Program-made: the position numbers and the translations under genes | Source: Octopus vulgaris | Taxonomy: Eukaryota | Assembly: GCA_951406725.2 (NCBI GenBank) | Contig: OX597814.1 | Location: 131,440,001-131,504,000 of the forward strand | DNA: 64,000 bases | Reading direction: 5' to 3' | In this document: piece by piece, positions 1 through 64,000 of the stretch | Position numbering within the stretch: the stretch's first letter is position 1 | How the letters are laid out: each line of letters opens with the position of its first letter | Notes under the pieces: generated by a model | Seen by the model: the letters and a program-made list of their open reading frames with translations, nothing else | Told to the model about the DNA's origin: nothing | Database searches by the model: none

Positions 1-363
1 CCGCCTTTAGTCAAGCAAATCGACCCCAGGACTTATTCTTTGTAAGCCTAGTACTTATTCTATCGACCTCTTTTACCAAACTGCTAAGTTATGGGGACGT
101 AAACACACCAGCATCAGTTGTCAAGCGATGTTGGGGGGACAAACACACACACACACACACACATATATGTATATACATATACATATATATACATATATAT
201 ACAACAGGCTTCTTTCAGTTTCTGTCTACCAAATCCACTCAAAAGGCTTTGGTCGGCCTGAGGCTGTAGTAGAAGATGCTTGCCCAAGGTGCCATGCAGT
301 GGGACTGAACCCGGAACCATGTGGTTGATGAGCAAGCTACTTACCACACAGCCACTCCTGCGC
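1..363 (-). mobile_element. SINE family A (tRNA-like head, CORE-like body, internal TA/TG microsatellite, CR1-type tail), tail cut by window edge
   Basis: Minus strand reads GGCGCAGGAGTGGCTGTGTGGTAAG...GGTTCCGGGTTCAGTCCC...CCTTGGGCAAG: A/B-box-like motifs plus a CORE-like motif. About 20 homologous copies or fragments occur in the window. Confidence 0.9.
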
Positions 364-739
364 CCATATGGATGTACATATACATAAATATTTATATGTA
401 CATATATGTATGTATATATTTATGCAAGTACATATCTATATTTATATGCATGTATATGTACACATACATATATATATGTGTATGTGTCCTTATATGTATA
501 TATACATACACATGTACATAAACACAGAGACACATACACATACTTGCATACAAGCACACATGTATGCTTATGCACACGCATAATACTAGTTCCGTGCCCC
601 CACCCCCGCCTCCAACATACACACACTTGCATAAATATCTGACACTTCTGCCCCGCCCCCTGTTGCCCTCCTTCGGTAGATATGTGAACATATATTATCA
701 AGATAAATAGATAGCTGGTAAGTGTATGAGGGCTGTGCT

Positions 740-857
740 TTACAACTTGTGGAATTCTCTTCTCCCCTGAGAAATTTTAGAAAGTGTTTTTGCTTTATTA
801 AAATCAACTCTTTGCTCAGCAATCTGGAAGATCTTGTAGACGATGCATTTGAAAGTC
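740..857 (-). CDS. Candidate last exon of an unknown minus-strand 3-exon ORF (TFKCIVYKIFQIAEQRVDFNKAKTLSKISQGRREFHKL*)
   Basis: Acceptor ttttatag|G at 859-858; open to TAA at 742-740; phase-compatible with exon 6945-6809. No recognisable homology. Confidence 0.25.
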
Positions 858-1077
858 CTATAAAATATATTTTTATGGGAGACTCCGTGTGTGTGTGTGT
901 GTGTGTATGTGTGTAGACATATATTTTTATATATATGAAAGATATTTCTGGATATATATTAAACAGCTATATATAGACATATATATGTATATGTAGAAGC
1001 ATGTATATATGTGTGTGTGTGTGTGTGTGCATGTGAGTTTGTGTGTATATATATATGTGTAATACTCTCTTTTTTTC

Positions 1078-1448
1078 TTTTACTCTTTTACTTGTTTCAG
1101 TCATGTGATTGTGGCTGTACTAGAGCACCGCCTTTAGTTGAGCAAATCGACCCCAGGACTTATTCTATCGTTCTCTTTTGCCAAACCGCTAAGTCACGGA
1201 GATGTAAACACACCAGCATTGGTCGTCAAGCAATGTTGGGGGGACAAACACCGACACACAAACACACACACATATATACATATATACGACGGGCTTCTTT
1301 CAGTTTCTGTCTACCAAATCCACTCACAAGGCTTTGGTCAGCCCAAGACTATAGTAGAAGACACTTGCCCTAGGTGCCACACAGTGGGAACCAACCTGGA
1401 ACCATGTGGTTGGTAAGCAAGCTATTTAGCACACAGCTGCTCTTACAC

Positions 1449-1450
<2 letters not shown>
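1078..1450 (-). mobile_element. SINE family A, near full length
   Basis: Collinear with the other copies from tail (cttttacttgtttcagtca) to head. Confidence 0.9.
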
Positions 1451-1503
<53 letters not shown>

Positions 1504-2644
1504 ATGTATATTTATATACATGTGTGTATATATATATGTTTATGTGTCACCATCATTGTCATATATCTGTCTATTTCCTTGTGTGTGTGTGTGAGAGAGA
1601 GAGTGGGGGGGGCACAATCTCAGAAGAGAAAGGACTGTTTGCAGTGGTTGGTGTCAGGATAGGGAGAAGGTAGATATCTTGGGGTAGTTAAAGGTAAAAA
1701 GAAAATCAAGTTGAGAGTGCTTGAGTGGAGGTGCCTCTGAAGAGAAGAAACTGGTGTCGCAATGGTAGAATTGTTAGTACTTCACTCAAAAAACTCAACC
1801 GCATTTCATCCATCATTAACCTTCTGAGTTCAAATTCCGCTGAAGTCCTGGGGCTATATACAACATCAGCTGTAAAAGCTTGTTGTATGTATGTGTGTAT
1901 GTCTGTTTTTGTGTTCTTATTTGTCCCTGTCTCCCATCTGCATCCTGTGACAACTGTTGTTGGTTTGTTTACATCCTTATAATTTAGCAGTCTTGCAAAA
2001 GAGATGACGAGAATTAAGTGACAAGGCAAAAAAAAAAAATAGGAACTGAAGCTGATTGTTCAAATAATTGCTTCAAGACGGTGTCCCAGCATGGCTGCTA
2101 TCCAATGACTTGTATCACAAAACCAGGTTTAGTCTAAGACTGGCTGGTTTGGTATGAAGAGGGCCAACATCAATTTCTAGCCTTTTTGGTGTCTCAAATG
2201 AAGTTAACTTGGTTATGAGTATTCAGGGCAGGTTTCTGGTCTGAGGACACTGGGATTTTCTCCTTCCCCTGCCATCGGCCTTGGAGACAGCAAAAGTCTA
2301 TGAGCAATGCTGTTTTTCCTTTGACCGTGTTAAGAAATTAATGAAATGAAGAAATACAGCTTTAGGAAATGAAAATAAGGTGTGATGGTCATGGTTGAAT
2401 GTTTTCATCATATATTGGGCTGATCAAAGCCGGCCTGGGGTTAAATAGCAAAAAAGTGACAGCAACAGTATTTCATCTGAAAAATGTAATCCAACTAACA
2501 CTTGAGATGGAAAATACAAAAAAGAAGCAGGAGAAAGGGAGAGAGAGGGGGGGGGGAGAATTTTGTGGGAGGATGGAAGACGGGAAAGCTTTGCTTAATT
2601 CCTGGTAATGTTTGGTTTATTATTCTTGTTAAGATCTATGTATC

Positions 2645-2676
<32 letters not shown>

Positions 2677-2993
2677 TATACCTCTGCAATACATGCACAC
2701 TTGTGTGCATGTGTATATGCATATATACAGAGGTGTACACACACACATTTTAACAATGGAGTCCCATCTGGTCCAAGCAAAACATTATGGCTCATATGCA
2801 ATGTATTACGTATGTATAAGCATACGTACTAACTAATAGTAATGTATGTAGCTACACTTCAGATGTGTGCGTCCACACCTAGCTTCTCTTCCCATTTCCA
2901 TTCATTCATCACATCTCGTTCATTCAGTCATTCACTCCTTCATTCATCTTTCTTACTTTCCTTCTTTTGTTTTCTTATTCGTTGCCTTTCCAG

Positions 2994-3011
2994 CACAAAG
3001 TCTATCAGCGG
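2994..3011 (+). CDS. Candidate 18-nt frame-preserving microexon of a + strand host gene
   Basis: 64-nt AG-free pyrimidine tract ending gttgcctttccag|CACAAAGTCTATCAGCGG|gtgaga; no stop in any frame. Confidence 0.45.
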
Positions 3012-3234
3012 GTGAGAGCTTTTAATTGACTCCATCAGAGCCTAGATTTTTAGCCTGCTGAGAAAATGAGTCAGTGTTTTCCATCATCTGCATTTTAGTG
3101 AGATAAAGGTTGGGCTTTGCAGTTGTATATGCATGCACACACAGCTGCACACGCACACATACACTCATACATAAAAATGTACATTCACTCATGCACATGT
3201 ACAAATATATACATACATGCAGACCACAAACACA

Positions 3235-3265
<31 letters not shown>

Positions 3266-3554
3266 ATACACATGCATATACACACATACACATAGATGTG
3301 GAAAGGCATGCACTTATAGACAAACACACAAAAATGAAACATTTACATTTGCATAAAAATCAATTTTCGTTATGGTCGTATAATTCATAGTATTGATGAG
3401 AGGCAAATCTACCCCTAGATAAGAAGTTGGTTAATTTTGACTGAAATTCCCAGGTGATCTGGCAGCTATTCTTGAAAGGATGTGATGTATAATATGGTGT
3501 TCTTGCTTAGAAATGCCACAGAACACCTGCAATGGATTTGAACTCAGGAATTAC

Positions 3555-3720
3555 GTCATCATTTTCATCATCATTATTGTTTTAATGTTCACTCTTTTTA
3601 TGCTTGTATGAGCCAGATGAAGCTTTTTGAAGCAGATTTTCTATGGCCAGATGCCCTTCCTGTTGCCGACTCTCCTGTTTACAAGTGAGGTAACATTTCC
3701 CCATTGTCGGACCATGTTTC
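3555..3720 (-). mobile_element. RTE-related SINE-like repeat with (GAT)n tail, degenerate
   Basis: Minus-strand GGAAGGGCATCTGGCCATAGAAA motif; homologous to 14210-14400 and 15567-15830. Confidence 0.6.
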
Positions 3721-3905
3721 TGAAGAATATTGGAAATGAATGATGCCTTCATGCAAGTAGTATGCTTTTGTTTCCAGTCTTCCATGAAAACATTGCTATA
3801 TTTGGAAATAGGTGAGGGTTGGCAACAAGAAGGGCATCTAATCATAAAAACTTCACCTCACCAAGCTTCATCAGACCTGTGCAAATATGGAAAAGTGGAC
3901 ATTAA

Positions 3906-4114
3906 CCCTTTCGTTACCAACCCGGCTGAAACCAGCTCTGGCTCTGAGTACAAATGTCTTGTTTCCATAAGTTTTGAATTAAACCTTAGTCACAGTTTAT
4001 GGTTCCTAGCACTAGCTTAATGATAACCAAGTTATTTTACTAAATTCTTTGTAATATTTAAAGTAATTGAAAGAAACAGAGGAGCATTTCAAAATAAATA
4101 CAGTAACGAAAGGG
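3906..4114. mobile_element. piggyBac-type MITE
   Basis: TTAA duplication at 3902-3905 and 4115-4118; 12-bp TIR CCCTTTCGTTAC/GTAACGAAAGGG; inserted in the tail of a + strand RTE-related SINE fragment starting near 3810. Confidence 0.85.
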
Positions 4115-4704
4115 TTAAAGCGGTGATGACATACAAGGTGGTGCTGAAAAGTTCCTGGCTGTAAAGAGGATCATGAAAGGCCTGTTTGAAAGCCCTTAGA
4201 ATGACATTAAGGATACATAACTCTGTGGAATGCTATTCAACCATTTACACAAAATGTCAACAGGCAAGTGATGGTGAAACACTGAATCTTCATTGTCAAA
4301 TGACGGAGATCCGTCATTCCATCAATCAATAGTATTATATAGCATTAGCTAATTCGAGAACATTAACGAGTAGAGATTTAGCTATGGAGAAGTATGATAT
4401 ATAACAATGTCAAATTGTGTGAAATGTGGAGTTAATTTTATTAATAATATCGTTAAATTAATTAATGAATGTGTTGCTGTTGTTCCCTTGCCAGAAGTTA
4501 ATTTGGTTTCCTAATGTTGTTATTAATGTTACTTGAAATTTTCTTTCTAATTAATCTGATTTCGGATTTAGCAGAATTAATTAATCTACTTCTAGGGTTA
4601 GAGGCAAAGTTCTCTTTATTGGCCCTTAAGTGTTATATACACACACTCTTTCTCTCTCTCTCATACACACACACACACTGACACAGTGATAGCTACCCCC
4701 CCCC

Positions 4705-4752
<48 letters not shown>

Positions 4753-4870
4753 GTATGTATGTGAAGGGGGTTTAGTTATCACTGTGTCAGTGTGTGTGTG
4801 TGTATGATATATATATATGTCCTTGTTTGTCCCCTCTGTGTTTAGCCCCTTGTGGGTAGTAAATAAATAA

Positions 4871-4936
<66 letters not shown>

Positions 4937-5514
4937 TCCACTATCACCACCACCACCACCATCATCATTTGCTTGTTTTATAGGTCGGATAACTTATCAC
5001 ACTGTGTACCGTTTTTCACACACAAGAAAGGAAACTAGTTCTCTTTGGTGTTATGTATGCCATACAGTTTAGAGTAGTTATATCTATCCTGCCACCTACA
5101 ACTGGAGAAGATGTCACATATAAGAGGAACTAAATAGTTATCCCCCCCCACACACACACACTTGTTCTTATTTGCAGTTACTACTCACCTATCCTTAGCC
5201 TATGGTTTAAATTTTTCTTAATTCCTAAATTACATCCCAACATAGGGAGCAAAACCATCATGCTGCCACAAAATTACAAGGGAAAGAAGTTCCTTGAATT
5301 GTTTCTGAATTCCTTTTACTTTTACCTCAGATAGGAAATGATAGAAGCATATGAGTTTTCCAAACTCAGGTTAGTAATTACAGCATAATTAAGTTCTCCT
5401 TTCTTAAGGTGTACATACTCTCTTACTCATTCAAAATATTTATAAAACTTTAAAAAAACAAAACAAAACAAAACAAAAAAAGTTGTACCAAGTTTCCCTC
5501 AAGCAATATGAGGT

Positions 5515-5660
5515 ACTCTTTTACTCTTTTACTTGTTTCAGTCATATGACTGTGGCCATGCTGGAGCACTGCCCTTAGTCGAGCAAATGCAAATCGACCC
5601 CAGGACTTATTCTTTGTAAGCCTTGTACTTATTCTAACGGTCTCTTTTGCTGAACTGCTT
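5515..5660 (-). mobile_element. SINE family A, 3' tail fragment
   Basis: Tail sequence ctcttttacttgtttcagtcatatgactgtggccatgctggagcac. Confidence 0.85.
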
Positions 5661-5954
5661 GCGAGACACTTAGCTGTGAAATTAAAGTCACCATTGGTTA
5701 TGTTTTCTGATTTCCCTGCAGGTTTTTGGGGAATAGTTTTCTGTTTCTTCTCAACACATGTAACTCGAGCAGCAGGGGCAATAGCTGCAGATGTAGCAAC
5801 TGCAGTAGAAATGACAATTGTAGCCAGTGGCAGCTGCACGGCCAATCTTAAGAGCTGCTTTTGCAGTCTCAGCTGGTGACCAGAATTACTTTTGTTAATA
5901 ATTTGGTCTGGATAGCAGACTGATGCTATTAATGTTTCACTTATTTTGTGATAT

Positions 5955-6192
5955 GAAGGCGCATGTCTCAGTGGTTAGAGGATTGAGCTAGTCATGAAGT
6001 AGTGAATTTGATTCCCCGACCAGGCTGTGTGTTGTTTACTTGAGCACGACACTTTATTTCTCATTGCTCCAGTCCACTCAGTTAGTTGTAGAAACGAGTT
6101 GCGACATCACTGGTGCCAAGCTGTATTGGTCTTTCCCTTGGGTAACATTGGTGGCACAGAAAGGGACGACTGGTATGCATGGGTGACTGGGT
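5955..6192 (+). mobile_element. SINE family B (tRNA head plus CORE domain), 3'-truncated
   Basis: GAAGGCGCATG...TGGTTAGAG head; CTTGAGCACGACACTTTATTTC...CCAGTCCACTCAG CORE-like block; homologous to 16448-16788. Confidence 0.75.
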
Positions 6193-6808
6193 ATCAAACT
6201 GAATCAGCATTGAATCAGTGGCAGCAAAATGGCTGTGGCCAAATGGTTTTGTCCATACCTGAGATCACTGCAGACACAGAATAGACACAGCACATCTGTG
6301 GGTCTAAGGATGAAGTGTGTTTGAAATTCATTGTGTGTACTGAAGGGAAAGTAATGAAGTAAAACAGAGAAACTTTTGTTTCAAATATACAACAGTTGAT
6401 TGCAAGACTAGCAGCTGAAATTTTGTCACAGATAAACTATTTGATTATGGATTGCAGATAGAAGATAGAGAGCATTGACTTTTTGTGATCATCTTGGTGT
6501 GGGATGGGAGGAAGTGTTGCAAAATAACAATAAGAAACAAGAAAAAAAAGTACTGAAGGGCAGACATAAACCCCATCATTTTTGATGGGTACCACACTGG
6601 TTATATGATACATACGCTCACATTCATATATACACACGTGATGAAGAAGTTCCAAACCATGTGGTATCAGGCTCAGTTCCATTCAGCAATTCCTTGGGCA
6701 AGTGTATTCTCCTAAGACCCATGATGACCCAAAGCCTTGTGAATGAATTTAGTAGCCAGAATGTATGTGTATGTATGTGGGTACATGTGTGAATCTCTTT
6801 GCATTTAC

Positions 6809-6945
6809 CCCAAAATTGCTGAGCTACAGTAGTGATGTTGCTCTCCCAACAAATCTGCTGGTTTGTCATTTTCGAAGATTTGTAGAATAAAGAGATTCCT
6901 TATTTTGAAAAAGAAAAAGGTGTTAGCAGCAAAAGTGGCACCCAG
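6809..6945 (-). CDS. Candidate internal exon (137 nt) of the unknown minus-strand ORF
   Basis: Acceptor ctgatgtttctttttattttacag|CTG and donor GG|gtaaat; only one frame is open across the whole exon (LGATFAANT...SSAILG). Confidence 0.3.
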
Positions 6946-6989
6946 CTGTAAAATAAAAAGAAACATCAGTAATGTAGTCGTCTTACCAA

Positions 6990-8064
6990 TGCTTGAATGG
7001 AAAAACAGTGAGCGATGTTCTGCAAGGCACTGTTTTGTGATCACCACTGTGCATAATGGCCCTCTCAGGTTTGCCCTAAGCCACACAGAGAGCCACGATC
7101 ACAAGTTATGCAGATGATACAAACATCTCACAGTTGATACAGAACCCTGAAGACACTATGCACATGCAATGTGAGTTGGATGAAATATACAAGTGGGCTG
7201 AGAAGAATAGTGTGCAGTTTAATGCTGTAAAGTTTCAAGCCTTGTGCTATCAGCATGCAAAACTAAATGCAATTCTAATTAAATACACTGGACCCGGAGG
7301 GATTGCAGTCCCAAAGACACCGTCAGTGTGAGACCTTGGAATTTACATGCGTAATGATGCAGCCTTCCATGTGCATGTTGCTAAGTTGGCAATGAATGCA
7401 AGCAGCTGACCAGATGGATTCTTGGAACATTTAGAACAAGAGATCGGGAAACACGATGGCCACTTTGACTATTGCTCCCAACCAGTGTAAAATTATTTGT
7501 AGAACTTGAGGCAATTCAACGATGCTACACGAAGAAGATAGCCTCTATGCAGCATATAAACTACTGGAAAAGACTCAAGATTAAGACCATTCCTTAGAGT
7601 GCAGGCGAGTAAGATATGCCATAATATACATCTGGAAGATCCTAGAGGGACTTGTCCCAAACTTTGGTGTCAAGAGTTATGGTAATGCTAGAACAGGGTG
7701 CCGCTGCATAGTGCCAAGGACCCTGAATTTGCCATCAATATATAGGACAAGATATTGCAACAGCCTGGGCTTTAGAGGACCTCAGCTCTTCAATATCCTC
7801 CCAAAGGACCTGTCAGACCTACATGGGATGGATGTAGATGTTTTCAAAACAAAACTGGACCTCTTACTGTCAAGTGTCCCAGATGAAACTACTTCACAGC
7901 AGGAAGTGCAGATGAGGGTAGTGGCATCAAACTCCCTCATGCACCAAATGTCAATTTCTAAAAAGAATTAATGAAGTAAACTTATGTAGCATCACCAAAT
8001 GGCAGTGCTCCTGCATGGCCACAGTTCATGAGCTGAACCTAGATAAAATCTAATCAATCAAATC
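6990..8064 (+). mobile_element. CR1-clade LINE, 5'-truncated decayed ORF2 (RT C-terminus) plus 3' UTR
   Basis: QGTVL motif near 7023, SYADDT (YADD at 7107-7118), KFQAL, DLGI, IYIWKILEGLVPN, GPQLFNILP...FKTKLD; several stops and frameshifts; stop at 7969-7971; (AATC)-like tail. Confidence 0.9.
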
Positions 8065-8172
8065 ATGTATATATGTGTGTGTGTGTGTGTTATATCACAA
8101 ACTTCATGAATTTAGTAAAAGAAATAGAGCTTGTCTTGTAAGAATTATTGTTTTTTTTAAAATATTCTTCAT

Positions 8173-8568
8173 AGATGCAGGAGTGGCTGTGTGGTAAGTA
8201 GTTTGCTTACCAACCACATGGTTCTGGGTTCAGTCCCACTGCGTAGTACCTTGGGCAAGTGTCTTCTACTATTGCCTCAGGCCGACCAAAGCCTTGTGAG
8301 TGGATTTAGTAGACGGAAACTGAAAGAAGACGGTCGTATATATGTATATATATGTATGTGTATATGTTTGTGTATGTGTGTCTGTTCCCCCAACATCGCT
8401 TGACAACTGATGCTGGTGTGTTTACATCCCCGTAACTTAGCGATTCAGCAAAAGAGGCCGATAGAATAATTACTAGGCTTACAAAGAATAAGTCCTGGGG
8501 TTGATTTGCTTGACTGAAAGGTGGTGCTCTAGCATGGCCACAGTCAAATGACTGAAACAAGTAAAGAG
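8173..8568 (+). mobile_element. SINE family A, full length
   Basis: Head GCAGGAGTGGCTGTGTGG through tail CAGTCAAATGACTGAAACAAGTAAAGAG. Confidence 0.9.
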
Positions 8569-8729
8569 AAATTAACTACTTCTATGACTTTTTTTTTTTC
8601 CTTAGTGGGAAATGGGGTGTGCTCATGGTTATTTTCAGGGTCTTTGTGATTGGTGGGAGGGAAAGAGAGAGAAACTTGTCTTCAAACGAGAGACAGCCTG
8701 ATTACATTTAACAGAACGGTCATCATAAT

Positions 8730-9087
8730 CTTTTTACTTGCTTCAGACCTTGAAGAATTTTAGTCAAACGAATCTACTGCCAGGACTTGTTTTTGTATTG
8801 CTTTCCTTTTTTTAAAGCCTGGTACTTATTCTACTGGTCTGTTTTGCTGAGCTGTAAAGATACGGGGACGTAAACATGACAACACCGGTTGTCAAGTATT
8901 GGGTGGGGGCAAACGCTCGCACACAAGCGACGGCCTTCATTTAGTTTCTATCTACCAAATCCACCCACAATGCTTTGCTCAGCCTGGAGCTAGAGTAGAA
9001 GACACCCAAGTTGCCATGCACTGGGACTGAACCTGGAACCATGTGGTTGGGAAGTAAACTTCTTAACCACACAACCACGCCCGTGCC
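8730..9087 (-). mobile_element. SINE family A, older diverged copy
   Basis: Collinear but diverged; tail-to-tail with 8173-8568. Confidence 0.8.
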
Positions 9088-9170
9088 TGTGTGTGAATGC
9101 GCATGCGCGCACACGTGTGTGAATGCGCATGCGCGCACACGTGTGTGAATGCGCATGCGCGCATACGTGT
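9088..9170. repeat. Three tandem 26-bp units, each containing TGCGCATGCGCG
   Basis: gaatgcgcatgcgcgc starts at 9095, 9121 and 9147. Confidence 0.9.
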
Positions 9171-9460
9171 GTGTATGTGTGTACACACACCTTGAAAGAC
9201 CAGATATTTAGCATTAAACCATGCAATGTATTAAGTCTATCTCTCATATAGGCCACTGCAGGATTTGAACTCCAGACCAGACTGCAAAGGGCTGGAACAA
9301 ACACCGTAAAGCACTACACCACGTCCGACACATTCAACAATTTCTCATGCCCACTTTCACGAAGTTGGCATCCCCCCCCCCCAAAAAAAAAGGATAAAAG
9401 GTAACAGTGACCTGGGTATGATTCGAACTCGGAAAGCAAGGAGCCATAATATATACATAC

Positions 9461-9520
9461 CCGTAAGGCGTCGCTGCCTTGTTTATACGGAGTAGTTTGC
9501 TTAAATCGCGTATTTTTCAT
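9461..9520 (-). CDS. Candidate first coding exon (MKNTRFKQTTPYKQGSDALR)
   Basis: ATG at 9520; donor CGG|gtatgt in phase 0; same frame as ORF 9314..9748. Confidence 0.25.
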
Positions 9521-9799
9521 TAAACGGAAACCTTCGACAGTCACACACACGCGCACACACACATTTATAAAATAGTGACAATCATAATAATAATAATAAC
9601 CCCCCCCCCCCTTCCCCAGCTCATCATATGTACGGTAGCGGATTGTTATTATTTTATTAAAGTACTTCAGCACTATCCCCTCGCTTGCCCCTACTGCGTG
9701 TAGGCAAGCATTCTTAAACGTTTCCTTAAGTCCCGCCATCATACCCACTCTGCTTGGTATTCATTCATTAGTTTGCCTTCTCATGTCGTTCATTAGTTT

Positions 9800-9900
9800 T
9801 CTATTGGCAAATGTCAGCCGGCTTGGTTCCTATGGCAACTGCTCTATCAAGAAAGCGGTCACCTGACCTGCACTCTGATAACAGGTCACTTCCGTGAACC
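9800..9900. promoter_or_regulatory. Candidate promoter: RFX X-box, CCAAT, ETS-like site and palindrome
   Basis: GTTCCTATGGCAAC at 9826-9839 fits GTYNCY-AT-RGNAAC; ATTGG at 9803-9807; GGTCACCTGACC at 9857-9868; CACTTCCG at 9887-9894; locally CpG-richer. Confidence 0.4.
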
Positions 9901-10292
9901 CACACAAACACGCACGAAACTCACGCACGCACGCACGCTCGTACGCATGCATGGACGAATGCATGCGCGCTGCTCCCGCTTTCTATCTCTCTCTCTCTCT
10001 CTCTGTCTCTTTCTTTCACACAAACATGCACTGGAGCTTGTGTATTTTTCTCTTGATCACATGAATGCATTTTAGCACACACACACACACACACACACAC
10101 ACAGGAGTCGCTTCATAAATGCTCTCTCCCTCCTCGTACAAATTACACCCTTCCAACTCCCTTTCTCATACATACATACATATAAACACACACAGACACA
10201 CTTTTCCCTGGATCACATGAATGGTTTGTAGTAGCTCAAATGCTGCACACATTCACACTGAAACATGCGTTATTTCATAAATACATGTCCCT

Positions 10293-10362
<70 letters not shown>

Positions 10363-10698
10363 GTTTCGTTTCGTTTTTTTCTTTCTTCTTTTTACACACT
10401 GTAACATGAATATGCATAAACAATAATAATATTCCAACGCCTAAACTCTCTCACTCGCACAGATGATACACCGACTCAGGGACACGTTATACACGCACAT
10501 ACTATTTATTAGCACTGCTGCTCTTTCATACACATACACATACATACATACACCTTTCTTTTTGCTTTCTTTTAATATGATGTTCATTTTCACACATGTT
10601 ATTTACACACATGAGCACAAACACACACACACACATTTATACGTCCCCTTGCATATTCGTTCTCCTTCTTTCAAAAGTACCTACACACATACACACGC

Positions 10699-10740
<42 letters not shown>

Positions 10741-11616
10741 ATAATGGTGTGTGCTAATGTTTATATATATATATGTATATATATACACTCGCGCGCGCGC
10801 AATGGTACTCAAATTATTGTACTGACTGTTTCTCTCATCATTTTACCCCCGTTTCTCTTCCCTCACATATGCACTCGTAAATAACACACATACACATGTA
10901 CCCACACACACACATACACACTCTCTCTCTCACCCCTTTTTAAGTCTTAACAGTTTCACACATAAACATTAGCACACACCCTTATTTCGTTCATCACACA
11001 CACACACACACACACACACACCCATCCATATAACATGTACTCTGAACATAAAAATCCTCATGCCCGCCGCTCCTACCACACTCGTTCTCTCTCTCTCTGT
11101 ATCTCCTACCCCTTACAACCACACACACACACATACTCTCTCTCTTTCCCCATTTCTCCTTCTTTCTCTACTTCCACTTTCCCCCTCATACCAATCTTCT
11201 ACACAGCCTTGCTTCCTCACCTCCTCCTTTCCCCCCACTCCCCCCGGGGAAGAAATTTCTCTGCTGTAACTACGATAACCCAATTCTTGTAAAACCTGCA
11301 GCGTTCGGCACTGGTTGGTTATACACACATATGATGGATGCCTTCTTTCTCCACATCCCTCCTTCCAAAAATCTCAAGTCCACACAACACCCCCTCTCCC
11401 CCTCTCTCTTTTTCTCTGTATCTCTCTCTCAATCTACCCTATTATACACTCTCTTTGGCAAATTCTTTCCATTTTCTTCATTGTTTCTCTTACTTTCACC
11501 ATTAGTTTCTTTCCTTTATTTTCTTCTTTATCACCACATTGTTTTCGTGCCTTTTCTCTTTCACCTTCTTCTTTTACAGGAATTCTTACCGTCATCTCAC
11601 TCTCTCTCTGTCACAT

Positions 11617-11651
11617 CTATCTATTTGTCTTTCTATCTATCTATCTATCTG

Positions 11652-11714
<63 letters not shown>

Positions 11715-11866
11715 GTCTATCTCTATCTATCTGTCTATCTCTATCTATCCATCCATCCATCTATCTATCTATCTATCTATCTGTCTATCTCTATCTATCT
11801 ATCTCTATCTATCTATCTCTATCTATCTATCTATCTGTCTATCTCTCTATCTATCTATCTATCTAC
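11617..11866. repeat. (TATC)n compound microsatellite
   Basis: Seen directly; explains ORFs 11315..12100, 11331..11903 and 11539..11940. Confidence 0.95.
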
Positions 11867-12154
11867 ACACACACAAACACAATCATCCTTCCAACTACTA
11901 TAGATTCTTACCATCCCACATTCGTATATCTTTCTCATAATCCTTCTGCCAACATTCAGTCTTGGCCCACCCCCATCCCCATCCCCAATCTCCATCTCCC
12001 TCACACACATACTAAATCTTACCTTGCCTGCCCTCACCACCTTCCACCTCATCACTGTTATTTCTGTGTTTTGTCCACCCCGAATCGTTTAAATTTCTAA
12101 ACCATATTTCACTACTCCATACATACTGTTTTACAAAGTTATTTACTTTATCTT

Positions 12155-12192
<38 letters not shown>

Positions 12193-12904
12193 CCTATTCT
12201 TTATTCTACTCTCGTTGCTTTTATTCATTCTGCTCCCTTCTGTTCTTCCTCACTCAACCAAATCTTTCTTCCCCCTCTCACTTGTCCTTCTCTTCTCTCC
12301 TCCCACTTTCACTCGACCGTATTTCCCCCCCATATCTCACTCGAACCTTTATTCCTTCCCTCTCACTCAACTCTGCCTCCTTTTCCTTGTACTGAAAAAC
12401 CCTCCGTTTCCCTACTATCAACGAATCCTGATTTCCTCCTCTATTTCTCTTGCAACCCTATTTGTTCCCCCCCCCCCCGCGTCAATCTTCTCTTACTTCC
12501 TCTTCTCTCTCCCAGCCATCTTTTTACTTATCTCAACTCTGACTTTTCCCCTCTTTATTTTTACTCTGTCCCGTCTTTTCCCTTCTATCTCTTGTCGAAT
12601 AGTGGTGGTGGTGGTGGTGGGGGACCTTATCCTTTCTATCCCTCCATCATGTCAGGAGTACGTTTCTCTTCATACTTCACACTTTTCACTCCGCTTTCAG
12701 TTTCCTCTCCCCATTCATTCACTTCGTAGTTTTAACCGTATCTCTCTCTTACTTTTGTATCTCACCCTCTCTCGTGCATTTCTATTAGTTTTCTCTCTCG
12801 TTTTCTTCCCAAATTATTTGTACACACACTCGTGCGCACTTTTCTTCCTTACTTTATACACACATGCATAAACATTTATCATCTTTTTCGACACATACTC
12901 CTCT

Positions 12905-12941
<37 letters not shown>

Positions 12942-13352
12942 CTGCGCCTTCAGCCTCACTTGTACGTATGCATACGCACGTTTGTATCCGCATTCATACA
13001 CACTCTTCACAGGCATGCATCTTTCTCCTATAAATTAAAGGGGAAAAAAAAATTCTGTTTGTTTCCCCTTGTGACACATTCCAAGGAATGCGAAAGAACA
13101 TACTGCATCTTTTGAATGAGGAGTTTTTAACTGTTTCTATTAGAGACGAGGAAATATGTTGGTATCGAGTTGAAATAAAAATTGCTCGACCAAGACTCGA
13201 AACTGTCGCGCGCGCGTGTGTACACACACACACACACACAACTTTCGTGTAGTTTCTGCCATTGTACAGTTCATTTTCACATTTCGTGAATGCCGCTACA
13301 CCACAATTTTTTTCTCTATCTTTTTTTTTTTTCACAAAAGAAACAAATTCAG

Positions 13353-13467
13353 CAAGAACGGGAATTTTTACTCCAGTGGTTCCTTGGATAGGAGGTCACG
13401 ATCTACACCGAGTCGTAATATTATCGTTGTGAGAACTGCTGAGACCCCAAAAGTCTTTCACTTTTGA
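13353..13467 (+). CDS. Candidate + strand exon (KNGNFYSSGSLDRRSRSTPSRNIIVVRTAETPKVFHF*)
   Basis: Poly-T tract then aattcag| at 13352; protein-like composition; possible internal donors at 13395 and 13429. Confidence 0.25.
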
Positions 13468-14209
13468 CATGTTAAGGCAAAATGTTATACATTCATGAAT
13501 GAGTGTTATACTAGAGGCAGGGAACCTTTTTATGGCGATACGTTCTTGAATGAACGTTACAGAGGCAAGGAACCATTTTATAGTGACAGTACCGCACGAA
13601 AGTCGTCATCAAAACAACTGCATACCAAACATATTTTTTATATTGCTAAAACCTAATAAAATCATTCATAAAAAATTTTAAAAAATGAAAACTCAAAATT
13701 ATAGTAATGCGGTTTTGGTATAATCAATCAACCAATTATTTTTATAACTCATAATTTCTCCAGATTTCTGTTTTGGAATAACTTGAACAATTACTATAGA
13801 TATAGATATAAACAGGTGTTTCTAAAATTTGCTATTAGTTTCATACACAAGCATTAAATAAAATTAAAGCAGCGAAAATATATTCAAACATTGTACTGCT
13901 TTCTGAAGACTTACACTTAGTTCTTAAAACCACATGTGGCCTAAGGGTGACCGGTAATAAAGTCACAATTTTGACTAGGAAAAAAGTCACAATTAATTTA
14001 GGGATCCGAACGAAACCGCACCTAGGACCCCCCACCCCGACAAAACACTTGTGACTTTTTTTTTTTTTTTTTTTACCTGGATTCGACCTAAGGCTGCAGG
14101 TCATCTCACTGCTTACTGTACATATAGCAGCTACAACTGCATTTGGTAGCACACGAAATTGAGGAATATTTCTCCAAGAAAAGTATAAAATGTTTAGTAT
14201 CCAATTATA

Positions 14210-14400
14210 CATCATCATCGTCATTTAACTGCCATCTTTCATGCTGGCATGGGTTGGATGGTTTGACTGGATCCAATAGGTCCAAAGACCACATTGTGCT
14301 CCCGTGTATGCTTTGACATGGTTTCTATGGCTTGGTGCCCTTCCTAATGCCAACCACTTATCCAAAGTGTGCTGGGCACTTTTTCGTACCACTGACTCTG
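14210..14400 (-). mobile_element. RTE-related SINE-like repeat
   Basis: catcatcatcgtcatttaac...catgctggcatgggttgga...gcccttcctaatgccaaccac, shared with 15567-15830. Confidence 0.7.
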
Positions 14401-15566
14401 GTGAGATTTGCCATGCTGCTCACAAGACTGCAACACCCAGACTGGGGTAGGAACCTTCTGTGAAAAGATGAAGGGTTAAAATATGAATGAAGGGAAGAAG
14501 AAAGAGAACCCTTTTGGAAAATTACATTTTATTTAAACAAAAAAAAAAAGTCACAGAGGACTACTGATCTACCAAAATGTGTCGAGAGAGTAAAAAGTTG
14601 GAAACCATGGTTGTTTTAAGCTACCAAACCTGCATCAGATCACACCATTTGATGTAATAGATAACCACTGTGTCTAAAAGAATAAAAATAGGGTGGTCAT
14701 GACTAGAAAACCTTTGATCAGGACCCTTCAAAAAAACTACAAGAAGAGAGGGTGGCGGAGAATGAAATTGAGACGTCATGTACCAGTTGACCTAACTTGG
14801 ACATGACTGTGAAAACTTGGTGTTAGGATGTATCTGTATTCTGTTCTTGGCAATAATGTGAATTCTAGTAGAGTGTTTGTTGGATGAGATCAATTTTTAA
14901 AATATCCTTGTTTTGTGATAATTGTAAAATGCAGAAGACTTGGTGGATGAGAAATATCAACTACTTATAAATCCTCTTTGCTTGCATTCACAAATTGATC
15001 ATTGCAACTGAGAGACCACCATACAATCAGCAGGAATGCGAGATATTCTCCATGTTCAATTGTTTAGTTCAAATAGAAAGGTGTCAACAGCTACAATCCA
15101 CTGCAGTGAAGCACTAAGGGATGTCAACTGTTTGAAAGCAACCATCAAGTTTATAGCTATGACTGTTGTAGCAAGCTGTGCTAGTGTGACTTGTTTCCTT
15201 AAATGAACAACTTGAGACAGCTGGTCATCATTTTAACCCCCCAAAAGAGCCCCAAATGGTCAACATGCTAGAATTATTGGACAGTCAACTAATCAGCTAA
15301 GCAGTCAGTGGTTCATTTCTTGGTCCAAACACCATAACTTGATTGGCTCTCTGTTCTTCTTCAGTAATTAGTAGATTAACTAGAGTGTTTGTGTGTATGA
15401 CATAATAAAAAGACTGTCAGTATGACACCTTAAAATACTACACAAAATGCAATTTGTATAGGCCATGTGCTCAGAGCGTACAGACACAAGGTGGGTTATT
15501 AAAACTTGTCTAGTCTACATATCCAAAGCATGAAACTAGTAGTAACATGTAAGTGTATATTGTGTA

Positions 15567-15830
15567 CATCATCATCGTCATTTAACGTCTGCTTTCCATG
15601 CTAGCATGGGTTGGACGATTTGACTGAGGACTGGCTAACCAGATGGCTGCTCCAATCTGATCTGGCAGAGTTTCTACAGCTGGATGCCCTTCCTAACGCC
15701 AACCACTCCGAGAATGTAGTGGGTGCTTTTACGTGCCACCGACACAAGGGCCAGTCTGGCCATGCTCAAAATTATGTTTTTTACGTGCCACCTACACAGG
15801 AGTTAGTCCAGCGGCACTGGCAATAACACC
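15567..15830 (-). mobile_element. RTE-related SINE-like repeat
   Basis: Minus strand GTGGTTGGCGTTAGGAAGGGCATCCAGCTGTAGAAAC with a (GAT)n tail. Confidence 0.75.
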
Positions 15831-16174
15831 GCTCGTGCAACAAATAATAAAATGTATTCCTGGTAGATGTTGAACACTGTTGTAGAAAGACTGCATCTCT
15901 GGCGTACACCAACTACAGATAGAACAGTGTTTAGCTTCCATTTCTTTTCATGGAGTTCAGATAAAGGATTTCAAAGTTAATGCATTTGAGTGAAACAGTG
16001 AATAGTGCAGATAGGTAAATACATATCTGTTGTATATCAACTGGAGAAAACTGGTCGTTTCACTTACATTTACTTTTCCCTTGGGAATATTTCTACAGCT
16101 ATTGTTTTTTTTCTCCCTTCAAGTCCTTGCTATCATTTTTATTAGCCTCTACTCTCTTTCACACTATCATTAAT

Positions 16175-16388
16175 CATATTGGCTTCAAATTTATTTCGGG
16201 ACGGGGAGGGGGGGGGGGGGCTAGTTTGATTACATCGACCCCAGTGTTCAACTGGTACTTGGTTCATAGATCCTGAAAAGATGAAAGTTAAAGTTGACCT
16301 CAGCTGTATTTGAACTCGGAACCTACAGACGTGAAATACCGCTAAGCATTTTGTCCAGTGTGCTAACAATTCTGCCAGCTTGCTGCCC
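16175..16388 (-). mobile_element. SINE family C (Nin/Deu-domain-like)
   Basis: Homologous to 20343-20766; head GCTGGCAGAATTGTTAGCACAC. Confidence 0.75.
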
Positions 16389-16447
16389 TTCAACCAGTTA
16401 TAATATAACGAATGCGGGAGCCTTTATATGGTTGATTATGCTGCTGA

Positions 16448-16788
16448 GACCCCCTTCGGTCATGGTTGACCGTGGGATTGCACCTAGAAAGTTACCCTCC
16501 CAGACACAAGTCCGGACAAGGTTGTTTATGGAAGACCAGCAGTCGCCCATGCATACAGGCCTTCCCTCTCCTTCCTTGGCACTAGTGCTATCCAAGGGAA
16601 AGGCAACGGCTGATACAGCTTGGCACCTGTAACGTCGCAACTCATTTCTACAGCTGAGTGAACTGGAGCAACGTGAAATAAAGTGTCTTGCTCAAGAACA
16701 CAACATGCAACCCGGTCCGGGATTCGAACTCACTACCTCACGATTGTAAGCTCGACGCTCTAAACCATTGAGCCATGCGCCTTCACAT
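16448..16788 (-). mobile_element. SINE family B (tRNA head plus CORE), near full length
   Basis: Minus strand GAAGGCGCATGGCTCAATGG (A box), GAGTTCGAATCC (B box), then GTGTTCTTGAGCAAGACACTTTATTTCACGTTGCTCCAGTTCACTCAGCTGTAGAAATGAGT. Confidence 0.85.
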
Positions 16789-17029
16789 GGTTGATTAATG
16801 TGCTAGAAATAACATCTCCCCAAATTTCTTCAAATGAAGGTCATTGAATAATGTGATCCCTAGATGTGCCATGTCTGAATATAAGATACGTAAGGTGGCC
16901 GTGACTGGAGTACCTTTGATCAAAGATTTACTTGATCAAGACTGACCTGGGGCTAAATAGCAACTGCAACTAATAATTAATAATCATCTTTGGTACCACC
17001 CCCTTTCCTGCTATTTCCGATGGCGTCAC

Positions 17030-17765
17030 AGCTGTCATCATCATCATCATCATCATTTGAGTCATTCCTGTTTCCTCTCATCCTTACCCTCATTATCATC
17101 ATCATCATCATCATGGTCACCACCACCACCACCACCACCACCAAAAACAATAATAATATTAACACGTCTTCCTTACTAGTCATTCTCAGCACCACCACCA
17201 CCACCACTACCACCAGCATTCTTTAGTGGCGTTCACTCACATTTCGTCCTATCACCGCGCATCACTTCTAAACATTATCAAGAAGTCTCTTCCCCCCCCC
17301 CTCCCTCTCTCTTCCCACCATTATTACCTCCAATAGCATCACCGCCCCGACTCCCCCCTTCTCCCCGCGCTTATTGCCACCGTTGACTTCTCTGGTTCTT
17401 TTACCTCCACCTGCACCCTACCTACCTACCTACCTACCTACCTACCTACCTACCATCGCCAGCATCACATCAGCCCTAAACTACGATTTCTACCTTCAAA
17501 TCATCATCATCATCATCATCATCATAATATCCATCGTTTATTACTCATTCCCATCCATTCACCACCGACGCTGCCGCCACCCTTACCCTTAGAAATGCTA
17601 CTAATCATCACCATCATCATCACCATCATCATCATTATCATCATCACTATCATCTATCACTCGTTCTCCTTTCATTATCCCCCACACTCCTATCACACCA
17701 CTTCATCTTTCCACTGCTGTTGCTGTTACTACCACTACTACTACTACTATTACTACTACTATAAT

Positions 17766-17796
<31 letters not shown>

Positions 17797-18070
17797 GCTG
17801 CTACTACTACTACTACCATCACTAACATCACCCTACTATTGCAATCCCCGACACTACCACCATAACTCCAAGTACCACTACACCGACGACCACTAGAATT
17901 ACTACTACTACTACTACTACTACTACTACCACTACTACTACTACTACTACCACCAACACCACCACTATTACAACTCCCGCCACCACTGCCACCGTTACTA
18001 CTAAAACTACCACCATCACTACCACCGCTGCCACCATTAATATTACTACAACTTCCGCTGTCACCACCAC
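17030..18070. repeat. Compound trinucleotide tract (CAT/CAC/TAC)n
   Basis: Seen directly. Confidence 0.9.
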
Positions 18071-18123
18071 CGCATTTAATGCTTTCTTTCCCCCCACTTT
18101 CTTCATTCCTACATTCCCAGTAG

Positions 18124-18165
18124 ATAGGAAGTTTTACCGCTGTAAAAAGCATTAAGAGATTAGAA
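18124..18165 (+). CDS. Candidate 42-nt phase-0 cassette exon (IGSFTAVKSIKRLE)
   Basis: About 220 nt without AG, then cccagtag|ATAGGA...TTAGAA|gtatgt; only one open frame; NAGNAG acceptor; TGCATG at 18232-18237. Confidence 0.45.
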
Positions 18166-18366
18166 GTATGTTAACTGGACCCTAACGTATGCTTCGGGGT
18201 CCTTGGCTTCTGACTCTCTCTCTTCACTCATTGCATGTCTGTCTGCCTTGGTGGTGGATTCAGGAAGAAAAACTGAAAAGAGTGAAATGGGGGAAAGAGA
18301 CACAATGATTTATTTTAATTACCGTCGTAAACCTCTCCCCGCACCTCCTTCTTTAATTTAATGAAT

Positions 18367-18517
18367 TGTGTGGTAAGTAGCTTGTTTACCAACTGCATGG
18401 TTCCGGGTTCAGTCCCACTGCGTGGCACCTTGGGCAAGTGTCTTCTACTATAGCCTCGGGTCGACCAAAACCTTGTGAGTGGATTTGGTAGACGGAAACT
18501 GAAAGAAGCCCGTCGTA

Positions 18518-18579
<62 letters not shown>

Positions 18580-18800
18580 TGTGTGTGTTTGTGAGTCTGT
18601 GTTTGTCCCCCTAGCATTGCTTGACAACCGATGCTGGTGTGTTTATGTCCCCGTTACCTAGCGGTTCGGCAAAAGAGACCGATAGAATAAGTACTGGGCT
18701 TATAAAAGAATAAGTCCCGGGGTCGAGTTGCTCGATTAAAGGTGGTGCTCCAGCATGGCCGCAGTCAAATGACTGAAACAAGTAAAAGAGTAAAAAGAGA
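18367..18800 (+). mobile_element. SINE family A, near full length with long (TA)n
   Basis: Close to family consensus; a head-only copy follows at about 18899-19050. Confidence 0.9.
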
Positions 18801-19170
18801 GAGAGAGAGAGATGTATGCCACGAACGATCGCGATGATGATCGTAATTGTGATGATATCGGTCATGATACTGATGTGGTAAGCATTCCATACACACTCTG
18901 GCTGTGTGGTAAGTAGCTTTTCTTACCAACCACATGGTTCCGGGTTCAGTCCCACTGCGTGGCACCTTGAGTAAGTGTCTTCTACTATAGCCTCGGGCTG
19001 ACCAAAGCCTTGTGAGTGGATTTGGTAGACGGAAACTGAGAGAAGTCCCGTTGTATACATTTATATATAGGCATTCTGGAGCACTGGAGTCGAGTCGATG
19101 TAATCGACTAACACCCTTTTCCCAAATTTCAGGCCGTTTGTGTTTAGTAGAAAGATTGTTGTTGTTGTTG

Positions 19171-19701
19171 AGTGACATATGTACATATCGTCAGTCACCT
19201 ACGGACATGCTCAACTAGTTAAAGTCAAACAACTGACAAAAAAATCTGTGGCATTGAGCAAGAATGTTTACTGTAGCCCATCTTTTATTCCAAAACACCA
19301 TAACACTTCCAATCAGTTAAGAACGGAAACCATGAGAGCCAGTGCCTGGTACTGCATCAGAGCATTTATTATTATTATTGAATGAGAGAGCAACGTATGC
19401 CATCAAAGTGACACTTGGGTAAAATATACGAAGCCCAGTATACCCGTCATGACTACCAGTCTGACAAGGGTACAAACATATGGGCGCGACATAGTGATCT
19501 CATAACAGCGCATGACCTTGCAGGTGGGGCCCAGTTAGACTTTTCTTCAGGTCGAGTAGCCCATCCCACTCAAAAGGTCCCTGAATAAGGATTATTTAAG
19601 GATGATGAACAAAACACCCATGTTTCCAAAGGTGAATTATCCAAACCCCCCAACATCCCTCTCGGCACATGGCTATGATGTTCTCCCACTACTTCAGCTT
19701 G
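19171..19701. mobile_element. (ATT)n-anchored ~545-bp element, two halves in permuted order
   Basis: 19171-19364 matches 21191-21397; 19383-19701 matches 20855-21191. Confidence 0.75.
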
Positions 19702-19797
19702 GAGGAGCAGAGGCCATTATGGAAAGGGTTATTGTGTGTTTGCTACTATTCTATCTCCTCTTTCCCCCTTTTCTTCTTTCTCTCTGTTTTCTCTAGC

Positions 19798-19836
<39 letters not shown>

Positions 19837-20342
19837 CTCTCTCTCTCTCTCTTCTCCTTCTCCCTCTTCGTCACCTCTGATAATGCTATTAATGATGACA
19901 TACAATAGTTTCATGTTAGCATCTGTTGCACCACTTGGTGTATTCGATGCTCCTTCTACTGGGAGTGTACAGAAATGTGTATGTATGCTACATCTGTTTT
20001 GCTTTGTTATGGGATTTGATTGGTTGTTTCCGGTTGTTATATATTTATTTATTTATTTTGGTGAGGGAGGTGTTCCTCCATCTGGTAGTTGAGTAGTACA
20101 CGAGTTATTTTGTTGCGTGTTGATTTTATTTGAAATGCGTTGTGTGAGATGTTGTTTGGTGATTTGACAAGATTATATTACTGCTTGGGTTGTGTTATAT
20201 TATTTGGTGGTTATTGGCGCTGACTTTGCCTTTCATCCTTTCGGGGTCGATAAACTAAGTACCAGTTGCGTACTGGAGTCGATCTAATCGATTGGGCCCC
20301 CCTCCCCCAAAATTTCGAGCCTTCTAATATATGTTGGTAGTA

Positions 20343-20766
20343 AGGTGGCAAGCTGTCAGAATCATTAACGCCGGGCGAAATGCTTAGCGGTATTTCGTTT
20401 GCCGCTACGGTCTGAATTCAAATTCCGCTGAGGTCGACTTTGTCTTTCATCCTTTCGAGGTCGATAAATTAAGTACCAGTTATGCACTGGGGTCGATGTA
20501 ATCGACTTGATCCCTTTGTCTGTCCCCTCTATGTTTAGCCCCTTGTGTGCAATAAAGAAATAAGAATCGTTAACACGCCAGGCGAAATGCTTAGCGGTAT
20601 TTCGTCTTCCGCTACGTTCCGAGTTCAAATTCCGCCGAGATCGACTTTGCCTTTCAGTCTTTCGGGGGTATTTATAAATTAAGCACCATTGAAACATTTG
20701 GGTCGATATAATAGACTAGGCCCCCCCCGCCCCCAAATTTTGGGCCTTGTGCCATTAGTAGAAAGG
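20343..20766 (+). mobile_element. SINE family C dimer (Nin/Deu-like) ending in (ATT)n
   Basis: GGTCGACTTTGTCTTTCATCCTTTCGAGGTCGATAAATTAAGTACCAG resembles the Nin domain; two units; a fragment precedes at about 20220-20325. Confidence 0.85.
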
Positions 20767-20804
20767 ATTATTATTATTATTATTACTATTATTATTATTA
20801 TTAC

Positions 20805-20852
<48 letters not shown>

Positions 20853-20854
20853 CA

Positions 20855-21397
20855 TGAGAGAGCAGTGCATGCCATCAAAGTGACACTGGGGTAAAATATA
20901 CGAAGTCCAGTATACCCATCATGACTACCCGTCTGATAAGGGCACATGCATCACAACTATATGTGCGCGACATGGTGATCTCATATCAAGATAAACAGCA
21001 CATGACCTTGCAGGTGGGGCCCAGTTAGAATTTTCTTCTGGTCGAGTAGCCCATCCCGTTCGAAAGGTCCCTGAATAAGGATAGTTTAAGAATGTTGAAC
21101 GAAACACCCATGTTTCCAAAGGTGAATTATCTAAACCTCCAAGAATTCCTTTCAACACACGGGCATGATGCTCTCCCACTACTTCTGCTTGTGATCAGAG
21201 ATGCACATATAACCAGCCACTAAGGGACATGGTCAACTGGTTATGGTCAAACAACTGACAAGCAAATCTGTGGTATTGAGCAGAATATTTGCTGTAGCCC
21301 ATCTTTTATACCAAGACAAAACAATGTACGTAATAACACTTCCAATCAGTTAAGATCAGAAGCCATGAGAGCCACTGACTGGTACTGCATCAGGGCA
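20855..21397. mobile_element. (ATT)n-anchored ~545-bp non-coding element
   Basis: Flanked by (ATT)n at 20767-20852 and by att/gtt repeats after 21397; second copy at 19171-19701. Confidence 0.75.
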
Positions 21398-22252
21398 ATT
21401 ATTGTTGTTGTTGATGATGATGAGTAGAAAATAGTGGTATAGCAAGCGTCAAATTAATCAAACAATCCCATTTCCTATATATGTCTCTGTGCCAGTGTTA
21501 CAAACCTTCTATTGGAATGATTTGGGGTGAGTAAAAACAAACAAACACAGGCCTTGTGGCATTTAGTTACGTCTCTCCACATCCTGAGTTCAAACTTCAT
21601 TGAAGTTGACTTGGGACTTTTATCATTTCTAAGGTGGGATCGATAATCCTATTATTGAGTTCCGTTTAATCGATTATACGATTTCTTTTTCCTGGTACAG
21701 TCGTCGTCATCATCATCACTATAGTCGTCGTCGTCATCATTATCCTTTTGCTTCTCATTTTCCACTATTGTCGTTTAATCCCAGGTGAATCCCTATCGGG
21801 TAGAATTTTGGTCGAAGGCATATCACCCATGACCATCTCAGTCTTCTAGGGGATATTCTAGGACTATATAGTTTGATGCCCTTTAATTGTTTAAGACAGC
21901 GGTTCCCAAACTGGAGTCTTCAGATCCCTTAAGACCCACAAAGAACGTATTGATATTCCATGAACTGAGTTGGGTATAGAGGGACAGATCTTTCGAAATA
22001 ATAACCGGGGTTTTTGTCTAAATGTCAGGTCAAGTATGGTGCATCCATTATTTATTAGTATTTGCTCGAGTGGTCCACTGGCAACCCTACGACTAGTATC
22101 CCAGTAACTGCCCATCACTGCGAGTTACTTCCTCATCAGCCGTGACCATGTGGCTTGTGGCCGACCAGCACGAACCGTCGACCCCCAGCAGGATCCTCAA
22201 AGAAGAGAACACGATATGCAGAACCACCTCTGAAAATCGAGCAACGACTGTA

Positions 22253-22607
22253 GGCGCAGGAGTGGCTGCGTGGTAAGTAGCTTGCTTACCAACCACATGG
22301 TACCTTGGGCTAGCGTCAACTGTAGCTTCGGGCCGACCAAAGCCTTGTGAGTGGATTTGGTAGACGGAAACTGAATGAAGCCCGTCGTATATATATATAT
22401 ATATATATATACATATGTGTGTGTGTGTGTGTGTGTTTGCCCCCCCCCCCCATCACTTGACAACCGGTGCTGGTGTGTTTACGTGCCCGTAACTTAGCGA
22501 TAGAATAAATACTAGGCTTACAAAGAATAAGTCCTGAGGTCGATTTATTCGACTAAAAGCGGTGCTCCAGCATGGCTGCAATCAAATGACTGAAACAAAT
22601 AAAAGAG
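22253..22607 (+). mobile_element. SINE family A with internal deletions
   Basis: Head GGCGCAGGAGTGGCTGCGTGG through tail; B-box region deleted. Confidence 0.88.
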
Positions 22608-23179
22608 AACCAGTTTGAGCTGACACTTCCGAATCATACAAAATAACTGGATGCATTCCAGTTTCTGCACATAGTCATCAGTCGGATACAAAATCCGATT
22701 AAGGGGCCAGCAGAAAATTTCATTTAAAAAAAAAGCTTCGAACTACTGCAGTAAGTTATGAATTGAGGGAAATTTGACATCTATTTCGTGCAAGACAAAC
22801 AACTACATAGAGACGTCTGAACTGGCTAAATTTTGCTCTAGTTTATTATATAGTTGCTGACTAGGTTGGTTTTACTTTCTCTTCGTTTAACTTATTTTTC
22901 CTCTTTCATTTATTACACACACATTTTGCTTCGCTCTCATCAAACTTGCTTTTCGGCTTTTGTATGAACTGGTTGACAGCTTATAGCACACTAAACGATT
23001 TCACTAGTCAAAAAGATACTCTATCTACCAACCTTAAGTCAAACCAATACACATTTTAAGTGCTTACTGTACGGTGGCATAATTAATTTTACTCTGGTGT
23101 AAATTGATTTTCTTTGGTTTACCCCCACCACCACCACCACCACTGTCTTCGAATTTATGTACATATCTATGTATGTGTG

Positions 23180-23190
23180 TCATATCTTAT

Positions 23191-23246
<56 letters not shown>

Positions 23247-23388
23247 AGATATATATACATGCATGGATATATATATAATGTTAGTATATATATATGTATA
23301 TATTTGTAAATATGCATATATAATGTATGTATATATGTATGTATATATATATATATATATATATATACATTGTATATATATGTGTGTG

Positions 23389-23423
<35 letters not shown>

Positions 23424-23700
23424 TGTATGTTTATATGCATATATATATGTATATATATATATGTATGTTTATATGCATATATGTATATATATAATGTATG
23501 TTTATATGCATATATGTATATATATATATAATGTATGTTTATATGCATATATGTATATATATATAATGTATGTTTATATGCATATATGTATATATATAAT
23601 GTATGTTTATATGCATATATGTATATATATATATATGTATGTATATATATATGTATATATGTATGTTTATATTTGTATATATAGATGTATGTGTATGTGG
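23180..23700. repeat. (TA)n-derived compound micro/minisatellite
   Basis: Recurrent unit atgtatgtttatatgcatatatgtatatatat. Confidence 0.9.
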
Positions 23701-24645
23701 GTTTATGCGTGTAGATAGAGTTGTTCACGTTTGACTACATATAAATATTTGTATATGTTAACATACATGTGTGTACATATGCAGACTCATAACTGTATAT
23801 GTATACACGCACGCACGCACTCATACACACCCATTGATGCGAATTCTCTTTTAGTAATATCGATTCGAATTTATTCAGTTCCTCTCTTAGTCAGAAACAA
23901 GCACGTGACACACACACACAAACACACTGTCTGTCTGTCTGTCTCTCTCTTACCCACACACACACTCACATACATGCACACGTCTGTACAAAATTGCATG
24001 CTTATGTAGGCATTTATTGTAAATTAGATTATTTTAATGATAATGATGGGTGATGGTTGGTGTTGATATATTTGTGTGTAACTTTTACACACACACACAC
24101 ACACAATATATATATATATATATATAAAATATAATATAATATAATATAATATAATGTAATATGCATGCATACACGTGTCCCTTGAGAAATGTATATCATT
24201 CATCTGTAAACACGTTCGTTTAAACGAACATAAGCATACAACCATGTGTAAACGGCCCCGCATGTGCACTCACTGACACACACACACACACACAAGAGTC
24301 TGTAATGAGAACAGTAAAAATATGCAAGTCATCTCTTAAGTTGGAAATGTGAATTTATTTTTGTTATCTGCATTCCAACGGAGCTTTGTATCTTTGTTGG
24401 AATCTAGGTTTGTTTGTGTGTGTGTGTGTGTGTGTGTTCAAAGAATATTTGGAATTTTTTTTTTTTTTTTTTTTATCTAAGAGCCTGACATCGTTTTATG
24501 AAACACAAAGTAGAGCAGGCCGTTCCAACTCGCTACTTAATAGATACATTTCCGAAGAGAGGGTCTGGAAGTAAATGTAGAATAATGGTGCCGCCCCAAT
24601 ATGGTCGCAGCCTCTGGCTGAAACTAATCCGTGTGTGTGTGTATG

Positions 24646-24685
<40 letters not shown>

Positions 24686-24693
<8 letters not shown>

Positions 24694-24795
24694 ACCGACC
24701 AGACCATCAGATGTTGCAACACATCGCTGGTCACAATGCGTTCGCATTGTTTTAGCCTTCGAATGACGCCACCCCGCTGGCTAAGCGAGCAGGCA
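24686..24795 (-). mobile_element. SINE family D tail fragment between (TA)n tracts
   Basis: Reverse complement of 58584-58690. Confidence 0.8.
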
Positions 24796-24971
24796 TATAT
24801 ATATATATATATCAGTAGTTGAATGAATTATCTTAGTATGGATAGTTCGGTTAACCGATACCTGGGTAGCAAATTCACGTCAGAAAAACACGGTTGAAGC
24901 TACATGCCGAGGGCATAGATCACGTGCTTTCGTGTGGAAATTTGTGTGTTTTTTTTTAATACAAATAAATG

Positions 24972-25127
24972 AAAGAATGGAGTTGAACGACGATTTAACA
25001 AAATTCCTTTATTCTCGACATATGTTTCGAAGGCTGCATATTCCTTCGAAATTAGGAATATGCAGCCTTCGAAACATATGTCGAGAATAAAGGAATTTTG
25101 TTAAATCGTCGTTCAACTCCATTCTTT
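24972..25127. repeat. Perfect 74-bp inverted repeat with 8-nt loop (Penelope-like terminal fold-back)
   Basis: Arms 24972-25045 and 25054-25127 are exact reverse complements; GAAACATATGTC at 25071-25082. Confidence 0.9.
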
Positions 25128-25135
25128 AATTTTTT

Positions 25136-25174
<39 letters not shown>

Positions 25175-25418
25175 GAAGAAATGAGGTACTCAGAAATCTG
25201 GATGGTTTTATATTTACAGATATTTATTAGTGTGTTACATGTTTTTATAAATCATATATCATATATATTAGCGCTTTCGTCCACTCTAGTGGAGTTTTCA
25301 AATTGAACTTTTGCAGGAATTTTGTCTCTTTTTATAGTATTATTGAATGTGAAGGGGTGGGGAGAAACATTAGATAATACAAGAGAGTGAGAAATGGAGA
25401 GAAAGTGAGAGAGAGCGC

Positions 25419-25476
<58 letters not shown>

Positions 25477-26504
25477 CTCAAAGGAATAAACGATTATGAA
25501 GTTCAGTAGCTAACAGCCGTTTCTGCTATACGACGCAGTGAAGTCATAGTTGAATGCCTGATTAACACTTTAAAGCTCCACCGGAGCCTCAAAACATGAA
25601 GTGTGTGTGTGTGTGTGTGTGTTTGGGATGGAATTTCCTATACTTGTGTTGTCATCTAGTTTGCATTATATGAATAAAAATCGACTCCAGAAGGGTGTGA
25701 AGGGAAGCTAACCACGACGGTATTTGAACTTAGAGCGTAAAGTACTGCGACTAACGGTACTACCGCTAGGCTTTTGCCCGACGCTGTAACGATTCCGTTG
25801 AACCACACCGCTCGTATACACGATCTCGTTAGACTTAAACTCGCCTGTTCCTATTTCATCACTAATTACTACTGTACTGTTGTATGGCGAAATGATAAGA
25901 TTACACAGGAAATGAAAAAGGTGGAGCCGTTAGACTCATTAACCGAATTTTCACTATCTCCCTCTCATCTTTCTTCCTTTCTCCCCCCCCCCCCCAATCG
26001 CTCTCTGTTTATGTTTGTCATTCTCTCTTTCGTCATGTTTCTCACCTACTTCGTTCCTCAATTTCATGCACATACACCCCTGACATCCTTTCATTCATGT
26101 ACACATACAGTTTCTCACTCTCTCTTCTTCTTTCATTTCCTGTCCCTGTCTCTACTTCTCTCCTGTTAGTTTCTAAAAACATATTCTAACCCTTAGAATA
26201 TTTGTACTTTTCGAGTCTATAATTCGCACGTGTTTCTTGTTAAGTATCTCTAATGAACTAAAAGACTTGGTCGGCAAGCAGACGGACCTATAAGAGGCAT
26301 GTAGTCTGTGGCGGCCACTATTGCTGTTGTTTTTACCCCGTTCGTCTCTTTTTCTTTTCTGATGGAACAGACCCATGGGTCCTTACGCAGTTGGTCGAAC
26401 TTTTAGGTGTGATCCACGGTTCCATTGGTCTATAGATACCACATTTCTGCCTCGAGCACGAAGGACTATTCAGCACACTTATGGTTTATCGTTTGGGTAT
26501 CGTA

Positions 26505-26995
26505 GTCTCTCACTTGTGAGAGACTTCCTGTTTGCAGACGATTGTGCGCTTGCAGCATTGAATAAACCAGACCTGCAAGAACTTGCCACTTGTCTCTCAG
26601 AAGCAGCAAAAGCCTTCCGACTGACCATTAGCCTGTGAAAAACTGAAGTGATGCTTCAGCCTGCACGTGGCCTGATACCTCCTGAGCCTCAGATTGAGAT
26701 TGAGGGCACAATTCTGAACAGCATGGAGAGCTTTACATACCTGGGAAGCTGCCTATTCTCAAACTGCAGCATGGACAAAGATGTTTCCATGAGGCTTGCA
26801 AAAGCAGGAGCTTCGTTTGGCAGACTTTGGACACGTGTGTGGGCCGAACGAGGCATCAGACTTTCCCTCAAGCTGGCAGTCTATAGGGCAGTCATCGTCA
26901 CCTCTCTGCTCTACGGATGTGGGACGTTGACGCTGTATAGGAGGCAAATGCAAGTTCTTGACCAGTTCCACCTCCGCCGCTTGCGACGAATCTAA
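26505..26995 (+). mobile_element. RTE-clade LINE RT fragment (pseudogenised)
   Basis: DFLFADDCALAA, LTISL*KTEVM, FTYLGS, KAGASFGRL, KLAVYRAVIVTSLLYGC, FHLRRLRRI. Confidence 0.92.
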
Positions 26996-28367
26996 TGAAA
27001 TAAGTACACATTTCGACGCTGCGATGATATATGAAACACGCACGCACATAGTACGGTCTCAAAGTAACATCAAAGAATTTGGACATAGCGGTCGGTCTTG
27101 AACAGATTATGCGTTGTGATTGTAATATATTAAAAAACAAAACGGAAAGGAGCGTGTAACGTGACGAGTGATGTCACCGGTACGGTTGCACTGGAATGTG
27201 ATAAAGCTTTCTTGCACTGTCGGCATACCGGCATTAGCACTGTCTTTCTCTTTGTTATTTGTGCGAGATGGTTTACGGTATAAGATGGTATTCAGTCAAA
27301 CAGCGAATGCACTGCTTTCAAGTATTACTGCATTGAGACTCTAAGATGAACCAGCCCCAGAAAATCGATCTAAAAATTGAAAAATATTACAATATACAGA
27401 AAGGCATAGCTACTATCAGCTAGCAAGACACCATATAAAATTTTCAATTTTTTCTTCTTTGTTATTTTATTTTCGTATATGTACTCACATGCACGTACGC
27501 TCGTTCGTGTATCCATGTTTGTTCATCCTGGTGATCATAGTTGCGAACGAAGAAAACGAAATGGTATAGTATATTCATGAGGAAATGATGTGATGAGAAC
27601 GAGAGAAATTACTAAAAGAACAACAGGAATTTTGAAAATAAGCCATCCAACAAATATAGGAAGTTGAAAAAATATGGTATTTTACACCAAAATACTCGAA
27701 AATCAATGGATATTAAAAGAAGAGATGTAGAATAATTTGGCCTTTTGGAATGTAATTCAGATTCAGCCATCATATCTGTAAAAAGAAAAAAAAAGAAAAA
27801 AGTGAAGTGGCTTTTGACATAAGTGTCTAAATAAGCAGAAATCCTTCAGGAACGAGGGAAAATATATTTCTTTTAATTTCTCTTGTGTCCGCAATGGTTT
27901 TGTTTTTCTCTACTTGTTTTTATTCTGAAACGAAGCAGTGTTTAACCTAAATTTTTGCACCACTTTCATTCACGAGATCCTAGCTAGAGTCAGGAAACAA
28001 ATTGAAAATCAATAAGAGCTCTGGAAATATCAACATTTTAGATTTTCGCTTGTTCTCAGTATTGTTTTAGTATAATGTAAATACTGTCCGAGAAATTCAA
28101 CAAACGAATAAATAAACAGAATGAAAATGAAATTGTTCTCATTAGTTTTATTCTAGATGTTTGGCTGGTTTCCAAATCAGCTTTAATCCACTTGAGCCTT
28201 GATACAAGGCGTTCCAGCTATGACCATTACTCTTATCATTTTTTAGGCATTACTCTTATCATTTTTTAGGTGTATTGACGACAACATTCATTATCCACCA
28301 TGTCCTTTCTTCATATAATATGGGCAGTATGCGGTACGAGGGAGATTTAGCTGCTATTTCAAACAGC

Positions 28368-28973
28368 GGATCTTTACCTTTTGACTGTCAGATTTAAAAA
28401 ATAATTTTTTGTAACTAAACACTTTCAAACTTCGGACACTGATAGAATGTGTCATATAAAACATGTTTTACTCTTAGCATTTTTGAGGAAAACTTATATT
28501 TACGAAGATATTTCACCTTAAATTTCTCGTATTTCGATAATTTCAACCAATCAATGACGTATATTCAGCTGAATAAAATTACTGCCGTTGTTAGTCAACA
28601 AGAACTTCCAGCGGTGTATATTTCGTTTGTCACTGTTATTTATCTATGACAACCATAACCTTAACCTTAAAACCAGTACAAACGCACGAACGATGTCATA
28701 ATTAACAGTGACAAACGAAAAATACACTGCTGATAAGTTGTTGTTGACAAACAACGACATTAATTTTATTCAGCTGAATACACGTCATTGATTGGTTGAA
28801 ATTACCGAAATACGACAACTTTAAGGTGAAATTACTTCGTAAATATAAGGTTTTCTCAAAAATGCTAAGAGTAAAAGATGTTTATATGACACATTGTACC
28901 AGTGTCCGAAGTTTGAAAGTGTTTTGTTACAAAACATTATTTTTTAAATCTATTGGTGAAAAGGTAAAGATCC
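28368..28973. mobile_element. Fold-back MITE with GGATCTTT termini and 8-bp TSD (Merlin-like)
   Basis: TSD CAAACAGC at 28360-28367 and 28974-28981; about 280-bp imperfect inverted arms; centre TAACCTTAACC. Confidence 0.9.
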
Positions 28974-29689
28974 CAAACAGCTCGGGTGTGAACTGTTTTG
29001 CCTTGCTTTAGAGCAGTCTTGGGCATACTGCGCCCCGCTGGGAATTTCTGAATAGTGCATGGAACGAAAAATTAACCTTGAAGTTTTTAAAAAGCTGTGC
29101 GGTCCACGTTATCGGTGAGTCATGTACAATGTGGCCTGCTTGTCGCAAAAGTTTGCTTATAGCTGTTTTAGAGCGAGGGGCTGAGAGAATCGCTAGAGCA
29201 TCTAGCTCTGCGGTTTTTGTTTTGGTTCTTTAACTTCTGAGATCAAAAATCTCGCCGAGCTCAACTTTCCCTTTCATCCGTTTGTAACTGATAAACAAAG
29301 TACCGAGTCAAGTACTGGGGTTCGATGGTATCGATTTCACTCCCACCCCACCTCAAAAAATGCTTGCCATGTCTCCTAAATCGGAATCGATTTATTATAT
29401 ACTCGCATCTGCTAAAGTTGATAAATGTTCAAAATTTGTTAACTTTTACTTTATCTATTATCCCCGTAGGATCACATAGATACAGCTTTTGAATAAAAGA
29501 ATTAAAAGATGCAAAACGTTTATTGTTATCATATACGAAAGAGTAAAAAGATTTGCACAACAGCTTGGTTTGTTACGATGGAAACAGGCACCAATATGTC
29601 TGGTTTTCGATTGCTAAAATTACTCAAAATTTGCAAACTTTGAAAGCTTTTATTTATTTATTTATTTATTTATTTATTTTGTCTTCATC

Positions 29690-29975
29690 TTTTACTTGTT
29701 GCAATCATTAGACTGCGGCCACGCTGATGCACCACCTTGAACACTTTTTAGTCAAATACCCTAGTATTTTCTTTTGTTTTTGTTTTTGGTAAGCCTGGTA
29801 CTTATTCTATCAGTCTCTTTTACCGAACCGCTAAGTTACTGGGACGTAAACACACCAACACCGGTTGTCAAGCGGTGGTGGAGGACAAAGACACATACAC
29901 ACATATGACGGACTTCTTTCAGACTTTGGTCGGCCCGACCATGCGTTTAGGAAGCAAACTTCTTACTACCCTGCC
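29690..29975 (-). mobile_element. SINE family A, older copy with deletions
   Basis: Tail and body homology to family A. Confidence 0.75.
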
Positions 29976-30656
29976 AAGGCAAAATGTATTTCATTACCAT
30001 AATTAGCATACAAAACTACATCAATACACCAAATTTGAAATCAGTTGAAGGAATTGAAAAGTAAAAATCAAACAAAAAAGATCCTTATTTACTTATGACT
30101 TTATAAATACTGCTTAACTCATAACCACTGAGGTTGTTTCGTACGATTTTGTGTTCCCTAGTTTGAAATAGTTGTAGCCTTGTTTATCACTGTTTTACTA
30201 TCACTGATCCGGAATAATGTGGTACGCTTGTAATCCTTATCGCTGATTGAATCTGTGATAACATGGTTCAGCGATTAGGTGAAGATTCTCCTTGTACCGC
30301 AAAAACCTGTTCCAACGACCACCCACAATGCTCAGCCGTGCTGCGTGGTTGCATATTTTTATACGGATTTACGTACCCATAACAATGCGACCAGTGAACA
30401 AGGAAATAAAAGAAAAAAAAGAACATACGAATATATCTTATCCTAACAAATGACGCGCTCGAGCGTATTCTCTACAGTATAAGGTAGAGAGACGATCAAG
30501 AGAATACGTAACGGTGGAAGATTCACAGCTGTAGGCTGCGTGTTCAGTGTCAATGAATCTACCATTCGTTCCATTAACTAAGTTCGTGGAGATGATTCAT
30601 TTATCACTGTTTTTTTTCAACTGAAACCCTGTAATAAACAGGCCTCTTTTTTTTTT

Positions 30657-31037
30657 CTACTTTTACTTGTTTCAGTCATTTGACTGCGGCCATGCTGGAG
30701 CACCGCCTTTTAGTCGAGCAAATCGACCCCGGGACTCATTCTTTGTAAGCCTAGTACTTATTCTATCGGTCTCTTTTTGCCGAACTGCTAAGTGACAGGG
30801 ACGTAAACACACCAGCATCGGTTGTCAAGCAATGCTAGGGGGACATACACAAACACACACACATATATATACATATGTACGACAGGCTTCTTTCAGTTTC
30901 CGGCTACCAAATCCACTCACAAGGCATTGGTCGGCCCGGGGCTATAGCAGAAGACACTTGCCCAAGATGCCACGCAGTGGGACTGAACCCGGAACCATGT
31001 GGTTGGTTAGCAAGCTACTTACCACACAACCACTCCT
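30657..31037 (-). mobile_element. SINE family A, near full length
   Basis: Close to consensus. Confidence 0.9.
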
Positions 31038-31179
31038 AAATAATCTTTTGAGAACTATAATAAAATTTGGCTTCAAATGTTGACCAGTCAAGTACTGGGA
31101 GCCTTTCTAATCAACTAAATTCCTCCTCACAAAATTGCTGGTCTTGCGCGTAAATTAAAAGTCATTAATAGTTCTTGTT

Positions 31180-31485
31180 GGAGGCACATGGCCTAGTGGT
31201 TAGAGGAGCGGATTTGCGTTTGAGGGATCGCGGGTTCGAATCTCAGACCAGGAGATGTGTGTGTTTATGAGCGAAACACCTAAGCTCCACGCGGCTCCGG
31301 CAGAAGGTAATGGCGAACTTCTGCTGACTCTTTCGCCACATCTTTCTCTCACTCTTTCCTCCTGCATCTTGCAGCTCACCTGCGACAGACCGGCATCCCG
31401 TCCAGGTGGGGAACCTATACGCCAAGGAAACCGGGAAACCGGCCCTAATGAGCCAGGCACGGCTCGAGAAGGAACAAACAAAACA
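31180..31485 (+). mobile_element. SINE family D, tail type 1
   Basis: GGAGGCACATGGCCTAGTGG (A box) and GGTTCGAATCTC (B box); body shared with 58391-58580; (AAAC)n end. Confidence 0.8.
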
Positions 31486-32076
31486 ATAGTTCTTGTTAAA
31501 ACTGCGAGCAGGCAGATTCGTTAGCACGCTGGGCAAAATGCTTAGCGGCATTTCGCCCGCCTTTACGTTCCGAGTTAAAAAAAACAAAAACCCTCGCGGT
31601 CGACTTTGCCTTTTATTCTTTAGGGGTCGTTAAAATAAGTACTAGTTAAGCATTGTAATCGATTCCCTTCCTCCCTCGAACTTGCTGGCCATTATGAATA
31701 ATTCTTGTGTGTGTGCGTGCATTGTGGACCCCTGTTTTCTTGAAACTCGGCTTATCATTTGCATCACGATCAGTACATCACCGGAAAAATAATTGTGGTG
31801 CATACTTCCCTTGGAGCCCCAAGCACAGGTTTATTTTGCATAATATTTGTTAATCCAGCAAATTGCGCCGTGGTCGATTTTGTTTCTCATCCTTTCGGGG
31901 TCGATAAATTAAGTACCAGTTGCGTACTGGGGTCGATCTAATCGACTAGTTCTCTCCCCCCAAATTTCGGGCCTTGCGCCTAGAGTAGAACAGAATATTG
32001 GTTAATCCAACAATACTTTGGGTTCAATCATTATGAATGGAATTGGTAGGCGGAAATTTGTAGCAGCCCACCGCAC

Positions 32077-32108
<32 letters not shown>

Positions 32109-32354
32109 ACATATGCATATGTAATCTGTGTGTCTGTATCATGTTTGTCCCCAACATAGCTTTGCAACCAGTGTTGGTTTGTTTACGTCCTCTTAACTAA
32201 TCTGTTCAGCATAAAAGACCGACGGTATAAGTACTAGGCTTTTAAAGATAAGTAGTGGGGTCAATTTGTTCTAAACCCTTCAGTGTGAAGGCCCAGCGTG
32301 GCGGCAGTGCAATGACCAAAACGTGTTAAATGGTGTGTGTGTGTGTGTGTGTGT

Positions 32355-33436
32355 GTGTATAGGTTAGCTAAAATGAGACAACAAAGCCATGGCAATGTCA
32401 AATTTCTAGGACATTTTATAAAGAGAAAGGCAATCTTACAGCTCTTTCAGATATGATATGAAAGAAAAAATAGGGCAAGACTTGCCCCCCCCCCCCCCCC
32501 CCAAAGCACCCTTAAAAAAATTCTCTTTTCGACACAACTTTCGGCTACGGGGAATACGAATCCGCAAAAAAAATTGGCAAAAATCGACATTTCTAAATTA
32601 TCCACACCCACCCTATTTCCTTCAGTTTTAACTTTTTTCACAATTCCCCCCCCCCCCCCCCAATATGCAGAAAAATATGGAGATTATGATTCTGAAAAAT
32701 TTTTTCCAAAGATCTTTGTAAAATTTTTTTTTAAAGAATCTTTTTCCTCTAAATATACGCACAAAAATTTCAAAACATTTTTGTACTTACGGTTTTAGAG
32801 TTTTAGGGTTAGTGTTGGGGGAAAAAAGTCAAAATTGAAGAAGTTGGGGACGAACGGAGGTGAGGAGTGTAATTTTCACAAAGCCGATTTTTGACAATTT
32901 TGGCAAAAAAAAAAAAAAAAAAAAAAAAAAAATTACAAAAATAAACAAATTTGGGAGAAAATGGGGGGTGGGGGTGGAAGTCTTTCCGGAAATAGTATAG
33001 TTCAATATAAGAAGTTATTTTGTAAGGGAAGAGTTATAGGAAGTGTAAAGAGAAATGTAAGAATAAAAATAAAGATATATGTTGTGTAGAATGGGTAGAA
33101 AAAAAAAGGCTTCTTGTCCACATTACATACCATGGACAAGAAGCCGTTTTACCTATTCTACACAACACGGTCCTTGGATAATGGAATAGTAAGTTTAACA
33201 TCCAACATATATCCTTATTTTTATTCTTTATATTTCCCTTTACACTTCCTATAACCCTCCCTTTACAAAATAACTTCTTATATTGAGCTCTACTATTTCC
33301 TTCTGTTTAACTCTCTCATATCGTCTCTGCTATTCCTGAAACAGCTGTAAGACTGACTACCCTTCTCTTTATAAAAATGTCCTCGAAATTTCACACTGCC
33401 CTAGCTTTGTCGTCTCATTTTATTTAACCTATACAC
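32355..33436. mobile_element. Penelope-like fold-back element interrupted by a MITE
   Basis: 32355-32465 plus 32988-33120 pair with 33133-33436; starts in (GT)n; GAAACAGCTGTA at 33338-33349. Confidence 0.7.
32474..32987. mobile_element. MITE with GGCAAGA-type termini (Merlin-like, family 2)
   Basis: GGCAAGACTT...AAGTCTTTCC; degenerate TSD aaaaatag/ggaaatag; homologous to 49586-50017. Confidence 0.75.
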
Positions 33437-33524
33437 GCTCACACACTACCCAGGAATCTAACAGCGGTCCTTCCGTAACACTTACAAAAGCCTTACCTGC
33501 CTTTTGGATCTTCTGGATACCCAA

Positions 33525-33566
<42 letters not shown>

Positions 33567-33568
<2 letters not shown>

Positions 33569-33913
33569 CTTTTACTCTTTTATTTGTTTCAGTCATTTGA
33601 CTGCGGTTTTAGTCGAACAGATCGACCTCAGAGCTTATTCTTTGTAAGCCTGGTACTTATTCTATCGGTCTCTTTTACCGAACCGCTAAGTTACGGGGAC
33701 GCAAACACACCAGCATTGGTTGTCAAGCGATGTTGAGAGGACAGACACATACGACGGGCTTCTTGCAGTTTCCGTCTACTGAATCCATTCACATGGCTTT
33801 GGTCGGCCCGACGCTATAGTAGAAGACACTTGCCCAAGGTGCCATGCAGTGGGATTGAACCCGGGACCATGTGGTTGGTAAGCAAGCTACTTACCACACA
33901 GCCACTCCTGCGT
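33567..33913 (-). mobile_element. SINE family A
   Basis: Tail-to-head homology. Confidence 0.88.
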
Positions 33914-34019
33914 CTATACATACACACACACACAATCATACATACATATATACATACACACACACACATACATATATACATACATACACACACACACATA
34001 CATATATACATACACACAC

Positions 34020-34055
<36 letters not shown>

Positions 34056-34113
34056 ACATACATACATACATACATACACACACACACATACACACACACA
34101 TACATATATACAT

Positions 34114-34152
<39 letters not shown>

Positions 34153-34165
34153 CACACATACATAG

Positions 34166-35343
34166 TGTTACGGGTTTAACTAGTGCAGTGTTTCTGACCC
34201 ACATAGGAATAATGGCACCATCATGTCTGGTGAAAATGTGACAGTCTTTTGTCTAATGGAGGACTAATGGGTTTTGGAATGACCTGTGACCTTGTGCGGG
34301 TGAATTAGGGGTCGCTCTGGACACCCCTTGAATATGTCGTGAGAGAGGGACAGGCAGAGAGTATGGTAGAGCTGTCAAGAGGGGGTAATAGGCAGCAGGC
34401 GATAGAGATAGGCAGTAAGAGAAAAGGGACAGATAGAGAGGGTAATAGGCAGCAGGTGATAGAGATAGGCAGTAAGATCAGAGAGCAGATAGAAAGGCTA
34501 TAAGCAGTAAGGGACAGATTGAGGATATAGATAGAGTATAAGGACCAGGGCAGTTAGAGAGGGTGTGAGCGGTACAGAGGGAGATGAGGGAGTGGAAGCG
34601 AGGACAGAGAGGAAGTGAGGTCTGGGCAGTCGTTGAGCGGTCGTCGAAGAACACAGACGGATCTTGCAGTCGCTGGCCGGTCCTCGAAGAAGACAGACGG
34701 ACCTTGGATTTAAGGAGCGAGCGTTGGAATTCTTAGGAGCAAGTTGGATGCGAGAAAGCTGGGCGGAAGGGAATTAGCAGATTCAGGGAATTAGCAGTAT
34801 TCAGAGGAATGGGACACTGGCAGATTCAATTAGGAATTGAGGTATGTGTTTGTGCATTGATATGTGTCACGGTGTATTGAACAGTGAAAAGAACAGTCAA
34901 GGACTCTGTCGATGTGGTCGATAAAGGACATTGTGAAGAAGAAGAGTAAAGGACTTGTTGATTGTGATGTTTAGGAAGAGACTTTAAAGAACTGTTGTCT
35001 TGGGACGTGTACTCTTGAATTGTTACATGATGTTGTATTATGCTTTGAGTTGTACTCTTGAAATGCTGTTGTATTATGTATTGAGTAGTCACGTGCATGC
35101 TTTGATGTATCTTGATGTTGTAACAATTGTAATTGTCGTATAAACTGTTGTTTGAATATAAGCCAGTGTTGCCAGTTGTTGCCTTGCCTCTTTGGGTTGT
35201 ATCTCGGGTTGTGCCTCTGTATCTCTGTGCTGCGGTTGTGGTTGTTGTTGTATCTCTCCTATCTCCCCTCTTTGGGTTCCGTGGCGAACTTGTGCCGTTC
35301 GGGGCGAGCGACGACGGCGGGCGATCCCGTCCGTTTCGTAACA
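34166..35343. mobile_element. Solo LTR (1178 bp), probably Gypsy-type
   Basis: Inverted termini TGTTACG...CGTAACA; flanks ATAG/ATAC (imperfect 4-bp TSD) inside a CA/TA microsatellite; internal purine-rich tandem duplications; no gag or pol. Confidence 0.75.
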
Positions 35344-36569
35344 ATACATACACGCGCCTGTGCACATAGAAATATATAATACATAAATATAATGGGTGTC
35401 TTCAATCCCTCTTTGCACAGTTCATTTAAAAGGTATTAATCCAGCGGTGGCCAAAGTGGCGCATAACAAATTCAAACCCGAGGCCATATTGTTGCGGAGC
35501 GAGCTTCTTACTCCTACAACCGTGCTCGACTGACTAAGCCATACTCCCACCACCACCACCACCAAAAAAAAAAAAAAAAAAAGTGTTGAGGGTCTCGGAA
35601 CATACCGGAAGATAAACATCACAGGAAATTTCATAGGTTCACACATCTGAGCTGCGAGCTGGCGATGCAGTCAGTATATGAGTCGACATGCTAGAAACAG
35701 CAGTCAAATCTATCACGTATCACTCTTAAAATGGAAGAACATGTTTGAATAATATCGCACTAGAAAAAATACATACTCTGCCAAAAAAAAAAAAACAACA
35801 ACAAAAAAAACCCAGGGTGGTCATGACTGGGGCGTCTTTATTTATAGTTGCTTAAGGTAAGGCTAGTTTTGTGTGGGGAATATGCCCTGTCTTTTCGTAT
35901 ATTCTTATGTATTTTAATTTTCTTGTAAAATATTGCGCTTGCATTACGCCAATGAATACGAGGGTTAATATTCTTTTCTATACGCTTTTTACAAGCTGAC
36001 TGAATTAACTGTCTTTGTTTTGTTGGCTCGAAACAGCAGCATCTAACCTCAATTTCACGTGATTTCACGAGCCAACAGAAAGAACCACTCTGTGGTCTTT
36101 CGACTTGCTAGAAATAACGGCGAAATCTACCTCAGACCGCAGCTACATCCCCTTGAGAAACGGGTCACATTTTATGATATGCAGTCTCAGATACACACAC
36201 ACACACATACATACCAACAACAACAGTAATAATAATAATAATGATAACAATTTCTTCATTAACCACTAAAGGGTTCACAAGAATATTGGCGGGGCGGTAC
36301 AGGATGGGATTACTAGAAGGAGTTTATGTAAAGAAAAGCAACTAATAAATAATAATAATTCTAATTTTGGGGCTCAAGGCCTACAGTTTCGAGTGGGGGA
36401 GGAAAGGAACAAGTCGGGCATTCCTTCGATATTGGTCTACAGAATGTCAGTGTGGGGATTACGACGTCATTCAGCCTCTTTTTCAGCTAGCTTAGCCGCT
36501 TTTTTTTTTCTGTATCATTAGGGAAGATTGCATGAGGAAATGTCGCTGTGTACCAATATCAAAGGATTG

Positions 36570-36750
36570 CCACATGTCGATTACATCGACCCCGGTACTT
36601 GACTACTGTTGCTGCAACAACAACAACAAGGCCTGAAATAGGGGAGGGGGATAGTCGATTACATCGATCCCCAGTACTCAGCTGGTAACTTATTTTACCG
36701 ATACCGAAAGGATGAAAGGCAAAGTCGACCTCGGTGGAATTTGAACTCAA
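36570..36750 (-). mobile_element. SINE family C fragment(s)
   Basis: gaaaggatgaaaggcaaagtcgacctcgg is the reverse complement of the Nin-like core. Similar fragments lie near 29200-29390, 31505-31690, 31860-31995, 41690-41890, 47510-47630, 51715-51890, 56185-56310 and 63780-63985. Confidence 0.8.
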
Positions 36751-39700
36751 CAACAACAACAACAATAATAATAATAATAATCACCATGTGATATTTTCAT
36801 AATCTGCTTGACAATAAATGTCCTTTATGTTATGTATTTTTTTTTACTATGAAATTTTAAAGGTAAAAAAATAAGAAGAAAAACCTAAGGAAATAAACAT
36901 CATATTAAAAAAAAAAAACTGATTGAAGGTATAGATAATGTTGCAAAATATCTATATGTATTATTTATCTATCTCTATATATGTATATGTTATAGTTTTG
37001 ATGATGCTGTTTAGCCCTAGGTCGCCCCTTGTTGTGCAGACTTGTGATGTATAGCTTGCTAGCCATGCCCGCGTCTTTCTCGTTAAGAACATTAATCCCT
37101 TCGGTTTTACTAGTTTAGACGGTTCTGCAAAGGCCCTAGGACACTGTCCGCTTCCTTCTGACCCATCAAATAAGAAAATAAGTTACACACACACACATAC
37201 CGATATTCAAGACAATAGGTTTGTTTGTGATTTGAGGGAGATTCACTTGCTATTTTTTGCAGGACAGGCGACTGCGAAGAGTTTCTCTAAGTGGTTGTGA
37301 TGATAGCTGTTTAAGTGATAGTGATGTTAATGATGGCAGTATATTTACTCTCATGTTGGTACTGGTGGTGGTAGTAGACCTCGTAATGGCAGTAGTACTG
37401 GTGATGATGGTTTGTCAGTGAAAATGTGCTAGTGATCTGAGCCCCTTCCCTAACTCCCACTTGAACAAAATTATCACTGCCAACCCCACCTGTATTTCCA
37501 CCTGCAGATTCACAACCCCCCATGATGGCCCTCCCTCCCGAAGAATCAATAAAAATTAGTCAGGTGCGACAATTCTCCAATGATTCAGTAAATAGGTAGA
37601 TAATAAATATAAATATAACCGGTTGACTTAAATGCCTTTAATCAGAAAGGTTTCTTGACCAGGGTTCGGCTTGGGACTAAAACATCAACAACGTGTATTA
37701 AGTCCGAAAGTACTTACCAATTATGTAACCGTATCAGGTCGGCTCAACTAACGTAAATACCTGTTATATTACCTGGATCAGGTCAAAAAATTACCGACAT
37801 AAATAACTACCAATACCTCACGTTTTTTTCCCTAATTATCGTGTTTATTACATTTGCCGACAATTATCTGACTGGATTAGATCGATTGTGTTTATAATTT
37901 ATAACCCTAGCCACCTTATCTCGTTCTCTGGTTTTTCTCCGATCTCCATCTTAGAAATTGGCATATGAAAGAAAATCTTTTGTGAGAGAGACAGAATGAA
38001 AAACTGACAATTCTAGAGTGCTGAAGTACCTAAGTATATGTACAGCAACGTATAAATATTATATTACAACATTGTGTGTTACGTAAGCTGACTTTTTGTC
38101 AGATGTAAGCGTGTGCAAGTTGTAATCAGCCTCAATAACAGCAGCAGCAGTAGCCGTAGCAGCAGTAGCAGAGGGTGGTGGTGGTGGTGGATGATGACGG
38201 CGGAGGTGTGTGTTGGTTGCTTTCAGTGAAGAAACTGTTGGAACTGCTTTGCTTAGCCCAAATATAGGTCAAACTTTTGCTAAGCTAGCCAGCCTCCCTT
38301 ACACCCGATTTTTCACCGATGACCTACTTTTACAGCCACCCTCCTCCTTCTCCTCCTCCTCCTCCTCTCATCCAGCTCTTTTTCTTAGTCTTTCACTTCA
38401 CTTGTATTAACTGCCTCTTTCTCTCTCTCTCTGTGCATTTCTCTTTGTTTTGTTTTGTTCATTCTATATTTTCTCCTCTAAGAAAAATCTTTGTTTCGTT
38501 TCCTTTTTTCCTTTCCTTCCTCTATAATTTTTTTTTTTTTTTTGAAAAAACTTTGACTTATTTACTCTGTTCTTTGTCTTTCTTTTTCGTTTTTTTTTCT
38601 TTTAGCTTGATTTCATTTCTTTTTTTTTTGTTTTAATTTTTTCGTGGTGAATGTGTATGTGGATTTTCTAGTATTTTCTTTCATTTTCGTTTTGCTTCCT
38701 TCATCTATATATTTAAAAACTGTCCCCCCTCCACCATGAAAAAAAACAAAACAAAACAAAAGGGATCATTCCCCTTCATTTACTTTGCATTGTAACTGTT
38801 TTGCATTCTAAAATTATCATCTCTCCCCCCTCCTTGTTTTATTTTCTCTCTCCTTCCCTCTTTCCTCTATCGCTCTCTCTCTCCGCTTTCGTATTCATTC
38901 ACCTTTTTCTTTCTTCGTTCCATTTCGTTCATATTTTCCTTTTGTTTATCCTTCATTTCTTTAGGTTTCCCCTTCGTATCTCCCCCTGAACCTGCCCCCC
39001 GATTGCCTACGTCAGCTTAGTGGTGTATTCGATCTTTAACTTTCGCAGTATATTTTACTCTTTATAGTATATTTTCTCTCTGTTTTTTCTTCTTGCTTTT
39101 CAATCCCTAGTTTGTTCCTTTTCCTTCTTTATTATTTCATTCTTTTATTCTCGTCCTTCACCTTCTTTACTTATATTTTTCCTCTCTTAGTTAGGTCTTC
39201 TTACATTCTTATTCATTTAGCTTCCTCTTCATCCTCGATGTCGTTGTTTCGTTTCGTTTTTTTTCCCCTTTATTCTTTCATTTGACTTTTTCAATCTTAC
39301 GTAGGTTTTTCCCCCTTTTTCTATTTTTTCTTCTGTCTTACTGCCTTTCGATTTTTTCTTACTGCATTTCTTAACTTTAGCTTACCTTCTTACGCAGTAC
39401 TCGCTTCTCCGTTTCCCCCCCTTTTTAATATGGATTTTACTTAAATTTTCTCCCCGTTCCCCTTTTTCTTCGTTTTTCAGTTCATTCTTTGTTTTCATTT
39501 CGTTCGTCGTTTTTCTAATCCTTTTATTCATCTACGTTATTCAGTTATTTTCATTTTTTTTCATCTCTACTTCATTTACCCCATCCTCTTCTTTACTATT
39601 TTCTCCACCTTTTACCAGTGTTCTAATCTTTAAAGCTTACCTATTTAAGTTTATTAAAAAAAAACACAAACAAACTTCATAGTACACTCGCATATACAAA

Positions 39701-41263
39701 CAAAAGATACAGTTATATATCCATACATACATATTAGGGATTCGCTGCATGCCCATACATACATACAAATAAAATATAGATATACAAATACGTGTGCATG
39801 TTTATATGTAAACATAGATACTTTACCTACACAAAATATACATCACATACAGACGCAGGTGCAGTGTGTGAATTAGAATATAAGAAAAATAGTATAATTG
39901 CAAAAATCAAGAGAATGTAAAAGGACGGTAAAGGATGAAAACGGATGAATATTTGTGTATGTGTGTGTGTATGTGTGTGTGTGTGTGTGTGTGGTTGCTT
40001 GATGTATATACTTGCTTATATATATATATATACAAGCTATTTTAAGTCTTTTTTTTCTTCTTCCGAGTTTTAAATTGGCTAACGCACACAATCAGATACA
40101 CATGTATACAATTTCAGATGAAAAAAAGGAACACATACATCGCCCGAGTGTATGATGTATATGCGTGTATTTATGATCGTGTGGTGTGTGTGCGTGCGCG
40201 CTTATCCAAAGTACTCTATGTTTTAACAGATAGGCACACACGCGATTGATTCTACGCACTTTTAATATTAGCGTGTAAAGAGAACATTCCATGTTTTTGA
40301 ACTATATAAAAAAAAAAACATGCTCTCTTTCTTCCTTGACACACTCATACATATATCCACATACACCCGATAGTTATGTTCACACGCTCTCATTGACTCT
40401 TTAAATCTGCTACTGAATGGATTTCGATAGTTGAAGGGAGAGCACAAGTGTTCACAATAAATACTTCATTTAATTTACTGACGATGTATGATAGTGATAA
40501 AAATTCCTCTGTTAGACACAAGGCCTGTTTTTTAAAATCAGATCCCAATAGAACGGAGAATATTACTGCTATTTATCTTCCCTACAGCGCAGGAGAATTT
40601 AATTACGAGACAAGGAATTCGAACACGGGTCGAGAAGTAACTTAAACAGAAGAATCTCCCTTTCTCTCTCTCTCTCAGCACATGCGATTCTTATGTAATT
40701 GGTGTACATCTGTGTAACTCCACGGTCTATTGGTACTCTATGGTACTAATATAAGCTCGTAGGATTCGTGGAAATTTCCCGGATTTATGAATCTCTCTTT
40801 TTTCAATTTTAATGCATAAATTTATTGATCTTCATAGAATTGTTTCATTATGTTAATGGTTTCGATTATCATCGATCTCCTTCTATCGTCAAAAGACTGT
40901 TTCTGCGTAACATACAAACTTGTTTAAAATTAAAATTATGTCTTGGATTGTGTTCCATAATTAAAAAGACTGTTTATAGTAAAAACACTCGAACTGGCTT
41001 AAAATTTAAATTATGTCTTCGGTTTTCTACCATACTGAAGGTTTATAACGTAACACTAGAAATTGTAATACGTTTCACACGAATGTCGTGACAAAGTATT
41101 TATTACGGATAATATAATGATTTCGTGCTCTCCGAAACATGCAACCTATCCTCTTTCTTCACGACAAACTAACTTATTCTCACTTTGTGAACCATGAAAG
41201 TCAAACCGTCGTTAGGGTTCTGCGTTTTCTTTTGGATTACTGCCCTCTTGTTTCCTCTGTATG

Positions 41264-41651
41264 CTCTTTTATTTGTTTCAGTCATTTGACTGAGGCCATG
41301 CTGGAGCACCGCCTTTAGTCGGGCAAATCGACCCCAGGACTTATTCTTTGGAAGCCTAGTACTTATTCTACTGGTCGCTTTTGCCAAACCTCTAAGTTAC
41401 GGGGACGTAAACACACCAGCATCGGTTGTCAAACGATGTTGGGGGGGGGGGACAAACACACACACACACATATATATATACATATATACGACGGGCTTCT
41501 TTCAGTTTCCGCCTACCAAATCCACTCACAAGGCTTTGGTCGGCCCGAGGCTATAGTAGAAGACACTTGCCCAAGGTGTTACGCAGTGGGACTGAACCCG
41601 GAACCATGTGGTTGGTAAGCAAGCTACTTAACACACAGCCACTCCTGCGCC
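41264..41651 (-). mobile_element. SINE family A, full length, young
   Basis: Near-consensus from head to tail. Confidence 0.92.
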
Positions 41652-42312
41652 TATTGGCCACTCCTTAATAACAATAATGGTAATCTTTTCTACTATAGAC
41701 ACAAGGCCTAAAATTCTGGGGAAGGGGCTAGTCGATTTCATCAACGACAGTACTCAACTGGTACTTACTTTCTCGACTCCGAAAAGATAAAAGGCAGTGT
41801 CGATCTCGACGGCATTTAAGCATAGAACATAAAGACGGACATTGACGCTGAACATGTAGCCCGACGTCCTAACGTTTCTGGTAACTCGCCACTCAGCACA
41901 ACCATTAGGTAAGAATTACATCGACTCCATTACTTGACTGGTACTTTATTTTATTGATATTGAAAGGTGGAAGGAAGACAAAGTCGACCTCGGCGGACGG
42001 AGCTGGAAGTGATGCTCTACTGATTATGAATCTACTAGCTCGCTTACAAGGGAGGAGATTTAGTTGATATTATTAACTCCTAGTACTTCATTTTGTCGAC
42101 CCCGAAAGGTAGGGTTAACTTCGACTGGATTTGAACTCAGAAGAAATACCACAAGCATTTATCCCGAAGTTCTGATGAATCTGCCAATCCATTGTTTCAG
42201 ATTTTGGCACAAGACCAGCAGTTTTGAAGAGAGGGGCTTGTCAGTTACATCGACCATATTATTTGGCTGGTATTTTATATCATCACCCCTGAAAGGATTA
42301 AAGATGTAGTTG

Positions 42313-42550
42313 GAATCTTTACTTTTTGACCGACTGATTTAAAAAATAATTTTTTGTAACTAAGCACTTTCAAACTTCGGACACTGGTAGAATGTGTCAT
42401 TTAAAACATCTTTTACTCTTAGCGTTTTTGAGAAAAGCTTATATTTATGAAGTTATTTCACGTTAAAGTTGGCCTATTTCGGTAATTTCAACCAATCAAT
42501 TACGTGTATTCAGCTGAATAAAATTACTGCCGTTGTTTGCCAACACCAAC
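42313..42550. mobile_element. Single-arm remnant of the GGATCTTT MITE
   Basis: Highly similar to the left arm of 28368-28973. Confidence 0.8.
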
Positions 42551-43689
42551 TATGAAAAGACTAGGAACAAATATTGCAAGATAGTTTTTCCAGAAGTTCT
42601 AACGATTCTACCAACTCGATCTTGACTGGATTTGAACTGAGAATACGCAGATCCAGAACAAACACTGCACGTCGTTGCTTTCCGACCCTCTAATGATTCT
42701 ACAAATAATACTGATAGGAATTTGGATCGTGGCCACAAATTTACAAATGCAGGGAGTAAGTAGTTAATTTAATCAATTCCCACACAATACTCGCACTTTA
42801 GGTTACCGAGCCTGAAGGAAGGAAATGTAAAACTTGATCCTCGTGGGATTTTAATTCAGAACGTGAAGGGACGTAAGTAAATCCTGCAAGGCAGATTGTC
42901 CGATGTTCTATCGATTTTATGCCAGTCGCCGTTTCTATGATAATAAGATAATAATTTTGATAGCGTCAAGGAAGGATGGGTTTAAATAAGTATTTTAGTG
43001 TTTCACAGATTAGATTGGGAATTAAGAGAAATACAAGATGAATTGAGATAGGAGAGAGTATATGAAACAGCCAAATTGTGTTAAATACTAAATATCAAAG
43101 TGTTGCGAATATAGTAAGTTAATTGGCACTAATTGGCAATAGATAGGTTAGGCCAGCTCAGTTTAGTAGATTATGACGAAATATGGCAAACGTTTTCGTC
43201 ACGTACTTACAGAGCAGTTAGAGATTACTCGAAACTAATACGGACGTATTTTTGTGTGTGTAATATAATGCTTCGCAATAACGGGCTTCTTGGTTCGGTC
43301 CTACAGAGTCTACTCTTCGAACTATTTTCTTCCACTATTCAGTTGAGTCGATGCAACTCTTGGATGGATGGGCGGTGACTGTGAAAGGCTGTCGGATGGA
43401 CTGTGTGTCTGTCAACCAGCTTCGTGGCGATGCCCAGCTCGATTTTACCCGAGTATTCCGTTAGGATACTAGTGTGTATAACACATTTGAATAGTTGCAT
43501 TAGTCGAACTGGGAACACTCGGTTTCGAACACGACTCGCAAGAGACATACATCACCATTACGCGCTGCAGTGATGGTTAAATGTTGAAACACCTTGAATA
43601 ATGAATGTTCCCTTTCCTTTCCGTAATCTTTTACTCGCTTTTTCCCACCTAAAAATTGTTTGGTGATCTTTGAATTTGTTACATATTTC

Positions 43690-44119
43690 GAATCTTTTCG
43701 GTTTGAACGGCAGTTTGTAACATAATTTCTAGGTAACTAAAAAATTTTAAACTTCGTATACTGATAGAATGTGTTTATAAAACATCATTTTCTCTTGACT
43801 TTATTGAGAAAATTCTATAGTTTGTAACATTTTTCATCTAAAATTTCTTGCATTTCGGCAATTTTAACCAATTGCTGACCGTCCATTGAGGTGAAAGCAT
43901 TCTGTGCGTCATCAATATGTTCCTCGTTTAAGAAACATTGGGTTTATTTACATTTGTGAAGAAAAAAAAGATACCCTTCCCCCACCCTAACTAACCCTAA
44001 ATCTAAAATAGATTGAAATGCAAAAGATGATACGAGGGTTATAATTATGGGTGAAAATTTCATACGACACCGCTAGGGAAAATGGGAGTTTTTCGTAGCG
44101 GTGTCAAATGAAAAGATCC
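43690..44119. mobile_element. GGATCTTT-type MITE with 8-bp TSD
   Basis: TSD CATATTTC at 43682-43689 and 44120-44127; termini GAATCTTTTC/GAAAAGATCC; internal CCCTAACTAACCCTAA. Confidence 0.85.
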
Positions 44120-44562
44120 CATATTTCTGCAGAATAATCTTCAAAAATTAGGCTGTTCAGCAAAAAGTCTGTGATAACATTTACATATTCGTTTCGCTTA
44201 CATGAGATACCCAAGTCTATTTTTGTATTTTCCCCGATGGTTTTGATTTTTTTTATCAATCCCAATGAAATATGTACTCAGAGATCAAAAATCGCTAGTT
44301 GTCTTCAGAATTACGCTTTAAAAATTTATGGCGCTGACATGGCTCTGTGGTAAGAAACTGACACCCTAACCGCCTGGGCTTGGGTTCAGTCTTATTGTGT
44401 GGCACACTGGACGAGTGTTTTCTACTATAAGCCCGAGGCCGACCAAAGGTTTGTGTATTGATTTGTTAGATGGAGTCACTGGACTGTGACCATGCTGGGG
44501 TACCGCCTTGATGGGTTTTAGTCGAGTAAGTCGATCCCTGTATCTATTTTTAAAGCCCGGTG

Positions 44563-45084
44563 GGACTTTGACCGGCAAATTTTAAAAATAATTTCTTTGT
44601 AACTAAACACTTTTAAACTTCGTATACTGGTAGAATGTGTTACATACGATTTCATCTCAATCGAAGGAGAGGAGCTTTCTCCGTCCGGGTTGCGGATCCG
44701 TGGAACAAGCTGCCAGACGAGATGGTGAAGATGCCGACGACCGCTTTGTTCAAAGCCTCCCTGGACCTCAAGTGGCCTGAACTCTTTACATGAACACCAC
44801 CCTGTACTTAACTCCATGTCCCCCTACATGGCCTTGCTATTTGCTTTTGAGCCAAATTAACTAACTAACTAACTAACTAACTAACATAAAACGTCATTGA
44901 TTGGTTGAAATTGCCGAAATGCAAGAAATTTAACAACAAAGAGCTTACAAACTACAGAATTTTCTCAAGAAAGCCAAGAGAAAAAGATGTTTTATGTAAC
45001 TCATTCTACTAGTATAAGAAGTTTAAAAGTGTTTAGTTACAAAGAAATTATTTTAAAAATCTGCCGGTCAAAGTGAAAAGATCC
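44563..45084. mobile_element. GGATCTTT-type MITE with 8-bp TSD
   Basis: TSD GCCCGGTG at 44555-44562 and 45085-45092; inverted arms. Confidence 0.88.
44647..44883 (+). mobile_element. Young CR1 LINE 3' fragment with (AACT)n tail
   Basis: Uninterrupted RFHLNRRRGAFSVRVADPWNKLPDEMVKMPTTALFKASLDLKWPELFT* (TGA at 44791-44793); ACATA flanks both sides. Confidence 0.85.
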
Positions 45085-46435
45085 GCCCGGTGCTCTCTTT
45101 TGCCGGACCGCTAAGTTATGGGACGTATACAAATCGATATTGGTTATCAAACGGTGTGTGCACCAACACACACACACACAAATTCAGTTTCCGACTACCA
45201 AATCCACTCACAAGGTTTTGGTCAGCCCACGTCTGTAGTACAAGACATTTGCCCAAAATGCTACGCAGTGGGACTGAACTCAAGACCACATGGATCGGAA
45301 GCAAGCTTCTTCGAGGAAATTACAGATTTTGAGCGCACTACACAATTTACAACTCTCAAGATAAGATATATCGCAGCAGGGATAGCCGTGACTAAAGCGC
45401 TTTTAACCATAAGGGCTACATCAGAGTCGGAATGCTTTTGATCATCTGGTGTATCAGGACAGATCTGGGGATAAGCAAACAAACAACTTTTTAACTACCG
45501 TGTATACTGGTGATCATTAACGTCACCGAAGTTGTATGGAACCCAACGACGTCAGTCAATATTTGTCAGTTGTCAGACCTGCAATGAGCTCTCTAGCTCT
45601 GTGAGATATATTACGTATATATTATTCTAGTAACATTTTAATTCTATCTATCTATCTATTCTTTAATAAACAGAATGATTTTACCGAAAATTTATTTCTT
45701 CAGTAGTCCGATAATAAAGCTATCGCGTGTTTATTTGGAACTGCCAAGATGGCAAAGTGGTAGGAACATATGTTGATTCTAAGAGCAGGTGAAAGGAACT
45801 AGATAAACAAATGTAAATTGCTTATATGTGTACGTGTGTAAATTGGCGATACACACACGCACACAAACACACACATAGAGCCAGAACAGCAGAGGGTGAA
45901 AGAAGTAAGCGACAGGTTCTACCCTCTTCTTATCTCGCGAAAGTAAATAATGATATTAATATTAGTAAAAAAGGTAAAAGGTGGAATAACAGAACTGCTA
46001 ATTAGGGTTGGCCTATGGCAACAAATATTTCTACGAAAAGAGAAACTACAAGAAGTCTGGCAAATAGATTGGAAAGATATGAAAAGTTAAAAAAATCAAA
46101 AAATCAGTGAGTTTGTCTGGAAATTCTTAAAACTTACACACACACGAAAGTAACTTCTGGTCTAACAGTGGAGACACCAACTCAAGGAACGCATGTTCAT
46201 ATGTACGTGTTATATATATATTATACACACACGCACACACATGCTGATTTCAAAGAGTGAGAATGAGTGCTCAACACTACATTGATGGATAAATATTCTT
46301 TGTTTGTGCCTTAATAAGGCTACCAGTGGATTCATGTAAAAAGATCTTCACAATTGTTCATGCGTGTCACAATGCAAATGCTGGTACTCGCCTCCATTTG
46401 GGATTTTTGGATGTGTATGAGGGGGTGCGTATGTA

Positions 46436-46466
<31 letters not shown>

Positions 46467-46497
46467 ATATATATATCAGCAGAAATTAAAAAAAAAC

Positions 46498-46535
46498 CTG
46501 TTACTCGGAGTTTCACGTTCCCGTTCGTCGGACAG
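46498..46535 (-). ncRNA. Minimal type I hammerhead-like motif (U4C variant)
   Basis: Minus strand CTGT-CCGACGA-ACG GGAA CGT-GAAA-CTCCGAG-TA-ACAG; stems I, II and III can all form. Confidence 0.5.
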
Positions 46536-48868
46536 TTTTTGTTAAAAAAAAATGTGTTTACTCCGGTATATATATATATATATATGTCCTGTACTCATAT
46601 ATGCGTGTAAATGTACATGTAGAGGTAGGTACGTACATATATGTTTATATATATGCATATGTTTTATTTTATTTATTAATATAGAGATAATGGTGTCATT
46701 GAGACCCAAAGGTGCCAGGTAATGCTGAATAAGTGCTTCGAAATGCTTACACTTTCTTTTGCATAGTATTGTGGGTTGAAGATTTATGCAAATTTTTGAT
46801 GTTTTTACTGGAACAAAACGTTTATTCGCAAACTGCGTGCCGCTGCCCCTTCAGTGTTTTGGCAGAGACGATCGGGTATTATGCCAAATGAGATGTTGTA
46901 TTCTTCCCACAATCAATTAGTGCAAGTATAAAGTGAATCGGAGGAGCGGTGGTTCGTACTTTGTGAGAACCTATCGCCGCTGTGATGACTTCGTTGCCAA
47001 GACATTTATAAATCTCATTGAAGTTCTGACAGAGAGAAAGAATTTTCTTTTTCTTTTCTTCCATTACAACTGACAAGTTCGTCGTAGTAACTAATAGATG
47101 AAGTGTCAATTCTGAAATGTCGTATTTTTCATCTCCCAATGCACACAAGCTTATCCAAACTCAGTCGGCACTACTGGAAGTTGATCTAAATTAACCACTG
47201 TGTATATAACGAGTCAACAATGTGGCTCCTTATGTGGTCGCTCTCTATACTAGAAGAAACAACCAGATCTTTAAACCACGCCCTACTCAGTTTTAAAAAG
47301 CATCAACAATAACAAAAACGATATAAATAGTTCGCGATATAATCCCTCTTATACGAAAAGACAGCATAGTCATGGCTGGAATGTCTTTTTAACTGAGATC
47401 TGTTTAACCAGTACTGATCAGTGGCAGGGAAGCAGCAACAATTTCCTCGTTATGATGTGATTGTTGCGGTTAGGGTGCCCTTTTTCTGTAGGTTTTATCG
47501 CAGGTGGTAAATTGGCAGGGTTGTTAAAGTGAGGTAAAGAGTGCTTCGCAGTATTTGTTTTGATTCTCAGCGTTCAGAGTTCAAATCCTGCCGAGGTCAA
47601 CTTTGCCTTCCATCGTATCGGTGTCGCTAAAGAAGTAGCACTCCAGACAGGCTGCCTTGTGGTGATTTGTCCTGGCTCTTTGCAGCCCTGTATTCAAATC
47701 CCTCCATAGCCTAGTTGGGTGGTAGACTTAATCCGTTGACCGGTTTCGCACTACCGCTGACCTGGGACTTTGAGTGCCTTAAGCGAACTCCTCTCGGAGG
47801 TTTCGTAACGGGTCAAGGCCACTGCTTTCCCTCCTGACTGCAAGATAAATAATAAATGAATAAATAAATAAAGGCTGGGTTAGGGCTTCATAACAGTATC
47901 CCTATTCTTAAATACAGGACGGTCGTTGATCATAGGTCTGTTTGATTAGGACTGATCTGAAGTCACAATTAGCAATATCGCTGTTTATTCTCATGTCTGC
48001 TCTCATCGAACGTGACCTTTATTAAGAAGGGTTGACCTAAAGAATTGACATGTACAATTTTTTTTCAGTTATTCTGAAAATAAACAAATGTGCTTAACAC
48101 TTTTATTAGTCAGTGCGCTCTCTCGGTTTTTTTATTATTTTTTATGCTTATGCAGTTTTTTCTATGGGGGACATCACTCATAATGTGGTTTGGGAAACTG
48201 TAATTTCTGTAGAGAAATCAAAACAATTACCTTTACATTCTTCATTCTTCTAAGCGAGACCACTTCGTTTTATACAATGAGCACTTGAATTAATTTTTTG
48301 TTTCGTTTATTTGCTTCATCCTCAAGGAATTTGAAGGCATGCTTTAAAAAAAAATTCAAGTTTATGTAGGGAAATGTATTCAATAATGAAAGCTTTAATG
48401 AACGGAAGTCTTACAGAACGGAAATTTAAACAAATAAAAACTTTCATATACATATTCATAAACAATGTAAAATTATTTTTAGTGTTTTTAAACGTAATTT
48501 TAAATCTTACGGTTAAGAACTGCAATTCTTAATGCGGGTAAACTCCACGGTTCTAGGGGGAATCCTGGAGTTTCTACAGGTTAAAAATTAGACGATTTCG
48601 GTGGAGAAATTGCTATTATTTCACCATACAACGTCTCCGATTGCACTGTTTTACAAAAGATATATATTAAACTTTATTTTGATTTTAAAGATGCTGTTGG
48701 TAACTTAATATAAAGCTGTTGATGTTATTGAAATAAATTGTGTTGTATGTAAGAAAGACTACGCTTTATTTTCCCGTATGTAGGGGTAAATCGTGACTGT
48801 GAAGAATCAACAGCTAACTAGATGCGTCTATTTGAGATGCTTGTGACCGTTAAAATAGCAAAAAGATT

Positions 48869-49266
48869 CTCTTTACTCTTTTACTTGTTTCAGTCATTTG
48901 ACTGTGGCCATGCTGGAGCACCGCCTTCAGTCGAGCAAATCGACCGCAGGACTTATTCTTTGTAAGCTTAGTACTTATTCTATCGGTCCCTTATGCCGAA
49001 CCGCTAAGTTACAGAGACGTAAACACACCAGCATCGGTTGTCAAGCGATGTTGGGGAGACAAACACAGACACACAAACGTGTACACACACACACACATAT
49101 ATACGACGGGCTTCTTTCAGTTTCCGTTTACCAAATCCACTCACTAGGCTTTGGTCAGCCCGAGGCTATAGTAGAAGACACTTGCCCAAGGTGCCATGCA
49201 GTGGGACTGAACCCGGAACCGTGTGGTTCATAAGCAAGCTACTTACCACACCGCCACCTCTACGCC
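48869..49266 (-). mobile_element. SINE family A, full length
   Basis: Near consensus. Confidence 0.92.
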
Positions 49267-49585
49267 TTTATTTATAACACATATGCTATCTTTGACAATG
49301 TTTGTTGCTGTTATCGTTCTCTAGACGTGACTAGGATGTCATATTAACTAATTACTGTTAGAACAAGACGAGAGAAAGAGTGAGCGAGCGAGAGAGAGAG
49401 AGAGAGAGGAGGGAGAACTGTGTGACAGAACTCAAACTACGTCGTCACCTTTTTCTAAGTCGGTTCGGATGACATTACAAATCGCTTGGTCAGTGGTAAA
49501 TACGTGTTTTGTGGTTGATATCTTTCTACAATAAAATGTTAACTAATGATTTGATTATCCCATCCACTCAAAATAAAACAATTTC

Positions 49586-50017
49586 GGCAAGATTTCCTTT
49601 TGTACCCCCCCCCCCCCACACACACACAAACTCTCCTTTTTATTTTATTATATTTTTCTACACAAACCCCCCGTTTTCGGCTACGGAGAACACGGATCTG
49701 TAAAAAAAAAAATTTGGCAAAAATCGACATTTTGAAATTAACCCTTCCCCTAATTTCTTCATTTTTTTTCACTTTTTCAGAAATTTTTCTCTCAAAATAT
49801 GCGGAAAAATACGGAGATTATGATTCTGAAAAAAAATTTTTTTCCCCAAAGTTTTAGTAGTTAGGATTAGGGTTAGGGAAAAGATCAAAAATGAAGAACT
49901 TGGGTGGAGGCAAATTCAAAATGCCGATTTTTGGCAATTTTCTGGAATCTGTATATTCGAAAACGACGTATTTGGGAACAAAGAATTGGAAGGAAACGGG
50001 GGGTGAGAAATCTTACC
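49586..50017. mobile_element. MITE with GGCAAGA-type termini and 8-bp TSD (Merlin-like, family 2)
   Basis: TSD ACAATTTC at 49578-49585 and 50018-50025; TIR GGCAAGATTTC/GAAATCTTACC; TTAGGGTTAGGG at about 49868-49878. Confidence 0.85.
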
Positions 50018-52281
50018 ACAATTTCTTCAATGTAATGTCATTCTCGGGCATTCATGGGGCCCCACTGTTTCTAATGGTTGTATGTATGGGCTACAGTAAA
50101 GTTAGTGCGTAGTTTCTGTGTGATCACCTAACATGTTAGAAATAGCAGCCAGTTAGTTCTCCACAAAAATCTTACCTTACCGTCCATCATAAATAAGAAA
50201 TTTATATATTGGCGTGCTAGTTTGGAAACAAAAACAAAACGAACGCCGACATATTTATAGTTTAGGCCGAGTTGAGGTTTACAGTCTTATTGTTGAGCTT
50301 CAGATCAGCACTAACTGAATAAACCTATGAACAAATAGGTTCCAACCGTGATCATCCTGTCTTTTTAAAAAAAAATAATTTTTTTTTTTCCAGACCAGAT
50401 TTAGTGTATCAATAAGATTGTTCCTTTGTTTTTAGACATTATTAAAAAGTGGCTAGCTGCTTAATTCAGATTCTATTATTCGCACACATTCTATTATTCT
50501 ATTATTCGCTCACATTTCCATTTGTGGTATCACTTTACACCAGGGGTTTCATGACGTTCAGAAACGTAGGGGGAATACATATATATATATACTGAACATC
50601 AAAGCAGCGAACAAATACATTTCGTTAAGCGGTTTCTCTCAGTAAACTTATCTTACCTTCTTTTCTCCTTTCGCCTGTTACAAATCCTTCTTTTCCGTAT
50701 TTATTTATTTTCGTCCTTTTCTTATATCCTTACCCACTCCTCTCGCCTATTCTAGCTTTTGTGTCAACTCCAATCTATATTTATTTAATTTCTTGCTGTC
50801 TTGCAACCAACAAAGCTGCTGCCAAATAGATCTCGAGAATTAAGGGCTACTCAATCAATCCGTTGTCCCCTATCAAGACGTGACATGTGAATTAAAGGGT
50901 CAGTGTATTAGTTTACGTTCTGTTGTGGAGTAATTTTCATTTATATTCACCGTTCCCTTAATTTTATTCTCGTGACCTACATTTCGTTGTGTTTCTTCAT
51001 TCCTCTTCTATCTAGCCTTTGTTTGTCTCTCCTTCTTTTAAGGTCGATCGAGGATGGCCCCTGTATTAGGGTCATGGCTTAGGTTAGGAGAGCTATGCAT
51101 CAATTTACTTCCTCGACGCCGTCGTAGGTGGCATGTTATCGTTATGTTTACAAACGCAGCATGCGAATTTTGAACACTGAACTTTTGGATTGCCAGAAGG
51201 GTGGGGTTAAACTGTAAGTGGGAAAGGATGTTACAGAGGGTTTGTGTTCCTGGAAGAACGGAGTGTAACAATGGCTACACAGCTATCTCGTTCAAATCAA
51301 GAGCTGGAAACCATTTCTGTATTTGAAAGCGGCATTGGATCAAGAGTTATTAAACCGAAGACAGCTCTAATGGAATTGAGGGAGATTCGGCTACAATTTA
51401 TTATTTTTTGTACTGTATGCGAGTCGAGCAATCACATAGTGGTTCCCTCATTGGTTCGCTTTACTTCTGTGATCCAATCAGAAGTTTCCTAATCAATCTT
51501 TGCCTTTGGGATAAGAACGCAATCTTGACACAATATTTTGAGAATTTTACGCACAAAATCTTGATTGAAGACAATGGAACGAAATTAATTGATCCTATAT
51601 GTCAATGCCAGTTCAGATATTCGGGGAAAATAAATCGATTTCCTGGCCTTAAGAAAGAAAAAAATCTTTTGTGGATAACTAGTTATTGTATCGATCAATC
51701 GGAATTAACGGAAAGCTGGCAAAATCGTTAGCATGCCCGGCAAAATCGTTAGCATGCCCGGCAAAATGCTTAGCGGCATTTCGTCTATCTTTACAGTCTG
51801 AGTTCAAATTCTGCTGAGGTCGACATTACTTTTTATCCTTTCGGGGTCGATAAAATAAGTTACCAGTTGAGCACTGAGGTTGATGTAGTGGCGAGTTATA
51901 TAAAACTAGCTGCCCTTTTTGAGATAATATGCTAGGATTTGAAAGAAATTTGGCTTCTTTTTCTTCAGGGCAAGCGGCAGTAATGAGTTCAGACCATGTC
52001 GATTAGGATTAGTATTAGGCTTATTTATGGAGGTATTTTGAGTTGAAAAGAAAATAATTATGATAATAAAATAAAAATGAAATGGTTAAGATGAGAAACA
52101 AATCATAAGTAATTATGTAATTGCAGTTTCGTTTTCTATGATTAGCTTTACAGTTCTGATATTACTTAATCGCTTGTTCTGTCATCCCAAAATATACACA
52201 CTTTGTAATAATTCCGTTCATATCCAACATTAGTGTTAAGTTGTACGAACTGCTGAACAGTGCAATTATAAGAACAAGCTA

Positions 52282-52324
<43 letters not shown>

Positions 52325-54422
52325 AAATAAGCATTAACGTATTCAATGGATGTAAACATGACACAAAGCCAACAATGATAATTAACTGTATGGAACACCG
52401 TACATCATTTAAATGAATAAATATATTTTGTATATGTAGGCAAAGCAAAAAAAGTAAAGAAAAATGAAGGTAATTATCGAAGTCACTATGCATCATATGG
52501 GTTTATTTAATTTTAATATATGCAAGCATGGAAAATTGCCAACGAAGATATGACACACTATATGGTATATGAATAACTGAATAATGTATGAAGGGGGAGG
52601 GAAAACAAAACATATTTACATAATATAAAATGCATAAATTCATATTTTGTGTAATAATTGCATGTAATCGATTCGATATTAACGTCTTTAGTCGATTAGA
52701 TATAGTGGTCTTTATTTTCTTCATGATGAGAGAATCTGGTTTTCATTTCTGTATGCTACAATGTTATCCTGGACAATATAGAATCGTAACCAATAGGAAA
52801 GCTCCAGACCTAGAGTTCTATTAGCCACCATCACTGCTTCCAGGTCCACTCTGGCACTGGGCTGTAGTACTGATCTTGTAGTTAAAGCAAATATTAATCG
52901 AAAAAGAGGTAGCCCCTAGATGTGTTTGCCATTCAGGCTTGCCCTTGCCTGCTGATCTATGGAAATGCCCCGTCGTGATATGAAGCAGTCCCCCTGCCTA
53001 AAAATTAAGTAGGCCCTATACCTCACGAATAAGTTCAGGTGATCAGAAGACTTATAAATAACACAATGTAACACATGCTTTGTTTATTTGTATTTTTTAA
53101 TTTTCATATATGCATCTTTTGCCACTAAATTCAAAAATCACATTCGTTTTGACGTAACATCGATAGTTATTTATTTATTCCTAGTTTCATATTTGCTCGT
53201 TATATTTGTAACTTTTCTCTACAGCATTTTGTTGGTTCAATCTATTCTAGTATTGTAAGGATAATTACACAACATTTAGTACTTTTTCATATATTGAAAG
53301 GTATTTAGGAAGTATAATATTAGTTAGGACAAAAAGAAACAATAGAAGACACACTAAAAAGAATGGCACAAGAAAGGGGGAATAGGAGGGGCTGTTATAA
53401 CTAGAAAAGCGACCATAAAGCACTTGACTGATTCGATTCATCAATAACAAATGCAGGAGCTACCCGATTGAATGACACTGGTTCATTTCTGAAATATCCT
53501 AAACTCGCACTAGACAACCCATAGCCATGATGGCTCTTCTCTGTTTCTCATATTACGCAGACATATATGGTAGCTTGACCTGTTAGAAAGCAGCTAAATC
53601 TTTCGCCCACATGTCCTTTTTTTTTTCGGTTGTCACTCGAATGAATGATTGTACTGAGTTAGAACTGAATACTTCCAAATATTAAACTGCATATATTGAG
53701 TAATCGTTTCTTCTGTAAACATTACACCTTGCTCAACTAATTTTGTTGCTGTGGGTCAGAGATGATGAATGGCATGATGGAAGAAACAAAGCAAGATCTC
53801 GATAAATTGAAATTTCCCTTTCAAGTTGGAGGAACGTAACAAAATTGTCGGTGACTACAAAAAGGGAGATAGTTAAAAGTTGAGCTGTAAAGTTCCTTTG
53901 TTGTTGGTATAATGCCTTGAATGGATCACCCATTAATTTGTTTTTTCATGTAGATTTTTTTCATTCTCATTCAAGTTGTATTCCAACTCATTTTATGTGT
54001 TATAATTATGTTGCACGCATGGTTGCACAATTAAGAAATTTGCATCGCTACTTTGCGGTTTCCGGTTATGTTTCATTGTACAACATCTTGGGCAAATTCT
54101 TCTATTAACCCAAGTTCATCTAATCCTGAATTAAGTTGACAGAAACTGTGTGTGTTTGTGTGCGCGTTCTCTCGCGCACACCTGTAGTTTTGTGTTTGTC
54201 CCTCCACTATTTGGCAACTGGCGTTTGCCTATAGAAGTCCTCGTCAGTTAACGGTTCCGCAACGGTAAACCGTTAGACTAAGGACCAGGTTTTTAAAAAG
54301 GGAAAAACAGAAAAAGTACTAGGGTCGATTGTTCATCGACTAAACTAGTCGTGGGAAAACTTTCGGGGGGGGGGGGGCACGGTTAGCGAAAAATTACCTC
54401 GAACATTTTTAGTATTGCAGCC

Positions 54423-54660
54423 ATCTAATGATGACCCATATCTTGTACGGCCCGTTTCTCGAAAAGGTTGCCCATACTTGTACTTAACTCCCCATCCAAC
54501 CCAGCATGGCCGCAGTTTAGTGACTGACTCGCAGCTATATCTAATGATGACCCATATCTTGTACGGCCTGCTTCTCGAAAAGGTTGCCCATGCTTGTACT
54601 TAACTCTCCAATGTAGTGTTCCCCATCCAACCCAGTATGGCCGCAGTTGAGTGACTAACT
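54423..54660 (+). repeat. Tandem duplication (~117-bp period) including a SINE A tail end
   Basis: atctaatgatgacccatatcttgtacggcc...ccag(c/t)atggccgcagtt occurs twice. Confidence 0.85.
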
Positions 54661-55862
54661 CAAGTAAGAAAATAAAAGAATGAAAAAAAAAAAAAAAAAA
54701 AGGTATCTACATATTCATGCCATTGACACAACTGAGTCATTCTCCTTAAGCACTCCCCCCTCCCCACCGGCCACGTATGTATTCTATGCATGTCTTTATC
54801 TGTCTTCGTTTGTTTTACGAATGAATGACCTTGCATTCAGTTTGGAAATTCCCCACTTTTTACCAAGCATTCTCTATCTCTTTGCATGCAATTTAAACTG
54901 CACGAAACAGTTAATTGTATTCCTCTGAACTTTGCTGACAACTCGCCTCTCCCCTACCACCATCACCGCTCCCCCCCCCATACCTCTCATCCTCCTCTCT
55001 TTCTCTCCCTGTTTTAACTAACACCCACACTCTCACTCCTCTCTCCCTTGGCCAATCGCTTCACAATTCTCACTCTCCTCCTCCTCCTCCCTCTGTCCCT
55101 CTCTCGACCCTTCTCTTTAATCTTTCTCTTGTCCTCACACAAGCCTTACTCTTTTCCCTCTCTCTTTCTTTTTTTCTCTCTCTCTTTCTCTCTCTCTATC
55201 TAGCTCTCACTCTCTATTTCGACCCATCTCCTACTTCAATCTTTCTCTTGCCCTCACACCATCCCTTAACTTCGTAAGCCTTACTCTCCCCACCTCTCCC
55301 CCTTTCTCTCTCTCTCTCTCTCTCACCGCCTCCCTCAGTTGCTTGCACCATCTCTTACTACCACCCCCATCGCTCACTCACATATTTCTTACCATTGCAT
55401 CCTCTCTCTCCCTCTTACATCCTCCTCTCCTACCTCATTATTTATACACAGCCAGTGAAACTCTCACCAGAAACTAGGTTAGCTATATCAGAAACTAGGA
55501 CATACCGTGAATGCACTCAAATGCTTCCCTGATTCTCTTTCTTTTCTTTTCTTTTCTTTTCTTTCTTTTTTTTTCTGAATGTGTGAGTAAGTGTGTGTGT
55601 GTGTGTGTGTGTGTGATTTTTAATTTCCATTGTTTATTTATTTTTTTCCTTAATGTTTTCTCTTTTCATATTGAAATGAAAATGGGGCATTTGTGTATGT
55701 GTGTATTTATGTGTGTACATGTGCTATATATATATGTATATATAGATATAGATATATAGAACAAAAACAAATCATAGATCTCATACCAGGTCAGGACATA
55801 ATTGGGTAAAATAAAATCATAAGTATGTAACACATCCACATATAAGTTCTAGTAATAAGCAC

Positions 55863-56104
<242 letters not shown>

Positions 56105-56703
56105 ACATGTCTGTCTGTCTGTCCGCGTGTGTATTGTTTTTATGTCTTTATAATAGAAATAATTTAATATTAAATGGAGGAGGTAGATTTTTTGCCTTTC
56201 ATCCTTTCAGGTGTCGATGACTTAAGTACCAGTTGCGAACTGGGGTCGATCTAATCGACTGCTCTCCCTGCCCCCCAAAATTTCGCGCCTTGTGCCCAAA
56301 GCAGAGAAGAATATTAAACGGAGGAATTTACTCTACCTCTTTGTAGGAGTACATATACTTTACTTCCGAGAACAGGGGGGGGTCACAGTGACTTCGAAAG
56401 TTTCGGCCTGTTAGCTTTCGTATATACACGCACACTGCACTTAAAATGCTTTGCTTCACAACCATTTTGTTTCGTAGTTGGTTTCACTGCGTGACATCTT
56501 GGGTAATTGTCTTCGATTATAATCATCGATTAACCAATTACTTGTGAGGTGGATTTAGTAGGCGGAAATTGCACTGAAACCCATCGTGCACGTGTATGTG
56601 GATCCACGTGGTTTTTCTCATTAGTTACGTTTTGCATGGCCTCTCTAGCCATCACATCACTACCTTTCTACCCGACCACCTCCTGCTCTGTTTATTTTCT
56701 CCC

Positions 56704-56843
56704 AGCTTGCTTATGAACCATACGGTTCCGGGTTCAGTCCCATTGCGTGTCACCTTGGGCAAATGTCTTCTACTCTATCCTCGGAGCCGACCAAAGCTTT
56801 GTGAGTGAATTTGGTAGACAGAAACTGAAAGAAGCCCGTCGTA

Positions 56844-56900
<57 letters not shown>

Positions 56901-57121
56901 GTACATATATATATGTGTGTGTGTATGTTTGTCTGTGCTTGTCCCCCAATATCACTTGACAACCTATGCTGGTGTGTTTGCGTCCCCGTAACCTAGCGGT
57001 TCGGCAAAAGAGACCGATAGAATATGTACTTGGCTTACAAAGTATAAGCCCTGAGGTCGATTTGCTCGACTAAAGGTGGTGCTCCAGCATGGCCACGGTC
57101 AAATGACTGAAAAGAGTAAAA
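56704..57121 (+). mobile_element. SINE family A
   Basis: Body, microsatellite and tail; inverted older copies follow at about 57675-58030 and 58160-58360. Confidence 0.9.
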
Positions 57122-58390
57122 GAAGACCTATGAGATTTGCTTCCTGTTTCATCAGTATCACCCATCATACACTCCTTGATCTCCACCTCCACTCTTGTTT
57201 TCCCTCTCACGCACATACACACACCTCATAAGTGTAATCCCTGCACTCACTCCCTCACTCAAACAAATGCACACTCGCTTCTACGTTCTATTATTTCTGT
57301 CACTATTCTTTCGGTACATGTTTGACATGAGCCAAGCAGCTGAAAATCGCTTACTTTCGCCTACTTTTTCTTGTGGTTTTTAACCACCTTGCTTTCTTCT
57401 CCAAAACCATCTACGTACCTTCTCTTCCCTCTTCCTCTCTACATATAATTTTATTTCTTCTATTCCATCCATATATTTTGACAAATGACCAATTATCCGA
57501 AACCTCCATATCTCTTCTTTTCCTTCACATTGTCTTTCATCCTGGCATTCATCGTATTTTTCCTCTATATTTCAGTGTGTGTGTGTGTACTTTCTATAGA
57601 GTTTGATTACTTTTGTTTTGTGATTTATGCTAGAAACAAATGTTTACCAGTTTGGCGGGTATTTTCTTTAGTGTTTGCTTCAGTCATTGAACTGCGCCCT
57701 CGGAACGTTTAATCGAACAAATTCCAGTCCCAGTAAATATTTTAAAGTCTGGTACTTACTTACTCTATCGCTCTCTTTTTGCCGAACCGCTACTAATGAA
57801 GACATAAGCAAAACCAAAACCAATTGTGAAGGTTTTTTTTTTTTTTTAGATAGAGCGCAAACACAGACACAGAGACACACATAGATATATATTTATACTA
57901 GCTTCCACACCGTTTTCGTCTATCAGATTAACTCTCACAGGACATTGGTCGAACCAGAGCTAGACTTGAAGACATTTGCCCACTGTGTGGCGCTGACCCT
58001 GAAACCACGTAGATGCAATGGGAACTTTTTAACCTCAAGTCAGCATTGATAGCACAAATCTCTGTTTCAAGACATTCGGTCTGTCATCGCACCTTCTTTA
58101 CAAACAGTATATGTATGGTAAACCCAATTATGTCATTTTATCTAAGGTGGTTATCTCTTATCTTTTAATTCTTTCAGTCATTACAATGTGGCCATGCTGG
58201 GGCACTGCCCTGAAGAACTTTTAGTCGGACGACTCGACTTCATTACTTATTTATATTTTTAAAACCTGGTACTTATTCTATCGGTCTCTCTTGCCGAACC
58301 GCTATGTTACAAGGACTTAAACACCAGCACCGGTTGTTAAGCGGTGGTGGAGGAAAACACACACACGCATGTATGTGTGTATGTGTATGT

Positions 58391-58682
58391 GGAGGCGCAA
58401 TGGCCCAGTGGTTAGGGCAGCAGACTCGCGGTCGTAGGATCGCGATTTCGATTCCCAGACCGGGCGTTGTGAGTGTTTATTGAGCGAAAACACCTAAAAA
58501 GCTCCACGAGGCTCCGGCAGGGGGTGGTGGCAATCCCTTATTGTACTCTTTCGCCTCAATTTCTCTTACTCTTTCTTCTCTTGGCCTGCTCGCTTAGCCA
58601 GCGGGGTGGCGTCATTTGAAGGCTAAAACAATGCGAAGCGCATTGTGACCAGAGATGTGTAACATCTGATAGCTTGGTCGGT

Positions 58683-58690
<8 letters not shown>
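58391..58690 (+). mobile_element. SINE family D, tail type 2, ending in (AT)n
   Basis: GGAGGCGCAATGGCCCAGTGG head and TTTCGATTCC B box; tail ...GGTCGGTCACGTGAT. Confidence 0.8.
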
Positions 58691-58742
<52 letters not shown>

Positions 58743-58934
58743 TGTTATGCGGTTCAGCCCTAAGGCTGTGGCCAACTTGGGGCACCTCCAGTGTAATCAC
58801 CCTTCCATTAGCCAATTCTATGTGATAGGCTTTTGGTGACGGAGTGAGTTCGACACTGCTGCCCTATTTTGAGTTTCCTGCCTAGATATTGGTTCATTTG
58901 GGATCGTAGAGCAAGTGGTCAAATGAGTGTGTAT

Positions 58935-58999
<65 letters not shown>

Positions 59000-59015
59000 A
59001 TATATATGTATGTAT

Positions 59016-59635
59016 ATAAATGGAGTTAAACGCAGTTGTTATTCAAATCTTTTTACTTCCGACATATTTTCAAAGAAAACATTGTTATTAAGGAATAAAA
59101 TTGTTTTAAAACAATGCAATCTTCTCATCAGGGAAAGAAAGACACCAAACACATCAATAAGACATTTTAACAGAATGTAATGATTGCGTATATGATGAAG
59201 GGAGCGCTAGCAAAATTTTTAAAAAAAGAACGTTAGTAGATATAACGTCAAAGGTAATTTTATAGAAAGAGAAGGAGAAAGAAAGAAATTAGCAGAAAAC
59301 TAATAGTGGAGAATAAAGGTTCAAGACATGGAAGTAGATATATTTAGTGGAAGTGAAATGTAAGAAGACAGTCAAAGGTCAAATTTTATAAATGGCAGAA
59401 ATTAATTATAGGAATTAAATGTGTGTTTTAGCCTAGCGTTCCCTTCATCATATACACAGTCATCACATTCTGTTAAAAATGTTTTACTGATGTGTTTGGT
59501 TTCTTTCTTTCCCTGATGAGAAGATTGCATTGTTTTACACCATTTTATTCCTTCTGGAATAATAACAATGTTTTGTTTGAAACATGTGTCGGATGTAAAA
59601 AGATTTGAATAACACCTGCGTTTAACTCCATTTAT
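59016..59635. mobile_element. Penelope-like fold-back element (about 200-bp arms, 220-bp spacer)
   Basis: 59016-59210 pairs with 59433-59635; abuts (CA)n/(TA)n; a hammerhead motif lies in each arm. Confidence 0.75.
59507..59595 (+). ncRNA. Type I hammerhead ribozyme motif
   Basis: TCC-CTGATGA (59513-59519), long stem II, GAAA (59579-59582), C ATGT G TC, then GGA; predicted cleavage after C59590. Confidence 0.65.
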
Positions 59636-59804
59636 TTATTTCTCTATATCATAAAAAAACATTTCACCTAAACCTGGAGTTTCTGCCTTTATAAGTAGGC
59701 TGTTACATCCTTGGTACTTGTGTGAATTTTTGCTATCCTGGTAGCCATTTGTTTATTTTTTTTTCGTGTTATTTGTAAACATTGGAAAAACACATACATA
59801 CATG

Positions 59805-59849
<45 letters not shown>

Positions 59850-59851
59850 TT

Positions 59852-59913
<62 letters not shown>

Positions 59914-60231
59914 GTGTGTGTGTATATATATATATATACATATATGTATATATGTACGTATATATGTGTGTATATATGTATGTGTATATATATGTATGTA
60001 TCTATCTATCTATCAAGATTAATCAGCCGAAATTGCGACGATGATCCGGTTCTTGACTGAAGATTAGAGGCTTAGAATGACCCGTCAGTTTTTTGTGTCG
60101 TCTATTTGAGTGTTTTGCGTTCTTGTCCCATTTTGTATTTTTATATATATTTTTTATACATACATATATATATATATATATACATACATATATACATATG
60201 TATCTATGCGTGTGTGTGTATATACACACAC

Positions 60232-60277
<46 letters not shown>

Positions 60278-60328
60278 CTGTGTCTGTGTGTGCATGTATA
60301 TATGTGTTGTGTATGTATATATACACAC

Positions 60329-60377
<49 letters not shown>

Positions 60378-61535
60378 TGTGTGTTTATGTGTAGGTTGTC
60401 AATCGTCTCGATTATCTCAGATCTCAACAGATTTTCAGATTATAGATACAAAAGAAGTATGCGTATGTGTCTTATCACACATGCGCACGCGCGCGCTCAC
60501 TATGGGCTCCAGAGCAAATTTGTTTACCAAATTTCACTCATATAATATTGGCCGACCGACCCCAAGGCCTTATAATAAAAGGAAGCTGAGACCCCGTTTT
60601 ACACTGGGATAATTTTGTATATACATATACAGGCACACATCTCTGAATTCTTTATTCGTGCACACACACACACTCACACAAACCACCACCACCGTCATCA
60701 TCATCATCATCATCATCATCATCACCATAGTATGATTTTTACTTTTGCCGCATTGTATTTTCTTTTTTGTTTTTTTTTTCCCCTAGCATATATAAATCGT
60801 TCGCAATTTCCCATCGCCTTTGCTGCTACTACTTTTATAATAATCTGTACTGCCGTAGGGGTCCTGTTTGTCGAAAGGAACTTTCTGTACTACTATAGTG
60901 CATGTAGCTCCCTTCTATTCCCATCTGACACACACACACACACACACATTGAAAGCTTGCTCTCACGTAGAAACACGTACGCGCGGAGTATGACCTACTT
61001 CCGGATAGATGCACTTGTTTTGCATTCTTTATTTATTCCCCCGCCATCCCGGACGGGACAGATGAAGAGATAGGATGATAAATAGACAGAGAAATGTAGG
61101 TAGTGAAAAAGGGAAATAAAATAGATTGATGAGATAGGCAGGCTTTTGGTGGTTGTGGACCGACAGGGAGAATGAAGTACATGGAGATTAATTAGCAGGA
61201 CAACGCATAGATAGATAGGTATCAAGATAATGCTAATACAGAGAGGTGGATTGCTAGATATCTGGATGGATATATGTCGATCAATAGATTTAGAGATAGA
61301 TGGATATGTGTGGAGATTCGCAAAATGATGTTTAAGTTAAATACAAAAAGATTTAATCGATGAATATGTACAGATAAATTGTATAAAGCGAGATCTATCT
61401 ATCTGTCTATGCCTGCATGCAATTTATATGTGTGTTTGTTTCTCTCTATATATACATGTGTGTGTGTGTGTGTGTGTGTAACCTGCATATGTGTGTATTT
61501 AAATCTATCAATTTTCCCTTACTTAATAATCTTTA

Positions 61536-61536
<1 letters not shown>

Positions 61537-61617
<81 letters not shown>

Positions 61618-61701
61618 ATCTATCTAATTTATCTATTTATCTATCTTTCTATCTATATTTCTATCTATCAATCTATCTTTTTATCTTTCTTTCTATCTAT
61701 C

Positions 61702-61745
<44 letters not shown>
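61537..61745. repeat. (TATC)n microsatellite, degenerate at the 3' end
   Basis: Seen directly. Confidence 0.9.
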
Positions 61746-62179
61746 ATCTCAATCTTGTGTTACGTGTGTGTACACACACACTCTCTCTGTCTCTGTCTCT
61801 CTCTCTCTCACACACACACACACATATTCATGACCAGAAAGAGAGGAGGCAAAGTGTGTGCATGTGTGTCAAAGGGAGATGAGAACATGGAGCTTTAGGG
61901 CTTGAAAACTCGTTCTGTTTGCATATATTTCCGAACTTCCTCTTTCTTTTTGTTTTTCCTTTCCATCTCTCCCATCATCCTGGCATTCCCCCCACCCCCT
62001 TCGTTTGTTTGTTTATGTGTTATACCCATCACTTTTCTTCGTTAAAATTTCCGCTCAGTCACATACATATCGGCCGCAAGCCAAATTTCTCTCTCACACA
62101 CACACACACACTCTCCATCGTTCTCTGTCTTTCTTTCTCTCTCTCTGATGCTCGCACACACACACTTTTTTCTTCATTT

Positions 62180-62233
<54 letters not shown>

Positions 62234-62480
62234 AGTCACTCACACTCTCACACACACATGCACATAAAATCTTTCTGCGTTTTTCTCATGGATATCTTAT
62301 GGCCTGTAAAGAAAGATACACACACATTTTCCTCCCTCTGTAGTATTTCCTCTCTTTAAAGCATTCTCTTCCTTACACGCATTTTCTCCCTTCTACCTCC
62401 AACGTCTCTCTTCTTCTTCTCCATTCCTTTTTTTCTGAACCTTTTTCTTCTGGTCTGCCTGTCTGTCTTATCCTTGGTTC

Positions 62481-62635
<155 letters not shown>

Positions 62636-63118
62636 ACACCGTTTACCAATTAAACAGCTTTATCTGTCTTTGTTATACACTTATTATTAGAGCTGGATAA
62701 TGTTCGCCTCATTTGCTGAGTTTGTCGGAAGGACCCTTGCAGAACCCTTTTAAACCCTGTTAACTAAATGCTGTTGATATTTCATTTTAACTGTTGATGC
62801 TGTGTAATCGCTTCTGTAGCATGCTGGAGGGATATAATTAGAATACCTCTGTCAGGTATCTTGTACATCCATTCCAACCGCATAAAATAACAAATCGTGT
62901 TGAAAGAAGTTGATGAGGGCTCTGGACCAAGTGTGAGCTTGAAAGGAAATTCTTGCTTTCATTTGCATCCACCGAACAATAAAACAGAGATCTGTGGTTT
63001 CTTAGAATAGTAATTGTTTTCAGGATAGGCTCAAGGCTAGAAGTGTGTTTGTTGGGGCGAGGGTATAGCTGATTGTATTAAACCCTAGTACTCTTATATT
63101 ATCGACTCTGTAATAAAC

Positions 63119-63693
63119 CTGGCAGAAACGTTAGCACACCAGGCGAAATGTTTAGTGGTATTTCATCTGTCTTTACATTCTGAGTTCAAATTCCACCAAG
63201 GTCAACTTTGCCTTTCATTCTTTCAGGGTCGATAAATTAAGTACCAGTTACGCACTGGGTTAATGTAATCGACTTAATCCCTTTGTCTGTCCTTGTTTGT
63301 CCTCTCTGTGTTTAGCCCCTTGTGGGTAGTAAAGAAATAGGTATTTCGTCTGCTGCTACGTTCTGAGTTCAAATTCCGCCGAGGTCAACTCTGCCTTTCA
63401 TTCTTTCAGGGTCGATAAATTAAGTACCAGTTATGCACTGGTATCGATGTAATCGACTTAATCCCTTTGTCTGTCCTTGTTTGTCCCCTCTATGTTTAGC
63501 CCCTTGTGGGCAATAAAGAAATAAGAAATGTTGGTACACCAGGCGAAATGCTTAGTGGTATTTCGTCTGTCTTTACATTCTGAGTTCAACTTTGCCTTTC
63601 ATCCTTTCAAGAGTTGTTAAATTAAGTACCAGTTCCATACTGGGGTTGATCAAATCGATTGCCCCCCCTCCCCTTAAATTTTGAGCCTTGTCC
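63119..63693 (+). mobile_element. SINE family C trimer
   Basis: Three Nin-like cores; unit junctions near 63340 and 63524. Confidence 0.85.
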
Positions 63694-64000
63694 CTTGAGT
63701 CAAAGTTAGCCTCAGCAGGATTTGAGCAAGACATTAGTTCGAAAGCAGCAACATTTTTCAATGATAATTACAGTTTCTGAATTAGGCTCATTACAAGGGG
63801 CTTTGAGGAAAAGAGGTTAATCAATTACATTGACCCCAGTATTTGACTGGTTACTTTATTAACCCCAGAGGTATGAAAGGTAGAGTTGACATTGATGGGA
63901 TTTGAACTTCAGAGTGTAAAGAGCCTGAACAAATAACACAAGGTATTTTTCTGCTACTCTAAACGGTCTGCTAGTTCACTGCCTTAATAATAATATTAAT

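What the first reader, a model, noticed from the sequence alone, without database searches (positions are those of the whole stretch)
59016..59635. Microsatellite-anchored fold-back element with a hammerhead ribozyme in each arm
Seen: about 200-bp inverted arms. The right arm has a full hammerhead core (CUGAUGA, GAAA, GUC, palindromic stem III ACAUGU, stem I UCC/GGA) and an unusually long stem II region of about 59 nt (GCATTGTT/AACAATGT plus an inner TTATTCC/GGAATAA hairpin). The left arm carries the mirror motif on the minus strand (TCATCAG at 59125-59131) with one base lost in stem III. Known: Penelope-like elements carry minimal type I hammerheads with palindromic stem III in their pseudo-LTRs, often form inverted termini, and such motifs can cleave as dimers. 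Inference: this is a non-autonomous, ribozyme-bearing Penelope or retrozyme-like family, and a transcript from either strand would contain a ribozyme plus its antisense.
Basis: partly seen in the sequence, partly recalled or inferred. Interest (0 to 1): 0.8.

Follow-up and report, generated by a model that had tools for sequence, protein, structure and literature searches.

The report
Inverted Penelope-like retroelement ends with hammerheads
This is two decayed back-to-back copies of a high-copy repeat, likely the end of a Penelope-like jumping gene, each carrying a hammerhead self-cutting RNA motif with an unusually long side arm; the layout is ordinary for these elements, and only the long arm looks new.

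Summary
The arms are real (185 of 199 aligned columns identical), as is the right-arm type I hammerhead (1 match; 0 of 200 shuffled windows). The left arm lacks C15.2 and 7 nt of stem II. The repeat is high-copy, roughly thousands of copies in three runs. Its majority letters restore three stem pairs that this copy breaks, so the hammerhead fold is a family trait. It is not a fold-back family. The 'spacer' is the upstream part of the left copy, this junction is nearly private, and other copies join elsewhere. Most copies end at about 59640 in (TA)n; about 1 in 8-9 carry a tail, here on one arm only. A related palindrome at 24813-25137 repeats the pattern. This is the published layout of Penelope-like insertions: 5'-truncated, inverted partner, one-sided tail, microsatellite target. 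No RT or GIY-YIG was found, so clade and autonomy are open. A read-through RNA is predicted to bury the ribozyme in a hairpin. The new feature is a 59-nt stem II, against at most 23 nt in 44 published rows. Cleavage is untested.

The parts
58937..59015 (.). (AC)n array followed by an AT-rich microsatellite; left boundary and likely target
59016..59431 (-). Left copy: 5'-truncated 3' end of the element, about 415 nt, 3' end facing the microsatellite, no tail. The 5' limit is approximate.
   Evidence: pieces 59131-59312, 59111-59284, 59119-59304, 59107-59311 and X6 record 26
59056..59136 (-). Left hammerhead: core 59131-59125, 53-nt stem II region, GAAA 59071-59068, C15.2 missing, site C 59061; likely inactive
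59216..59431 (-).
   Evidence: depth and loose ends at 59313 and 59390; no Pfam domain
59427..59433 (.). Inversion junction between the 5' ends of the two copies; nearly private to this locus
   Evidence: bin 59406-59431 holds 2-9 single-contig depths against about 6700-8300 at the 3' end
59427..59640 (+). Right copy up to the family's main 3' end
   Evidence: depth falls 8.3-9.4 fold after 59639
59510..59593 (+). Right type I hammerhead: complete core; stem I cut to 3 bp, G10.1-U wobble and a G-G mismatch in stem II in this copy; predicted cut after 59590
59520..59578 (+). 59-nt stem II region: outer helix, middle helix, inner 7-bp hairpin
   Evidence: majority letters and loose ends
59641..59787 (+). 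One-sided tail of about 147 nt, family sequence carried by a minority of copies
   Evidence: pieces reaching 59761, 59779, 59780; weak homology to 24813-24956 (10 of 1000 shuffles)
59794..60013 (.). (TA)-rich microsatellite; right boundary
24813..25137 (.). Related subfamily, separate insertion: near-perfect palindrome of two copies truncated at stem II, a tail of about 145 nt on the left arm only, (TA)n on both sides
   Evidence: (core homology: 0 of 1000 shuffles reach the score)

Best explanation
This is likely one old insertion of a Penelope-like retroelement: two 5'-truncated copies of the element's hammerhead-bearing end lie back to back between microsatellites. Shown: the arms, the motif, the high copy number, the variable junction, the shared 3' end, the one-sided tail and the (TA)n flanks. 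Inferred: a Penelope-type endonuclease/RT cut both strands of an AT-rich microsatellite and primed two cDNAs on the same kind of RNA, one from the main internal start (about 59640) and one about 145 nt further 3' (the tail). Both stopped early and were joined at their 5' ends. In the parent, the type I hammerhead would cut after GUC as a dimer through the CAUAUG-type palindrome when copies lie in tandem. At this locus it is likely dead: the left copy lacks C15.2, the right has weakened stems, and read-through RNA is predicted to form a 200-bp hairpin. Whether the parent encodes its own RT is open (about 60:40 in favour, judgement).
For:: 3766, 3612, 2560 and 323 contigs laid from 4 of 4 runs. 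Majority letters restore stem pairs: 59578 C (81-91%, G10.1-C11.1), 59575 C (95-97%), 59594 A (96-99%). Both arms share minority letters at 59565, 59578, 59601 and 59602, as expected from one template. Other same-strand junctions occur in other copies (59064>59513, 59225>59437, 59175>59617, 59172>59484, 59177>59529, 59168>59533). Loose ends at 59641 are (TA)-like in X1 and X3. All 4 outer ends of the two window insertions lie within 10 nt of TA-containing arrays, which cover 7.4% of the window. Literature: PMC8557442 passages describe 5' truncation, an adjacent inverted truncated copy, a tail at one end and (TA)n bias; PMC4209133 reports paired minimal hammerheads 100-700 bp apart on opposite strands; PMC11167929 shows both-strand cleavage of AT-rich DNA and two internal RT starts that define the tail.
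Against: No RT or GIY-YIG domain in six frames of 59016-59790, 56500-59000 or 60000-62400; the one RT hit lies about 1.4 kb beyond the 25-kb relative and looks like an unrelated LINE (family by recall). The tail is about 145 nt, not the published 30-40 bp. The extra base after A9 of the published consensus is absent. Only 40 of 154 variant rows and 15 of 140 joints were shown, so core invariance and absence of tandem joints are not established. Depth is not a copy number, and depth steps can partly reflect this copy's divergence. No cleavage or transcription is shown.
Confidence: 0.82

Rival explanations
1. It is a non-LTR retrozyme: a short tandem-repeat unit that is cut to monomers, circularised and reinserted, with this locus a rearranged pair of monomers.
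For: Type I hammerhead, no ORF, high copy number. The one-pair stem III with palindromic tetraloop resembles axolotl HHR_Amex1 (PMC7229834 passages). Retrozymes are reported to derive from pLTRs and to leave monomers (10.64898/2026.07.22.740005).
Against: No tandem unit in the window. The main 3' end runs into (TA)n, not into the unit's start. None of the 15 joints shown goes back head-to-tail (125 not shown). The family spans at least 560 nt, above the 150-450 bp typical repeat.
Confidence: 0.08
2. It is a fold-back or MITE-type DNA element whose terminal inverted repeats happen to hold a hammerhead.
For: Two 200-bp inverted arms round a non-coding middle; a second palindrome with related arms at 25 kb.
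Against: The middle is a colinear part of one arm's element; the junction bin has about a thousandth of the depth at the 3' end or less; junctions vary among copies; one arm has a tail.
Confidence: 0.04
3. The motif is a chance or long-dead resemblance in an AT-rich repeat and never cleaved.
For: No Rfam hit; folding z only -1.4 and -1.6; the hammerhead fold holds about 1e-5 of the right arm's ensemble and 5% of the left's.
Against: Majority letters repair three stem pairs. The 30%-diverged relative keeps GAAAC-AUAU-GUC and closes a short hairpin GAAGG/CCUUC against GAAGA/UCUUC, a two-sided change. The pattern's one metagenome hit also has an unrequested 7-bp stem I.
Confidence: 0.04

Closest known systems
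Penelope-like element pLTR hammerheads (Cervera and de la Pena 2014, PMC4209133)
   Same: Type I topology, U-rich upstream, short stem I, G10.1-C11.1 in the family majority, palindromic 15.2-16.2, mostly solitary truncated copies, opposite-strand pairs 100-700 bp apart.
   Different: Stem II region 59 nt against at most 23 nt in the 44 rows read in supplement part 2; no extra base after A9, as in the Marsupenaeus and one Saccoglossus row.
Insertion structure of EN+ PLEs, with (TA)n bias in Naiad and microsatellite bias in Neptune (Craig et al. 2021, PMC8557442)
   Same: 5' truncation, adjacent inverted truncated copy, tail on one side, microsatellite target.
   Different: Tail about 145 nt against 30-40 bp; no ORF seen; Naiads lack canonical hammerheads (8 have half cores 35-50 nt apart); the family's stem III motif searches found no match in that paper's supplement.
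PAc, Poseidon of Anolis (Frangieh et al. 2024, PMC11167929)
   Same: Two 3' ends downstream of the hammerhead; AT-rich target; an ATG within the stem II region.
   Different: PAc has an intact ORF; here the ATG frame stops after 14 codons; PAc's main RT start is not homologous to the target, whereas here TA-rich letters follow the main end in the family.
Non-LTR retrozymes (Cervera and de la Pena 2020, PMC7229834)
   Same: Non-coding repeat with type I hammerhead; weak palindromic stem III.
   Different: No tandem array seen; inverted and truncated layout; loop I-loop II contacts not examined.

Membership tests
Type I hammerhead ribozyme | Core CUGANGA ... GAAA ... UH in type I order | tested here: met
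   Right arm complete; left arm lacks only C15.2
Type I hammerhead ribozyme | Three helices round the core, kept among copies | tested here: met
   Majority letters restore stem I and II pairs; two-sided change against the 25-kb relative; pairs read by hand; 114 variant rows unseen
Type I hammerhead ribozyme | Match to an Rfam hammerhead model | tested here: not met
   Rfam also misses the well-formed motif in L001, so this test is insensitive for such variants
Type I hammerhead ribozyme | Self-cleavage after C17 | not testable with these tools
   Needs an in vitro assay or raw RNA reads
Penelope-like element (EN+) | ORF with PLE RT and GIY-YIG endonuclease | tested here: inconclusive
Penelope-like element (EN+) | Hammerhead near the 3' end of copies | tested here: met
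   Cut site 50 nt upstream of the main 3' end
Penelope-like element (EN+) | Variable 5' truncation with an adjacent inverted truncated copy | tested here: met
   This locus, the 25-kb locus and at least six other junctions
Penelope-like element (EN+) | Tail at one end only (30-40 bp in print) | tested here: met
   One-sided in 2 of 2 window insertions, but about 145 nt long
Penelope-like element (EN+) | Partial tandem forming pLTR-ORF-pLTR | not testable with these tools
   Needs an assembly
Naiad clade | N-terminal GIY-YIG, no canonical hammerhead, (TA)n target | tested here: inconclusive
   (TA)n fits; no ORF; stem III motif terms absent from the Naiad supplement (line breaks could hide a match)
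Non-LTR retrozyme | Head-to-tail tandem units of 150-450 bp each with a hammerhead | tested here: not met
   No such array in the window; none among 15 of 140 joints shown
MITE / fold-back DNA element | Fixed two-arm unit shared among copies | tested here: not met
   Private junction, colinear spacer, variable joints

The most novel reading that the evidence does not exclude
An abundant Penelope-like family carries a working hammerhead whose loop II has grown into a 59-nt multi-helix domain that Rfam and short-spacer descriptors cannot see. If general, PLE hammerheads are undercounted and the 'half cores' of supposedly ribozyme-less Naiads may be full ribozymes, with the inserted domain serving as a protein-binding or activating module.
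Probability: 0.15. Interest if true: 0.6.

Novelty: new variant of a known kind. Interest (0 to 1): 0.3.

Why it matters
The fold-back itself is routine retroelement debris. The useful part is a natural pair: two related subfamilies share the stem II closing helix and the stem III palindrome, but one appears to have a 19-nt stem II and the other 59 nt in thousands of copies. That allows a direct test of whether a large loop II insertion is tolerated, or replaces the loop-loop contact or protein help that weak PLE hammerheads are thought to need. It also shows a class of hammerhead that descriptor searches with 7-17 nt spacers would miss. The role of hammerheads in PLEs is still open in the papers read.

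Tried and rejected
Whole genome: none held. Rfam: no hammerhead at the locus, at the 25-kb relative or in L001. Pfam on 26 translations: no PLE domain. Pattern scans: viral contigs 0 and 0; metagenomes 0 and 1. That hit, L001, is a separate type I motif with the same stem III and no evident RT frame; it gives no link to a PLE ORF. Expression: no RNA holder listed; run X6 is only guessed to be RNA, so its 323 contigs, one of them 169 nt with a single difference, are not used as evidence. Earlier scan notes: nothing in 3 look-ups. Host: a protein search with a LINE fragment gave no names; 'octopus-like' rests on recall of the SINEs and is not shown. The inverted-repeat family at 28, 42 and 43-45 kb was checked as a possible third hammerhead family and rejected: no CUGANGA core. 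Lunse et al. (PMC5785218) is not held; its content is known to me only through a review passage. The Octopus vulgaris repeat paper's supplement has no motif match but is only 5,371 characters. One supplement file of PMC4209133 could not be searched and bioRxiv supplements are closed; these may hold longer stem II examples. The fold of a majority-letter ribozyme was not computed, only read by hand.

Full report
Observation. The window is AT-rich (2-kb bins 33-44% GC), full of microsatellites (82 tandem rows) and interspersed repeats, as in an animal genome. Octopus is my recall from the SINEs and comes from no call. The arms are 59016-59215 (minus) and 59427-59640 (plus): 185 of 199 aligned columns identical, JC 0.074, with one 7-nt and four 1-nt gaps. 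The right arm has UCC, CUGAUGA (59513-59519), 59 nt, GAAA (59579-59582), CAUGUG, UC and GGA; the cut would fall after 59590. The left arm has the same motif without C15.2 and without 7 nt of the inner hairpin. A descriptor found 1 hit in the window and none in 200 shuffled windows; it was written after seeing the motif. Rfam gave no hammerhead among 92 and 10 matches, but it also missed a well-formed motif in L001.

It is a large family. No genome was held. Twenty of 24 listed runs from 5 coded organisms hold part of the stretch. Contigs of 4 runs were laid at 80% likeness: 3766, 3612, 2560 and 323 records. Summed depth at 59614-59639 is about 6700, 8300 and 6900 times the median of 8 listed single records in X1-X3. 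The tool warns that this is no copy number; I read it only as 'thousands'.

The hammerhead fold is a family trait. Where this copy's right arm breaks a pair next to the core, the majority letter restores it: 59578 C in 81-91% of depth (G10.1-C11.1), 59575 C in 95-97%, 59594 A in 96-99%. Loose-end consensuses keep the inner hairpin and suggest a 6-bp outer helix (read by hand). One change goes the other way: 59565 is C in 88-96%, which removes one pair of the middle helix seen in this copy. Both arms carry the minority letter at 59565, 59578, 59601 and 59602, so they likely came from one template. Of the 14 arm differences, 8 appear in the shown rows, 4 private to each arm, as expected from even decay after insertion.

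It is not a fold-back family. Contigs run colinearly from the left arm into the 'spacer' (59131-59312, 59111-59284, 59119-59304, 59107-59311), and X6 record 26 reads spacer, arm, hammerhead and tail in one sense. The left copy is thus about 415 nt long and the inversion point is at about 59427-59433. That bin holds 2-9 single-record depths. Other copies join at other points (59064>59513, 59225>59437, 59175>59617, 59172>59484, 59177>59529, 59168>59533; 15 of 140 joints and 12 of 29 between-letter rows shown). Loose ends at 59390 show that the family goes on upstream (53, 46, 48 and 8 contigs); how far is unknown. Depth falls 8.3-9.4 fold after 59639, where loose ends are (TA)-like, and 5-10 fold more after 59743; pieces reach 59780. 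So most copies end at about 59640 and a minority carry a tail. Part of these steps could come from this copy's divergence.

A second insertion repeats the pattern. At 24957-25137 lies a near-perfect palindrome whose arms match the 3' half of the hammerhead and the main end (0 of 1000 shuffles reach the score). Both copies are truncated just 5' of or inside stem II, so no CUGAUGA remains. The left arm holds a GAAGG/CCUUC hairpin with a 9-nt loop, likely a short stem II, with a two-sided change against GAAGA/UCUUC. Only the left arm has a tail, 24813-24956, weakly like 59641-59787 (10 of 1000 shuffles). All 4 outer ends lie within 10 nt of TA-containing arrays that cover 7.4% of the window; these are 2 independent events.

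Mechanism. PMC8557442 (passages; supplement searched by terms) describes strong 5' truncation, an inverted 5'-truncated copy next to the 5' end, a 30-40 bp tail often at one end, and microsatellite bias. PMC11167929 (main text read) shows a purified PLE protein cutting and extending both strands of AT-rich DNA and starting RT at two internal sites that bound the tail; its hammerhead cleaved only with protein and was not needed for insertion in vitro. PMC4209133 (parts 1-2 of 4 and supplement part 2 of 3) reports weak dimer cleavage and opposite-strand pairs 100-700 bp apart. I infer two cDNAs primed from opposite strands at the two starts, truncated and joined head to head. The ribozyme at this locus is likely dead. 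The hammerhead fold holds about 1e-5 of the right arm's ensemble and 5% of the left's, the left lacks C15.2, and in a read-through RNA of either strand the core is paired and stem I probability is 0.0. A transcript would more likely be a long hairpin than a ribozyme switch. Expression was not shown.

Against and open. No RT or GIY-YIG in 24 six-frame translations round both loci; one weak RT hit at about 26.5 kb is likely an unrelated LINE. Clade and autonomy are therefore untested, and I file this as 'works like, and probably derives from, a PLE', not as a member of a named clade. The tail is about four times the published length. Retrozyme and MITE readings fail their defining tests as far as they could be run.

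Novelty. The layout is known. The 59-nt stem II region exceeds the 23-nt maximum in the 44 PLE-type rows read and the 7-17 nt spacer used in PMC8557442, whose 8 'half cores' span 35-50 nt. Eight literature searches, judged by listing plus the papers named, showed no description of this family or of so long a PLE stem II. PMC3088659 (passages) notes variable stems but showed no such case in the passages returned. PMC7229834, PMC6765202 and PMC13282606 were seen as passages; 10.64898/2026.07.22.740005 as part 1 of 5 plus passages. Lunse et al. was not available, and Repbase and Dfam were not searchable, so the family may already be catalogued. Verdict: new variant of a known kind, interest 0.3.

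Noticed in passing
window 59568-59612 (+) and about 25061-25105 (+): Both subfamilies have an ATG in the 3' strand of stem II opening a frame of exactly 14 codons before a stop. In PAc the ORF starts at stem II. Could be the element's ORF start with an intron or early stop, or chance from shared descent.
   Followed up: partly
window 25172-25310 (-): A decayed short hammerhead-like motif (6-bp hairpin, GAAA GCGC UA, degenerate core 23 nt upstream) ending at the same (TA)n as the 25-kb palindrome; likely a third PLE family in the same microsatellite.
   Followed up: partly
window 58584-58688 and 24688-24794: Two 94%-alike copies of another short repeat ending directly in (TA)n, each close to one of the two hammerhead insertions.
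   Followed up: no
window 28366-28976, 42310-42551, 43689-45086, 44565-44646: A separate family with long inverted arms of about 200-240 bp and no hammerhead core; likely a DNA-transposon derivative.
   Followed up: partly
window 59636-59652: Majority letters at 59642 and 59644 make the family sequence TA-rich just after the main 3' end. This may allow pairing with a (TA)n target, or may reflect copies that end here and run into their targets.
   Followed up: no
L001 732-787 (+): Metagenome contig with a type I hammerhead-like motif: 7-bp stem I, the same CAUAUG stem III and an extra hairpin between the core and stem II; no Rfam hit.
   Followed up: partly
window 26530-26995 and 7585-7971: LINE reverse transcriptase remnants (Pfam RVT_1 E 0.00029 below cut-off for the first; 5 unnamed homologues for the second).
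   Followed up: no
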